Made by a program: the position numbers and the translations under genes. Below the pieces are notes generated by a model, which saw only the letters and a list, made by a program, of their open reading frames with translations, was not told the origin of the DNA and did no database searches. 64,000 nucleotides of DNA from Fistulifera solaris (lineage: Eukaryota), in assembly GCA_030295235.1 (NCBI GenBank), contig AP026142.1, forward strand, positions 1 to 64,000, in the 5' to 3' direction. Position 1 is the stretch's first letter. The number at the start of each line of letters is the position of its first letter. Below, piece by piece: positions 1 to 64,000 of this stretch.

Positions 1-453
1 CCTAACTCCTAACCCTAACCTCCTAACCTCCTAACCCTAACCCTAACCCTAACCTCTAACCCTAACCCCTAACCTCCTAACCTCTAACCCCTAACCCTAA
101 CCCTAACCCTAACCCCAACCCTAAACCCTAACCCTAACCCTAACCCTAACCCTAACCCCAACCCTAACCCTAACCCTAACCCTAACCTCTAACCTCTAAC
201 CCTAACCCTAACCCTAACCCTAACCCTAACCTAACCCCTAACCCTAACCCCAACCCTAACCCTCAACCCTAACCCTAACCCTAACCCCAACCCCAACCCT
301 AACCCTAACCCTAACCCTAACCCTAACCCTAACCCTAACCCTAACCCTAACCCTAACCCTAACCCTAACCCTAACCCTAACCCTAACCCCTAACCCTAAC
401 CCTAACCCTAACCCTAACCCTAACCCTAACCCTAACCCTAACCCTAACCCTAA
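1..453. repeat. Telomeric repeat array (CCCTAA)n, chromosome end
   Basis: Continuous CCCTAA units from base 1 with variants (CTCTAA, CTCCTAA, CCCCAA, CCCCTAA). The C-rich strand at the 5' end is the expected orientation for a left chromosome end. Confidence 0.98.
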
Positions 454-859
454 CTGCAAGGAATCGCCTTCCATAATGATTAATGATGAATCAGTTGTCC
501 ACCTCACTACAACAAAGCTCTATGATCATACCCAGCAATTCTACAAAGAGGACACCATTCACATTGGTACAACATTGATCAAAGTCTAACTCTTGATACA
601 ACATTGATCAAAGTCTGTGAAATGGATCCAAATGCACCAACTCAGAACTGCAAATGTCTTTGTTGCACAAAATAATTTTGATACTTTGATTTGCATTTCC
701 AATGAAATCTTCTTCTTTTCCTTATTTCCAACATTTCCTTCTATTCCATCTTCCTTACTCCTTTGTTACTGATTCCTACTTCCTATTTACCTAGTTCTAA
801 GTTCCTTTTCCAAGTTCCAAGTTCCATATCCCAATTTCCAAATTCCTAACCCTAACCCT
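454..859 (+). repeat. Subtelomeric repeat copy 1 (5'-truncated, ends in CCTAACCCTAACCC)
   Basis: Near-identical to 2456-2863 and 2975-3346. It has a pyrimidine-rich 3' part, a terminal telomeric tract at 845-859, and is joined directly to the telomere. Confidence 0.95.
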
Positions 860-2863
860 TCGGACAGTACTATATACAATCCCCATTTCCATTTAATTAT
901 TTAGTTAATTATTTATTTACCTAGTAGGACACAATTATTAGTAGTAGGTTAAGAAAAAAGAAAGACCCAAAACCTCCAAAATCACAGCTCAGCACATTTG
1001 GCATGCAAATTTTGCAGGGAATGTCAACACAATGCCATTCAGTACCCAATACGGAATGTACACACAATGTGCACCAGTACCCAATACTTCCGATTCAGCC
1101 GAAATCTTCATTGTTTCTGTCGCCTCATCCGAAATCGCCAAAGAATGCATCTCAGGCCCATTATCACCTTGTATTTTTGTCAGAAATATGCTCTCAACAA
1201 CAGAAACAAACATTTCCACATCTTTCTCAAATTTTAATCTTTCTTCATGTTTCAACATAATCAACTATTCAGCTTCTTATCACGGACTCAACTGTCAAGT
1301 CCATGGTACCATTGGAGCTTGGCATACGGAGATACAGGGGAAAATGCAACCAGCTGAAAAATGGCTCCTGACCAGACTTAACAAGGGTTCTGACAGTAAA
1401 ACTTCTTCCTTTCTATTCACAAAAATATAAGTGTCAACTTCATCATGCAATTGCTGTCAATTAAGTCCTTATTTTACATCTTTTACTTCACTTCAATGTC
1501 GGATGCCAAAGTGCTGTACCTTTTGACAGAATTTACTCATCCATGTATGCTTAATTGGCAACCAAACTCCTCCATATATCACTTTTTAGTCCGCTGATGA
1601 CACTTGTGTTTCTCAAATTCATTTGAATGACATGGAATGTGTCGGTACAATCCAAAACAGCACTCATTTGGGGTGCGTTTCGCTCATGGTGATTTTTGAG
1701 ACGCCATAACTCCCCCCAAAAATCGCTCAAAACACCCGCTTCTTTTCTCATCCTCCCTTCATGCTCACAATGTATCATATGCGCACCATTTTCAACTGAG
1801 AACGGCAATATTTCCAACTTCAAAGTGTAATTTCTTCAAGCCAACAGGCATGACGATCATGCCATTGCCATTGGTATGAAGGACAGACTGCAGAATTTTT
1901 GAACTGTTGGTGGATGTGAAGGACAGACCGTGCATGGTGACTAACAAGAAGATTTTCACCTTGAACTTTTGCAACAGAACCAAGTTTTACTACAACAAGA
2001 ATGGTCAGAAAATCAGCAATCCCTCTTTCTAGGATGATCATGTCAGTATCAAGCATCCTGCAGAGAGAACTTTTCAAGCATTGAAATTTGTGTGTTTGTT
2101 CCACGATTACCTTCGCTTCTTTCACTTGACAGATTGCTACAATGCCACGGCCCCAGTACCATAACTTTGCAACAACAAATAGAGCACATGCAAAGGTAAT
2201 AATGTTCAGTCCCAAAAAAACAAATCAGAATTCCTTGCATGAACCATTTCAACAGGCATTGGAGCAAGACCCTGCTGGTATCTTTCCTTGCAATGGCAAC
2301 CCTGCGCGCCATTACCATCAAATTCTACTTTCCACATCTAGAGCACCATTTTCTGGTGAGGCCCGCAGGAGAACCCTGTCCCTTGAAAAGCAACGCACCC
2401 TAGTTTGTCACGATGCCCCCGACGCTGACAATATGCCAAGCATGTTTTGGATGCACTGCAAGGAATCGCCTTCCATAATGATTAATGATGAATCAGTTGT
2501 CCACCCTCACCACAACAAAGCTCTATGATCATACCCAGCAATTCTACAAAGAGGACACCATTCACATTGGTACAACATTGATCAAAGTCTAACTCTTGAT
2601 ACAACATTGATCAAAGTCTGTGAAATGGATCCAAATGCACCAACTCAGAACTGCAAATGTCTTTGTTGCACAAAATAATTTTGATACTTTGATTTGCATT
2701 TCCAATGAAATCTTTCTTCTTTTCCTTATTTCCAACATTTCCTTCTATTCCATCTTCCTTACTCCTTTGTTACTGATTCCTACTTCCAATTTACCTAGTT
2801 CTAAGTTCCTTTTTCCAAGTTCCAAGTTCCATATCCCAATTTCCAAATTCCTAACCCTAACCC
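860..2863 (+). mobile_element. Longest copy of a putative telomere-associated element, degenerate
   Basis: Its 3' ~520 bp is shared with the flanking copies and ends in a telomeric tract at 2850-2863. The interior is CpG-poor with stop-riddled ORF remnants. Classification as mobile is inferred from architecture only. Confidence 0.5.
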
Positions 2864-3346
2864 ATTTCCTGGTGAGGCACGCAGGAGAACCCTGTCCATT
2901 GAAAAGCAATGCACCCAAGTTTGTCACGCGATGCCCCCGACGTTGACAATTGCATCAAGCTTGTTTTGGATGCACTGCAAGGAATCGCCTTCCATAATGA
3001 CGCCTTCAGTTGTCCACCTCACTACAACAAAGCTCTATGATCATACCCAGCAATTCTACAAAGAGGACACCATTCACATTGGTACAACATTGATCAAAGT
3101 CTGTGAAATGGATCCAAATGCACCCACTCAGAACTGCAGTTGTCTTTGTTGCACAAAATAATTTTGATAGTTTGATTTGCATTTCCAATGAAATCTTCTT
3201 CTTTCCCTTATTTCCAACATTTCCTTCTATTCCATCTTCCTTACTCCCTTGTTACTGATTCCTACTTCCTATTTACCTAGTTCTAAGTTCCTTTTTCCAA
3301 GTTCCAAGTTCCATATCCCAATTTCCAAATTCCTAACCCTAACCCT
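2864..3346 (+). repeat. Subtelomeric repeat copy 3 (5'-truncated, ends in CCTAACCCTAACCC)
   Basis: Aligns to about 2348-2863 and lacks the internal TACAACATTGATCAAAGTCT duplication seen in copies 1 and 2. Telomeric tract at 3332-3346. Confidence 0.95.
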
Positions 3347-3588
3347 GCTGCTGCGCGCCGAGGGATGGAGCCCCTCCGCGCCGATAGACCCACCTGGGAT
3401 GGCTCAGGTCTTTTGCTCTATTAGAGCTGCTGCTCTCCCATCTGGAGTCCATTCTTCTCTTGTGCAACCTGCCACTTGTATTCCTGGTCGCATCATTCTC
3501 ATTGCATCCTCCCCATCACCCTACATGTCTCATCAGGCTGGTTTTCGTAGTTCTAGCTTAATTTCTTCCTATAGCTGCGTTTTTTCCA

Positions 3589-3609
3589 CCCTAACCCTAA
3601 CCCTAACCC
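3589..3609. repeat. Interstitial telomeric tract (CCCTAA)3CCC
   Basis: Read directly; it closes a ~240 bp segment (3347-3588) unrelated to the other copies. Confidence 0.95.
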
Positions 3610-3854
3610 ATAAGTACAGACGCGTACGTACTGTATTCGGTTCGGTACCCGTACCGGTACGGTACCGTACCAGTACAAAGTACAAGTACCAGGTATCTTC
3701 CGTCATCGCCCTTGCACTCGCACGTCTTTTTTCCCTTTTTTTTCTTGTTTTTCTCGACGTGGCCATCGCAGCGACGAGGGATACTTTTGTTGCAACGAAA
3801 GTTAAGTTTGTCAAGGTATCAACAGCATTTTAGCGGTAATTAACATAACAAGGG

Positions 3855-5843
3855 ATGATTGCTAATACTGGCAGCGCACCGCGTCTTCAGGGAGGTTTTA
3901 TTACCTTGGACACGGTCAAGAACAAGGTAATACTATCGAACGAGAAGCTTTCTCGTTCCTTGCTGATCGACCGAAAGTTTTCTTGCCGGTCTATTGATTT
4001 TTGATAAGCTCTCATTGATGTTGATTTCGCTTTTTCCCTGAAGACTGATGTCAAGAATCGACGCACCAAGATCGTCTGCACGATGGGACCGGCTTCGTGG
4101 TCGAAGGAAGGCTTGGGAAAGCTCATGGACGCCGGAATGAACGTTGCCCGTTTAAACTTCTCGCACGGAGATCATGAAGCTCATGGAGCTACACTAGCTC
4201 GTCTTCGTGAAGTTGCTGCGGAAAAATCTCGTAACATTGGTGAGTGATTCTCATTGAATTCTGTCGATTGCAATTTCGATTCTCCTATTGGGTGTCTCAT
4301 TTATTTTTCTCTTTTCATTCGTTCCATCAGCGGTGCTCCTTGATACCAAGGGTCCAGAAATCCGTACAGGATTTTTCGCGGAAGGCGACAAGATTCATTT
4401 GGTGAAAGGCGAGTCAATCGTTTTGACGTCGGATTATTCGTTCAAAGGCGACGCGAAGAAGCTCGCATGCTCGTACCCTACTCTTGCCACCAGCGTTAAA
4501 CCGGGTCAGCAAATCTTGGTTGCCGATGGCTCGCTTGTTCTAACTGTTTTATCGTGCGACGAAGTACTCGGTGAAGTCAGTTGCCGAATTGAAAACAATG
4601 CCTCCATTGGTGAACGCAAGAACATGAACTTGCCTGGAGTGGTTGTCGACCTTCCAACGTTTACCGAGAAGGATGTCCACGATATTGTCGAGTTTGGTAT
4701 TCGCAAAGGCGTGGAGTTCATTGCGGCTTCGTTTATTCGAAAGGCCGAAGATGTGCGTAAGCTCCGAAAGTTGCTTGCTGACAACGGTGGCTCTCGCATC
4801 AAAAATCATCTCCAAGATAGAAAATCAGGAAGGCTTGGAGAATTATGAGGAGATTCTGGAAGAGACCGATGCTGTAATGGTGGCTCGTGGTGATTTGGGT
4901 ATGGAAATCCCGGCATGTAAAGTGTTCCTTGCGCAAAAGTACATGATTCGTGCGGCCAATATCGCCGGAAAGCCAGTCATTACCGCAACGCAAATGTTGG
5001 AGAGTATGATTACGAATCCCCGTCCAACGCGTGCCGAATGTAGCGATGTGGCGAACGCTGTTTATGATGGAACGGATGCTGTAATGCTTTCGGGAGAGAC
5101 CGGTGCGTATTGAACTGATAGTTTGGCTACCTGTAATCATTATGGCGTTTGCTCACTCCCTATTTTAAACAACTTCAATCTACTATCGTCGCAGCCAACA
5201 GCCCGCACTTTGAAGCTGCAGTGACGGTTATGTCACGCACCTGTTGCGAAGCCGAAGGTAGCCGAAATTACAATTTGCTACATCAGTCGATCCGCAATAC
5301 GATTGTCATGAAGTACGGAAAGTTGACGGTAGGAGAATCGATTGCCAGCAGTGCGGTGAAAACCAGTATCGATGTTGGTGCTAAAGTGATTATCGTGTTA
5401 AGTGACTCGGGGAAAATGGCTGGCTACGTTGCTAAATTCCGTCCCTCCATTCCGGTCTTGATGGTGACGGCAAACTTGGTGGCAGCGCGTCAAGCAAGTG
5501 GTTTGTTGTTGGGTATGCACACGATTTTGGTCGATACCTTGCAAAAGACGGACACGTTGCTGGATCGAACTTTTGCATGAGCTCACTCATGCTGGTCTTT
5601 CTGAGGGCGATACAGTTTGTATTATGGCCGGTCGTATGACTCAAATGAAGGAACAATTGCAGGTCTTTACGGTCGGTGCGAAAGATATGCATTCTTCTCA
5701 CGGTCACATTGTAAGTTGCAATAGACATGTCGCGCGTTTCTGTTTGAAAACGTTTTTTCTCACTTTCGTCGATTGTTTCGTCGAAGCAACATGGAGGTGG
5801 ATTCTTCTTTTCTCGCGGCCTTTTGCTTTCGTACTCGGCTTAA
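3855..5843 (+). CDS. PK: Pyruvate kinase (multi-exon; apparent frameshifts near 4801 and 5560)
   Basis: Motifs [71 protein letters not shown] introns at about 3927-4043, 4240-4330, 5103-5194 and 5711-5786. No obvious targeting presequence. Confidence 0.96.
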
Positions 5844-6106
5844 TTATGAACGAATGCCTTTTTCATTATTATAGTAAAGTTTTTCGAGCTGAAATATGTC
5901 AAGGGTAGTCGTCTTCTGTCGTATAAACATAGGAATGTCATGATATTCGTCGAACTACCAGGAAGTGCCTCTAGCCTCTAGGTAGCTACGAAGTACAGTC
6001 TTTTCGTCGCTCGTTTTTCTCGCTTCACTTTTGGCAAATATTCATTCGATACGTATTTGCAATACGGATTATCAAACAAAACATTCATCAAACAGATAAT
6101 ATAATT

Positions 6107-7119
6107 ATGGGAGGGAAAAACGAAGCCGCAAAGAAAATCTCTCGGAATCCGGCGACTCAAAAGCCCACCGTCCAAGAAACAGCATGTCAATAAAGGATCC
6201 GATTTCAATCCTCTCTGGATTGAGCAATCAAAGTTTCTCGACAGCCTTTCTGAGTTGGAAAAGAATTACTTTTTCGACGAAAAAATGTTAACACGGAACG
6301 TCGTGCCGCACTATGGACGGAACAAGCTGACTTGGGCGAGAGATTAATACGAGATTATGCGTGGTCCACACCCGACGATCGTGCCCTGCGAGTTTTGCGC
6401 CATTTTAGTCCACTAATTGAAATAGGTTGTGGATCGAATGCTTACTGGTGTCGTATGATGACACAAGCTGGTGTGGATGTAATCGGTTTCGACAAGGATC
6501 CGAAGCAAGGTGGGAAAATAACGGTAAACCAGAAAGGGAGTAGAACGTTGCATGCCGGAAGTGGCGACGGCCACTCTTTCAGAGTGCAAAAGGTGGCCCG
6601 GAAGTGTTGCAAAACCCGAAATATGCCAAGCGTACATTATTCTTGTGTTATCCAGACGAAAATGTGCTCGAGACGGACGGAAATATTGATGACGGCGGAC
6701 AAACCAAGTCACTCGGTGCTGCCTGCTTAGAACAGTTTCAAGGTGATACGATTATTCATGTTGGCGAATTGTTTTCCGATTCATCTCTGTCAATAGATCA
6801 GGCGCCTTGGGGAAGATCTTCGAGTTCTGAATTTCAACAGTTGCTAGCTTCCGACTATCATTGCCTGCTACACATGCGTTTGCCAAATTGGTTGCACACT
6901 CGAGATAGTATTTCCGTCTGGCGTCGTTCCAGGACGTGTTCGCTTGTTTTTGCGGCGGAAGAAGACGACGAAGACGACGAGGACGAGGAATATCATTATC
7001 GCCATATCCCTCCGGAAGAAATGTTGCCCGTCGACCGAGCTGCTCCGTGCCTAGCACATCTGTTGAGGGGACCAACACACAAACCGGAGCAATCAAACGA
7101 CTATTCAAGTCCGTGGTAG
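6107..7119 (+). CDS. SAM-dependent methyltransferase-like conserved protein (frameshifted)
   Basis: YAWSTPDDRAL...LIEIGCG motif I, then LFLCYPD, IIHVGE and LPNW, spread over ORFs 6332-6730 and 6604-7119. The start is inferred. Confidence 0.6.
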
Positions 7120-8278
7120 CTACTTAGCGCACGTGAATCGCGAACTAAAGGACGTTTTTCTCTTATAATTAAGAAGGAAATTTATTTGTAATGAGGTACT
7201 TCAGCAGGTCCAGCCGTCGGTGCTAAATCGAGTTTGATACCCGTCGGTCTCAATTTAGCCTGTAGAAAGTTATCTCCATTCGATCCGCAAAAGTCTTTAC
7301 CAGGTGCTGGTTTGAAAGTGCTTGATTCGTTGACAGTGACTTCCTTTCTTATGCTACCATCACCACGCGATGTGTACGTTGTTTTCGTGGTCTTCGTCCA
7401 CGTTCTTTCACTCTACTGGAAGCGGTGGTATCGGTGGGAGCTCCTGAGGCATGATTGAAGGAATAATCAACCTTCAAATGAGATGAAATGATCCTCTAAT
7501 ACTTTCTTTTGATCGAACTATTGTTGAATTTCTGTTCTTCGGTGTTGGTTGTGTCTTGAAAGATCGAAAGAGTCATTATAACTCCCAACAGAATCAGGTC
7601 GCACTGGTTCCAACAAAGGCTCGGCTAATATTTACTGCATGTTTTCCGCAGATGTAGTTCACAATATATGGGAGGCAAACATCTTATGTGACCAGATAGA
7701 TCTGGATTGGAAGCTTTTCCTTTCATAAACTGAAAGTTGATTGTTATTTCTCTGGTAATTAGAATGAATAGAATGCCTTCAATCGATACAGGGATTGAGA
7801 GTCGAAAATCGCGTCGTCACGCCTACTCTTTCTGAAATAGTATGAGGCTTCTGCAAACTTCTATCCGTATTCCGTATTAACTGAATCGTTCGCTGCCACA
7901 ATCATCTTTGAAATCAAAGATACCGGGTACCAGTAGATTCATAGTTCATAGGCAAGAAGAATGATGTGAGAATCGGTCTTGATTCGACGCGAGAGTGATT
8001 GCTTTGGGCTTCGGGTTTAAAATATCATTCTGACGTTGGTATCAAAACGGTATTCACACTTAATAAAGTACTTGATTTTATCATAACCGGATAAGCAGTT
8101 GACGCGCAGACATTGCCGGCAAAGTCTACAAATGCGCCGCTAAGTCGTCTTCATACTTTGTAACAAGCAAAACAACAAACAACGGCGCGAGCGAATTGAA
8201 GATAGCTGTTCGACTGTAGAAGAGGACTGGTCGCTATTATTGTTATAAAGTTCTTATCATAGCACAAAACGGCAACAA

Positions 8279-10316
8279 ATGGGCTGCAATGCGAGTAAAC
8301 AAGCGACGGGCGGTAACATTGCTACAGACGAAAGAGCAACAACAAACAGCAACAATGATAAAGCGACAGCCCTTTCTCCTGCATCAAACAGTAAAGCAAA
8401 AAGTCCTCGCAATAATCAATCGAATCCAATCACTAGCAGTTTAAGAAGAAACAAGAGTCAAGACGATGGAAAGATTTATCAGTTACTTTTAAATGCGCAA
8501 CAAAAATCCAGCCGAAGCCAAGACAATATTACCCAACAATGTTTCCATCACATCGACAAATGCATCTTATCGGTATCCTTCGCATCATGCGACTCCGCTG
8601 CATGTTGCGGTGAAATTACTCGACTCCACAGCTACCAATGTTCCGGCTATTATCAAGAGTCTTTTGAAAGCGTTTCCCAATGCGATATTTACCAAGGACG
8701 ATCGAGGCAATATCCCCATATATTATGTATTGACATCGCAATCGGGGCGATGGGAAGCACGGGCTATTGTGCTCGATCTACTGGTAGGAACGGATCAGAC
8801 TAGTTTTACCACCGAGTACCTACAACGCAACAATCTCAAATTTGGAAAAGAAAATGAGTGGTCGGCCCTGTACAAGGCGATTCATTCGCTTTCGGATGAT
8901 TTTGATGGAGCAGGGCCGACCGTTTTATACATACAGACATTGCTAGCGGCTTGCAATGATACCAGCTCCGTTGTTGCGAAAGGGAATGCGAGCGATGGAG
9001 ACAAGCCATTGAGTCTGCTGTACCGTCGCTTTACTCGACAATTTGATTTGGCCGAAAAATTCTTTTCCGGGGACAACAGTCGACCCGAAGTTGTAGAGCA
9101 TCGTCAAAAGTACAAAACGGCAGCAGGGAATACGTGGAAGATTATTGAGTCTCTGTTACAGGATGGATTGGAGGCGGATCATCAAGAAGACGACGACGAA
9201 GCCCCTTTCCGGACAGTTCACTGTGCCGTGCAAGTAGAAACACCACCGGATCTATTGCGCTATATTGTAGAGACCAACGCGGACGACTTGGGCATGGCGG
9301 ATCATACGGGGCGATTGCCGCTGCACTATGCTGCAATCTCTAAACCACCTGGCGATAAGAGTCGATATCCCGCGTTTTATACCAAGTATGTCGTTGACGA
9401 ACTGCTCTACAAGTACCCTGAGGCGGCATCTTTCAAAGACAATGACGGCAACTATCCGCTGACTTTGGCCGTCCGTAGTGGTAAGCATTGGATTGGTGGT
9501 GGATTAAAGTCGTTATACGAGGCCTATCCCGAGGCGCTGGAACAAATCAATTTAGACACACACGATGCCTTGCGAAACGCGTTGAGTCTAGAGGAATCTA
9601 CCGGAGTGACACCCAAAGACTATAAAAACTCAGATATCATTCAAGATGAGCACCACGATGCTATCATGCTGGTCCAGCAAAAGAACGTTGAAGTTTCGGA
9701 AGTTGTCACTAGCCTGTGGGCTCACGAAGAAGATCCTGGAGTTCAAATGTTGGGTTGCATGGCATTGTCTCGGATGATCGAGAACGCTGACGGCAATCCG
9801 AGTCAAATACTCCGGATAGCCATGTCAGCTGTACCAGCAGTTGTCAATGCGATGAAGGCGCATGGGAACGAGCAAATAGTTCAAGAAAAAGCTTGTGCAA
9901 CTTTGCAAGGCCTTGCGGTCTGTGATGGTCGTCGTGAAGTGTCGTTTGTTGCAAGCGGTGCGGTCGCTGCAATAGTGGGGGCGATGCAGGCTCATGTAAG
10001 CGATCCTGCTGTTCAAGAACAAGGATGCGGAGCCCTTTCCCAGATAATGAAATACGGTGGTGACGACCGAGCAACAATCGTTGCTAGTGTGAGTGGTTTA
10101 ACTGCGATTGTGAATGCCATGGCTGCACATCGTGGAATTGTGGCTGTCCAGCGAAATGCCTGCATCGCCTTGAAAGAAATGACCGAATTTCCGCACGCTA
10201 ACCTTCCCGATTTACCAAGATCCCATTTGGAACCGTTGTTGGAATCGGCTCGTCGTCAATTTCCTGATGAATGTGAACCAGTGGCAAAAATACTTGAGTT
10301 GCGACTTTCTCAATAA
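8279..10316 (+). CDS. Ankyrin-like plus armadillo-repeat protein with N-terminal MGC acylation signal
   Basis: MGCNASK start; TPLHVAV, GRLPLHYAA and GNYPLTLA ankyrin-like motifs; C-terminal ARM-like repeats (AMKAH..VQEKAC, AMQAH..VQEQGC). One frameshift near 8500-8530. Confidence 0.85.
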
Positions 10317-10583
10317 ATTCAAACGTCAATCCCGATATTATGTGTTAGTATGATGTATTAGAGGCAAGTATTATATGCAACGAATGATTTCAATACGCAT
10401 TTTGTAATTCTAGAAGATCACTACGAGTCAGAGCCTTTTACTCATGACTGATATTGAGTCGTATAGTGGAGGAAGAACTTTTGTGTCATAGTAATCGGAT
10501 GGGATTTTTTCTTTGTGCGGTGCAACCAGGAAACGATCACATTCATTATTATTTCAATCCCAATACAAAGGGTAAGAATAATT

Positions 10584-13500
10584 ATGGGTGTTGCTGGATT
10601 ATGGAAGCTTTTGTTACCGATTGGGCGCCGCATATCCCTTGAAACTTTAGACGGCAAAGTTTTGGCTATAGACGCAAGTATTTGGTGGATTCAATTAGAG
10701 CAAGCGCTGCGGAGGCGAAATAGCGACGGGGAAGGAATCAATGAAAACTCTTCAGCCACCTTTTCTTTACTGATCAAACTTTTTCTGCATCGATTGTGCA
10801 AACTCAAGTTTTATAATATACGGCCCGTCTTTGTATTGGACGGAAAAACGCCGGAAATTAAATTGCGAACGCTGCGGCAGAGACGGAAACAACAAGGTGG
10901 TGATGAATCGTACGAACGAAGTGAACGCCATTTGCAAAGGATTGCGAAGCAATTGTTACAGAAGCAGTTCTTGGCGTCACAAAGTAAAGTGGCGAAAACA
11001 AAGGCGACATCAAATCGTAGAAGCGGGCCATCAGATTCCGACAAACAGTCAAGCGCTACCACTCATACAAAAGCGACATCATCGTTTGCTCCGGGTTTTG
11101 ATCCAGGAGCGCAGCACAAACAAGCGACAGAGCATGTAGCACAGCAGCTAAAATCACCTCCTGCATGGCAACAACCACAGGACGAAGAAGTGGTTGTTTT
11201 AAGGGACGAGGATGAACTACCGGAAGAATTGAGTACCTCGAATGATTGGGACGACGACGGGGATGATGACGATACTTATGGCCCCGATGATTTTGGTGAA
11301 GCCGATGACCAGCGACACACCAATTCGATTAAGTTTGACACAGGCATGTACCAGAAGCAACAAAGTATGACGGATCAAGTTCAGTCGGTGTGGCGTTTGC
11401 CATCGCACGAGCGAAAAGCGGCATTAGAGCAAATGCAACGGCAATATCGATTGCAAAGTCGCAAAGAATTTATGCCAGCTGCTGCACAGCCTCAAAGCTT
11501 TTCTCAGGTCCAATTAAAGCATTTTCTGAAATCTTGTCAGTTGCGCCAGGCGATTGTGCAGCAACAGCAGTCGGTAACAGCGAATGATTCGAGCGCTCCA
11601 GGTGGTTACCGCAAAAACGGAAATTATGGGGACAGCCCACGGCGTATGATCGGTCGATTCGAGTTGAATTGATTCGAGAAGATGCACATTCGAAAATAGA
11701 CCGCGAATTTTCCCAAGAAAGTGAAGAGGGGGGATTTTTGCGTCCCTCCCATGATAAGAGAAAGAGCGATGAAGCTGGGTCATCTTTACGCAACAATATG
11801 CAAGGGCCATTAGGAGGCTTTATGGCGAAAACGAAGAGGACCCGCTTAGAAAACACGCTGGTGACTGCGATGGACGCTTCGGTTACAGCTGCCTCTATGA
11901 CGAACGAATTAGTAAATCGCGACGATTTGGACGTTGTCGTCGACCCGGACACGCAGATGTTCCAAGATCAGCAACTGGCAGAAGCCTTGCAGAGCGTTGA
12001 ATATGAAGAACATGAAGACGATGACTCTCATTTAGAAAACTATGCTGATGAAAGGGAATCAAATATATTTGTGTGGCAGGAGCAATCAAAGAAGACTTTG
12101 AACGATGCAAAGTTGTCACAAAGTCCTGTTGAAATGAACTATGACTCCGATATAGAGTGGGAGGATGGTGATGCTACAGATGACACTAAGTGTCAAATTT
12201 GGAAGATCGACGACGAAACAGTTAAAAATCGGAATGATATATCTGAGAAAAAAGCAGCCAGTAAGTGATCCGATCGAAGCAAAGGACGGGTCTGACATCG
12301 AATGGGAAGAAGGCGATGCTAAGGAAGCCTGCAGGAGAAAATACAGTTTCTCCTTGCAGTCAGGGAAAACCATTGAGCAGGTAATGCTGGACAAAACGAA
12401 CGCTGGTGATCCGGAGCCTGGCCAAGACGATAGCGACGATGAGGAAGTTCAGATGGTTTATGAAGCGTCGACCGGCGTTATTGAGAAAGCGACCGGTAAA
12501 GTAAGCGCCCTATCATCAGACACTACGCCAACTAGCTTTCAAGATAGGGCCTCTATGCTACCAGACATTGAGAAAAAAGATTCTGGTCAGGGAAAGAATG
12601 ATAGTCTGATCACGAAACCGGTACCGGTGAAGAAAACAAGAAGTTTCAATTCGGAGGATTATACAACTGGAGTTGCCTCAAAAGTATTTGAAACCGTTCC
12701 TGGAAATATTTCGAACACGGAGGCTTTAGAGCAAGCGCAAAAACAGCGTCAAACTTAGCAAATTGGGCGGGTCGTGTATTTCGGCGCGCCATGAAAGAAG
12801 TTAGCGAAGATTCTTTTGAACCGAACGACAAAGCGAGGGATGAAGTGGAATCCAGTGCACGCGCGGCTGTCACGAATGCCAATCCTGTCCAAGATGCCTC
12901 TACTTCAACGAAAGAACCACGTTTGTTGGACATTGCTGGTACATGTGCAAAGAAAGCCGCTACTTTGACAAATCCCTCTGTGACAAGTGAGCAATCTGCT
13001 CCGAAGTTTTCACGCACATTCACCTGGCCTAGCGAAAGCTTGGATCCATCTGCTTTCGCACCGCATGAATCACAACTCGATGACCAAAGATCACAACAGC
13101 AACGTGACGAGAGTACTGGGACCGGCGAAATGCGGGACGAAATGCGAGAAACCTTGTTACAGCTACTTCGCTTTTTCGGTGTGCCATACGTTGAAGCTCC
13201 AGCTGAAGCAGAAGCACAATGTGTTGAGCTCGAACGACTTGGTCTTGTCGATGGTATTGTCACGGAAGATAGTGATGCTTTTGTATTTGGTGGAAATACA
13301 ATCTACAAAAACATGTTTGACGAGATGAAGTATGTCGAGGTGTATCGCGCATCTGATGCAGAGAAAGAGATGTCACTGGGAAGGAACGAAATGGTTGCTC
13401 TTGCTATGTTACTTGGAGGCGACTATACAGAAGGCGTGCGAGGCGTGGGTATCGTTAATGCAATGGAAGTATTAGATGCGTTTGATATGTCAAGAGGTCC

Positions 13501-14048
13501 GAAACAGGGGCTGATGGATTTTCATAATTGGCTAACAATGTTCAATCCGATTGAAGATGCTCCCAGTGAAGCCATAAGAAGGGACGAGGCATCACTATCA
13601 AGATTAGAAGAGTTTTCCCGGAAGCATCGTAGCGCTAAGACGAGATGGGAAACTCCTGGGAACTTTCCTAGTGACAGAGTAATTGCAGCATACATGTCTC
13701 CAGGTAAGCGTCTCAAACAAAAAAGATATTCTTTAGTAAGGTAAGGGACTAATCCAGTATTTTTCAGTTGTCGATAACTCTTCGGAGAAATTCTCGTGGG
13801 GCACCCCAGATGTTGAAAATTTAGTTCATTTTTGCTCCCAATATATAGGCTGGTCTCGAGAAGAAACGATCAAAGTGTTAGAACCAGTGACCAAGAAGGC
13901 TAGTTCGCGTTACCACCAGACGAGAATTGATTCATTTATGAGATATGAAGACTCAATCAAGTTTGCCAAAGTCCGTTCCAGGCGACTACGAAAGGTATTA
14001 GGGCTAGATGACCAGGAAAGCGACACTTTGAATACACCAGAAGTTTAG
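10584..14048 (+). CDS. XPG: XPG/RAD2-family DNA repair endonuclease
   Basis: N domain MGVAGLW..LAIDASIW..PVFVLDG; I domain FGVPYVEAPAEAEAQC, TEDSDAF, LLGGDYTEGVRGVG; intron at about 13704-13768; C-terminal PIP-like QTRIDSF. Several frameshifts in the spacer. Confidence 0.93.
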
Positions 14049-14133
14049 CTTGCACATTTAAGTTGGATTGTAATGTTATTGTATTCTAAAAGTAATTTTC
14101 ATAACAGACACACATGCACTAATATTTCTCCGA

Positions 14134-15991
14134 CTAGATGCACACTGTGTTGTGCTTGTCACCACTAGTATCACTCGCATAGCCGGTTGGATCAACCACT
14201 AAGGTGGAAGCGACAATTTGATCTTCTGACATGGTAGCATCAACTACGGCTGCTGCCGTTGCTAAGGCTTCACTGTGTGCGTCTTTCGTACTGTGGTCAC
14301 CATTCGTGAAAGAAATTTCTCTATTGGTGTCTGAAATCAAAACTGTCGTACTTGCATCCGGTGGCGGCAAAGGCATCTTGGCCTTTTGCTCTGCCTGAGT
14401 TGGTTCCAAGAAAATTTCCGGGTGATCCTTAATCTTCCAATCACCATATTTGACCCAATCAAAGCCACGCTGCTCTGCACGAAAATGCATTCTCGCATAT
14501 TTTTCTCTCACTTTTACATGGATTCCAAGCTCCTTGGCCACAGTCGTCCAGTTGACCTTTTGATTGTGCTCTTTAGCAATAGCATTGTATTTAGCCCACA
14601 AGTTTTTAGAGTGCGTAACAATCTGATCGAGATCGGCTGCTGTGGACACGACTATTGCGGAGCGATTCTTCTTTGTGACTTCGTCTTCGGTTGCTACTTT
14701 CGCAGGTACGGGAGGTGGTGGTAGAGGCATAACTGCTTTCGCTCCGCGCGTGATTTCTATAGGTACACGATTCGAACACACGAGCTCAGCCGCGCGGCGT
14801 AGTGCAGCTTCTTTCTGTTCCGCAGCAAATTTTTCGCGTTGCTGTCGTATTTCAATCTTCTTTCTTCGACGCTCTTCACGAGAAGCCTCTCTCATAGCAC
14901 GCTCATTCGCCTTCCGCAATGCCATGGCTTCGCGATCTCGTGCTTTTGCTCCTTCTTTTCAATTGACAGACGCTTTTGCTCTTTTAACTTTGTATCGTGT
15001 CGTAAAACTTTCGAATCAGGAGGGAGAGCAGCCACCACCGCCGTCGTATTCGAATCCAAATAAGAAAGACCAGCATTTCCCTCAGCGATATTGGCAGCAG
15101 CTGCGGCCAGAGCATGTGGATCAGCCCCTGACAAATCTCCTGAGAATAGTGGCAAACTATCGTCATCAATCGATAATGCTCGAATGCTGTAAATCGCACA
15201 GAATCGTTCTACTTGTGAAACAATATAGGCTCGATCAAAGGAATCTTCGATACCAAGAATCTCCCAAAAGTCAAATGGCTGCACAGATCCTCCGTCTAAG
15301 GGATCTTTGATCGACGGAATCGAGAGCCGACACAAAAGTTGCGACGTTAACATGCCCTTGAGATAGGGCTTGAAATCGATGAATTTTGCGTCCGTCGTCT
15401 CTACCAAGAGCTCGTTTTCCTCCGCCCATTGTCTACAAAGTAGTCGAAGCCATTCAGAGGGTGATTTGCTGGCCTTGCGCATCTGTGATTCGTCGAATGG
15501 ACGAAAAGAAAAGAACAACGAAAATGTGAGGAAAGTGTTAATGTCACATCAATTTTTCAAACAGTAGCAACACATTGCCTTTGAGACACTTGTGTCAGTG
15601 GGTCCGTTGGCGAGCGTATTTTCCGTTGAAAAAGTCACTATACTGTTTGGAGTAGAGGGCAATCCAAAAACGATGGGATTTCTACGTTGGCGACAACACA
15701 AAAGCCACGTGAACTTTCGTTTGGGGAATTTTCATCCGAGCCTTCTCCAGCATATTTTACTACTGCGTTCTACGTGAAGAAACGCAACGAAAGTCGACAT
15801 GGAATCAAGCAGCGCTCGAATGCAACGATGCTCATGATGGAACTCTGTTGCAAGAGTTCCATCGTCGCTGTAATTTTTTCATTTTCTTGTCGTACCTCAA
15901 TCTTTTCCTGTTTCGTCGGTTCTACATCGAGCAGATCATCGTGTGAGGGTTCCATTTCCTCCATCTCTCTATCATCATCTGCCTCCGACAT
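14134..15991 (-). CDS. Hypothetical protein with coiled coil and a possible small helical DNA-binding-like C-terminal domain
   Basis: Chained ORFs 15770-16120, 14892-15518 and 14134-14925; KVNWTTVAKELG segment; probable GC-AG intron 15483-15578; frameshifts are needed to join the parts. Confidence 0.6.
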
Positions 15992-16642
15992 GATTGCTGC
16001 GTTTTTTGTGATTGTGTGAGAAGCGCTCGTTTTTGCTTTCTCGCCGTGAAATTCCAGACACGGATTTGCCGGCGACCGTGACTCAAAACACGGCCAAAAT
16101 TTGTTTGACATGACACACATTTTCTCACTCTTTCGTTGCTACCTGTTTCATTCCTTCTTGAATTGTTTAAATACGATTTACCTGTTGCTTTGTTGTACAT
16201 GCATGCTGAAGTCGCGCGTGTCCAGCGATAACACAAGTGCTGCACGAAGAGAAAAGAAAAACAAAGGCTTCATTCGATGAGGAAACTCACCACTAGGATC
16301 GAACAGAGCTAGAACGTTGAATAACGTTAAAAGGGAAGAGCTTTTCTTACGGTTGCTTGTTTAGTGGTTTGGTCTGAATAGACCTAATGGGATAGACGCT
16401 CCAGACCCTCTAGAGAGCGTCTATCCTATTCTCCGTTTTGCGTTTTGCCTGATTTGCGAGATGCGAGATCTCGTCTACACTTAATGCGTATAGTAACTTT
16501 ATGCTGGCATTTACGGTCATCCTCTTACTTTGTATTCCGATGAAGAAATAATGCAGACAAAAGAACAAGACATTCGATCAAAAGAGAAGCAAACTGATTC
16601 ATTCACCTTATTTACTTCACATCGCCCTTTGTTTGATCCATA

Positions 16643-17710
16643 ATGCGTCTGTTATTCGTGCTTTCGTGTCTGGCCTTCATCAAACAAGTCGCAATGGAGT
16701 TTATCCCCGACACGGAACCGGTCGAAACGCGTGAGATTTTTGATTTGATATCCACAAATATATCCACCGTAAGGGAATCCGACAGGGGTGAAACCTACTA
16801 CTACTGTATCTTTCGCTCTCTTTGGACGGCAACGGATCATCCAAATCAATATCCTGATCGACCGAGATATACGCCGCCCATGTTGTTCTCGCATACGAAA
16901 CAATACGCTCCCTTTGTGCAGAACCGGCCAGCGAGTTATGCGGTAGAAAACTACGCAGAGGACGGAATCACCACACTTTATCAAAAAGAAATGAACGAAA
17001 CAAATGGAATGGTACGAGATTACGTCGAAGGCGTCGGATTTTATCTCAATCAAAGGCATCTGGATGCGAATTACATATTTCTGGATCCTATTCGAGTCGA
17101 TTCAAAGCATTCTTTCATCAGTGGTATGTCTAGCTTTGATCCAAGTCCCGATTGGTTCACTGGACTTTACATGATGAACACGTTGGATGTAATAACCGGA
17201 AGATATTGGGAGAAATTCGTGCTGAAGAGCTATCCATGGGATGCTGGGACCGATGATGGAATGACTTACAAGGAGAACTTGCCACGTGATCGTCCTGAAG
17301 CAGTTCATCGTATGCACGCTGGAACCGCTCCCAATGGTGTTTTTACAAAACACCATTCGGAGCACCAAAATGGTACGATTGCGCCCACAGCGGAGTGGGA
17401 ATGTATTTTACATTCATGTCCTATTGAAGTGTCGAATTGTACAAAAAAAGACTGGCCACCCAAATACAATTGTGATATTCTTAAGTATCCGAACTGTGAC
17501 CAGCAATGTGATCCACGTGTCGAACAACCGTGTGAGCAGTGTATTCCCGAAAGTTTGATGGATCCGAAAGATCTCCACTATCCAGACTGTTGTGCCATGG
17601 GACGAGAACGCAGAAAAGGAAGAAGGTGTACAGAGAGCGCAGCACCCGTGCCTGGAAAAGTGTCTGGTTTGTTCGTTATAGCCCTTCTTTCCTGGATGAT
17701 CTCTCAGTAA
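16643..17710 (+). CDS. Secreted Spondin_N-domain protein with Cys-rich tail, probable GPI anchor
   Basis: Signal peptide, PSPDWFTG and YPWDAGTD Spondin_N motifs, Cys-rich region and hydrophobic C-terminus. Confidence 0.9.
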   Translation: MRLLFVLSCLAFIKQVAMEFIPDTEPVETREIFDLISTNISTVRESDRGETYYYCIFRSLWTATDHPNQYPDRPRYTPPMLFSHTKQYAPFVQNRPASYAVENYAEDGITTLYQKEMNETNGMVRDYVEGVGFYLNQRHLDANYIFLDPIRVDSKHSFISGMSSFDPSPDWFTGLYMMNTLDVITGRYWEKFVLKSYPWDAGTDDGMTYKENLPRDRPEAVHRMHAGTAPNGVFTKHHSEHQNGTIAPTAEWECILHSCPIEVSNCTKKDWPPKYNCDILKYPNCDQQCDPRVEQPCEQCIPESLMDPKDLHYPDCCAMGRERRKGRRCTESAAPVPGKVSGLFVIALLSWMISQ

Positions 17711-17933
17711 TCAAAGGTTTTGAAGTCGGTTGCTACAATTTTAAAGGTTCGTAGAATCGACTACACGACGACTATGCGAGTCGAATAACGAGCTTTGTTA
17801 TTCTCAGAAAGATGGAAGATGGGTATGAAGGGCTACTTTATCATCAGCAGCTTGTATTACGAAAAAGTCTGAATTTCTAATTATGTATAAAAATGGCTAC
17901 TGACTCACTGGAGCTATTCTTGCTTTCCTACTT

Positions 17934-19143
17934 TCACATCATCCAGAACGCTATCCATGAAGATAGGAATATCCACGAAACAACATTACCAACGCATAAG
18001 GACGTTGCACCACTGCGTCTTCCGGCACAGTCTTTGCCCGTCTTGGGTTCTCGACCAGCGGCACAGCAATCGGGATAATACAATATTTCCGGATCCAAAA
18101 TACTTTCGCGTACACATCGCTCGCATACTTCATCCACTTCGGGATCGCAATAGTTGTCGCATTCTGGATACAACAAGACATCACAGCCATTCTTTGGAGG
18201 CCAGTCCGGTTTGCGGCATCCTGGTTCTTCCGCTGGACACACGTGCAAGATGCATTCAAACTCGGCCACCGGAAGCACTTCATCACCCATGGGACTCACG
18301 AAAATTTTGTTTTGTGCATTTTCGGGTGTAATGCGGTGAACGGGTTCGGGGAATTCGAGTTCATGATCAACATCTTCGTAAATCGTTCCTCCATCGGTAC
18401 CGGCATCCCAAGGATAGGATTGCACTTTGAAGTGCGACCAGAATTTTCCCGAATATTCATCTCGTGTATCCATCATGTAAAAGCCCGTAAACCAATCTGG
18501 ACTGGGATCGAATCCGGCAATGCCCGAGAGATACGGGTGATCATCCGTGACAACTACCGGAGGGAAATACGCAATATTCAAATCGTAATGCTTTCGATTG
18601 AGATAAAAACCCCGTGCTTCCCCGTAATCAAGCACCATATCACCGGCCTGATCCAGTTGTTCTTGCATTTTCGAAGTGAATCCTTCCTGTATAAATCAAA
18701 GTAGTGATAGAGATGAAGTTGATGTCAGAAAACGTCTACAAGAAACAATGAAGCAGCCATAGTGTATTTTTCTGCATATCAAATCATCTCATAAAAAAAC
18801 GAAACACACGTACCTCCGCAATGATTTCAATCCCATAATTGGCTTCCCGATTCTTCAAAAAGGGCGTATACTGCTTCGTGTGCGAAAAGAGCACGGGCGT
18901 CGAAAAGCGCGCCAATTTGGGAAAATGTTCCGGATGATCTTCGACCGTCCATTTCGAACGAAAGATACAGTAAAACTGCGTTTCATTACGCTGTCGAACT
19001 GCTTCAACCTCACTATCCATCGCATAATTCAAATCAAAGACTTCATTCGAAATAATGAGTTCGTTTTCCATGACAATGTCGGCTTGGATGCCTGTCGTCG
19101 CTAGCAGTAATGCGCCGGCTGCTGTGCTGGTCGTCAATCTCAT
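17934..19143 (-). CDS. Spondin_N-domain paralogue (2 exons)
   Basis: Same PSPDWFTG, YPWDAGTD and DWPPK/YPDCC motifs; GT-AG intron 18687-18813; signal peptide and hydrophobic C-terminus. Confidence 0.9.
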
Positions 19144-19700
19144 GGTTCAAGTTAAAGAAGAGATAGAGTTGCTGTAAGTTACTACTATGAATGGAAACGA
19201 AAGAAGAAGGGAAACGCTGCGGCTAGGTTTATTCAGTAATGTTCATGAGAGCAAAACGAAAAGTGCAGTGTTGGTAATGAGCAAAATTTACTACGGGAAG
19301 CATGCGGTCTTTGGGCGTGTTCTGCGTACATTTGGCTTTATAGTATTTTCAAGAGTCATGGTCATTATTGACAACCACGGCTGAAGACTGGAGAATAAGC
19401 TCGATCCGACCGGTACTGCCACTCAACCAAGGACCCGGATAAGTGATACTCCCACCTCCCAGTCGTACTTATACAGTCAAGATGATACTTCTTCTTGACC
19501 GCAGAGAATGATTGGACTTGAGACTTGAAGCGAAAGAAAAGCGCACACTGAAGTACTTGAACACCACCGATCGAGGTTTGTTCCACTCTACTAGAAAGCT
19601 CCCTTGAGATCCATTATACGGAGTAGTTGTTTACGGTCCATTTACCTTATTTCTCTCCGATTGACAATATCAAACAAATTTACTGCAGTCGAAGAAGAGA

Positions 19701-21706
19701 ATGAAAGGCTTACAGATTACGAAACGAGCGTCGTATGAGCCCATTTTAGACGAAAACGATCAAAGGCGACATTTTTATCACCAATGCTTTGCTTGCTTGA
19801 CAATTGTTTCATTGGTAATGATTGGTTTCTTCGTACCGCATCCTTCATTACTGAATATCCAAAATACAAGCAATGCTGCTTCCACAAATGAGACATCCAG
19901 TCATCACGAAGTTTTGCCGACTTTACTCCGATTGATAAATCCGGAAACAAAGACACCTTTGTATGCTCTCGACAATCCAACTTATGAACAATTTAAATCC
20001 TTTCAACTGCTTCCTGTCGTTCATAACGACTTTCATATTGATGAAAAAAATGAGAACGATTGGTCGATTTTGCAAGTTACGCCGCTTCAGATTGCGCCTG
20101 GCGAATCGATCACTTTAGCATGGGATTCTTCGAGAGTGCTACCCGATGATTGGCTCGTGTTGCAATGTACTTCACATCAACAGCAGCAATTACAAGATCA
20201 TCACCATTCTTCTTCAAAAGATGACAACAATATGCAAATTCTCGAAGTGGCGACCATGGATCAAGTTGTAGCAACGGCGCAAAGTCCTTCGTCTTGGACG
20301 ATTCCAGCATTTCCAGTTTCACGCTTTGACTCGTGTCAATTCATACTTTATCGATCAGTTCATGAGCATCATTCCACAGCATCAACGACTTTACAGCCTT
20401 ATAGCGTGACGACATTCTTTTTACACGCTTCGCAACGGCCCACCGCAATTCATTGGGCCATGACGAATCGCACCGATTCGTGGGTCGTTCATTTTGTCAC
20501 CGGTGCCAGCGGAACACCCGTATTACAATACAATGGCAACCAAAAAGTCACCGGTAAAAGTACAACGTATACGGCAGCGGATTTGTGTTCCGAACCGGCA
20601 AATCAAACGGAACCGGGGAAATTTCAATCGCCGGGTATATTGCATCAAGTCTATGTGGAGCATTTGATTCCGGGAACGACCATGCAATATCAAGTCGGTG
20701 TCACCACTGGACAAGGCATTGAATGGAGCCCGAATTTTTCATGGACCGTTCCAGACTTTGCGCAGTTCAATTATACGTACTTGGTATTTGGAGACCAAGG
20801 AGCGGCGACCCCGGAAGTGAGTGGACTGCAGCAGCTGTTACGCGAGAAGTGGCGCAACAGCAAGTCATGGCGGTGCATCACGTGGGAGATTTATCGTACG
20901 CCAATGGTGCAGCGCATTTGTGGGATGCCTGGTTTGATATGATTCAGCCCTACACGACACAAGTCCCTTTGATGATTGCCGTGGGCAATCATGAATACGA
21001 TTACTGGACTTCTCGCGTACCTGGCTTGGATCCCAGCGGTGCCGTGTCGGGATACCATCCGACGTGGGGAACGATGGAGAATGACAGTGGTGGTGAATGC
21101 GGGGTTCCTACCGCGAAACACTTTACCATGCCCGATATGCACAATCACTCGAACGGTGTGTTTTGGTACGCGTTCGATATGGGGATCGTCCATACAATCG
21201 TGCTCTCGAGCGAACACGATCTGCGTCCTGGATCACCCCAGTATGACTTTTTGATGCATGCCTTGTCAACCGTGGATCGAACGGAGCATCCATGGCTGAT
21301 TATTGAGATACATAGACCCTTGTATCATGCGGAAGCGAAGTGGGACCAAAATGCCGTAGGAGTAGCCTTGCGATTTGAAGTCGAAGATCTGTTTTACGAC
21401 TACCGGGTGGATGCGGTGTTGAGTGGACATTATCATTCCTATTTCCGCACTTGTGACGGATTGTATGCAAGTCGATGCGGCCATGACGGCGCGCCCATGC
21501 ACATTACCATCGGCTCTAGTGGTGCGAAACTAGATACAATCGACTTGTACGATGCACCTTGGACTGCAACGTATCTGAAGGGCGTCTTTGGCTATGGTAG
21601 ACTGACAGTAGCGAATACAAGTGCTTTGTTTTTTGAATATGTGCAAACGGTGAATGAAACGTATACACAAGTTCTTGATGAGGTCTGGATTGTGCGAGAT
21701 CGGTAG
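19701..21706 (+). CDS. Purple acid phosphatase-family metallophosphoesterase
   Basis: GDQG, GDLSYA, GNHE, HRPLY and GHYH metal-binding motifs; N-terminal TM anchor; frameshift near 20810. Confidence 0.92.
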
Positions 21707-22094
21707 CATTGCACTGGGCGAGCGCTTGGTCTTACTAAAGGACGCTTTGGATACGGTTTGTGCGCTTGCAAATTTAAAACACACTAGCAGCAAAATGCAT
21801 TGAGATCGTGTTTCTCGAGTTCTTTTACCAAGCACTTTATCTCCTGGTGTTTTCTTACTTGTCGCTATTGACCGAGTTTGCCGTCGCTCAACGTCAATGA
21901 TCAAAGTCTAAGGGCAAATTGTAACCGTTGAGGACTTCGATTTTAATGATAGTCAACTTTGAAAGCAAATGATTTTTGCGGTATTCAGCAATCCGTATAC
22001 CTTCGTCGGTCTGCTTTTAACCTAATAATTGAATAGTAAGAGGCGCTCTACTACTGATTCATGCTTTTTTCTTTTTAAAAAGAATGTTACAAGC

Positions 22095-25000
22095 TTATCC
22101 GCTGTTGCGCATTCCCTGTGCAATGCCGTTAATACTTAGGATTAAGGCGTCTTTCAATATCTCCTTCTCTTCCTCTTCTTCCGATGATAGATTCTCTTTC
22201 TTTTCCAAACCTCGGAATCGTTTCATTAGCTCTGCTTGAAGAACATTGATCGGATCCACGTAAGGGTGACGAATGGTACTACTCGCTCGCATGAGTTCCG
22301 AATGTGCACCGCCATAATCCTTCGATTCGGTGACGGCCAGCACAGCTTGACGTGTTTCTACCAACTTGGCTTTGACCTCTTCTCCCAATTTGTCGAGACC
22401 ATTTTTCTTCTCTACTAGTTGCTCATCGTAGTTTCGACTGATGCTGAAATCAGTCTTACTCAAAATCATGGCAATCAAATCAATCGTTTCGCGGAACCAC
22501 GGCCATTCCTTGTACATTTCTCGCATAGTTTCCAACTCTTCTTTGTTTTCGGCTTTTAGCCCGGCCCCTACACCCAACCATGCCGACAAGAGTGTGCGTG
22601 TTTGTGTCCATGCGAATGTCCAAGGGATTGCACGCAGACTTTCAATGCCTCCTTTGGGATTTCGCTTGGCAGGACGACTTCCAATATTCAAACTGCCCAA
22701 CTCAAGCTCTGGCGTGGCTTGGCGAAAGTAGGGTACGAAACGCGGTTCGTTTCGAACTAGATGACGGTAATCCTCGCAAGACTTATCACTAACTTTTTGC
22801 ATCTGAGCAAGCCACTTGGCACTGGGGATAACGTGTTCCTCGAAGGCTTCTCGGCAAACAGCTGCAGTGTAAATGTCCAACGTACGTTCGGCGATCCACA
22901 CAGTTCCGAAGTTTTGCATGATCATTTCACCTTGTTCCGTAACTCGGAAGCGACCTTTGATAGTATCGGGAGGATGTGATAGAATGGCCCGGTAGACACT
23001 CGGATTGCCACCACGTCCAACCGTTCCACCTTTGCCATGGAAGAAAGTCAAATCAATCTTGTGTTTTTCAGCAACTTGCGCCATGGCAACCTGTGAATTA
23101 TACAAGACAAGACTAGCCGCTAGACGCCCCGCGTCCTTCGCGCTGTCACTGTATCCTACCATGACTTCTTGTTGGTTTTGAATCTCACCGCGATAAATGC
23201 CGATGCTGAAAAGCGTTTGGAGAACAGAAGGCGATCGAAGTAAATCATCCAAAGTCTCGAAAAGAGGCACAACTCGCATAAAATTACCATTACGAGATGT
23301 CATGCCGTAATTCTTCTGAAGCAACATGACAGCCAAAACATCGGAGGCCGTCTGTGCTTGACTAATGACATAGGCACCCATTGAAGACGGATGTAATTTG
23401 CTGATGGTCTCGAACGTTCGGAGTGTCGTGACCGCTGAAGCATCAAATCCCAGTTTATGCAAGTCGCGAAGAGGGTACAGGGGTCGCTTGTTGGCCAGTT
23501 CGCTTTGCAACCAAGTTAAACGGGCCGACTCGTCCCATTCTTTGTAACTTCCGATTCCTAGCCATCGTGTAATCGCATCCAAGGCTTCCGTGTGTTTTGT
23601 CGATTCCTCGCGAATATCCAGAGGCAAAAGACTGAGACCAAAAACGCGTAAGCGACGTATAACATCCAACAAATGGCCATCAGCTACCAAGCCGAAACCC
23701 GTCTCTACCAAACTCTCATGCATGATTTTAAGTGGTTCCATAATATCATCGAGATCCACAATCGGTTCCACCTTTTCCCAGCCAGGAACAAGTTGAATTT
23801 CAGCTAGTGGAATTTGGTACCCCGTACTTAACGCCGCCAGTTGCTGTTCATATTCACGAGCTGTTCGACTCAAACGCTGAATCAAATGTCCGATCACACG
23901 GCGGTATTTCTCCCGTTCATGATGCGACTCCTTAATGGTGGCCGCGTACTCCAGCAACCGATCAGAAAAGCGATAACTAATGCCCAACTCGCCCAACAAA
24001 ACGTAGAAATCTTGCAACAGCAAGCGGGCGGCACGAAGACGTTGTTGTAGAACAACTTCGAGGGTCACATCCGGAGTAACATTCGGATTGCCTGCATGAA
24101 TAGCGTGGAGGAGGTAAAGGTTTAGTCACTCGAGCTTTTTTTAGATATTGTTTCTCCATCAAATATTTCACGTACCATCACGGTCGCCACCAATCCAAGA
24201 AGAAAACTTAATAGGAACGGTATCCACAGGCAGACGAACACCGAGGGTAAGCTGACATTGCTGATCGAGTTTACGTAAATACGCCGGAACAGCTTCCCAC
24301 AATGTATTTTCCACAACTGCATTACCACCAGCCGCCTCTTCCTGGGGCGTCGGCTTCAAACGACGGATTTCATCGGCTCCCCAAATGCTACTAATGATCC
24401 GCTTGAGATCCGTTTGTGTCTGATACGCATCAAATTTGTTCTGCTCCATCACGGCCTTGTCGTATTGCATCAAGCAATCGCTGACCTTACGGTATTTGCG
24501 GAGCAAACTCTTTCTCTGGACTGCAAGGAGAAAAACTGTTAGAAAAATTTTAACGCGACAAATCGACAACTCTTTTCAATCCAATACATTCCTTGTGTCG
24601 GGTGGGCCGTAATGACGATTTCTACCTTCTGCTGCGCCAGCTGTTGAATAATCTCCTTTGGCGAAATGCCCTTCTTCAAAAGGCGCTCCATAGTGAGTCG
24701 CATGGAGTCGTCGCTGAGAGGTAAAGGACCCGCTGTGACGTTTCCCGCAGCTGAATCGTGCTGCCGCGTCATGCGATTGCGATGATGCACTTCGGCCGCA
24801 TTGACGAGGTTCAACATGATACTAAAGGTGCGCATGACTCCGAGAGCCTCACGTGCCGAAAGTTGTTGCGCCTTCTGAATCATTTTCGGGAGCGCTTCTG
24901 TGTCCCCACTTGCACGATCCAAACCAAGCTGACGGAAGGATTGATAAAGATCGTGAATAGCGGCGTCTTCTTCTTGAACGATTTCTCCCAGAATGTTGGA

Positions 25001-25198
25001 TAGTTTGTCAAGATCTTGCAGAAGGGGAGCATCACGGACTTTGTTCAAACTGCCTTGCATCGACAACGGTTCACCGACGTGGGCAGTGTCACCAATGTTC
25101 TCTACCGGCTTGACGGGCATGGTTGCACCGCCGATAACCGTAGAGAAAGCGGCAGCTTGCACGGGTGCCGATAGGCAGAATAGGCTGATGATTCTCAT
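22095..25198 (-). CDS. PEPC: Phosphoenolpyruvate carboxylase with signal/bipartite presequence
   Basis: TAHPTQ, SWIGGDRDGNP, VMVGYSDSAKDAG, FHGKGGTVGRGG, SLRAIPW and C-terminal GMRNSG; introns 24521-24591 and 24092-24175; N-terminus MRIISLFCLSAPVQAAAF. Confidence 0.97.
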
Positions 25199-25794
25199 CG
25201 TTTTGTCTCTGTTGCTTTGCGACTATAGTACGACGCGCTCTCTCAAGAACTTGCACGCCCTTGTTAGTATTGAGCCAAGTAAGACTTGATTTGATTTGCA
25301 AAACTCAAGTGAGAAAGAGAATAATGCATCGAGATCTTCTCGTCTTCTTTTTCTTCACCGGCAAAAATGAGCGGTGGAGAAAAGGTTGTTTCTGAAAAAG
25401 CGAAGCCACTCAACATTGGCCCTGAAAAATGTCCGAGAAGGACACTCTGTCTCTTGAGTTCTATCTCGTCAACCTGTACCAGGTACGCAGTCCTGAACTT
25501 TCATTGGAACCTGCAACGTGCGTCACACCTCAGTCCACGTCACGTGCGTCAGACCCGCAAAGGTTCTCCGTTCTTGGCAAGCTCGCGCGATGCGCGTTTT
25601 GCGGTATCGCCGGCCACTACGCATCGGTACTGTAGTACAATGCATTACTATAAGACAACATTTTGCAGGAGCAGTTGTCGTCACACGCAGCCATGTTTTT
25701 ATTGCATGCAATCAAAACGGCGAAACGGGCGCGAGAATGCAAAGAAAAAGTCGCATAATACCTTGTATCTTTTCACAATTATCATCGGCGTAAT

Positions 25795-26484
25795 ATGATC
25801 CGTTCACAGGCATGTTTCTGGATTTTCGTGCTCTTCCGCGCGCAATTTGCAAGAGCAAAGCCATTTGGCTCTTTTTCTACTAACCGTCGTAACGTACCCA
25901 ACAATCTGCTGGCGTCTGTTTCGTTCGAGATGGATGATATTGATGAGCTTCTAGTTGCACCCGTATCATCAGCGACTAAAAATAAATCATTCGGCTTTGA
26001 CTTGTCAGAGTTCGCAGAATCAATTGTCAAATCAGTGGCGGCTGTCTTGTTTGCCAAGTGCGTTTTTGCTCTGACGGCTAAACGAAAACAAACAGACGAT
26101 TCAGCAGCAACTGACAACGAGGAACAAACAAATACTTTTCCGACTTCCTCTACATATTCGGTACCGCCACTTTCGGCTACGGCTGACTGGAAAGAGATTA
26201 TCGAGCGTGTCAATTATTTGCAAGCAACTTTGCACGATTATTTCGACCTCTGGAGCCGTCAAATGAACGAACACGATAGTGGTATGAATACAGGATGGGT
26301 TACCTGTATGGAAGTATCGGAACAAAATGCTCATGTGATCCACGAGTTGAATGAGAAACTGGAAGATTTACGAAATCAAGTGCAAGAAATGGGAAAATCA
26401 CAAGTTGCGGAAGAAGAAACAATTATCGAAACAGTCACAACCGTTGAGTCCGAGTCCCCCATATCGAAAGATTTAGAAGAATAA
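25795..26484 (+). CDS. Hypothetical protein (signal-like N-terminus, TM segment, coiled coil)
   Basis: 229-aa ORF with plausible composition; no recognised domain. Confidence 0.55.
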   Translation: MIRSQACFWIFVLFRAQFARAKPFGSFSTNRRNVPNNLLASVSFEMDDIDELLVAPVSSATKNKSFGFDLSEFAESIVKSVAAVLFAKCVFALTAKRKQTDDSAATDNEEQTNTFPTSSTYSVPPLSATADWKEIIERVNYLQATLHDYFDLWSRQMNEHDSGMNTGWVTCMEVSEQNAHVIHELNEKLEDLRNQVQEMGKSQVAEEETIIETVTTVESESPISKDLEE

Positions 26485-26529
26485 AAGTGCAAACGTTGAT
26501 GTAACAACGGAAATAAAGTATTGTTCTAT

Positions 26530-27264
26530 CTATATGTGCGTCAATTGAAACAAATGGCATCCCATCCAAGGTCCCCACTTACACTCTGGAATCGCTCGCA
26601 ATTCATCCGTCACATCCGAACCTATCCAGCCGAAGTCACCCAACTGCTCTAGAAATAAGGCATGTACCTTTGCGCAACGTATTTGAACGCAAAGGTACAT
26701 GCACGCGTCCGGCTTGGCGAAATATTGCATGGTTTCCAACAACGGTTGCACTAATTCGGGCGAAAACAATACGTCCGTCGCTACAAGTGTATCAAAGCTA
26801 TGAGCCGTTACTGACGATGCGATTGCATCTTGTTGATATCGTGTCCAATCCATTGCGCATACCTTGATGCGCGAGTCCTGTTGCAGTTGATTTGTTGTAA
26901 CGTTCTTGTGGACTTGAGCGACGACTTGGGCCGTGTCCGTCACTGTCACATGGACAGAGTCGTTTGCCAGGGCCAATCCCAGTCCTAGCAAACCACAACC
27001 CGCGCCTAATTCGAGCACATTCTTTCCGATTTTTACTTTGGATAACAGTAGAAAGTTCAGTAACAAAACGCTTGTTTCCCAGACGATTCCTCCCGTGTGT
27101 TGCTCGTGAACTTGACTGTCTTGATGAATGTGTAGTGTCCGAGCTTTGTTAGGGAAGCGAAACGTGACAACGGGGGTATTAGCTAGTTCAAAGAAAGCAT
27201 TTGATACATCTTCCTCGGTGCAAACTCCCTTCAATACATCTTGAATGATTGTTTTGTTGCTCAT
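26530..27264 (-). CDS. METTL21/Methyltransf_16-family protein methyltransferase
   Basis: TGGIVWE, VLELGAGCGLLG, VTD, DW and ATDVLF motifs. Confidence 0.9.
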   Translation of the reverse strand: MSNKTIIQDVLKGVCTEEDVSNAFFELANTPVVTFRFPNKARTLHIHQDSQVHEQHTGGIVWETSVLLLNFLLLSKVKIGKNVLELGAGCGLLGLGLALANDSVHVTVTDTAQVVAQVHKNVTTNQLQQDSRIKVCAMDWTRYQQDAIASSVTAHSFDTLVATDVLFSPELVQPLLETMQYFAKPDACMYLCVQIRCAKVHALFLEQLGDFGWIGSDVTDELRAIPECKWGPWMGCHLFQLTHI

Positions 27265-27305
27265 TTTTCCGAAATGAGATCAATTTTGACTGCGCGGCGG
27301 GCGAC

Positions 27306-27412
27306 GATTTTCTCTGCACGTCAAAACGCAAATACCCAGATTTTCTGTTGAGGAAAAGAATCCACATACCCAGATTTTCTGGGTACGTGAAAATACAATC
27401 TCCAGATTTTCA
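27306..27412 (+). repeat. Degenerate ~33-bp tandem repeat (4 units), related to 56706-57056
   Basis: GATTTTC at 27306, 27339, 27373 and 27405; units such as CCCAGATTTTCTGGGTACGTGAAAATAC. Confidence 0.75.
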
Positions 27413-27738
27413 CTCAAGGCAATATTTCCGTCCAAGACAAATGTAGGAATTACGCGATGGAAGTGTAGCTTAACACTTATTTTATTTCATGGGAGCATGA
27501 AAAATGATGAACTTCCAAGCTCATGGATGATTTGTATTCTGACTCGATAAACATTGACTCACGAGACTCATGACTCTACAAAGTAGAGAATTCAGTCGTT
27601 CTAAGTTGATATTACACTTTCGCCTATAGTAAATTTACAAGTCGCACGTCAAAGACAAAAACAAAAACGTTGGGCACTGCCCAATGCCCAATGCAACGCA
27701 ACGAGCGACTTTTGTTATTCCATTGTATAATATGAAAT

Positions 27739-29343
27739 ATGAATCATGTAAAGCCTTCTCAGGCGAGCTCCTTTGGATGGTGGATCGTAGCTTGGTCATG
27801 TTTTCTTGTCTCAATTTGGAATTATATTCGTTTGCATCCCCAAACGAACATCGTGCGGATGCAGTTGTACAGCCATTGCAATAGCTCGTACACGACACAA
27901 CAATCTATAAATCATCGACGATTACAACAACAACAACAACGCACAACAATTACACCTCGACCGACACGGATCTTGTATATTGTCACCAGTATGAACGAAT
28001 ACGATACCGGAAAACGCTCGACGACGAAAGGTTACGATCGCTTTCAAAACACCATTTTGCCGGTATTGCAAGAATCCATGACGAGTATATGGCAATGGCT
28101 GCAGCAGCAGCATCGTTTATCGAATAATCAGCCATCAGCAACGGAACAACCGCATTTGCATTTGTATTTTGTGGCGCATTACAATGTGACTCGCATGGAT
28201 TTGCTACAACAATTAATACAGGGAGTCAAATACTCCAATCCATTACCTCGTTCCGAAAGTCACATTACATTCGATGTGTGGCATCAAGCCACGCCTTTGG
28301 GATATGCGTATGACAACAACAAGTCGCCGGACCGCATTTCGGAAATTACTCGTGGTTTGGCGCGACAACAAAGGTACATTGTCAAGGATTTGTTGGAAGA
28401 CTATGACATGGTGGTGGCGTTTGAAGATGATATGTTAGTACACGGCAGTGCATTAGAACATTACTGGACATGGACGCAAAAATTGTATCAAGGACGTTAC
28501 GGGGCAGCGAAACAGGCGAATTATACCGTCCAAGAGGCTTTGACACGATTTCATGGGGACATGACTCTGATACAATGGCAGCGCATGATACCCGGGTTTA
28601 TGCGCGTCGAGGCGCCTCTCGTCGACTTTGTTCCGACCACCAACAATCTCTATTCGCAAATCCCGCCTAATTATTCATGGGACGATACTGCCGAGCGACA
28701 CATTGATCCGTCATTTTGTTGCCATACTACTTGGGATGAAAGTGTAACACGCATTCCTGCCCATCCGCAAGATTTGTATTTCTGGGAAACGTCGATCGAT
28801 GTCTTGGGTATTCGGCAGTTGCCGACTGAGGAATGGGTACTATTGTTGGCAGGTAACAATGATGCCTTGTATCCTAAAGCGGAATATATTATTGGTGATT
28901 ATTATCCTCAGGATTATTACAACAATACACCCCGCCCCGACCGGACCAAAAGTCGATACATGAGCAATCAAGGCGGATGGATGGGAACACGGCATCAAAT
29001 AGTCGAGTGGCATACGCATTGGTGTCACGGGGGCTTCTTGCCTCCGTTTCTAGCACCCTATCACAAGTACGATGGTTTGCATTTACAAAGTGTCGAGTAC
29101 TGGAGTGGCGGAGGACAGCTCGTGGGACCACACGCGTGTCACTTGCAGCGCATCATTCCCTTGGAACCGACTGAATTCAGTCGATCCTTGCTGTATCATA
29201 CAAGCAACAACAAACAGCGCTCACCTAATGTGCGACATAAATTCTCGAGTCGAACTATCGACGAATTTTGGGCCCAATTAAATACAATTCGCCATCGGGC
29301 TATTCGACTTATGGAAGGAAAGGAAGAAATGAAAGCAGGTTGA
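27739..29343 (+). CDS. Type II membrane protein, glycosyltransferase-like
   Basis: N-terminal TM, RRLQ motif, RILYIVTS strand and AFEDDM DxD-like motif; 534-aa intact ORF. The function is inferred. Confidence 0.65.
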   Translation: MNHVKPSQASSFGWWIVAWSCFLVSIWNYIRLHPQTNIVRMQLYSHCNSSYTTQQSINHRRLQQQQQRTTITPRPTRILYIVTSMNEYDTGKRSTTKGYDRFQNTILPVLQESMTSIWQWLQQQHRLSNNQPSATEQPHLHLYFVAHYNVTRMDLLQQLIQGVKYSNPLPRSESHITFDVWHQATPLGYAYDNNKSPDRISEITRGLARQQRYIVKDLLEDYDMVVAFEDDMLVHGSALEHYWTWTQKLYQGRYGAAKQANYTVQEALTRFHGDMTLIQWQRMIPGFMRVEAPLVDFVPTTNNLYSQIPPNYSWDDTAERHIDPSFCCHTTWDESVTRIPAHPQDLYFWETSIDVLGIRQLPTEEWVLLLAGNNDALYPKAEYIIGDYYPQDYYNNTPRPDRTKSRYMSNQGGWMGTRHQIVEWHTHWCHGGFLPPFLAPYHKYDGLHLQSVEYWSGGGQLVGPHACHLQRIIPLEPTEFSRSLLYHTSNNKQRSPNVRHKFSSRTIDEFWAQLNTIRHRAIRLMEGKEEMKAG

Positions 29344-29855
29344 ATCGTTGCAAGACGTCATAGTTGGTAGAGTCGTCGTGGCCTAGACTACTCTATGATG
29401 AAATAGTTTGAAAAGAAAGCCAGATGCTTGCGTAGTCGACGCGTCAGTTATGATCACGGCGCCAACGGTCGGTGAATTGAAGTAACTATTTCTTTCAATC
29501 ATTACTACGTGGTGAGCGGAATAGGACGGAACCTTAGTGTGAACCCGAATAAACCTGTTCGAATAGCGGCCCGCCTTCTCTTTATCTTTCGCTTACCAGG
29601 TTATCCCTAAACAACGAACACATAGAGGCCGACTTACCTGTCTGTTACCGGACAGACATTAGCACGTTTTTCTCGTCTCTTGTATGCCGTGGCGGTGGCG
29701 GTCATTATTTCTTCGACGACTTATTGCCGCAATGAAAATGGCGATGGACGAGGTTGGGGCGTTAAAACTATAACTATCATCCATTCATAAGTCACCAAGA
29801 AATGAACTGAAAAGCAACTCCTAGACGAACGTTTGCCTTTTTGACTTGGTTAGAA

Positions 29856-30974
29856 CTATCGTTGCTCTCTTTCCGTAGAATCATTTCCCTGTTGCGATGT
29901 GCCCGAAGTGAATGGCTCCGAATGCGCGCCGAGCAAATATTGCAAAAGTAATGCTCGTCGCTGATTCAGCATCTCGGCAGTTGTCGGTTGTTGCAGCAAC
30001 TGCTGTATCAGAAGATTGTTACGTTGTATTGCGTTCGCGAAACGGAGATTATCGAGAGGCGAAGAGACACTGGCTGCTGTTGAAGGATCCAGTGACATGG
30101 AATGCAGCTGCTGTTGAGGGATCGAAGAACTTAAGGACTGAGAAACCGGCAAAGGAAGATTGTTACGTATGCTTTGGTGTAACAGAGCGGCCATGCGGTC
30201 ACTTGTAAGTGCGTTCGACTGATGCTCTGGGAGTATTCCTGGTGGTTGTGAGAAATAAGGCCGCAAAAGATCAGAAGTTGGTTTTTCGAGCCTATTCCAG
30301 TTCCCGGGAGTTGGAGTCGACTGATTCGTCAACAGAGCTGCGACGGGAGACAGCGCTTGGTTGAAAGGAAGACTACTTGGCTGTCGCAGTGCCGCCTGCA
30401 GTTGGAAGAGCGATAACAGCGACTCATACGTGCTGGCCTGTGCGTTCGGTATCGAAATATCACTCGCTTGCGATGCAGACACGCCACTGTGATGACGACT
30501 CTCGCTAATGGTCACTGCGTGTTGCTCGACGTTGGTATCAGAATTTTGTTTCGCAGATGGCTGATCTTGTAACATGGAACTAAAGTCGGGGTCTTGTTGT
30601 GGCCTCCATGCAGCAGGTTTTGCATCACTTGGAATACGTCGCATCAAATTTAAGAGTCCCGGCTTATCACGACGAAAATATTCGTGATAGTACGTCTTCT
30701 GATCGTCGCCTCTCCGCCGAACGCGAGAAAATCCGTAAAGATTCAACTGCCTTTGAAAAGAAGCAAACATATGGTGCTGAAAGTACAAGCGTAGGACCTG
30801 ATCAACCAACGCCTTTCGATCATGGATGGCAAAAGATAAGCCGTGTGGTTGCCAACTGCATATGTGTGCGTAACCTTTCGAATCGGCGGAAGTCAGCATT
30901 TCATGAAGTAGCTTTGGAAACTGAGACGGAAACCCGTGTTTGGCTTGTTTCGATGGATTATCGCTTGAGCTCAT
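29856..30974 (-). CDS. Heat shock transcription factor (HSF DNA-binding domain)
   Basis: FPKLLHEML, ICSWQPHGLSFAIHD, FASFQRQLNLYGF and YYHEYF, followed by a Q/S/P-rich tail. Confidence 0.95.
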   Translation of the reverse strand: MSSSDNPSKQAKHGFPSQFPKLLHEMLTSADSKGYAHICSWQPHGLSFAIHDRKALVDQVLRLYFQHHMFASFQRQLNLYGFSRVRRRGDDQKTYYHEYFRRDKPGLLNLMRRIPSDAKPAAWRPQQDPDFSSMLQDQPSAKQNSDTNVEQHAVTISESRHHSGVSASQASDISIPNAQASTYESLLSLFQLQAALRQPSSLPFNQALSPVAALLTNQSTPTPGNWNRLEKPTSDLLRPYFSQPPGILPEHQSNALTSDRMAALLHQSIRNNLPLPVSQSLSSSIPQQQLHSMSLDPSTAASVSSPLDNLRFANAIQRNNLLIQQLLQQPTTAEMLNQRRALLLQYLLGAHSEPFTSGTSQQGNDSTEREQR

Positions 30975-32144
30975 CTATGCAACTAAATATTCAAACTTTA
31001 CAAGAAATGTGGCATTGTCTGATGAAGCCGTTGATTTAAATGCTAAAGAGAATTGACCTCGACCTCCAAGTCGGCTTGACGTCCATCGTTGAACCTTCTT
31101 TACACGCTTTGTTTTCTATTTTCTACCACGTGTACACTTCCCAACTACGTAGGAATTGGAACATGTTCGTCGTGCCGTAGAAATATGGCACATTAGTCCC
31201 TACAGTCCGTAGTAGAATACGCGAATTACGGAAGGAAAGGAACGATCCTTGATTCATTCTTTGATTCTTTATGTCACGTTATTTTTCAGTACTTTATCGG
31301 AATAGAGCATAGAATCTCGCGACTCCGCCGAACTCTGAACTTTGAGTACTGCTGAAACCATTGTTTCTTGCTTCTTTGTCGCTCTGTTTCCTTATGCGTA
31401 ACCTTAAGTCAACGAAAAACGAAAACCCCTCATGGCTCATTGCTGAAATGTCAAGACGCAAATATCTTTGGTAGACTAGGTTTTTACATCAGAAAGTGGA
31501 AAGGGAAATTTAAGAACAATAGTCATTCCAGCAACATCTTCAAAGGAAGCAACACCGATTATATTGCTTTCACCCGGTCATCGTTTTGTTCATCAGTCCG
31601 TAAAACATTTGTTGTTGTTGAAATAGTCCGTTGAAAGCACATTTGCGGAAAAATGAGGCGACACTTTGTGTTTACAAAAACTTGGAATGAACTAAAGCCT
31701 TGATTATTGAGGAGAAAACAATGAGATAATCAAAGTAATTTTAAAGAAGTTTAAGAAATCTTTGTCGATGATCCGGGATCGTTGTTGCATGATAGGATAC
31801 CAGGTAACAGATGCAGGGATTTTCCCTACTGGTCCTGAATCCTTTTTGAAATGACGAAATATCTTTGGACCAGTTGCTTCCAAGTCCTCGACGACAATCA
31901 AAAATTAAAGCAATGTCGCGAATGCACCACGAAGCTAGGTGCATCACGCATATTGCACACTCACTTGTGGCTCATTGGAATGATCAATGAGGTCGTTCTT
32001 TCAGTGCTGTAGCTCTCTACACATTTCCCGCTGGTCTTTTGGATATATGAAAGCTATATTGTATGCTTGAGCCACTTCTCGGCATGATCTACCATTGCGC
32101 ACCTGAACCTTTTTGATTTCCCCTACTACAATCTTCTTTCCTAA

Positions 32145-32301
32145 TATTTATTCCTTATTTCCTAAAGTCAGAATGTAATTTTGACATTCGACTGAATTTT
32201 CCATTTTTCGTTTCACATATATATTTTATTCCTAATTTTTTAATCGTCAGAATCTAATCTTGACATTCGACTGAATTTTCCACTTTTCATTCACATATAT
32301 T
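32145..32301. repeat. AT-rich imperfect tandem duplication (~79-bp period)
   Basis: GTCAGAAT.TAAT.TTGACATTCGACTGAATTTTCCA...TTCACATATAT at 32167 and 32246. Confidence 0.85.
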
Positions 32302-33011
32302 TCAGTCTTTCATTTTGTCACCTTGCTTCGCGTGCAAGTATTTTGTTGATGTTGTTATGTTGGCCGTTTTCCGTTGGCCGTGGTTCATGGTCATACCTAC
32401 TACTCTGTAGCCTGTAGTAAATGTAAACGGATTGATGAAAAAATAAAATAATCCGCTGTTGAGTCCGCTGTACATAGCAAAACAACAAAACCGGTTTTGT
32501 AATTTGTCCATAGAAGGGGGCTATGGTCCACGGCAGGTTAGGCGTTATTAGGCCTGGCTTCCAATTCCTGTGCAGAAAGTTCTGCGTTCCGCGAAAAACG
32601 AAAGCGCTGCTATTATTTGGGAACGTTTGTAAATCGGACGGGAGGGATCGGTTTTCTGTTTTCTGTAGATACTACTGTCAGTTGTCTTGGATTTTAGATT
32701 TTAGCATTTCAAACTCTATATATACATATATATATATTAATGTATTGGACAAGCGGACTTTCTCTTGTTCTATTAACCTTTGAACTAGTGACAAAAAGTT
32801 CTATAAATGAATAAAGCTGCAGTCGCGCCCAATGTACTATTTCTTGGAAGATCAAGATTGGACCAGGGAAATCACGACCAGCAAGGGCGAGAAGTCTTCA
32901 CACCTTTCGATCTCCCCCATTTTTCCGATTGACAAAGCCAACAATCGAGCAGCCTCGTTCGGCATACTTCATAACAATCAGAGCAAAAAGCACATTTACA
33001 AACAATTACAG

Positions 33012-34480
33012 ATGTTTCGCACAGCCCTTGTTGGATTCCTTGCCTTGGCGACTGCTTCGGCGGATCAGGTACGTTCGTTTGATTCGAGTAAAAATTCTTT
33101 TGTGAAATGTATTAATTGAAACTAAATATTTGCTCATTATACCATCAGTCTCTCTACAGCCGGCAGTTGCTGACCATTGATGGTACTTACAGCTCGAATG
33201 AAGTCGCTAATGTTGCCAGTCTTCCCATGTACACGGCCGGTAATAGCAAGAAAAGCGTCATCGGTAATGCGTATTATGAACTTGATTGCGCGAGCTCGAC
33301 CATGTGTGTCTCGGTTGTCTTGAACAAAGGATACAAGCTCGAACAAACGCTCGACAACATCTGGGTTAAGGACGCCAATCATCCGACTGCTTCCAATCTC
33401 AAATACGAGACCAAGTCTTTCTCTTACTTCAAAGATGGTACTCAGGGATGGGAAGCTTGTTTCGTTCTTCCAGCATCGGAATCGGGTGATCGTTTGCTCG
33501 AATTCCATTCCAATTACGATAAAGGTGAAACCATGTCGACCGGAAAGCTAGCGCAGGGTGCAGGTAAAGCAATCAACTTGTGTCCGGCCAAGGTCAGTGG
33601 AACAGAAGCCGCACCGACCGAGCCGGAACTTCCAACGGAACCCGAACCCAGCGAGCCGGAACCCACCGAGCCCAAGGATACCCCGTTGTCTCCTGGTAAC
33701 ACCGAAGGCACGGGAGTGACTCCATCCACTCCCCGAGAAGGCGGTTCCTTCGGAGACCCCCACGTCAAAACATGGACGGGTCACGTCTTTGATTTCCACG
33801 GCGCTTGTGATATTGTGTTGGCGCACGTCCCCGCCTTTAACAACGAACAAGGCCTCGACTTGCACGTTCGCATGACGATGCGCGATGACTGGAGTTACAT
33901 CAGTGAAGCCGCTCTCAAAATCGGTAACGATGTCTTGCAAGTCGGCACCAACGCCGAGTATTACTTAAATGGCGTCAAATCGGCCGCTTTGCCCTTGACG
34001 GTTGGTGGCTTTGCCGTCAAGGTCGTACACAAAACCGAAAAGACCCACCGTTTCGACATTGATTTGAAAGAACAGGGCAAGATCCGTATCAAGGTTTACA
34101 ATGAATTCTTGGGTGTCAATTTCCAAAAGGCCGGTAGCGATTTTCAACATGCTACGGGTATCATGGGTGAATTCGAGACGGGTGCCTTGTTGAGCCGCAA
34201 CGGTCAAGTCGTTGCGGACACGAATGTGTACGGACAGGAGTGGCAAGTGCACGACGATGAACTCCAATTGTTCCAAGAAAAGAAGGGACCTCAATACCCT
34301 CAGGCTTGTGAGATGCCGGTCCCCAAGGAACTCTCTCAGCGACGACTCGCCGAGTCGATGGTTTCCTTCGAAGATGCAGCCAAGGCTTGTGCTGATTGGG
34401 ACATGGAATCCAAGGAAGCCTGCATTTATGATGTCATGGCCACCGGCGATTTGGAAATGGCGCAAGGAGGTGCCATGTAA
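33012..34480 (+). CDS. Secreted GDPH/VWD-domain protein
   Basis: Signal peptide MFRTALVGFLALATASA, intron at about 33069-33148, PTEPE linker, FGDPHVKTWTG..FDFHGACD and C-terminal CIYDVMATGD. Confidence 0.9.
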
Positions 34481-35858
34481 GGGTTTGACACGTTCCGTCC
34501 TCGGAACGAACGCCCGATAACAGAGCGAACCTTTGGCATTGTAACAATACCAAAATAATTAAACTCATAACTGCACTCAGCATTACTTATATAATAGTAG
34601 TTGCCGTTGCTTCGTACTACGTACTTTATTAATGGCAGGACACATTCGACATTCAACTACATGACGTTCTGCATTCTCCTCCGGTTCGACAGGGAAGTTC
34701 AAACTGTGCCAATTGTTCATCATCTCCTCGTGCGACTTGATCGGACAACATAAGGATAGATCGCCGAAAGTCGTGCGAAGCGATTTGTTAGCAATGCGGA
34801 TGTCACCAGTGATGTTCGCTCCGTCGGTGGCTCGGCCACTCTAGATTTGCGGAGCCCTTAAAAAAGAACGATTCAATTGAGTAGAGCTCATCCATGGACC
34901 GATCATTCGAATAAAAATCTCCATGTTATCATTTACAGTGATACTTCAGTTGTGCAATAGCCATTGTCGTAAATATAAACAACCGGGACTATAAGCATCC
35001 GTAATCATGAACAACCAGCCCCGCATGCTTCAAGTTTTTGTATGCAACAAAACATTCTAAAAACGTCGCCCAATGTTTTTGCCGAGTCGAAAACGTCACG
35101 GATGATTCAGGATTCAGGACACAACTGGAACGCCTTCAAGTTACAAAGTAGAGTCGGCAAGTACAGCGCTGATAAGCTCGTGTACGACACTGCCCGGCAC
35201 CGGTACAAGTAAATACTCAATGTTAGCATCCTCATTCTCCGAATAAATGTCAATATTGAATCCGAATGATTTCCAACGATGCGAAAAGATGATGATGATG
35301 ATTCACGGCTCTTAGCCAATGATCCATAAAAGGCAGTACCCCCCGTCGTGGATCGTGCAATCCTGCATCCTGCAATCCTTGAAAGTGAAATCAAATGGGA
35401 TGATGGGATCTTATGGTCGCCAAAACGCGTGCATCTTTCTTATGTCGTTTCAATACCAAAAAAGAGAGTGTGCCTGTTTCCTGCAACTGCAACGGCATCG
35501 CATATCGCATGTCGCATGTCGCATGTTTTGAGCTGATCCGGGTTTCCATCAATCTGTCGATGATTTTCCCTTGCAGTACCGGTACTGGGCCGACGTGTTC
35601 TTTACGTAGACTTTCAACGCGAAAAAAGGTATCATGTTCTTTGTCAGAGCGGGTACTCTGTTAACCGTACTACAACCTCGACGGATACACAATCGCCAAT
35701 CGCGTTTCGAAGTTGCATGCATGCTCAGCAAGAGCGAGAACAACCTGCATCTGTTGATTCTGTCTCCATTAACAACGCTGCAGGTTTATAGTTAACTTTG
35801 TCTTAAATCTCCACATTCGCCAAAATACTTGGCTCATTCAACGATCGTTGCAGACAAA

Positions 35859-36369
35859 ATGGGGAAAACATTGGGGAAGATTTTGCTATTTGCTTTAGTG
35901 GGTGAGTGCTTTTCATTTCGTTTCCGCTTCTTTACTCCCTGTTGCATGGTCTTATCTTGATTCATATCATGAAATCCAAGGAGTATCAACAGCCCTCTTT
36001 GATCGCCATTTACAAATTTGCAATCGCGGTGGGAGACGCGTTAGCTGTGATTGCGTCACACCCGTCGGTTCCGGCAATTGTTTGGACGCAGCACAGAAAA
36101 CATACAATCGCTGCGTCAAAGCCGACAATACCTTGACATTGCAAAAGTGTAAGGAACGGGCGGAAAGTATTTTGAATCGGGAGCTTCGCGGAATCGCATT
36201 CGCAAATTTCAAAGACAATCGAGCGTGTTCCATTTTCTTTGATGTCGGCGTTAATTTAGAAGAAAATTGTCCGACAGATTTCAGCAAAGTTACTGGGTTT
36301 TTGGGAAGTGGTCGTGTCACTTCGGCGGACAATTCGTCTCCCGATATCACCTGCTGTCGATGCGAATGA
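35859..36369 (+). CDS. Small secreted cysteine-rich protein
   Basis: Splicing intron 35902-35980 gives MGKTLGKILLFALVGVSTA, then an RHLQ propeptide-like motif and about 11 Cys. Confidence 0.75.
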
Positions 36370-36797
36370 TACCTGGAAAGGCCCAGAATGCGACAAGGCT
36401 CGTCTCCATATCCTGCGTCCGTGGCTTGAAACGAATTTCTATACGCTTCAGCTTTGCGTGAGAGAGTGACTTATTCGCTGAAATAGGGATCTATTTGGTT
36501 TGACTAACATGGAAACAATATGCGGTGATGACTCCAATGAACGAACTAAATCACAATTATTTTTTGTCATCCCGGATGATATTAGCTACGTATAGTAAGT
36601 GTCACACCTCACACTCGTTTGGGCCGAGAAACTATTTGAACGAATGAGAACCCTCATTTTTCATTACTATGGGATAAAGAGAACTGATCCGCTTTTTCTA
36701 CGGGTCGTCGAAGAACAACGCACACTTTTCGTTCGAAAACATGAAGCAACAGAAGATCTCATTCTACGCTTCCATAAACAAACCATAAGCAACAACC

Positions 36798-37526
36798 ATG
36801 ATCGATAGCATACCCTTTGAAGTTCGCTTGCTGTGCTGGGAGTATTTATCGGTCAAAGATTATGGCTCACTCGCCATGACATGTCGTTCTTGGAACGACG
36901 ATCGCCGTCATTTACATCCAACACGATATGTTTGCATTTCCTCTCCAACCCACGAACAAGCTCTCCAGCGCTCGCGAATTCTGCATCAGAATCAGCCTAT
37001 CCTACTTCGGCTGGAAACGGTGTTACCTCGGAAACACGTACCACTGCTTAATGTCACGGAACTGGAATTGGCGTTAGGCTTGCCGGTTGTTGTATCCGCC
37101 ATTTGCTTTCCTAATGTCACCAAAGTCACATTAAGCAACAATACACAGTTTCGAGACCAACAACAAATGGGAAAGTTTCTGCATAATAATGTGGAGGTTC
37201 TGATCATTCAAGACAATGATCGTGTGCCTTTGAATGGACACGATTTGCGTGAATTCCAAGCATTGCATACGTTGATCTTGCAAAACTGTTGCTTGCAGTT
37301 GACGGAAGTGTCGGACGCACGTTGTGAGCTTGATTTGTTCTCGTGGATCAAAGCTCCGTTGCGGCACGTAGCCATGCGCCGGGTTCACTGTCCAGGGGTT
37401 TCACAAACTATGTTGATGAACTTTGTGAGGAGGCGACCGTTGCTGCAGTATTTTGAGAGTGATGTGCTGACAGAAGACAACAAGAGTCGATTGCGAAATG
37501 AACTTCCGTATATTCAGATTGTTTAA
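36798..37526 (+). CDS. F-box protein with leucine-rich repeat-like region
   Basis: IPFEVRLLCWEYLSVKDYGSLAMTCRSW F-box; LHTLILQNC-type LRR strands. Confidence 0.8.
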   Translation: MIDSIPFEVRLLCWEYLSVKDYGSLAMTCRSWNDDRRHLHPTRYVCISSPTHEQALQRSRILHQNQPILLRLETVLPRKHVPLLNVTELELALGLPVVVSAICFPNVTKVTLSNNTQFRDQQQMGKFLHNNVEVLIIQDNDRVPLNGHDLREFQALHTLILQNCCLQLTEVSDARCELDLFSWIKAPLRHVAMRRVHCPGVSQTMLMNFVRRRPLLQYFESDVLTEDNKSRLRNELPYIQIV

Positions 37527-39465
37527 GGCGGCATATCGTGTACGGCGCAATGCATGTGTAATTTTTCGAGAGTGTATTTGAGCTGGATGAAATAAAGGGT
37601 CCGAGGCAGCGTGTTTCCCGCCAAGGCACACTAGTAGTTCACATATCGAATCGACAGTTACTCCACTCTCGCCTCCTCAAAGTGGCTGCAAGCCTGCCGC
37701 GATGGAATGAATAGCGGACTGTCATGAACTGCTGACCGTCGGTATCGGACCTGTTGCCAAAACCGCTTCCGCAATTCACGAAACGAAAAGTTCTCGAAGA
37801 TCAGATGTCAGTGTTCCTTGAACATTATTTTTAAAAATGTAGAGATATAAAAGCGATTCTCGTTCTCCATTCTTCATTCGTTTTTCGCTGGTTACCGTTA
37901 TTTCTGTGCAAATATCACATGCCCTGCATCGGCTCGTTCTCGATGTTTTGACTGTCAACACGTTACAATCACAGTTCCTTGCTTATTGTTACTTTCGATG
38001 TATAGCAGTAACCATTAGACCTTTACTGAATTCCGATAGTCGTACGTTGCGCATCATGCTTGGTAAAAAAATAGTTGGATGATTAAAGTTTACAAGGTTA
38101 CTGATTACTGATAATATTCAAGCTGCTTCTTCAGCATCGTTCTCTCGCTCTAGGTGGCGAGCATCTGTCGTATCTCGATGTCACTTGAGCTGCCTATGGT
38201 CTCCATTAGCTCTCTAGGCTCTAGGCTCCCTAGAGAGTCTACCGGGAAACCATCGCCGTTCATCGTTAAAATCAATCAAGGCTTGAAACGCCAACATGCA
38301 AATGATGAGCATGGCTGGTTTGCGACGATTACAAGTACATCTTGACGTGTAACAGGTACGTAACGCAACAAAAACCGTTCGTGACTTCATGAGTGCATTT
38401 TGACACTAAGGTTGCGGGACATTTGCCAGGGTTAAATTGATAAAATAATTGTTAGGACAAAACACTCAAACATTATTATTATTTTGTCGTTTGTCGAAGA
38501 GACAATAGGTAATGAGACGTTGTTTGTTCCGCAACATAATGCCATCATGAACTCAAAAATACAACGCATGACCGCTGATTTCATGACAAAAATGAGTCAA
38601 TAGTCATAACGAAGTTTTTGTAAATCTGCACTTTCATAAACTGCAGACTTGAACTTCCCCGATAAAGCTCAAATGGCAGCTGGCAGTGGGCAGTGGCAGC
38701 TCGTAAACTTACTGATGAAAAGTATAGTCCGACAAATATCGATATTTCGATTTTTACGAATATCAATATCGTATTATACGATATAATAACCGATATTAAT
38801 ATCGGCGACCGTCTCTCTTCGCCCGCAAAATACAGCCATTTTAGCGTAAAATGCCACAAATCCGTCTGTCAGGCGTACGAATATCGACAAATATCGATAT
38901 TGGGAAAAATGGCTCTGATATAATACGTTATTATAACGTGAATATCGGTATTCGTTATTTGTTATTTTAGAGCGTGTCGAACGTCGAACTATAAATGAAA
39001 AGCGAAAGCAAACAGAAAACGGAAGGGGCAAACGGCAAAGTAACTGTTAGTGTTAAATTGTTAGATACAGGAGTAGATTACTTACTTTGTACTTTGTACT
39101 GTCTACTTTTATTGAAAGCTCCAGAGCAGCTGTTCGGGACCTCCAACGACTTTTTGATCTACACGATTTCGATCAGTGCGTGTTCCACAGAAGCTATCTT
39201 TTGACATTTCACAGATTGTATTCTACTTTGTATCGTTTACGATGTAGGAGATTGAACAGTGAAGGTTCTGCCGAATGCTCTGCGCCACGCCCCTTACTTT
39301 GGTATAGCGAATAGCGACGCCCAAGGCAAATGTTGCAGTGACGCGTTTTCTCTGGCATTACCTTGTAGTTCTGCTGGGCGTTCTTTCATTGCGCAAAAAT
39401 CGTGAGGCCTCCCTCTTTGATCATTCCTTCCTGTTTGATTTTTTGATAATCTGTTCCTCTTTACC

Positions 39466-39705
39466 ATGAAATGCTCGTTCGAAACGCAAAATAGCCCTTC
39501 GCCAACCATCGACGCGACGTCGCTTCGAACGGCTATGCTTTCGTCGAATCCACTTTCTCGTCCGCCGCGCAATCATACTATCTCTTCCCCGAGAACCCGA
39601 CGTGCACATGTGGTATCTGTCTTACAAGAAGCTTTGGATATTATAGCGGATATGGAAGACTACGTTGCCTCTGGTTCGGAAGACGTTGTTCATCTCTCAC
39701 AATAA
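39466..39705 (+). CDS. Small hypothetical protein
   Basis: 79-aa ATG ORF with an amphipathic VVSVLQEALDIIAD helix; no other support. Confidence 0.4.
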   Translation: MKCSFETQNSPSPTIDATSLRTAMLSSNPLSRPPRNHTISSPRTRRAHVVSVLQEALDIIADMEDYVASGSEDVVHLSQ

Positions 39706-40250
39706 GGGCAAACGCTGGTTACCACAAATGGTTTCATTTATCACTTCTCAACATCTTTTGAACAACCAAGATTGCTCACGCCGACACCCGAAATGATTTT
39801 GCTAAGAAACCTTAATTTAATAAATTAATTCTTTATTGCCTGAAACGATTATTTCGTCGAGATATCGTGAGCACGCTCCCTTGCGGCTGCCCATTGCTCT
39901 CGAATGAAGACCAGGTAGCGACGGCGCGTTGACATCTCTCTGTGGTCTATTCCTCCTTTCCTTATCCTAGAAGGCACGTCATATCTTCCATGGTGCTTAA
40001 AAGTAGACTTTCTTATCTTTCTCAATGAAGCACGCACGCTGTCATTTTTCATGACGAGCCAAGGCTGAGCGTGACTGAATATTCCGCCCGTGACTAAAGC
40101 AGATCTTCCTATTACTTCGCACATTTTAAAAAAAAAAGCATTCCTTTTTCAATCGAGGTATCTCATCTCTTGACCATGATGCGTCGAAAACATCTTCCCA
40201 AACTCCTTCCTCTCGCGATTTCTGACACAAATACTAATATCAAAACACGC

Positions 40251-41578
40251 ATGACCCGTCGGTTCCCCCGTTGGTACCGCACACCGCGCACACAAACACT
40301 TGTGTTGGGGCTCGTCTTTTCCAAGTCTTTACCGCTTATACAACGATTCAATTCTATGCATCGTCCAACTACGGCCCCGAGCTCGCCAGTCGCATCGTGA
40401 GTACGTTGTATGTCACGTTTACAGTCGGTTGTTTTGTAGCACCGACGTGGACGAATCAATGGGGCGCTCAAACGGCGGTGACGTTCGGAATTTTAGGATA
40501 CGCGTGTTTGGTGGGGACAAGTTTAGTGTATTTCCAGTTTCCGCAACACCCATGGGTAGTGATTGGGGGAGGAGCCGTGTTGGGGCTCGGAGCATCACTG
40601 CTTTGGACGGGGCAAGGACGTTTGTTGTTGTCGTATGCCCAGAATGATGCGAGTTTGTTGGGGTTGTTTTGGTCGGCCTTTCAATGCAGTGCCGTTACAG
40701 GCGGTCTGCTGAGTTTCCTGTATTATGGAAGAGAAACCAACGCAAACAATGCTGGGCTGTATCTCATTTTCTTGGGGTTCATTCTTATCGGAGCGCTCGC
40801 GTCGCATTTCCTATTGATACCATCTCGTGAATTGTATCGATCACCGAAACAAGAATCTGTGCACCCGATGGAAGAAACAACGAGTCTAGTAGTCAGTCAA
40901 TCAGACTATTGGAACGATGAAGAGTCGCCGGAAGACGTTAGTCAGCATTCTTGGTGGTACGAGACTCGTGAAACGTTACGTCTGTTTTCGTCACCGACCA
41001 TGTTATGGCTGGGCCCATTATTCTTTTATACCGGATTCAATCAGCCCTATCAACAAGCGACTTTCGGTAATCGAATGGTGAGCAAACGTACAATTGGATT
41101 GGAATTGGTGGTTTTTCATAGCATGGAAATACTGGGTGGTTTTGTGGGAGGAAAATTGTTGAAGTCCAGAACGACGGCTCTTTATTGTTGGGCACTGTTT
41201 GGCATTATGATCATACTAGGCAATGCGCTGGCACTCCTTCTCGAAGTTCAGTCGTCAGGAGATATCTCTGCAGTCGACGTAGCTGATGGATGGGCGGTGG
41301 TGCTGCCATCCTTGGCGTTTGCATCTTGGGGTTTGGCGGACGCACAAATCAATCTGTACATCATGTGGTTGTTGGGACACTGGTATTCCGACGCTGAACG
41401 GAGTCGCGCCATTGGCTTCTACAAGTGTCTGCAATCATTAGGATATTCCTTGGGGTTCTGGTGTATGCCAACGTCGCGCATGTCCGCGTTGCATCAATGG
41501 ATACTGTCGTCGAGTTTGTTTGTCATAGGGTCCGTCATGTCCTTGCAGAAACTGCCCAAGCGTAATGCGTTGGAGTGA
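40251..41578 (+). CDS. UNC-93-like MFS membrane protein
   Basis: Multiple TM helices, FTAYTTIQ and GLGASLLWTGQG motifs; the N-terminus needs a frameshift near 40316. Confidence 0.85.
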
Positions 41579-41959
41579 AATAAAGTTGTAGATTATAAAG
41601 TGCGGTTTAATGATACGAAAAACGAAGTAAAAAGAGACTCGGACGAGCTAACTGAAGAAAATGTGATACTATTATTTGAGAAACGGGTCACGCTGTAGCA
41701 AAGTGCCTCTAAATAGTGAGTGCCGGAAGGATTATAGATGTCAGGTCAATGTGTAGTCTTGAGAGCTGGCTGGCGTAACCAGAAATCTCGGCATAAGTAA
41801 ATTGTCTGACGGGCGCGCTCGCCGTTGCATATTACGGAGTCGATCGCCTACCGAAGGTGTTTGTTTGCATCTCTGTTTCTTCGTATAAAAACGACCACCA
41901 TCGATTAAAACGTTTGCATTCAGACAATCTTTCCTCCTTTTCTCTATTCACTCTATATC

Positions 41960-42544
41960 ATGATGAAATCAACCCAAAGCCAAGTAGAAGATGCGTTCGC
42001 TGGTCATCAAGAAGAAAAGTCGGAAAAGGATGTCGGCGGCTCGCCGGTCCGAAACGGCCCCGTAGGTTGCTACCTCGTCTACGAACCTTCTTCTGGTGGT
42101 CGTCTCATGAATGAGTACAGCAAAGGCCCCATTCCGAGCAATGCAGTAGGATTCTGGTGTACAGATGAGCCCATTCAAGAGTTCAAATTCAAAGTAGCCG
42201 GCGGCCGAAGCGAATTGATTAAAGGAATCGCGGGTGGTGATTCGAATCGCCGTAAATACTTTACCGGATGGTGCTTGTTCTTGAAAGCTGCTAAGGCAAA
42301 GAAAGCCAAAGTGATTCAATTCATTCCAGAATCGCAAGGTGTACCGGTGGATGTGTACGGGTACCATCAAAAGTTGAATCAACCCGTTTTGCTGGAATTG
42401 GAGGAAGCCTTGACCGATGTGAGTGATTTGGATGCAGTTGCTGTCATGCCCCGGCATCATGAGTTTATGAGAGGTGTCAAGTCGATTGCTTTAAGCAACT
42501 TTTTGGAATTGGGAAACCTAGCGGGCGCATCGACGCGATTGTAA
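41960..42544 (+). CDS. Hypothetical protein
   Basis: 194-aa intact ORF with globular-like composition; family not recognised. Confidence 0.7.
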   Translation: MMKSTQSQVEDAFAGHQEEKSEKDVGGSPVRNGPVGCYLVYEPSSGGRLMNEYSKGPIPSNAVGFWCTDEPIQEFKFKVAGGRSELIKGIAGGDSNRRKYFTGWCLFLKAAKAKKAKVIQFIPESQGVPVDVYGYHQKLNQPVLLELEEALTDVSDLDAVAVMPRHHEFMRGVKSIALSNFLELGNLAGASTRL

Positions 42545-42748
42545 ATGATTTTGCTCTGAAAAAATTGATCCGAAGTACATGCACGAGAACCGATCATTGA
42601 TGAATGATGCATGACATACCATACATACGAATGAGTCTGTGACACAGTTAACGTGTCTAGTAACAGAAGTTAAACAAAAATAATGACGCACAGAAGCATA
42701 GAATAAGTTTTCGCTTAGCTGCTATCGGATATAGTACTTTTCGGTCAT

Positions 42749-43456
42749 TTAGATCTCAACATTAGTGATGGTTTGAGTTTCGACTTGAGAAACTCCATCA
42801 ATGGCTTTGATCTTGGCCAAAAAGTCGGCTTCGGGTCCGTGGCCCTTCTCCGACCAAGGACCATACTCCTCAAGAGGAACTTCAGAAATATAAGTTGCAA
42901 AAACAGCGTCAGGGGTGTTGCCGTTCTATCAACAAACGAAACAGATGCAAAACATGTACTCACCAGTAATCATGAGCTAAACAATATCCAGCAAGAAGAT
43001 CATGTACGATTCAGAGTGGGTTAGAAGAGAGTGAGTAGTTTAGGGTCAATTTTCACCAAAATAATACAATGGAATGAACGTACTTTGAAGTCAAGGCAAG
43101 ATCCGCAGACCAAACGATTGACGGTAACATCCTTACTAATTGACTTGATTTCGGGCAAATATTCGTCCACGACTTTGGCAATCGCTTCCAACGACTTGGA
43201 AGTGGCCTTATCTCCTTCGTACTTGCAACGCCATTCTCGGCAGACACGGTCAAAGCTCATGGCGCCATTTGCGAGAGGAACTGCTTCAAAGAGTGCAGTT
43301 GAGGAAGAAGCACGAGCCGACGGAGCAGCCGGGGAGAACGCCTGAGAAAAGAATTGTGAGATGAGTTTGACGCGAGACGTCGGATACATGTTCCAGCAGT
43401 CATCAACCTACCGAAGCCACAGAAACAAGAGTCACGAGAACAGCAGGGACTTTCAT
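42749..43456 (-). CDS. Plastid-targeted small protein with CxxC motif (4 exons)
   Basis: Spliced [19 protein letters not shown] (ASAF motif); [19 protein letters not shown] and VETQT; includes 13-nt exon 42964-42976. Confidence 0.85.
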
Positions 43457-44075
43457 GTTGCTTTTTTCGTTAGGAATGGTTACTTGTCGAGACAAATATT
43501 AGCTAGGAAGACCAATGAATCCGATACAAAGCAGCCAATAATAAACATTGCTCGATTGCATCATCGTTGCCTGCTGCGAGGAGTTGCGAGATACACACTG
43601 TCTCATTCATTTTTCTTTTTGCGTACGTCACAGTCACAGCTGTGACCCGTGAATGAAAACCATCGTCAGGAACTCACGAATGAATGGCGGGTGATCGTAA
43701 TAGTAACTCAAACTCTAACGCACAAAAAACAGGATGCCATGCATGTGCAAAAGCGCGTGACGCACTACTTATAAAACCAGAATGCAGGTCTCAACGGCCA
43801 GGGCCGTTTTAGATGTTCTAAGCACTGCGTTTTTTAATGTACGCCAGCGATCGGCTCGTTTCTGTTCGCATTCGTTATTACCTACAAATTACCTTATACT
43901 CTCATGCACGACCTACAGTAACGTTTTCCACTCTATAGAGTGGTTTGGCGAGAAAAAGGCATCCGTTGACAAGCCCATGTCGTCCATCGCTCACGTTTTT
44001 GCAACTTTGTCGTGAAAAGGTCGTTCATCACATTACAACCATCCAAGTAATAGAAGCCTTCAACCCAAAACAGCC

Positions 44076-44990
44076 ATGAAGTTCGTATCCGCAAGTCTTT
44101 TCCTTTCCTTGATGGGCGCGGCGTCTGCCTTGGAAGAGCCTTCTTCGATCCTCGAATCAAAGCAAAGTGAGCGTCACTTAAAGAAGCTCTTAGAACTCGA
44201 TGAAGGTTTCGCCAAGCTGCAACAAGACACTGAACGAGACCTCCAGATCGGAAGTGGCCTCTTCTGTGAAAAGCAGTTGGATGCCTGCCGCACCTACACT
44301 GGAGGAAATTCCGTCGAACTTTGGTCGACCTACTTGGCCCCCATGCAAAACGGTACTCTTCCGTTCGGCCTCGGTCCTCTCTTTACCGTCATTGAGCTCT
44401 TCGCCAACATTGGACTTGTCATTGGAGAAACCTTGGGACTTGTCACCTTGACCAACGTTTTGACGGTTGTTGAAAATGTTTTGGGCGTACTTTCTGATCT
44501 TTTGTCCCGATTCAGGACGATGACCTTTGAAGCGGTCGTCACCGAGATGATTGAGTTGGAGCAGCAGACTAGTGAAGTCTTCGTGGAAAGTGAGGCCATG
44601 TGGGATCAATTCGCGACTTTGCAAGATCAAGTGCTTGCTATCTTGCAGGGAGCAGTTAATCAGGCACAGGCACGAGGAAGCATGGCTGTCTCCTCCGCGT
44701 ACGATGTGATTGCATCTTTGTTGAACTTCTACGCTGAGTTGTACCGCTCCGTTGTTGCTGTCGGCTTGGGACCTACCAGTCAAGCTGTTGTTGACTGCCA
44801 GTCGGACCGTGTGTCTTGCTCGATTGACCGCTTGGCCATTGATGTTATTCCGGCTTTGACGTCTTTGGTCGTTTACTTGGGTGCTGAGGCCAACGCCACC
44901 GCCACAAACGCCACCTTACCCATCGTCTCCAACGCCACCGCGCCGGTTGCTGCCAACAGCACCGCGCCGAACGCAACGGTTACTCCTTAA
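44076..44990 (+). CDS. Secreted protein of unknown function, paralogue A
   Basis: Signal peptide, RDLQ motif, two Cys pairs and a C-terminal tail rich in N-x-T sequons. Confidence 0.85.
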   Translation: MKFVSASLFLSLMGAASALEEPSSILESKQSERHLKKLLELDEGFAKLQQDTERDLQIGSGLFCEKQLDACRTYTGGNSVELWSTYLAPMQNGTLPFGLGPLFTVIELFANIGLVIGETLGLVTLTNVLTVVENVLGVLSDLLSRFRTMTFEAVVTEMIELEQQTSEVFVESEAMWDQFATLQDQVLAILQGAVNQAQARGSMAVSSAYDVIASLLNFYAELYRSVVAVGLGPTSQAVVDCQSDRVSCSIDRLAIDVIPALTSLVVYLGAEANATATNATLPIVSNATAPVAANSTAPNATVTP

Positions 44991-45447
44991 TTTCTTCATC
45001 GTCTGTAGAAAGTAATGAGTTAGTATTCATACATAATCGGAAAACTTGATCAGTTACTTAAACTTACCTTCCCCTATCAAGCGTCGGAAAAATTAGATAA
45101 AACCATGGTGTGCTTAGGGCGTCGATCTAAAGATTAGAACGAACGAATAAAAAGTATTGGCCGTTCGACTATTGCCGGGACTGATTGAATTTTAGTCATC
45201 CGAAAAAGTCTCGTACACTTTCTTAATTAGTAAAACTGTTTTGTTTTTTGCATAGGGCGTTCAATCTAAATACATCAAACTATGAGGCACATGTTAACGG
45301 TCCGTTTGGTTACTACAATGAGAACAGCCAAAACCTTGTTGGCCTTTGGCCTTTCATGTCCGATCACGCATGTCGCCAAAGTGAAGCTTCTCACATTTTT
45401 TTTGTGATCGCACAAAAACAAAAAACAATTCTTTTTTCTTCGTCACC

Positions 45448-46434
45448 ATGAAAACTGCCTCAGCTTCCATTCTCTTGTCTTTATCGGCAGTGTCGTATGC
45501 TTTGGAGCACCCTGTCGCGCATGCCCAGCTTGAACCGGCGCAACTCGACCATCTTCATGATCTTTACAACAGTTTTCAAGAATTGCAGGAGGATGTGCAA
45601 AGTAGTCACCACCGCGATTTGGCGTTGGGAGACGGTGCCTTGGCGTTAGGAGATGCTTTGTTGTGCCGTTTTCAGCTGGCTTCTTGTCAAACTCTCACCG
45701 CCGCGGCGAACGTCGAAGCCTGGGCCGATAGCTTGCAACCGATGCAGAACTCGACGACGATGGGTCCTTTGCTGACCATTTTGAATCTTGCGACCGATGT
45801 GGCCGAGTCGTTGGCGGAATTGGCGGGTCTGGGTACTATGACTATGGTACTGAACTCGGCCGATTCAGTGCTGAAAATCTTGTCGGAACTGTTGGGCAAT
45901 TTGCGTAATTTTCGTGGCTCTTCGTTCGATACCTTGTCGGCGATGGAGTCAATTGACGTGGTTGTTCATGAAACTGGTATAGCATTCCAATCTTTGGGTA
46001 TGGTTTGGGCCAATTTTTGGGCTTCGGTGACGGTCGCTTGGACTGAGGCTAAAGGTATTGTGACGGAAGCGTATGCCATTTCCGAGAGCATGTTCATCAC
46101 CATGTATCGTGATGTCATCAAAGCATCAGCCAACTTCTTGATGGCATTCTGGACGACAACGATTGAATTTGTGACCACCGCAGGTTCTCAGCAAAAGTTG
46201 GCCTGTGCGACGGGACGCATTGAATGTTCGTACGAGATGTGGTCGTACGAAATGTTCCCCAGTTTGGCGACGCTCTCTTTGATCGGAGGTAATCAACCGG
46301 ATACCTCCATCAAGCCGAATGCTACAAAACCAGAGCCCGTGTCGAATGTCACTGGTGCGGCGAATGCAACTCTACCAGTGGTAAATGCCACCGAGTCGGA
46401 AACGTTGACGAATGCAACACAGCCGGAAGCGTAA
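45448..46434 (+). CDS. Secreted protein of unknown function, paralogue B
   Basis: Same layout as 44076-44990: LCRFQLASC vs FCEKQLDAC, PMQN, CATGRIECS vs CQSDRVSCS, and an N-x-T tail. Confidence 0.85.
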   Translation: MKTASASILLSLSAVSYALEHPVAHAQLEPAQLDHLHDLYNSFQELQEDVQSSHHRDLALGDGALALGDALLCRFQLASCQTLTAAANVEAWADSLQPMQNSTTMGPLLTILNLATDVAESLAELAGLGTMTMVLNSADSVLKILSELLGNLRNFRGSSFDTLSAMESIDVVVHETGIAFQSLGMVWANFWASVTVAWTEAKGIVTEAYAISESMFITMYRDVIKASANFLMAFWTTTIEFVTTAGSQQKLACATGRIECSYEMWSYEMFPSLATLSLIGGNQPDTSIKPNATKPEPVSNVTGAANATLPVVNATESETLTNATQPEA

Positions 46435-47050
46435 TCGAATGTACCGAAGTGTTATTTAAATACATATGTTATTATCTCAGTACTTTGCGTTTGCAATAGA
46501 TCTGCGAGCTATCGCTTTCGAATTATGTCGTTGTTTTCTCTATTTTTCTAGGAGGTCCGTGACTGAAACACACCCACGAACCGATTTCCCCACCGAATCG
46601 CTTTCAGCGAAGGCGCGGTCGGTTACTTACTATCAGAAATTTCTGTTGGGGAGTGTCGCGCGTGCGTGACGTCAAGCATCGCTTAGGACACATCAATCGG
46701 TATCATTTAAGCACCTTTGATCTCCTTATCGACAACGTCCGCCGTGGATCCGTATCGCAGCGGAAGGTACTTCCCAGAGTAGACACATACGTCAGGCGAA
46801 AGGCTTTCGCTGAAGTTGATCGTAAGTTGTATCGTTTCCAAACCGGCAGATTGACACTCGTCGTCCGCTAACAAACTCCGCCAAAGAATTCGAAACACTG
46901 CCTCCAGCGAGCATCACATTAAAAACAAGACGACGATGGAGAGACGACAAAGAGAGAAGAAGAATCGTAAATTAAAAACAAATTACAACAACACCATTCA
47001 AAGCTACACGTCTCAAACTATTTAATTATCGAAAACAAGCAACAATACAA

Positions 47051-50000
47051 ATGACTCTTCCGCGGAGAATAATACGATTGCTAATAATCGCTAGTCTCGT
47101 CGCTCCTTCGACGACGTTTACTGCTCCTTCTCCCCAAAGCCAACGAGCTTCGCATCGACTTTACGATACATCTTTGCCCGAAATGTGGTCGAGTATTGCC
47201 GCGACGGCTGTCAGTCCCAGTGAAACACTTCTCACAACCGTCTCGTTGGCTTCCGTATCGGCGCTCGTCGGGGCGGCGAATGCGGGTTTGGCGGCCCGCG
47301 AACGGCAACGACAGGCGGAAATGAAAGAGAAATTGCAATCGCAACAAGTTGATTTAGGGAAATTTCAAAAATCGGTAGAAAATTTGAATCGTCTGGCGCA
47401 GGTGAGTTCTGAATGGCGGCCGACTTTTGAAGGGTGATGTCTGGCGTGTGTGATTTGTTCTGACGTTTGAATTTCTTTACCGTTACGTTCGACCTATTTT
47501 CTCCAACAGGTACTTACAGCAACAGGGACATTGTCGGCCGCTTATGTACTGTTAAATGTGGTACCCTTGATCGATCAGTCGTCGAAAATACCCCCGGCTT
47601 CGACACAAGTCTTGGCGGAAAAACGAGCCGCCGTACGGAGTGCGAGCCAACCTGCATCAACGATCGCTGACCTCAAACTGCCCGTCAACCAAAAGTTTGA
47701 TGCTATTGTCAAAGACTCGATGAAATCATCACCCGACACCTGGATCAAAGAAAAGGAAGACAAAATGAATGCCTTACTAGAAAAGAAACGAGACCAGCTT
47801 TTGTCGGATTCGAACGAAGTGCCGTCGACGATGAAAACGCAGTCCGTTACAATTGCCGATGGGGCAGTGAAATCAATTTCAACAGCGGAAGCTCCCAAGG
47901 CGGAGGTGAAGAAAGAGGACTCGAAGAAAGAGGAGGGAGTCAAGGTTGAGGCTAAGAAAGACGAACCCAAGAAATCCGAAGTCGACGTCAAGAAGGAGGA
48001 TTCGAAAAGTAAAGAGATGAAGTCCGACGTCAAGAAGGAAGAACCGAAATCGGAAGTGAAAAAGAAGAGGTCAAAGTTGAAAGCAAAAGGACGAGACTAC
48101 CGTTAAGAAAGAGGAAGGAAAACCTGAAGTAAAGAAAGACGAAGTAAAAGCGGAAGGCAAGAAGGAGGAACCTAAACAAGACGAAGTGAAAGCTGAAGTC
48201 AAGAAGGACGAACCCAAAAAGACGAAGTAAAAGCGGAAGTCAAGAAGGAGGAACCCAAAAAAGACGAAGTAAAAGCGGAAGTCAAGAAGGAGGAACCCAA
48301 AAAAGACGAAGTAAAAGCGGAAGTCAAGAAGGAGGAACCCAAAAAAGACGAAGTGAAAAATGAGGGCAAGAAGGAGCCGAAGAACGACGAAGTAAAAGCA
48401 GAAGTCAAGAAAGAGGTACCCAAGAAAGATGAAGTTAAAGCGGAAGTCAAGAAAGAGGTACCCAAGAAAGATGAAGTTAAAGCGGAAGTCAAGAAAGAGG
48501 AAGTGAAAGCGGAAGCGAAAGTGGAGACCAAAAGAATGACCCCACAAAAGACTCGATTAAAGCTTCCGCTCCAACTGAGGACAAAATGATGGATCGTTTA
48601 ATGACAAAGATGGACGAGGTAAAGACCAAGGAGCCAGAAACATTCATATCATCGGAGAAGAAGATTGACGAGCCCGCCTTGAAAGAAACACAAGCTGAAA
48701 AGAAGGAAGAACTTGTTGCTACGAAAAGGAGGAAGCGAGCTTGGAAAAGAAAAGAGCAACCTGTCGCAGAAAAGAAAGCATCTTCTGAGGAGCAAAAGTT
48801 ATCTCTTTATCATCTCCTCCTTCTCAAACCGTGTCAGAGACTGTCAAAGCACCCGTTGCATCTGTCGAAGTGCGCAAACCAGCTGTTGAGGCAGCACCAG
48901 CTGATTCTATTGGTCCGATCTTTCAGAATGCCGCGAAAAGCATGGATGCGTTTTTCACCGGAATAGGTCGAACTACTTCTTCGATAACACGACAAGTCAC
49001 TAATTTGCTTCCCAGAGATGTCGCGAAAGAGTTTGAAAAAGTCAATGATAAAGAAGTTGGCTTGTTCACGTCTGTTGCGTTCCTTGCTACCACTGTTGGA
49101 GGATTTGTCATCGCAGCCACTCGCGATGATGAACCCGATTCAAAAAAGAAAAAAGAGAAGCCGATAAACGGAGAAAATCGCGCTTTACGCAACAACGGTA
49201 AGTCCCCATCTTTGTCTGATTTGGAAATCGCCGATTCGCAAGCTGGTATTCGGAAAGAAACAACAAACGCTGTAGCTGGGAGTATAAGGTCGGGCAAAGC
49301 GGATATAAAAAGCATTTCTAAAGATCGTCCTGGTGGTTCTTGGTCAACCGTAAAATCCCAGCCAATCGATTCTCGATGGATGTCCGTTGCACCAAAGGAA
49401 ATGCAGCCGGATTATTCGTCTCAAAGAAAGCTCGCCGATTATCTTGCTGGTTCAGCCGACGATACCATTGGTGGTCCTAAGAATTCCACCTCCGAATCAA
49501 CTAAGAACCGAAACAACTATCAGAACAAGCCTTCCGACTTATCTGCGTCAAGTGGAACACCACAAGCAAAACCTGCAAATACGCGGTGGGCGTCTGTCGC
49601 GCCCAAGGAACGGCAGCCAAATTACTCATCTCAAACTGGGCGAAATTCAAGTAGAGAAGCCTTTTCTGCAGCAAGGCGAGGCAAGCCGAAGGATGATTCC
49701 TTTAAGAAAATCACATCACAGCCCCCCTTTCCTGAGATCGAGGCGTTTGATAAAAAGCCAGTGGAGGGCGCATCATCTTCTTGGGTGCGCATTTTTCGAG
49801 ATGCCGCAGCAATGAGAAATGGTCCTATGAACAAATATTCAGCTTCGACAGGTGTGACGGAGCATCTGAGTCGACAATCAGTTTCGGAGGCCACGACGTC
49901 GCTTGATCAACGTATTTCACCCGGTGGAGATCAGTTTCGACAGAGCAACACGTCGTCTGTTTCCAAGCAGTAAAACGCCAAAAGTGATAAGCCAAGGTCC

Positions 50001-52686
50001 GTATCCGAGTGCCACGAATTCAGTTATTTCGCTTTATTGGCAAGCGGAGACTCCTGAGAGGCATGGTGGTTCTGGGGGATCAGAAGTAAGGCAGACTGCG
50101 CAGCAGCCATCCGATGTGGACGGTCGCTCTTCTAGATCACAAGTGCCCCAAACCATTGAGCAGAAGTTGCGTGAAACAGTTAGTGATAATTCTCGTGGAT
50201 CCGAAAGGATTCAGATTAAGCAAGAGTCTCCCGTGATGAATATGAATGGTCGCTCTGGTAATACAGGTGTGCTTAAGGCAACTGAAGAAACGGTCCGTAA
50301 GACAGACAGTGGTGATTTTGGAGCACAATTGAGTCAGACAATCCAAGAGATTACTGATCAAAATCTTAAGACTGAAGGCAGGCCAAATGAATCCCGAACG
50401 AGTCAGACTATGCAGGAGTCTCCTGGAATGAATATTCGTTCTGCTACTTCTAAAGTACCTCAACCTGCTGAGCAAGAGCTTGGAAAGGCAAATGGAGATG
50501 GTATTTTTCAAGCATTGGAGGCTAGACAAGAGTCTCCAGAAGTAGATGGTACTTCTGTCGGTTTCGAAATACCTCTGATAGACAATACTTCGCCGGAAAG
50601 AACCGATGGTGTTGCGGGCTCGCCTCAAATTGGGCAAGAGACGTTTCGACCCTCAGCTGCTCCACGACCCGTTGATGCTATTTTGCTGCCTACGAGTGTC
50701 AATATTGGTCGACGAGTGCCAGACAAAAACCCAAAATGGACTGAAGGAGAGGTGGAATACTCATCAACCAATGCTGAAAAGTCAAAAGCAGAGTCTCCTC
50801 AGCCTCTGGCGAGCGACAGTCAGATCAGGCCCTCAAGCCCCTGGCCGTATGTATCTGGTGAAACGTTTACAGCACCTCCGAACTTTGGATCCTATGTCGA
50901 CATGGTCGCTGCAGTCGCTCTAGCTGACTTTTCAAGAAAGGAGAAGTACAACTCTAGCGAAATGCTTGACGTAATCGATTCCGATGATGAATTTTCCTCC
51001 CCGAACTCCAGCTTTCAATAATGCGATGCAAATGAGGGCAATCAGTAACTTACACAGTCATCTTTTCTACTGCAGGTATCAATGGTGACACAAGATCCGT
51101 AACCGAGATCAGCGACAGATTTGGCCAGAAGAATGCAATGGAATCTTCCTCTCGTCTACCGCCTACAGATACGGAAAAGAGAAATGGTTTTGGTTCTTAT
51201 TTAGATCAGATCTCACGCGGTGACAGCCAATCTGTAAATGGCGCTCGTGCCAGCGGATCGATGAGGGATCAGAACAGCCCGTCGGCTTGGAATGCTACTG
51301 GTTTGAGTGATCCTGATTCATGGGACCCCAGAGATTTCGATCCTCTAACTCAGTCATTGAGTGGAAGATCAGTGCCTCAATCACGTGATGAACAGCGACA
51401 ATCGTTACCACGTGCTACTCCACCTGTTGGTGTTTCACAACCTCGTCCAAACTCGCGGACTGCAACGCCGATCAATCAATCACAGTCAACCAGTCAAAAT
51501 CGACCATCTACACTGCAAAGAGTACCTTCAAACAATATACAAAGGCCCCCGGATAGAAATGGCGCTAATCAAGCTGCTCCGCGAGCTACCCAGTCTGAGC
51601 GGAAGCCAACTTGGACTCCAACGTCGAATAGTGCGCCTTACACAAACCCGTCAACCCTTATGCCAACCGATGTGACACAGCTCTCACAACCACCGCTTCA
51701 AGGAGAACCGGTGCAAAGAACCCAAGAGAGAAACCGACCGGAAAGACCGCCACCTCCACAAGCCGAAAAGAGAGCACCTTGGACGCCACCTTCCAACAAC
51801 GCGCCATACACCAACCCCTCCACGTTAATGCCTACCGACGTGACTCCTGTAGACGGTGACTCGTATCTCGGCTCATTGTCGTCCAGCTCGACCAGCACGC
51901 GACCTAGAGGCTCATATAATCCGTTCGGCAGACCAGTTGCCTCGAGTACTGGCAGCCCTCCTACCGGGCCTTCTGAGAATGCAGCGAGACCGCGAACAAT
52001 CACCGCCGGTCCGACAGGAACATCCAACGATCAAGCAAGTCCCGTTGGTGCTGCTAGGAATTCAAACGTGCCTAGTCCGCCCCCGGACACGCGTTCTCCA
52101 CCGGAACCTGTTGGAAAAAGACCGCCTGAAAGATCTGCAAGAGGAAGTGATCAAACGGATCGTGCGCCAATACGTAATTCCGAACCCTCGTCTGCTCCTA
52201 CAGTTTTCAGCCGTTCTGCTGAACCTACCAGGGAAGAATCATTTCCACAAAGAACTATGGTAACACCACAACCTACTCGTCGACCGCAGTCCCCTCTCGT
52301 TCCCGCTGATTTAATTCGTCCTGTTGAACCGGACATCACATCGGTCACTAGGACGAGCTCTAGGCGATCTGACACGAATGAATCCAGAACCCAGCCTAGC
52401 GCAGCTCCACGAAACGGCTTTTTTTCCGCAACGATCCCCACAAGCCTCTACCAGAGACCGCAATGGAGCAAACGCAAATAACGCGGCGTCCAGCGGCCAA
52501 ACGACTGGTGAATCTCCATCAGGAACTAGCGAGACCCGTAGGGTTGACTCGTCGGTTGGACCGGACCAGCCACGACCAAACAGAACACCGTGGATATCTT
52601 CGGGCAGTTCCAATGAGCAGTCAGATTATAATCCGAGAAGTTTTGATCCAAGAACGCAAAGCTTTCGCGAGACTTCGCGACAATAA
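47051..52686 (+). CDS. Large low-complexity repeat protein with predicted plastid presequence and TM segments (model approximate, may be more than one gene)
   Basis: Signal peptide ending STT-F, intron 47402-47509, and a chain of same-strand ORFs to 52686 joined by frameshifts and a probable intron ending at 51075. Confidence 0.6.
48108..48520 (+). repeat. Coding 42-bp tandem repeat (KKEEPKKDEVKAEV)
   Basis: Unit GAAGTAAAAGCGGAAGTCAAGAAGGAGGAACCCAAAAAAGAC repeated about 9 times, with variation. Confidence 0.92.
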
Positions 52687-52836
52687 AAAAGTTCTGACAT
52701 TACGAAGAAACTGATTGTGAATGATGGTCTACAACAGAGTGGTGAAAAAACGAGGGCAAAATCATATACCATTCGCCAAATAATTTTGTACATTACATAG
52801 ATCAACATTAATTGCTATTAGAACATGAATAACAAA

Positions 52837-55800
52837 CTATGAAGTGGCTGGGCGGTACCTTTCTTGTAGCAAACTTCCTGTTTTGGCGTAGTTAACGCTG
52901 CTTTCATCGTATTGATTCAAAGCTGGTTTCTTCTCACCTCTCCGGAAGAGACCGACCGCCACTCCAAAGAAGTCGTTTGGTTTTGCGCCACTTGGGTTCG
53001 ATCGATCGTATTTACAGTCACCTGCATTCGCGAAGGAAGTTAAATCTTTGATGACGAGGTCGGGATTGAATCCGGAAAAACGAGATTTTGTATGTTCCAA
53101 CTCATACTTTGCACGTGCCTCGCCGTGACTTAGTGGAGTACCCTGCGATTCGGGTGCGCTATCATAACCATTAGTGGACATGAACTCAGAAGAAAGGCTG
53201 TGGCGCAAAGTGAGGTTCCGCGGTTCCGATAGCCGTTCTGTGAGAGGTTCAAAGGGTTTCGTTCCCATTAATGCCTTAGCGGAATTTTGATGTTCTCTAT
53301 CATTCTCATCGTCGCCTTCCAGAATCGAAACATGTTGCATTGACATGGCACGTCTAACTCGAGAAACGGATAAGTTGTTCCCATTATTTTCGAAGAATTT
53401 GACATCATCTCCATATAGAATCGTCGCCGGAACATGTTGCATCGAAGCCACGCGCCGTCGACGACGGCGAGGAGACGGAAGAGCTTTGTTTGGTAACGCC
53501 ACACTCACACCATCTCCTCTGTTCGCTTTCGAATTGCTAGTACGTGGCGATCCGCCACTCGAAGATGCTTCGATTTGTCGCTCTCCTTTCTTTGAGAACG
53601 GAACATGCCCAATAGAGCTTGCTCTCTGTTTTCTCCCTGAACGGGGAGGTTCGACGACCTTTTTCTTCTTTTGCCATCTTCGAGGAATCTGTTGTCAAAA
53701 ATCGAATTGAACGGGAGCATCGAGACGGGCTCTGATTACGACTTGTGCCATGTGGAATACTGCTACGCTCACTAACCGTTTGCTCATTCAACTGTTCGTC
53801 GTCTTTACACCCCGACGGCATATGTTCTGCCTCTGTAGATATTGCTGTTCGATCGTGAATGACTGTAGACGATGTCATAATTGACACGTGATTCATTGAG
53901 GCTGATCTACATCTTCTTTTCCCCGGAGATGACCGGATGCGCCTCTTCACACTACCCGGGGAAGTCTCGGTAACATCGATTCTCTTGCTAGTCGACAAGG
54001 TCGGCTCAGATTCATGTGGGATGGTTTGTGTCTTTCGTGGATATTGGTCCCGTGCCGCTCCGCTCCTATTCATGCCCTCTCCGTAAACTTTTCGAGAAAC
54101 ACCCCGAAATGGCGATGCGTTGTCTTCCGGTTCGACACCCGATTCGGGAAAACTAATCATCGGAATTTGCATTAGTCCGTTTCGAGGTTGTTTCTTTCGA
54201 GGACTAGGCAAGCCATCAATAACTTGTTTGGGTGACAATGTTGTTTGCGAATTTGGCTTGTCAATTGCTGATGACAAAACATCCATGTGTTGCTCATTCG
54301 AAACCGGCTGAGAACTTGATCTCTTCGTGTCTGCTAGTCGCACCTTTCGTGGACTTGCCTGTTTCTTTTAATAAGTGGTTCGTTCATGGTCTTTGGCTGA
54401 GAAACGGACGCATCGAGTGAATTTGTGATTACCTTATTTTCAGCTTGTCGTATTCGTCGAGGACTAGGGATACTCCTTCGTTTTGGAATTCTGATATTTG
54501 GGGAATTCGCGTCGTCCTCTCTCGCTGGCATGGTTTCCTCCGGCCTACGGGAACTTTGCAGGTCCTGTGGATTAGTAGGTTCATGTTTCGTTTTGGTCGG
54601 TGATTTTTGTCGAAAAGCCCGACTGCGCTTTCTAGTTGAATCACCAGCCTTCTCTAGCGATGATAAAGATTGTTTGGAAGCCGAAGAAGGTGACGAAACC
54701 GGAAGAGGCGGCAACTGCAGAGACTTTTGAGAATGTGTTGGTGATGTCGGTGCGTTCGATATCACTCCGTCGGTGGGCGTAGAAGGACTCGCTTCGGGAA
54801 ACCGCGTCGAGCGACCACCCGTGGCAGCACGACCTGTGGGTTCCAATTTCTTTTGATTGATTAAAAAAGTGGCCAAAGGATGTGGATCTCGATCGGTTGG
54901 TGTGAGTGCCTGTGGGTCCGGTCTGTGCCGATTCGGCGGGGAACTAACAAATGGTAAAAGTGTCGACGTCGTGTTCGCTTGGGGCGAGTCGCTGGTTGTT
55001 TTGGCAGGAGGCTTTGGAGAAGACGAGCGGCGTTGGGGCATAATCAGTCCTTGTGTATTTTTTTTTGTTGATTGGCGTCTCGGGAGGATATTCAATCATC
55101 CGTCTCGGTTGTCGAGCATTCGATAAACTCGAATCCAAATAAGGCTCTCCACCCGCAACAGACGCCCGCCGTGGCTGTTTAAGTGTATATTTCTCTTGTG
55201 GGAAACTGTTGGTCGGTTCAGCCGCTGACAAGGAAGCTCGTCTCATCCGAAGAGCATCATTTGATGGATTAGGAAGCGATGAAAAGAAAGTTGTCATATC
55301 TTTTAACAGAGGCACTTCCGTCGTCTGAATATCAATCGGTTCAAGCGCTGTATCTAAAGTTATCGCCGAAACATCACTGCGAAGATGATTGCTGGTTCTT
55401 GTCGTAATCATGGTGCCGTCTTGCCGTTGAAAGCGATGTAGCAAGGAGCTATTATGTTCAACAATCTTGTTGCGAAGGAAAAATTGCATTAAATTCGGTA
55501 ACTCGTCATCTTTTTCACTTTCATTTTCATCATCAAGAGAAGGCAAGGTAGCCGCAGCACAACTGTGTTGCATCGGAGAATCGTCAGTCGACTCCATTCG
55601 TAACATTTTGTCGGAATCTTCTTTCCGTTGTCGCTGTTCTTCTCCGTCCGCTTGTCTCCTGGTTTGTTGCCGTGGTTTCGGTTCTATGAGTTCTTTAATT
55701 TCTTTACTCTTGGAAATCGTTGACGACAAAGACATGCTGTTTTGGTGTTGCTGTTGGTATGACTTCGAAAGCAATAATAGCCCAATAGCAGGTACAGGAG

Positions 55801-55864
55801 AGACAATCCGACGCATTCCACGATGTGGCGCGACTTTTTCCTCCTCCGCGCTTGTTTCTCGCAC
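52837..55864 (-). CDS. Large S/R/P-rich disordered hypothetical protein (frameshifted)
   Basis: Overlapping ORFs 54944-55864, 54334-55095, 53537-54343 and 52837-53508 with similar composition and recurring RRxS and SMxHV motifs. Confidence 0.6.
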
Positions 55865-56705
55865 CTCAAAAACGTCGCATCATCAAAACTTGCTCGTGTA
55901 TCGGTTTCGAGTTGAGGAAACTTCTTATTCCTTAAGTACTACAGAGTGAGTTTTGTATTGTGTATGGGTGTCCTTCTAAATAAAGTGATACCTAGGATGC
56001 ACGACCCCTTCCGTGTATTATTTGCTAAATGGCCTCAACGTTCAAACTACAGAGAAAAGTACTAGGTACCAGTGCGGGGGTTATCGGTTATCGGCTACAA
56101 GTATCGGCTGTACAACTACCTAGCTAACCAGCACCAGGTACAAGTACAAGGTAACTCAAAATAATTATCAAAGACATCGGCTGTTACGAAACAGTTAGAA
56201 GTTGTAGTAAATAAAAGTCCGAGCAATGCCGGATGCCGTATTGATATAATTAGCTTTGTCACACGTTCCACGCGAGACGCGAGACACACAAAACAGAAAC
56301 GAGACACAACACGAATTTGAGTCTGGTTTTTTAGTCACAAATTTTGTACTGAGTAGTTTCTATAGAGCAGCAGATCGAAACGAAGCGAAACAATCTATTA
56401 CTGGAGTATAATCTAAGTCTCCTGAACTGCTAACATGAAAATTTTTTTCTGGATCGTTCTTTTCATATCTACGATATCACGACAGGGTTCCGCCTTGAAT
56501 TACTCGAAAATTCCAAACACATCTGAAGTCCCTGCTCACTTAATTTCGTCGATTTTTGCTAGTTTTTGCAAGTTGTAATTGTCGCAATTATCCCTAACTG
56601 CTTTAGCAGTGCGCGCCTTAGTTGTTCATTGTTGGATATTATTTTTGGAATCTTGCTCTACCGCATTTTCTATACTTTGTAGTGGACACGTTGAAATACC
56701 TAACT

Positions 56706-57056
56706 CCCAGATTTTCTGGATACGACAAAGTACCACACCCCCAGATTTTCTGGATACGTCAAAGTACCAAATCCCCAGATTTTCTGGATACGACAAAGTA
56801 CCACACCCCCAGATTTTCTGGATACGTCAAAATACCAAACCCCCAGATTTTCTGGATACGACAAAGTACCACACCCCCAGATTTTCTGGATACGTCAAAA
56901 TACCACACCCCCAGATTTTCTGGATACGTCTAAATACCACCCGCCCCGGTTCTCAGGAGCACACTCCCAGATTTTCCGGAGACGTCAAAATACCAAACCC
57001 CCAGATTTTCTGGGGACGTATAAACCCCCAGATATTCTGGGGACGTCTACACAGAT
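56706..57056 (+). repeat. 34-bp tandem satellite, about 11 units
   Basis: Unit CCCAGATTTTCTGGATACG(A/T)CAAA(G/A)TACCA(C/A)ACC; seven well-conserved units, then degenerate ones. Confidence 0.95.
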
Positions 57057-57178
57057 GCATTTGTTTGTAGATGCGACGTGATGTTCCTTTTATAATATCG
57101 TTGCTGCTTCACTCGTTCTCTGCTCTTGTATTCTGATTCCCTTAAAAAGATGAAGTGACTCCTTTTGTTGTGCTAGAG

Positions 57179-60100
57179 ATGACACGAGATAATAAAAAGA
57201 ATCCAGCAAAGAAGCGCAAACGCGCTACTGTGCCTCCGCCGCCCTTGCCTTTGATACAATTGTTGCAATCGGATCCTTCTGTTCTTCAATACTTCCAAGC
57301 TTTGCAACAGAGCCTCGAAGAAGACGTCCAAATATGGAAGAACCGATATCTGGCGTTGCAAAATGAGCAAAAAGCGGCGAAGAAAACAGAGCAGGGTTCG
57401 AAAAGTAGCAACACAGTGAGCAATTCAAACAAAGCACGAAGACAAACACCCAACAAGACAGCAAACAACCCAAAAAACAACAATCAACATGAATCACTGG
57501 TCAGGGAAACGATAGATATTGAAGATTCTATGTTTGACGACGATTTGTCCTCGGATTCTGGCATGAACGAAGATGACGGTCATCATCGTGTTACTACTGC
57601 TGGTGTTCTGTTGCCAGATGAAAGTGATACAGACAATAATCAGAAGCAACAGCACCATCCAAAGAATCGATCACGAGAAGTGCAAGAGGAAGACGCACAT
57701 CCGAACGATTTGTTCAATCAATTAGAAGACAAAGATGTACAAATATTTCGCTTGTTGAAACAAGCGTATAACGATCTGGAACGGCTAGGAATATCTTTGA
57801 TTGAACTTCCTACAGATGTAGACGATGAAACGAACGAAATAATCAACGACGCACGAGAAGAAACTGATGGAGATATGAGTGCGGACGAGGTAGGCGAAGC
57901 AAACAATGAAGACAAGTCACATTCTGATAAAGACGCTCTTGATGCCAACAAGGATGAAGTAGAGACAAATTACGAGCCAGCAAAAGACAAGGTTGAATCC
58001 AACGAAACATCACCACAAGTGCCCATACGGGCGGAGGACAAAAAAATCATGGAAGAAATCAACCGCGCTTTACATGCCGTGACGCGATTGTATACAGAAA
58101 CATCGGAATGGGGTCCTTTCGCTTCCTTGAAAAGTCGTAATGACGAAAAGGGCGCGGTACCCGATCGACCTTGCTGGCAATGTCCAGATCATCCCGCGCA
58201 CGAAGCCAATGAAAGACTCTTTCGGGCATTGTTAGTAATGGATACATTTTTCGATCTTTCTTCTTCGCTTGGTAAATCAGACAAAATGAAACAATCAGAC
58301 TCTGCGGACGTTTACTTGGGGATGCAGCAACGAAAAAGCACGATTCAAACTTTGCTTTTGTTTTGGAGAAGCCAAATTCTCGAGGAAGGCCCCCGCACGG
58401 ATCGAGCCGCACTGCGTGAGTCGACGTTTCTTGTATACGACCCCCTTCACCAACAGGAGTCTACTTTTCCACAGAAGGGTATTATTGGCGGTTCTAAGAG
58501 CTGGATACGACTAGCTCATCTGGCGGAACGTACTTGGCAAAGCTCCTTGTTGACACAACTGTATTTGTCAAGAGATCAGGTTCAAGCCGCAGCGTCTTTG
58601 TTAATTGAGTACGTTCAAGTGACACTTCCATCGTTGCAAGACATGGAAGACTATCCGCAGCATCCTCCCATTTTGAGCTTGTTAGTCTTGGAGAGTATGA
58701 TGTTGTTAAACACAAAGACGCACAATAACTGGTTTCCTCAGTGGTGTCGGAATGAGTTGAAAGAGACATCCACGCATATTTTTCGGGTGCTTTCGTTGGT
58801 CATTGCCGTCTGCGGTTGGATATGGAAGCAGCGTATTCAAAGCCCCGATGATCGGATTCATGACGTGGCTTGGGTAGAATTTCAGTGCTTTCAGCGACTA
58901 TGTCAATCATTTTTGTTACGGTTACACATTCCATTTTCTATCGACGACGAAAAAGACACATGGCAACAAGCCAAGAATGTCGGACAACATCACCTGGATG
59001 AGCTCAATGCGTTAGATGATAGCAATGCTTCACCCTTTCTTTGTACGAGCAAGGCTATTTTGCGAATTTTGGTGGGTGAAATATATGCAGGCATGGACGA
59101 AACCTTGGAGCAACACAATCTGCTACCGAAAGTCGAGGCATTGCGTGAACTTCGAAACCGTCTACAATTTCCTGCTTCGAAGGACAGCAGTACTCCATGG
59201 AATCACGCGACGAATTCACTCGAAGATAGAGTATCCTCTTATCTCCTGATACTACAAAATATCATGCGGAAGGTACGAGAAGCAACGGACCAAGAGGAAC
59301 GTGTGAAACGGCTGACAACTGCGTTGACGGCAAGCCATTTATTGGCTGACGGAAGAAACGCGCTTCAAGCTGTTGAAATACTCGTGACATGCCCGCAACC
59401 ATTGTCTATGACGAATACATACCGACGAGCTTTGGATACTTTTGCAAAAATTGCTCAAGTTCCTGTCGTTCGTGTCATCAATTTGCAAAAACGCACGGAC
59501 CGGTGGCAGTGTTTTATGAATCAAGCAAGTTGTCAGAGACTCCTGGTCGTGAAAGCTGTAGCGTGTCTCTCTGATTCGAATAATAAAGGTACAGAGGAGG
59601 ATTGGGACTTTGGTGGTTATGCTATTGATGGAACGGGCCCAATGGTCGAGGCACAATCGCGACTGGAAGCCAAAGTAGGGTCGTTCGCTCGATTGAACAA
59701 ACTCGTCGCTCCAGAGTGGCGTCCTCACGATCTGAAAGCATTCGATCGCGGTGCCCCCAATCACGAATCCTTAGTCTTTGCATCGATGAGCGAAAAAGCG
59801 TGTGCCCTGTCGCACATCGCGAGCTGGAAAGGTGCATTGCGTTCTTTTGATCTGCTCGACAGAGAAACGTCAGACGTCCCTCTCTTGTTTCGACACCCCT
59901 CCAATATGACACGTCTGTTTAAAATCGCCGGCTTTGCTCAAGGACCACCGTTAATACGACAACGACAGCTATCACCTCCATCTCCTGTATGCGTGATTCT
60001 AGAAGACGATGCCATCTTGGTGGACCATTTTGCGGAGCGCTTACAATCACTCCTAATGGAACTCCCCCGCGACTTTCACATTTGTTGGTTGGGATACAGT

Positions 60101-60517
60101 CGTCCCAAATCGGCTCCAATTGTACCTTACACAAAACGTGTCGGCATTCCCACCATGTTATGGTACTTGACGGGTTATGTCTTGAGTGAAGCAGGTGCTC
60201 ACTATTTACTGAATGCACTCCCCGTCATAGGACCGGTCGACAGTTGGCTGGGATTAAAAACCACGACTACGAATTGGGACAACCGCTTTGGCGTCCAAGT
60301 GGGTGTCGGCACCCACGGTGGAAGTGGGACGGTGCAAACACCCAGTCGCAAGGAGCTAGGACAAATTCTGCAATTCCGTGCCTATTGTGCCATGAAACCG
60401 TTGGTCGCCCAACGTGTATCCACCACTTTGAGTGATACTAGGGGATCGAATCGAAACTGGCGACACTTTCGCGATTCGGATATTGAATATAGTGGGGATA
60501 AAGTGGCTTCGGCGTAA
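57179..60517 (+). CDS. Large protein with C-terminal glycosyltransferase family 25 domain
   Basis: VINLQKRTDRW, EKACALSHIASW, VILEDDA, GYVLSEAGA and PVDSWL motifs; about 760 aa unassigned N-terminal region. Confidence 0.85.
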   Translation: MTRDNKKNPAKKRKRATVPPPPLPLIQLLQSDPSVLQYFQALQQSLEEDVQIWKNRYLALQNEQKAAKKTEQGSKSSNTVSNSNKARRQTPNKTANNPKNNNQHESLVRETIDIEDSMFDDDLSSDSGMNEDDGHHRVTTAGVLLPDESDTDNNQKQQHHPKNRSREVQEEDAHPNDLFNQLEDKDVQIFRLLKQAYNDLERLGISLIELPTDVDDETNEIINDAREETDGDMSADEVGEANNEDKSHSDKDALDANKDEVETNYEPAKDKVESNETSPQVPIRAEDKKIMEEINRALHAVTRLYTETSEWGPFASLKSRNDEKGAVPDRPCWQCPDHPAHEANERLFRALLVMDTFFDLSSSLGKSDKMKQSDSADVYLGMQQRKSTIQTLLLFWRSQILEEGPRTDRAALRESTFLVYDPLHQQESTFPQKGIIGGSKSWIRLAHLAERTWQSSLLTQLYLSRDQVQAAASLLIEYVQVTLPSLQDMEDYPQHPPILSLLVLESMMLLNTKTHNNWFPQWCRNELKETSTHIFRVLSLVIAVCGWIWKQRIQSPDDRIHDVAWVEFQCFQRLCQSFLLRLHIPFSIDDEKDTWQQAKNVGQHHLDELNALDDSNASPFLCTSKAILRILVGEIYAGMDETLEQHNLLPKVEALRELRNRLQFPASKDSSTPWNHATNSLEDRVSSYLLILQNIMRKVREATDQEERVKRLTTALTASHLLADGRNALQAVEILVTCPQPLSMTNTYRRALDTFAKIAQVPVVRVINLQKRTDRWQCFMNQASCQRLLVVKAVACLSDSNNKGTEEDWDFGGYAIDGTGPMVEAQSRLEAKVGSFARLNKLVAPEWRPHDLKAFDRGAPNHESLVFASMSEKACALSHIASWKGALRSFDLLDRETSDVPLLFRHPSNMTRLFKIAGFAQGPPLIRQRQLSPPSPVCVILEDDAILVDHFAERLQSLLMELPRDFHICWLGYSRPKSAPIVPYTKRVGIPTMLWYLTGYVLSEAGAHYLLNALPVIGPVDSWLGLKTTTTNWDNRFGVQVGVGTHGGSGTVQTPSRKELGQILQFRAYCAMKPLVAQRVSTTLSDTRGSNRNWRHFRDSDIEYSGDKVASA

Positions 60518-60726
60518 TTATTTGTACGGAGTAAAGAACATCTTCGTTTGCCTGTCTGTACATCCATCACCAGTGACGTCACATCTCGATACACGTGCGC
60601 CGCGAAAAAATGTGATGGGTGATGCAGGTGATGGGGTTTGGTAGTGATGTGTGTTGAGTGTTGACCATAAGAATTCGATTTTTAGCTCATCACAATCATC
60701 AAAAATCCTTTTTTCATCGAAGCAGA

Positions 60727-62454
60727 ATGACAGAAACCTCCTTTGATTCCGCCGTAGCCGCATTGTATTCTTCCGAGCATCAAGCTTCGACGGCAGAAGC
60801 GCTTGCGTTGACGGCACAACGACGTACCCAAACCATTTCGGATATGCGTATCTATATGCAACGAGTCGGTTTACTCCAGAACGGCAAAGCATTGCTATTT
60901 CAAAACAAGCGATTGATTCATATTACTGGAACCAAAGGTAAAGGATCCACGGCTTGCTTGTGTGAAACGATCATCCGCCAAGCGTACGGTTTACGGACCG
61001 GCTTGTTTACCAGTCCTCATTTGGTCGATATAAGGGAACGAATTCGTGTCAATGGACAACCCGTTTCAACCGAAGTGTTTGGGAAAGCTTATTGGACGTT
61101 GCGTCAAAAGTTGGAAGCTCATGCCGGAAACGAGCAAGATGCTTTGCCCACATTGCCGGGGTATTTTCGTATGTTGACTCTCATGGTACGTCACCCATTG
61201 AACAGGAAGAAGCAAGAACAACTAGTGACTCACTTAGGCACCGCTCTCGTTCATAACCAGGCTTTGTACATCTTTTCACATTACGAACCACCGATTGATG
61301 TGGTTATCTTAGAAGTAGGAATGGGGGGCCGATTCGATGCAACCAATTCACTGGATTTGGATACTTGGAAGTCGTACGCCTGTGGTATTACGAAGTTGGA
61401 TTACGATCATGTACGTGTATTAGGACATCGTTTGGAACAAATTGCTTGGGAAAAAGCTGGCATCTTTTTGAAAAACAAATTATCGCCTGGAACAGTACGG
61501 CCACCGGATGATGCTGGCGATGAGAGCGCGGAAGCTTCCGCTTCCAAAATGCAGAAGTCGACATCCGTAAAGGACGGCTGCTCATATTTTGCACTCGATC
61601 CGAAGAAAGCGTCAGTACAACATGTACTCGAGGAATGTGCGCTAGGCGAAAAGCTGTGCTTCGTGGCCGGATCGTATGAACGCGAGTTACCACCCGAGGC
61701 TCCCATCGGATTGGCCGGAAATCATCAGCGCGACAATGCGGAATTAGCCATGGCCTTGTGTCAAGCAGTGTGTGACGACAAGTCCGTGTCATCGACGCAA
61801 GTACATGCAGCACTCGCTCAGGCGAAATGGCTGGGTCGATGTCAAACCATTGTTTTGGAACCGAAGCTCAATATCCGTTTGGATGGCGCTCATACTGTCG
61901 AATCCGTCCACGTGGGGTTGGAATGGTTCGATCAAGTAGCAGAGCAGGGTGCGCAGCGTCATTTGATTTTCAATTGCAGTCACGAACGGAACCCAGTGGA
62001 ACTATTAGAACGGTTTGTTCCGTTGGGATTTCATTCCGTTTCGTTTTGCAAAGCCGACTCGGAGCGTCCGAGTGCGATACAAAAACCAAGTGCGAAAGCG
62101 TTACTACAAACTTGGCGATCTTCGAAACCGAAATCAGACGATAGCAACGGTGATGACAGTCAATACAGTCATCTTCCAGACCAACCCGAGGCCACATGGC
62201 AAGAGACATTGTGTAATATATGGTGTGTTTTAGAAAGGGAACTCCTTCTGAACAGCAATAAAGCAGTGGCAAGTGGCACCATGAGTTTGTCGGCTTCTTT
62301 GGATCGAATTCGACAATCGCTGAACGAAGACGAAGGCGCATCTGGCGAAGTGTTGATCGCTGGATCCTTGTATCTAGTCGGATCGGCCCTGTCGGCACTG
62401 TCTTGGAAAGAAACAGACGCGGAGGGAACATTGATGGCAAACGAGTCTTCGTGA
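60727..62454 (+). CDS. FPGS: Folylpolyglutamate synthase
   Basis: IHITGTKGKGST, GLFTSPHL, ILEVGMGGRFDATN, IAWEKAGIF, LDGAHT and IAGSLYLVG; probable intron 61186-61260. Confidence 0.95.
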   Translation: MTETSFDSAVAALYSSEHQASTAEALALTAQRRTQTISDMRIYMQRVGLLQNGKALLFQNKRLIHITGTKGKGSTACLCETIIRQAYGLRTGLFTSPHLVDIRERIRVNGQPVSTEVFGKAYWTLRQKLEAHAGNEQDALPTLPGYFRMLTLMVRHPLNRKKQEQLVTHLGTALVHNQALYIFSHYEPPIDVVILEVGMGGRFDATNSLDLDTWKSYACGITKLDYDHVRVLGHRLEQIAWEKAGIFLKNKLSPGTVRPPDDAGDESAEASASKMQKSTSVKDGCSYFALDPKKASVQHVLEECALGEKLCFVAGSYERELPPEAPIGLAGNHQRDNAELAMALCQAVCDDKSVSSTQVHAALAQAKWLGRCQTIVLEPKLNIRLDGAHTVESVHVGLEWFDQVAEQGAQRHLIFNCSHERNPVELLERFVPLGFHSVSFCKADSERPSAIQKPSAKALLQTWRSSKPKSDDSNGDDSQYSHLPDQPEATWQETLCNIWCVLERELLLNSNKAVASGTMSLSASLDRIRQSLNEDEGASGEVLIAGSLYLVGSALSALSWKETDAEGTLMANESS

Positions 62455-63323
62455 CCCAAAAAAGAGTAGACTTGAGTGATAAAGTAGACACAACTATGCG
62501 AGCAAACTAATCTCGCTCTAAACTCGTTCAAGACGTAGAAACTCATATTACGGTTGCTCTCTAAGTACAATAGCTTTGATAGAAGGTAAAGGAAAGAGCT
62601 ATTCACTATCCACAGTTACAGGGTCGGATTAGTTCTAACGATGGTATGATTGCATAGAAATAAATGACGTCCTCAAGAGACCGGGACTGAATATCATTTG
62701 AGTCCTTAAAAAGGTCGCCTACTCTTTGTATCATATTCGGAACAAAGGCCCTCAAAAACGTAGTGCATCGCATCGACCATGATCTCTTGTGAAATGCACG
62801 TTCACAAAACAAATGATAACGTTGGATTGGTGTATTGAAATCAACGGAACTATTTTCTTCGACTTTTTCTTTAGAAAGTAATCATCGTAATCGAAAGCGA
62901 ATCTGTCTGTTCTTCTGTCCTATCGATGACGTGCGACAAGCGGCAAGCTTCCACGAAGCGCACCGCATCGCCTTTCCGTTGCAATGATATCAAGGAAAAT
63001 TTCTGCTCACTAACCTTCACTACCCGGTACTTATCCGTTAAATATTGGCGCAAAGAGAACATGGAAATATCGAAACAGCCATGACGAAAAAAAATTGTTA
63101 GACAGTCACATAAGATCACTTATACTTTGAGAGAGGACCTCCTCTCGAACGGTTATAGCCTTCCCGGCGCGCACGCCTTGAGAATTTCGCAGCGGTCAAG
63201 ACCGCCGCTTCTCCTCTTTTCATCTCTCTCTCATTGACGTTGCTCTCTCATCCGTGGTAACTTCACTCGACTAGCTTCTCTTCTCTCATAACTTTTTTAC
63301 TTAACACAACAACAGATTGAATC

Positions 63324-64000
63324 ATGTCAATGGCAATGGGAGCAAAGCTCCAATTGGAGCCGGGAAGTTTGCTAGAAACTCTTTACGACATTTACATTGG
63401 TATCGTCGTTGGAGCCAACCATTCGTTCTACATTGTCTCTCGTTGGTGGTACCTCAACCTCTTCCGACCCATTCTGCTGGCGTTTGGGATTGATTTGGGT
63501 GTCTTTGAGGCCAAACCGTCTGCAGGAACGAAAGAATCCTTGAAGGTGGTGGCCGTCGGCTTTGGCCGCACGGGGACGGTATGTGATTCGCGTCGCATCG
63601 TGTCCGTTTGAGTACCGGATGATAAGTCGAAAAACTCTTCTTCGTTCTTTTCGAACTTCATCTGTAACTCGAAAACGTCCTACGATGTCCTTTGCATAAG
63701 GAAATGACCTTTATGTTTGCTTTTCACCATGATAACGAATCGCTCTTGTTACTTTTCTTCACTTTGTGTTGACTTCAATGAATAAATGTCTCACACTCCT
63801 TTTTCATTCTCTACGTAAAGTACTCGCTGATGCTAGCACTCGATGAACTCGGTTTTCCGTGCTTGCACACGCAGCACTTGTACGAACACAGCGAGATTAT
63901 AGCCATGTGGACGAACAAAGTGTTTACACCTGCCGTAAAAGCGAAGCACGCTTCCATGGGCAAGCCGGATTTTCAACTCATTGTGGACCATGGATTCACG
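63324..64000 (+). CDS. P-loop sulfotransferase-like protein (Sulfotransfer_4 type), truncated by window end
   Basis: LKVVAVGFGRTGT, intron 63579-63820, then YSLMLALDELGFPCLH. Confidence 0.85.

What the first reader, a model, noticed from the sequence alone, without database searches (positions are those of the whole stretch)
1..3609. Chromosome end built from head-to-tail, 5'-truncated modules each ending in telomeric repeats: candidate telomere-primed retroelement system
Seen: telomere, then 454-859, 860-2863, 2864-3346 and 3347-3609. Every module ends in a short CCCTAA tract. Three modules share an identical 3' terminus (...CCAAATTCCTAACCCTAACCC) but start at different points, all in the same orientation with 5' ends facing the telomere. 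Established: endonuclease-deficient Penelope-like elements (Athena, Coprina, and relatives reported in a pennate diatom) carry reverse-complement telomeric repeats at their 3' end, prime on the G-rich overhang, and form such truncated chains capped by telomerase. Inference: this is a non-autonomous or decayed family of that type extending the chromosome end. No RT is visible in the window.
Basis: partly seen in the sequence, partly recalled or inferred. Interest (0 to 1): 0.8.

Follow-up and report, generated by a model that had tools for sequence, protein, structure and literature searches.

The report
Stacked RusA-gene units at chromosome end
The last 3.6 kb of this diatom chromosome is a stack of four front-truncated DNA units, three of them broken copies of a gene for a DNA-junction-cutting enzyme (RusA), each ending in a tiny telomere-like tag, which shows that the end was lengthened piece by piece, but not yet whether RNA or DNA was the template.

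Summary
A C-strand telomere (1-454) is followed by four head-to-tail modules: 455-859, 860-2863, 2864-3346 and 3347-3609. Each ends in a short CCCTAA-phase tract. Three share one 3' end but start at different points.

The three related modules are not a Penelope-like element. They are decayed or truncated copies of a conserved diatom RusA (Holliday-junction resolvase) gene, followed by a 171-nt CT-rich tail and a 14-nt tract. No reverse transcriptase (RT) and no hammerhead ribozyme were found. The 1.2 kb upstream of RusA in the longest module matches no family.

Contigs of an independent run give a much higher summed word depth over the last ~150 nt of the unit. They also show other downstream flanks there, and longer copies of modules C and D elsewhere.

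My best reading is that units bounded by a telomeric tract were copied repeatedly onto a nearly naked chromosome end:
- RNA template, with RT supplied in trans: about 0.45.
- DNA template, by break-induced replication as for yeast Y' elements: about 0.35.

The whole genome was not available, so the decisive tests could not be run. The scan noted a RusA cassette at another end of this genome before (e1-7505808).

The parts
1..454 (+). Terminal telomere, C-rich strand (CCCTAA)n, with irregular repeats typical of long-read consensus errors
   Evidence: period 6, 73 copies, 92% matches
455..859 (+). Module A: the last 405 nt of the RusA unit (B-type). It holds the C-terminal RusA fragment, stop codon at 673-675, tail at 676-844 and tract at 845-858. 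Its 5' end is joined directly to the telomere.
   Evidence: 2 substitutions and 3 homopolymer indels against 2457-2863; 88.6% to P0019 over 35 aa
860..2034 (+). Module B, upstream part: 1.17 kb with no family match on either strand. It is G-poor on the + strand (G 16%).
   Evidence: no significant hit; composition
2035..2678 (+). Module B: RusA-family pseudogene. It has an in-frame TAG at 2401-2403, a 7-nt tandem duplication at 2477-2490, a 29-nt insertion at 2571-2599 and its stop codon at 2676-2678. The start is approximate.
   Evidence: tblastn with P0001, P0019 and the L001 ORF
2679..2849 (+). Module B: 171-nt CT-rich tail (G 6%). Its last ~70 nt form a degenerate 7/21-nt repeat. No fold is predicted.
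   Evidence: period 7/21; z +0.59
2850..2863 (+). 14-nt C-strand telomeric tract that ends module B. Identical tracts end module A (845-858) and module C (3332-3345).
2864..3346 (+). Module C: the last 483 nt of a RusA unit from a different source copy, without the 7-nt and 29-nt insertions. It holds the RusA C-terminal half (Pfam RusA on 2903-3040), stop codon at 3159-3161, tail, and tract at 3332-3345.
   Evidence: PF05866, E 2.2e-7, 32 bits against a cut-off of 22.8; 90% to P0019 over 50 aa; (X3 contig identical over 2862-3103 but continuing upstream as RusA)
3347..3609 (+). Module D: 263 nt unrelated to modules A-C, ending in a 22-nt tract at 3588-3609. It is a 5'-truncated copy of a longer sequence present elsewhere in the organism.
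   Evidence: no similarity elsewhere in the window; table 7 (255-nt loose end before 3353); (no Pfam family)
3610..4007 (.). Unique DNA proximal to the innermost tract, including a GTAC-rich repeat at 3638-3689. This is probably the original subtelomere and promoter region.
   Evidence: (no repeats)
4008..5580 (+). First ordinary gene, pyruvate kinase (with an intron). It marks the start of unique chromosome sequence.
   Evidence: PF00224, E 7e-20 to 2.5e-55; PF02887, E 1.7e-17

Best explanation
The chromosome once ended at the 22-nt tract at 3588-3609, about 400 bp from the pyruvate kinase gene. It was then lengthened four times, or in one chained event. Each time a template whose proximal boundary is a short C-strand telomeric tract was copied, primed by a G-strand end that had lost nearly all its telomere.

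Three of the four templates were copies of one unit: about 1.2 kb of unknown sequence, a RusA resolvase gene, a 171-nt CT-rich tail, and CCTAACCCTAACCC. The fourth (D) belongs to another family with the same kind of end.

I think the template was most likely RNA. An RNA carrying the tract at or near its 3' end pairs with the G-strand end, and a reverse transcriptase supplied in trans copies it. Copying stops early, or jumps to the 3' end of the next RNA, which gives 5'-truncated modules. Telomerase finally caps the outermost module.

On this reading the RusA unit is a non-autonomous rider. The A/B-type copy carries a stop codon and two frame-breaking insertions and still multiplied.

Shown: the anatomy, the RusA identity, the pseudogene state, and contig evidence from another run that the 3' end lies next to other flanks and that longer copies exist.

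Inferred: the order of events, the priming step, the RNA template and the trans RT.
For: - Terminal, one-polarity chain with a fixed 3' end and three different 5' ends.
- The tract is the same 14 nt at three junctions whose right-hand partners are three unrelated sequences. So it comes with the incoming unit and is not a remnant of a long telomere.
- A second, unrelated family (D) has the same kind of end and is also 5'-truncated relative to copies elsewhere (table 7).
- In run X1 the summed word depth is 24-37 over 1001-2200 and 71 in the 2201-2400 bin. It is 93-118 over 2801-3200 and 273-527 over the bins that hold the last ~150 nt of the unit. This is the gradient expected from 5' truncation. 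The tool warns that depth is not copy number (table 2).
- Loose ends show the same 3' end followed by other flanks: X1 behind 3346 and X3 behind 856 (table 7).
- The RusA ORF is in the sense orientation, pointing to the centromere, as in EN-deficient PLEs (PMC13159263, passages).
- The whole unit is A-rich and G-poor on the sense strand (G 16-17%, against 27% in the neighbouring PK gene).
- Coprina-type telomere-primed elements are reported from a related pennate diatom, Phaeodactylum (PMC13159263, passage).
- In the MoTeR system, newly acquired and differently truncated elements were read as transposition, not BIR (PMC7367193, passage).
Against: - There is no RT in the window. Of the 11 ORFs from the array, one is RusA and none is an RT. 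None of the 3 module-D ORFs matched any Pfam family.
- No hammerhead ribozyme and no poly(A).
- No evidence on RNA could be obtained.
- The unit includes 1.17 kb upstream of the RusA ORF with no recognisable sense ORF. That would be natural for a DNA-level copy.
- The cargo is a recombination enzyme, as in recombination-spread subtelomeric elements (Y', telomere-linked helicases).
- Module A is nearly identical to the adjacent module B. BIR within the array followed by erosion explains this equally well.
- Short interstitial tracts may simply be the only ones that survive. In MoTeR ends, tracts of two repeats or fewer are stable (PMC7367193, passage).
- An earlier follow-up on another end of this genome found no proof of a retroelement (e1-7505808).
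Confidence: 0.45

Rival explanations
1. A DNA-templated, Y'-like subtelomeric repeat. The RusA unit is a subtelomeric element bounded proximally by an old, shrunken telomeric tract. A critically short telomere invades the tract at another end, or on the sister chromatid, and break-induced replication copies everything distal to it. The new terminal unit is later eroded from its distal side and healed by telomerase. Repeating the cycle gives the stack. RusA would be a telomere-linked recombination gene, like the Y' and TLH helicases.
For: - The geometry matches tandem Y' elements separated by short telomeric tracts (recalled) and MoTeR arrays extended by BIR or D-loops (PMC7367193, passages).
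- The cargo is a Holliday-junction resolvase and not an RT.
- The unit carries 1.17 kb of upstream non-coding-looking DNA.
- Module A is 99.5% identical to the adjacent module B and has the same 14-nt tract. This is as expected if B was duplicated from the sister's own tract and then eroded.
- Module D is easily explained as a scrap of another subtelomere.
- 1-2 nt in-phase seeds at the 5' junctions of modules A and C fit telomerase healing (and direct reading).
Against: - It needs four rounds of deep erosion at one end, each leaving 22 nt or less of telomere, in a telomerase-positive organism.
- Fourteen nt is very short homology for strand invasion.
- The sharp rise of word depth in the last ~150 nt fits polymerase-type 5' truncation better than uniform erosion.
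- The sense orientation of the ORF and the strand-asymmetric composition are not predicted by this model.
Confidence: 0.35
2. The modules are the 3' part of an autonomous, Terminon- or Coprina-like element. Its RT lies further 5' in full-length copies that are absent from this window, and RusA is its 3'-most accessory ORF.
For: - Terminons accumulate extra ORFs in one orientation and are often 5'-truncated (PMC5537684, passage).
- Word depth over the module B body is about single-copy level, so long copies are rare.
- The RusA family is conserved and intact in several diatom-like metagenome organisms. Eight of the 9 relatives lie on contigs of 4.4 kb or less.
Against: - There is no RT signal in the 2 kb of module B.
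- No hammerhead motif, which is reported for all EN-deficient PLEs (PMC8557442, passage).
- The one relative with flanks held here (L001) shows no RT within 255 nt upstream and no telomeric tract within 145 nt downstream.
Confidence: 0.08
3. Assembly artefact: the stack was created by mis-joining long reads from several chromosome ends.
For: - The window comes from an error-prone long-read assembly. One-base indels break the pyruvate kinase frame, and X1 contigs contradict them at 4801 and 5565.
- No contig piece shown bridges a module junction.
Against: - The array is only 3.2 kb. If the window is the published F. solaris nanopore assembly, its reads average 11.6 kb (bioRxiv 10.1101/2021.11.10.468027, passage).
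- The junctions are clean.
- Each module is supported piecewise by independent contigs.
- Such stacks are biologically well known.
Confidence: 0.03

Closest known systems
Endonuclease-deficient Penelope-like elements (Athena, Coprina incl. Pt1 of Phaeodactylum, Terminons)
   Same: They sit at chromosome ends with ORFs pointing to the centromere. They carry short reverse-complement telomeric repeats at the 3' end and are often 5'-truncated (PMC8557442, PMC5537684, PMC13159263, passages).
   Different: Here there is no RT and no hammerhead ribozyme, no pLTR-like repeats were recognised, and the only recognisable gene is RusA. It may work like one, but membership is not supported.
MoTeR1/MoTeR2 of Magnaporthe oryzae (and FoTeRs of Fusarium)
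   Same: Their arrays lie inside telomeres with 5' ends facing the chromosome end. Short interstitial telomere tracts separate the copies, and truncated copies are capped by telomerase from 1-7 nt seeds. MoTeR2 is an RT-less partner that shares its ends with MoTeR1. Both transposition and BIR extend the arrays (PMC7367193, passages; the FoTeR paper was seen only in the search listing).
   Different: MoTeRs have variant telomere-like repeats at the 5' end and an RT-bearing master. Neither is seen here. The host is a fungus, and they do not carry RusA.
Yeast Y' elements and telomere-linked helicase (TLH) gene families (recalled, not read here)
   Same: They are subtelomeric units that encode a DNA-metabolism enzyme. 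They are stacked head-to-tail with short telomeric tracts between them and spread between ends by recombination.
   Different: The enzyme here is a RusA-type resolvase, not a helicase. The copies are progressively 5'-truncated and not full-length.
RusA Holliday-junction resolvase (Pfam PF05866; phage and bacterial)
   Same: The cargo ORF matches the RusA profile. Intact relatives keep the PD-x-DN...K...D...D core.
   Different: The diatom family has a conserved N-terminal extension and a C-terminal CxCxxC motif. It is only 28-47% identical to phage and giant-virus homologues. A family profile finds no PDB chain at E<=0.01. The window copies are broken.

Membership tests
EN-deficient Penelope-like elements (Athena/Coprina/Terminon) | PLE-type reverse transcriptase ORF | tested here: not met
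   Pfam scans of stop-to-stop ORFs from the array found no RT: 11 ORFs of 1-3843 (one is RusA) and 3 module-D ORFs. A PHROGs scan of 13 ORFs gave nothing significant. Only this window could be tested, because the genome is not held.
EN-deficient Penelope-like elements (Athena/Coprina/Terminon) | Short reverse-complement telomeric repeats at the 3' end | tested here: met
   CCTAACCCTAACCC lies at 845-858, 2850-2863 and 3332-3345, and a 22-nt tract at 3588-3609.
EN-deficient Penelope-like elements (Athena/Coprina/Terminon) | Hammerhead ribozyme motif next to the 3' repeats | tested here: not met
   Rfam (all families, E<=1) found nothing in 1-4200. None of the 4 window matches to the core pattern CTGANGA...GAAA lies in 1-3700. 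The tail is not structured.
EN-deficient Penelope-like elements (Athena/Coprina/Terminon) | Terminal location, ORFs towards the centromere, 5'-truncated copies | tested here: met
EN-deficient Penelope-like elements (Athena/Coprina/Terminon) | Copies confined to chromosome ends genome-wide | not testable with these tools
   No genome is held. Within the window, none of the other 60 kb holds a copy.
MoTeR-type telomeric non-LTR retrotransposons | Variant telomere-like repeats at the element's 5' end, and an RT-bearing master sharing both ends | tested here: not met
   Module B starts at 860 with TTCGGACAG, without variant repeats. No RT was found. Module B may itself be truncated, so this is weak.
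Y'-like recombination-spread subtelomeric repeat | Head-to-tail units separated by short telomeric tracts at the chromosome end | tested here: met
Y'-like recombination-spread subtelomeric repeat | Copies at different ends share identical boundaries and distal flanks (spread by BIR or gene conversion) | not testable with these tools
   This needs the other chromosome ends. The loose ends show other proximal flanks but not the distal ones.
RusA resolvase (PF05866) | Profile match above Pfam's gathering score | tested here: met
   Window 2903-3040 scores 32 bits against a cut-off of 22.8 (E 2.2e-7). The intact relative P0019 scores 65.5 bits.
RusA resolvase (PF05866) | Intact ORF with the acidic catalytic core | tested here: not met
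   Modules A and C are 5'-truncated. Module B has a TAG at 2401-2403 and 7-nt and 29-nt insertions. The PD-x-DN...D...D core is kept in the fragments and is invariant in 10 of 10 family members. Some one-base frameshifts may be assembly errors (table 4).

The most novel reading that the evidence does not exclude
Diatoms harbour an RT-less, RusA-carrying terminal element. Its RNA ends in a telomerase-template-like CCUAACCCUAACCC and is copied straight onto naked chromosome ends. The copying enzyme would be a Coprina-type RT or telomerase itself running past the template. This would be a back-up end-extension system that couples a telomere-primed retroelement to a Holliday-junction resolvase.
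Probability: 0.3. Interest if true: 0.8.

Novelty: new variant of a known kind. Interest (0 to 1): 0.55.

Why it matters
Chromosome ends built from stacked, truncated units are known from rotifers, fungi and flies, but they are hardly described in algae. Here the repeated unit carries a phage-type Holliday-junction resolvase instead of a reverse transcriptase or a helicase.

If the unit is RNA-copied, it is a new kind of rider on telomere-primed reverse transcription, in a lineage where such elements are barely studied. That bears on the link between telomerase and Penelope-like elements.

If the unit is DNA-copied, it is a diatom counterpart of yeast Y', with a resolvase as the telomere-linked gene. 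That would point to recombination-based end repair in diatoms.

Either way it shows how this chromosome end was rebuilt after telomere loss. It also singles out a conserved, unstudied nuclear RusA family in diatoms. My three full-text searches pairing RusA or Penelope-like elements with diatoms, telomeres or subtelomeres found no paper on this.

Tried and rejected
- Whole-genome search: no genome is held. So I have no copy census and no tBLASTn for PLE RTs.
- ORF 2130-2528 as a protein query: no hit.
- The 45-aa RusA core against 1.84 billion representatives: 3 weak hits only.
- Upstream 860-2034. I could not reproduce that on this copy with Pfam, PHROGs (best E 0.012, an unrelated family), PDB sequences or the ESM Atlas.
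- An apparent resemblance between the minus-strand ORF and the ORF upstream of RusA in L001 was not supported by tblastx.
- Metagenome relatives: 34 loci were found, and only L001 is of the diatom type. None of the 34 holds two or more telomeric repeats.
- Viral contigs: 74 distant RusA loci at 28-47% identity, uninformative for the mechanism.
- Exact-pattern scans for the tail end in genome contigs and viral contigs: 0 hits.
- A profile of the family against PDB sequences: 0 hits at E<=0.01.
- Sequencing runs: no RNA holder is listed. This says nothing about expression.
- The contig pieces shown did not bridge the module junctions, and 73 of 93 pieces were not shown.
- Gladyshev and Arkhipova 2007 is not held. 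Its content is cited only through later papers or from recall.
- I considered repeat phase at the junctions as a discriminator. I dropped it because 1-2 nt seeds fit both telomerase healing and RNA priming.
- I considered equal tract length as evidence for the RNA model. I weakened it because short tracts may simply be the stable survivors (PMC7367193).
- Simple tandem duplication followed by deletions was rejected. It would need three deletions that each start exactly at the end of a tract.
- A DNA transposon was rejected: there are no inverted repeats of 30 nt or more.
Full report
**1. The observation**

The window starts with a C-strand telomere. Tandem Repeats Finder reports a period-6 array at 1-454 (73 copies, 92% matches). 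Its irregular repeats look like long-read consensus errors.

The 14-mer CCTAACCCTAACCC occurs 45 times in the 64-kb window. All 45 are on the + strand and inside 1-3609, against 0.00 expected in 100 shuffles. The internal copies lie at 845-858, 2850-2863, 3332-3345 and 3590-3609.

- A is 455-859.
- B is 860-2863.
- C is 2864-3346.
- D is 3347-3609.

A equals the last 405 nt of B. It differs by 2 substitutions and 3 one-base homopolymer indels. C equals 2348-2863 of B at 96.0% over aligned bases (19 mismatches in 478), plus indels of 29, 6 and 1-2 nt. A, B and C all end in ...CCAAATTCCTAACCCTAACCC.

D is unrelated in sequence and ends in a 22-nt tract. There are no inverted repeats of 30 nt or more in 1-6000. 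No further copy lies in the other 60 kb.

The first ordinary gene, pyruvate kinase, begins about 400 bp inside the innermost tract.

**2. What the modules contain**

They are not Penelope-like in content. The ORF at 2903-3040 matches Pfam RusA (PF05866; E 2.2e-7; 32 bits against a cut-off of 22.8). No other of the 11 array ORFs scanned matches a family, and none matches an RT.

A metagenome protein (P0001, 146 aa, named a RusA-like endonuclease by its source) is 78% identical. A second search found 9 further relatives of 146-256 aa, all carrying PF05866.

One 90%-identity cluster holds an intact 219-aa protein (P0019) and GAX27884.1, 'hypothetical protein FisN_13Hu002' of Fistulifera solaris. 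P0019 is 90% identical to the module C peptide over 50 aa. This fits the organism named in earlier notes of this scan.

Ten family members share three features:
- a conserved N-terminal extension;
- the invariant core PD-x-DN-C-x-KL..DA-x-Q...D;
- a C-terminal CxCxxC motif in nine of the ten.

Mapped on B, the RusA reading frame runs from about 2035 to the stop at 2676-2678. A 171-nt CT-rich tail follows (G 6%). Its last ~70 nt form a degenerate 7/21-nt repeat. The tail has no predicted fold (z +0.59). Then comes the 14-nt tract.

B is a pseudogene. It has an in-frame TAG at 2401-2403, a 7-nt tandem duplication at 2477-2490 and a 29-nt insertion at 2571-2599. A shares the two insertions and C lacks both.

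So A and B come from one already broken source copy, and C comes from another source closer to the intact gene. A metagenome contig (X3) is identical to C over 2862-3103 but continues upstream as RusA (tables 7 and 8).

Caution on frameshifts. The window carries one-base indels that X1 contigs contradict even inside pyruvate kinase (4801 and 5565; table 4). The PK profile changes frame near 4800. Single-base frameshifts in the modules are therefore not evidence of decay. The stop codon and the 7-nt and 29-nt insertions are.

The 1.17 kb upstream of RusA in B (860-2034) matches nothing in Pfam, PHROGs, PDB sequences or the ESM Atlas.

**3. Evidence from outside the window**

No genome is held. 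I laid the contigs of four public runs on 1-6000. Run X1 holds 61% of the sampled words and contains intron and intergenic sequence, so it is DNA of the same or a very close organism.

Its summed word depth varies along the stretch:
- about 12-58 over the unique region (3601-6000);
- 24-37 over 1001-2200, and 71 in the 2201-2400 bin;
- 93-118 over 2801-3200;
- 273 and 527 in the two bins that hold the ends of modules A and C;
- 88 over D.

The tool warns that this figure is not a copy number, so I take it only as a hint of a 3'-biased multi-copy family.

The loose ends tell more:
- Behind 3346, two X1 contigs continue with one more telomeric repeat and then a different flank.
- An X3 contig holds the last 42 nt of the unit and then 600 nt of other sequence.
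- Before 2862, X1 and X3 contigs continue as RusA.
- Before 3353, an X1 contig continues 255 nt upstream of D's start.

So the 3' end of the unit is fixed and sits next to various flanks. Both C and D are truncated versions of longer sequences. No piece shown bridges a module junction, and only 20 of 93 pieces were shown.

**4. Mechanism**

The innermost tract marks the former chromosome end. D, C, B and A were then added outward, all in one polarity.

The tract has the same 14 nt at three junctions whose inner partners are three unrelated sequences: B's, C's and D's 5' ends. It therefore comes with the incoming unit, and the receiving end had almost no telomere left.

Simple tandem duplication plus deletions is excluded, because it would need three deletions that each start exactly at a tract's end. 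A DNA transposon is excluded, because there are no terminal inverted repeats.

What remains is template copying primed from a nearly naked G-strand end. The template is either RNA or DNA.

For RNA (a reverse transcriptase in trans):
- Four differently truncated modules need no erosion steps. One uncapping episode with template jumps could make them all.
- The depth rises sharply at the 3' end.
- The ORF is in the sense orientation, pointing to the centromere.
- The sense strand is A-rich and G-poor across the whole unit, unlike the neighbouring host gene.
- Coprina elements are reported from the pennate diatom Phaeodactylum (PMC13159263, passage).
- In the MoTeR system, newly acquired, uniquely truncated elements were read as transposition (PMC7367193, passage).

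For DNA (break-induced replication from the tract, then erosion and healing, as for yeast Y'; recalled):
- There is no RT, no hammerhead ribozyme and no poly(A).
- The cargo is a recombination enzyme.
- The unit includes 1.17 kb of unassigned upstream DNA.
- A is nearly identical to its neighbour B.
- The same MoTeR study shows that BIR and D-loop extension build similar arrays, and that interstitial tracts of two repeats or fewer are the stable ones. Uniform short tracts may therefore be survivors.

I put the RNA route at about 0.45, the DNA route at about 0.35, a truncated autonomous Terminon-like element at about 0.08, and an assembly artefact at about 0.03.

**5. Comparison with known systems**

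The array works like the terminal chains of EN-deficient Penelope-like elements. It also resembles MoTeR1/MoTeR2 arrays.

Membership in the PLEs is not supported. The RT and the hammerhead motif were tested and not found. The 3' telomeric tract, the terminal position, the polarity and the 5' truncation were tested and are met.

It also resembles Y' and telomere-linked-helicase repeats, with a resolvase in place of the helicase.

The cargo is a member of the RusA family by profile. The diatom proteins form their own branch with extra N- and C-terminal features. They are 28-47% identical to the phage and giant-virus homologues found in 74 viral loci. A family profile finds no PDB chain at E<=0.01.

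**6. Novelty and verdict**

My full-text searches for Penelope-like + telomere + diatom, RusA + diatom and RusA + Holliday junction + subtelomer found no paper describing a RusA unit at diatom chromosome ends.

This scan had already noted a RusA cassette at another end of the same genome (e1-7505808). Its follow-up also found no proof of a retroelement. The present window adds three things: the four-module stack, a second family with the same kind of end, and the read-based evidence for a fixed 3' end with various flanks.

I rate it a new variant of a known kind, with interest 0.55. The central claim of an RNA template remains untested because the genome, raw reads and RNA data were out of reach.

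Noticed in passing
window 4008-5580: The pyruvate kinase gene is read in overlapping frames. The PK profile switches frame near 4800, and an extra C near 4200 breaks the frame by eye. Independent contigs lack one base at 4801 and at 5565. The window therefore carries one-base assembly indels, which matters for any frameshift call in this genome.
   Followed up: partly
window 3625-3692: A GTAC-rich, partly palindromic repeat (CGGTAC/GTACC units, period 5-16) lies directly inside the innermost telomeric tract. Its role is unknown. It may be an original subtelomeric motif.
   Followed up: no
proteins P0009-P0019, L001:256-939: There is a conserved diatom-type RusA family of 214-256 aa. It has a basic or low-complexity N-terminus, a conserved motif (CKI-G-PRPQYR-FATT) and a C-terminal CxCxxC. 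Members are intact in several metagenome organisms. It appears undescribed and is distinct from the plastid-targeted RusA noted earlier in this genome.
   Followed up: partly
window 780-852, 2776-2852, 3259-3334: The last ~70 nt of the unit form a degenerate 7/21-nt repeat (TTCCAAG-like). It grades into perfect CCCTAA towards the centromere side. That is the opposite of the gradient expected for an old telomere.
   Followed up: partly
window 1018-1087: A 35-nt tandem duplication (2 copies, 80-83% alike) lies in the unassigned upstream part of module B. One contig of run X1 also skips 123 nt at 1600-1722, so length variants of this region exist.
   Followed up: no
window 8493-10316: A long ORF of 607 aa carries ankyrin and ARM/HEAT-like repeats, and a possible methyltransferase fragment lies at 6254-6730. 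These are ordinary neighbours and were not studied.
   Followed up: no
Read-laying runs X2-X4: Near-identical pieces of the RusA unit (0-5 mismatches per 150-360 nt) occur in another labelled organism and in freshwater and riverine metagenomes. So the unit, or this diatom, is present in environmental samples.
   Followed up: no
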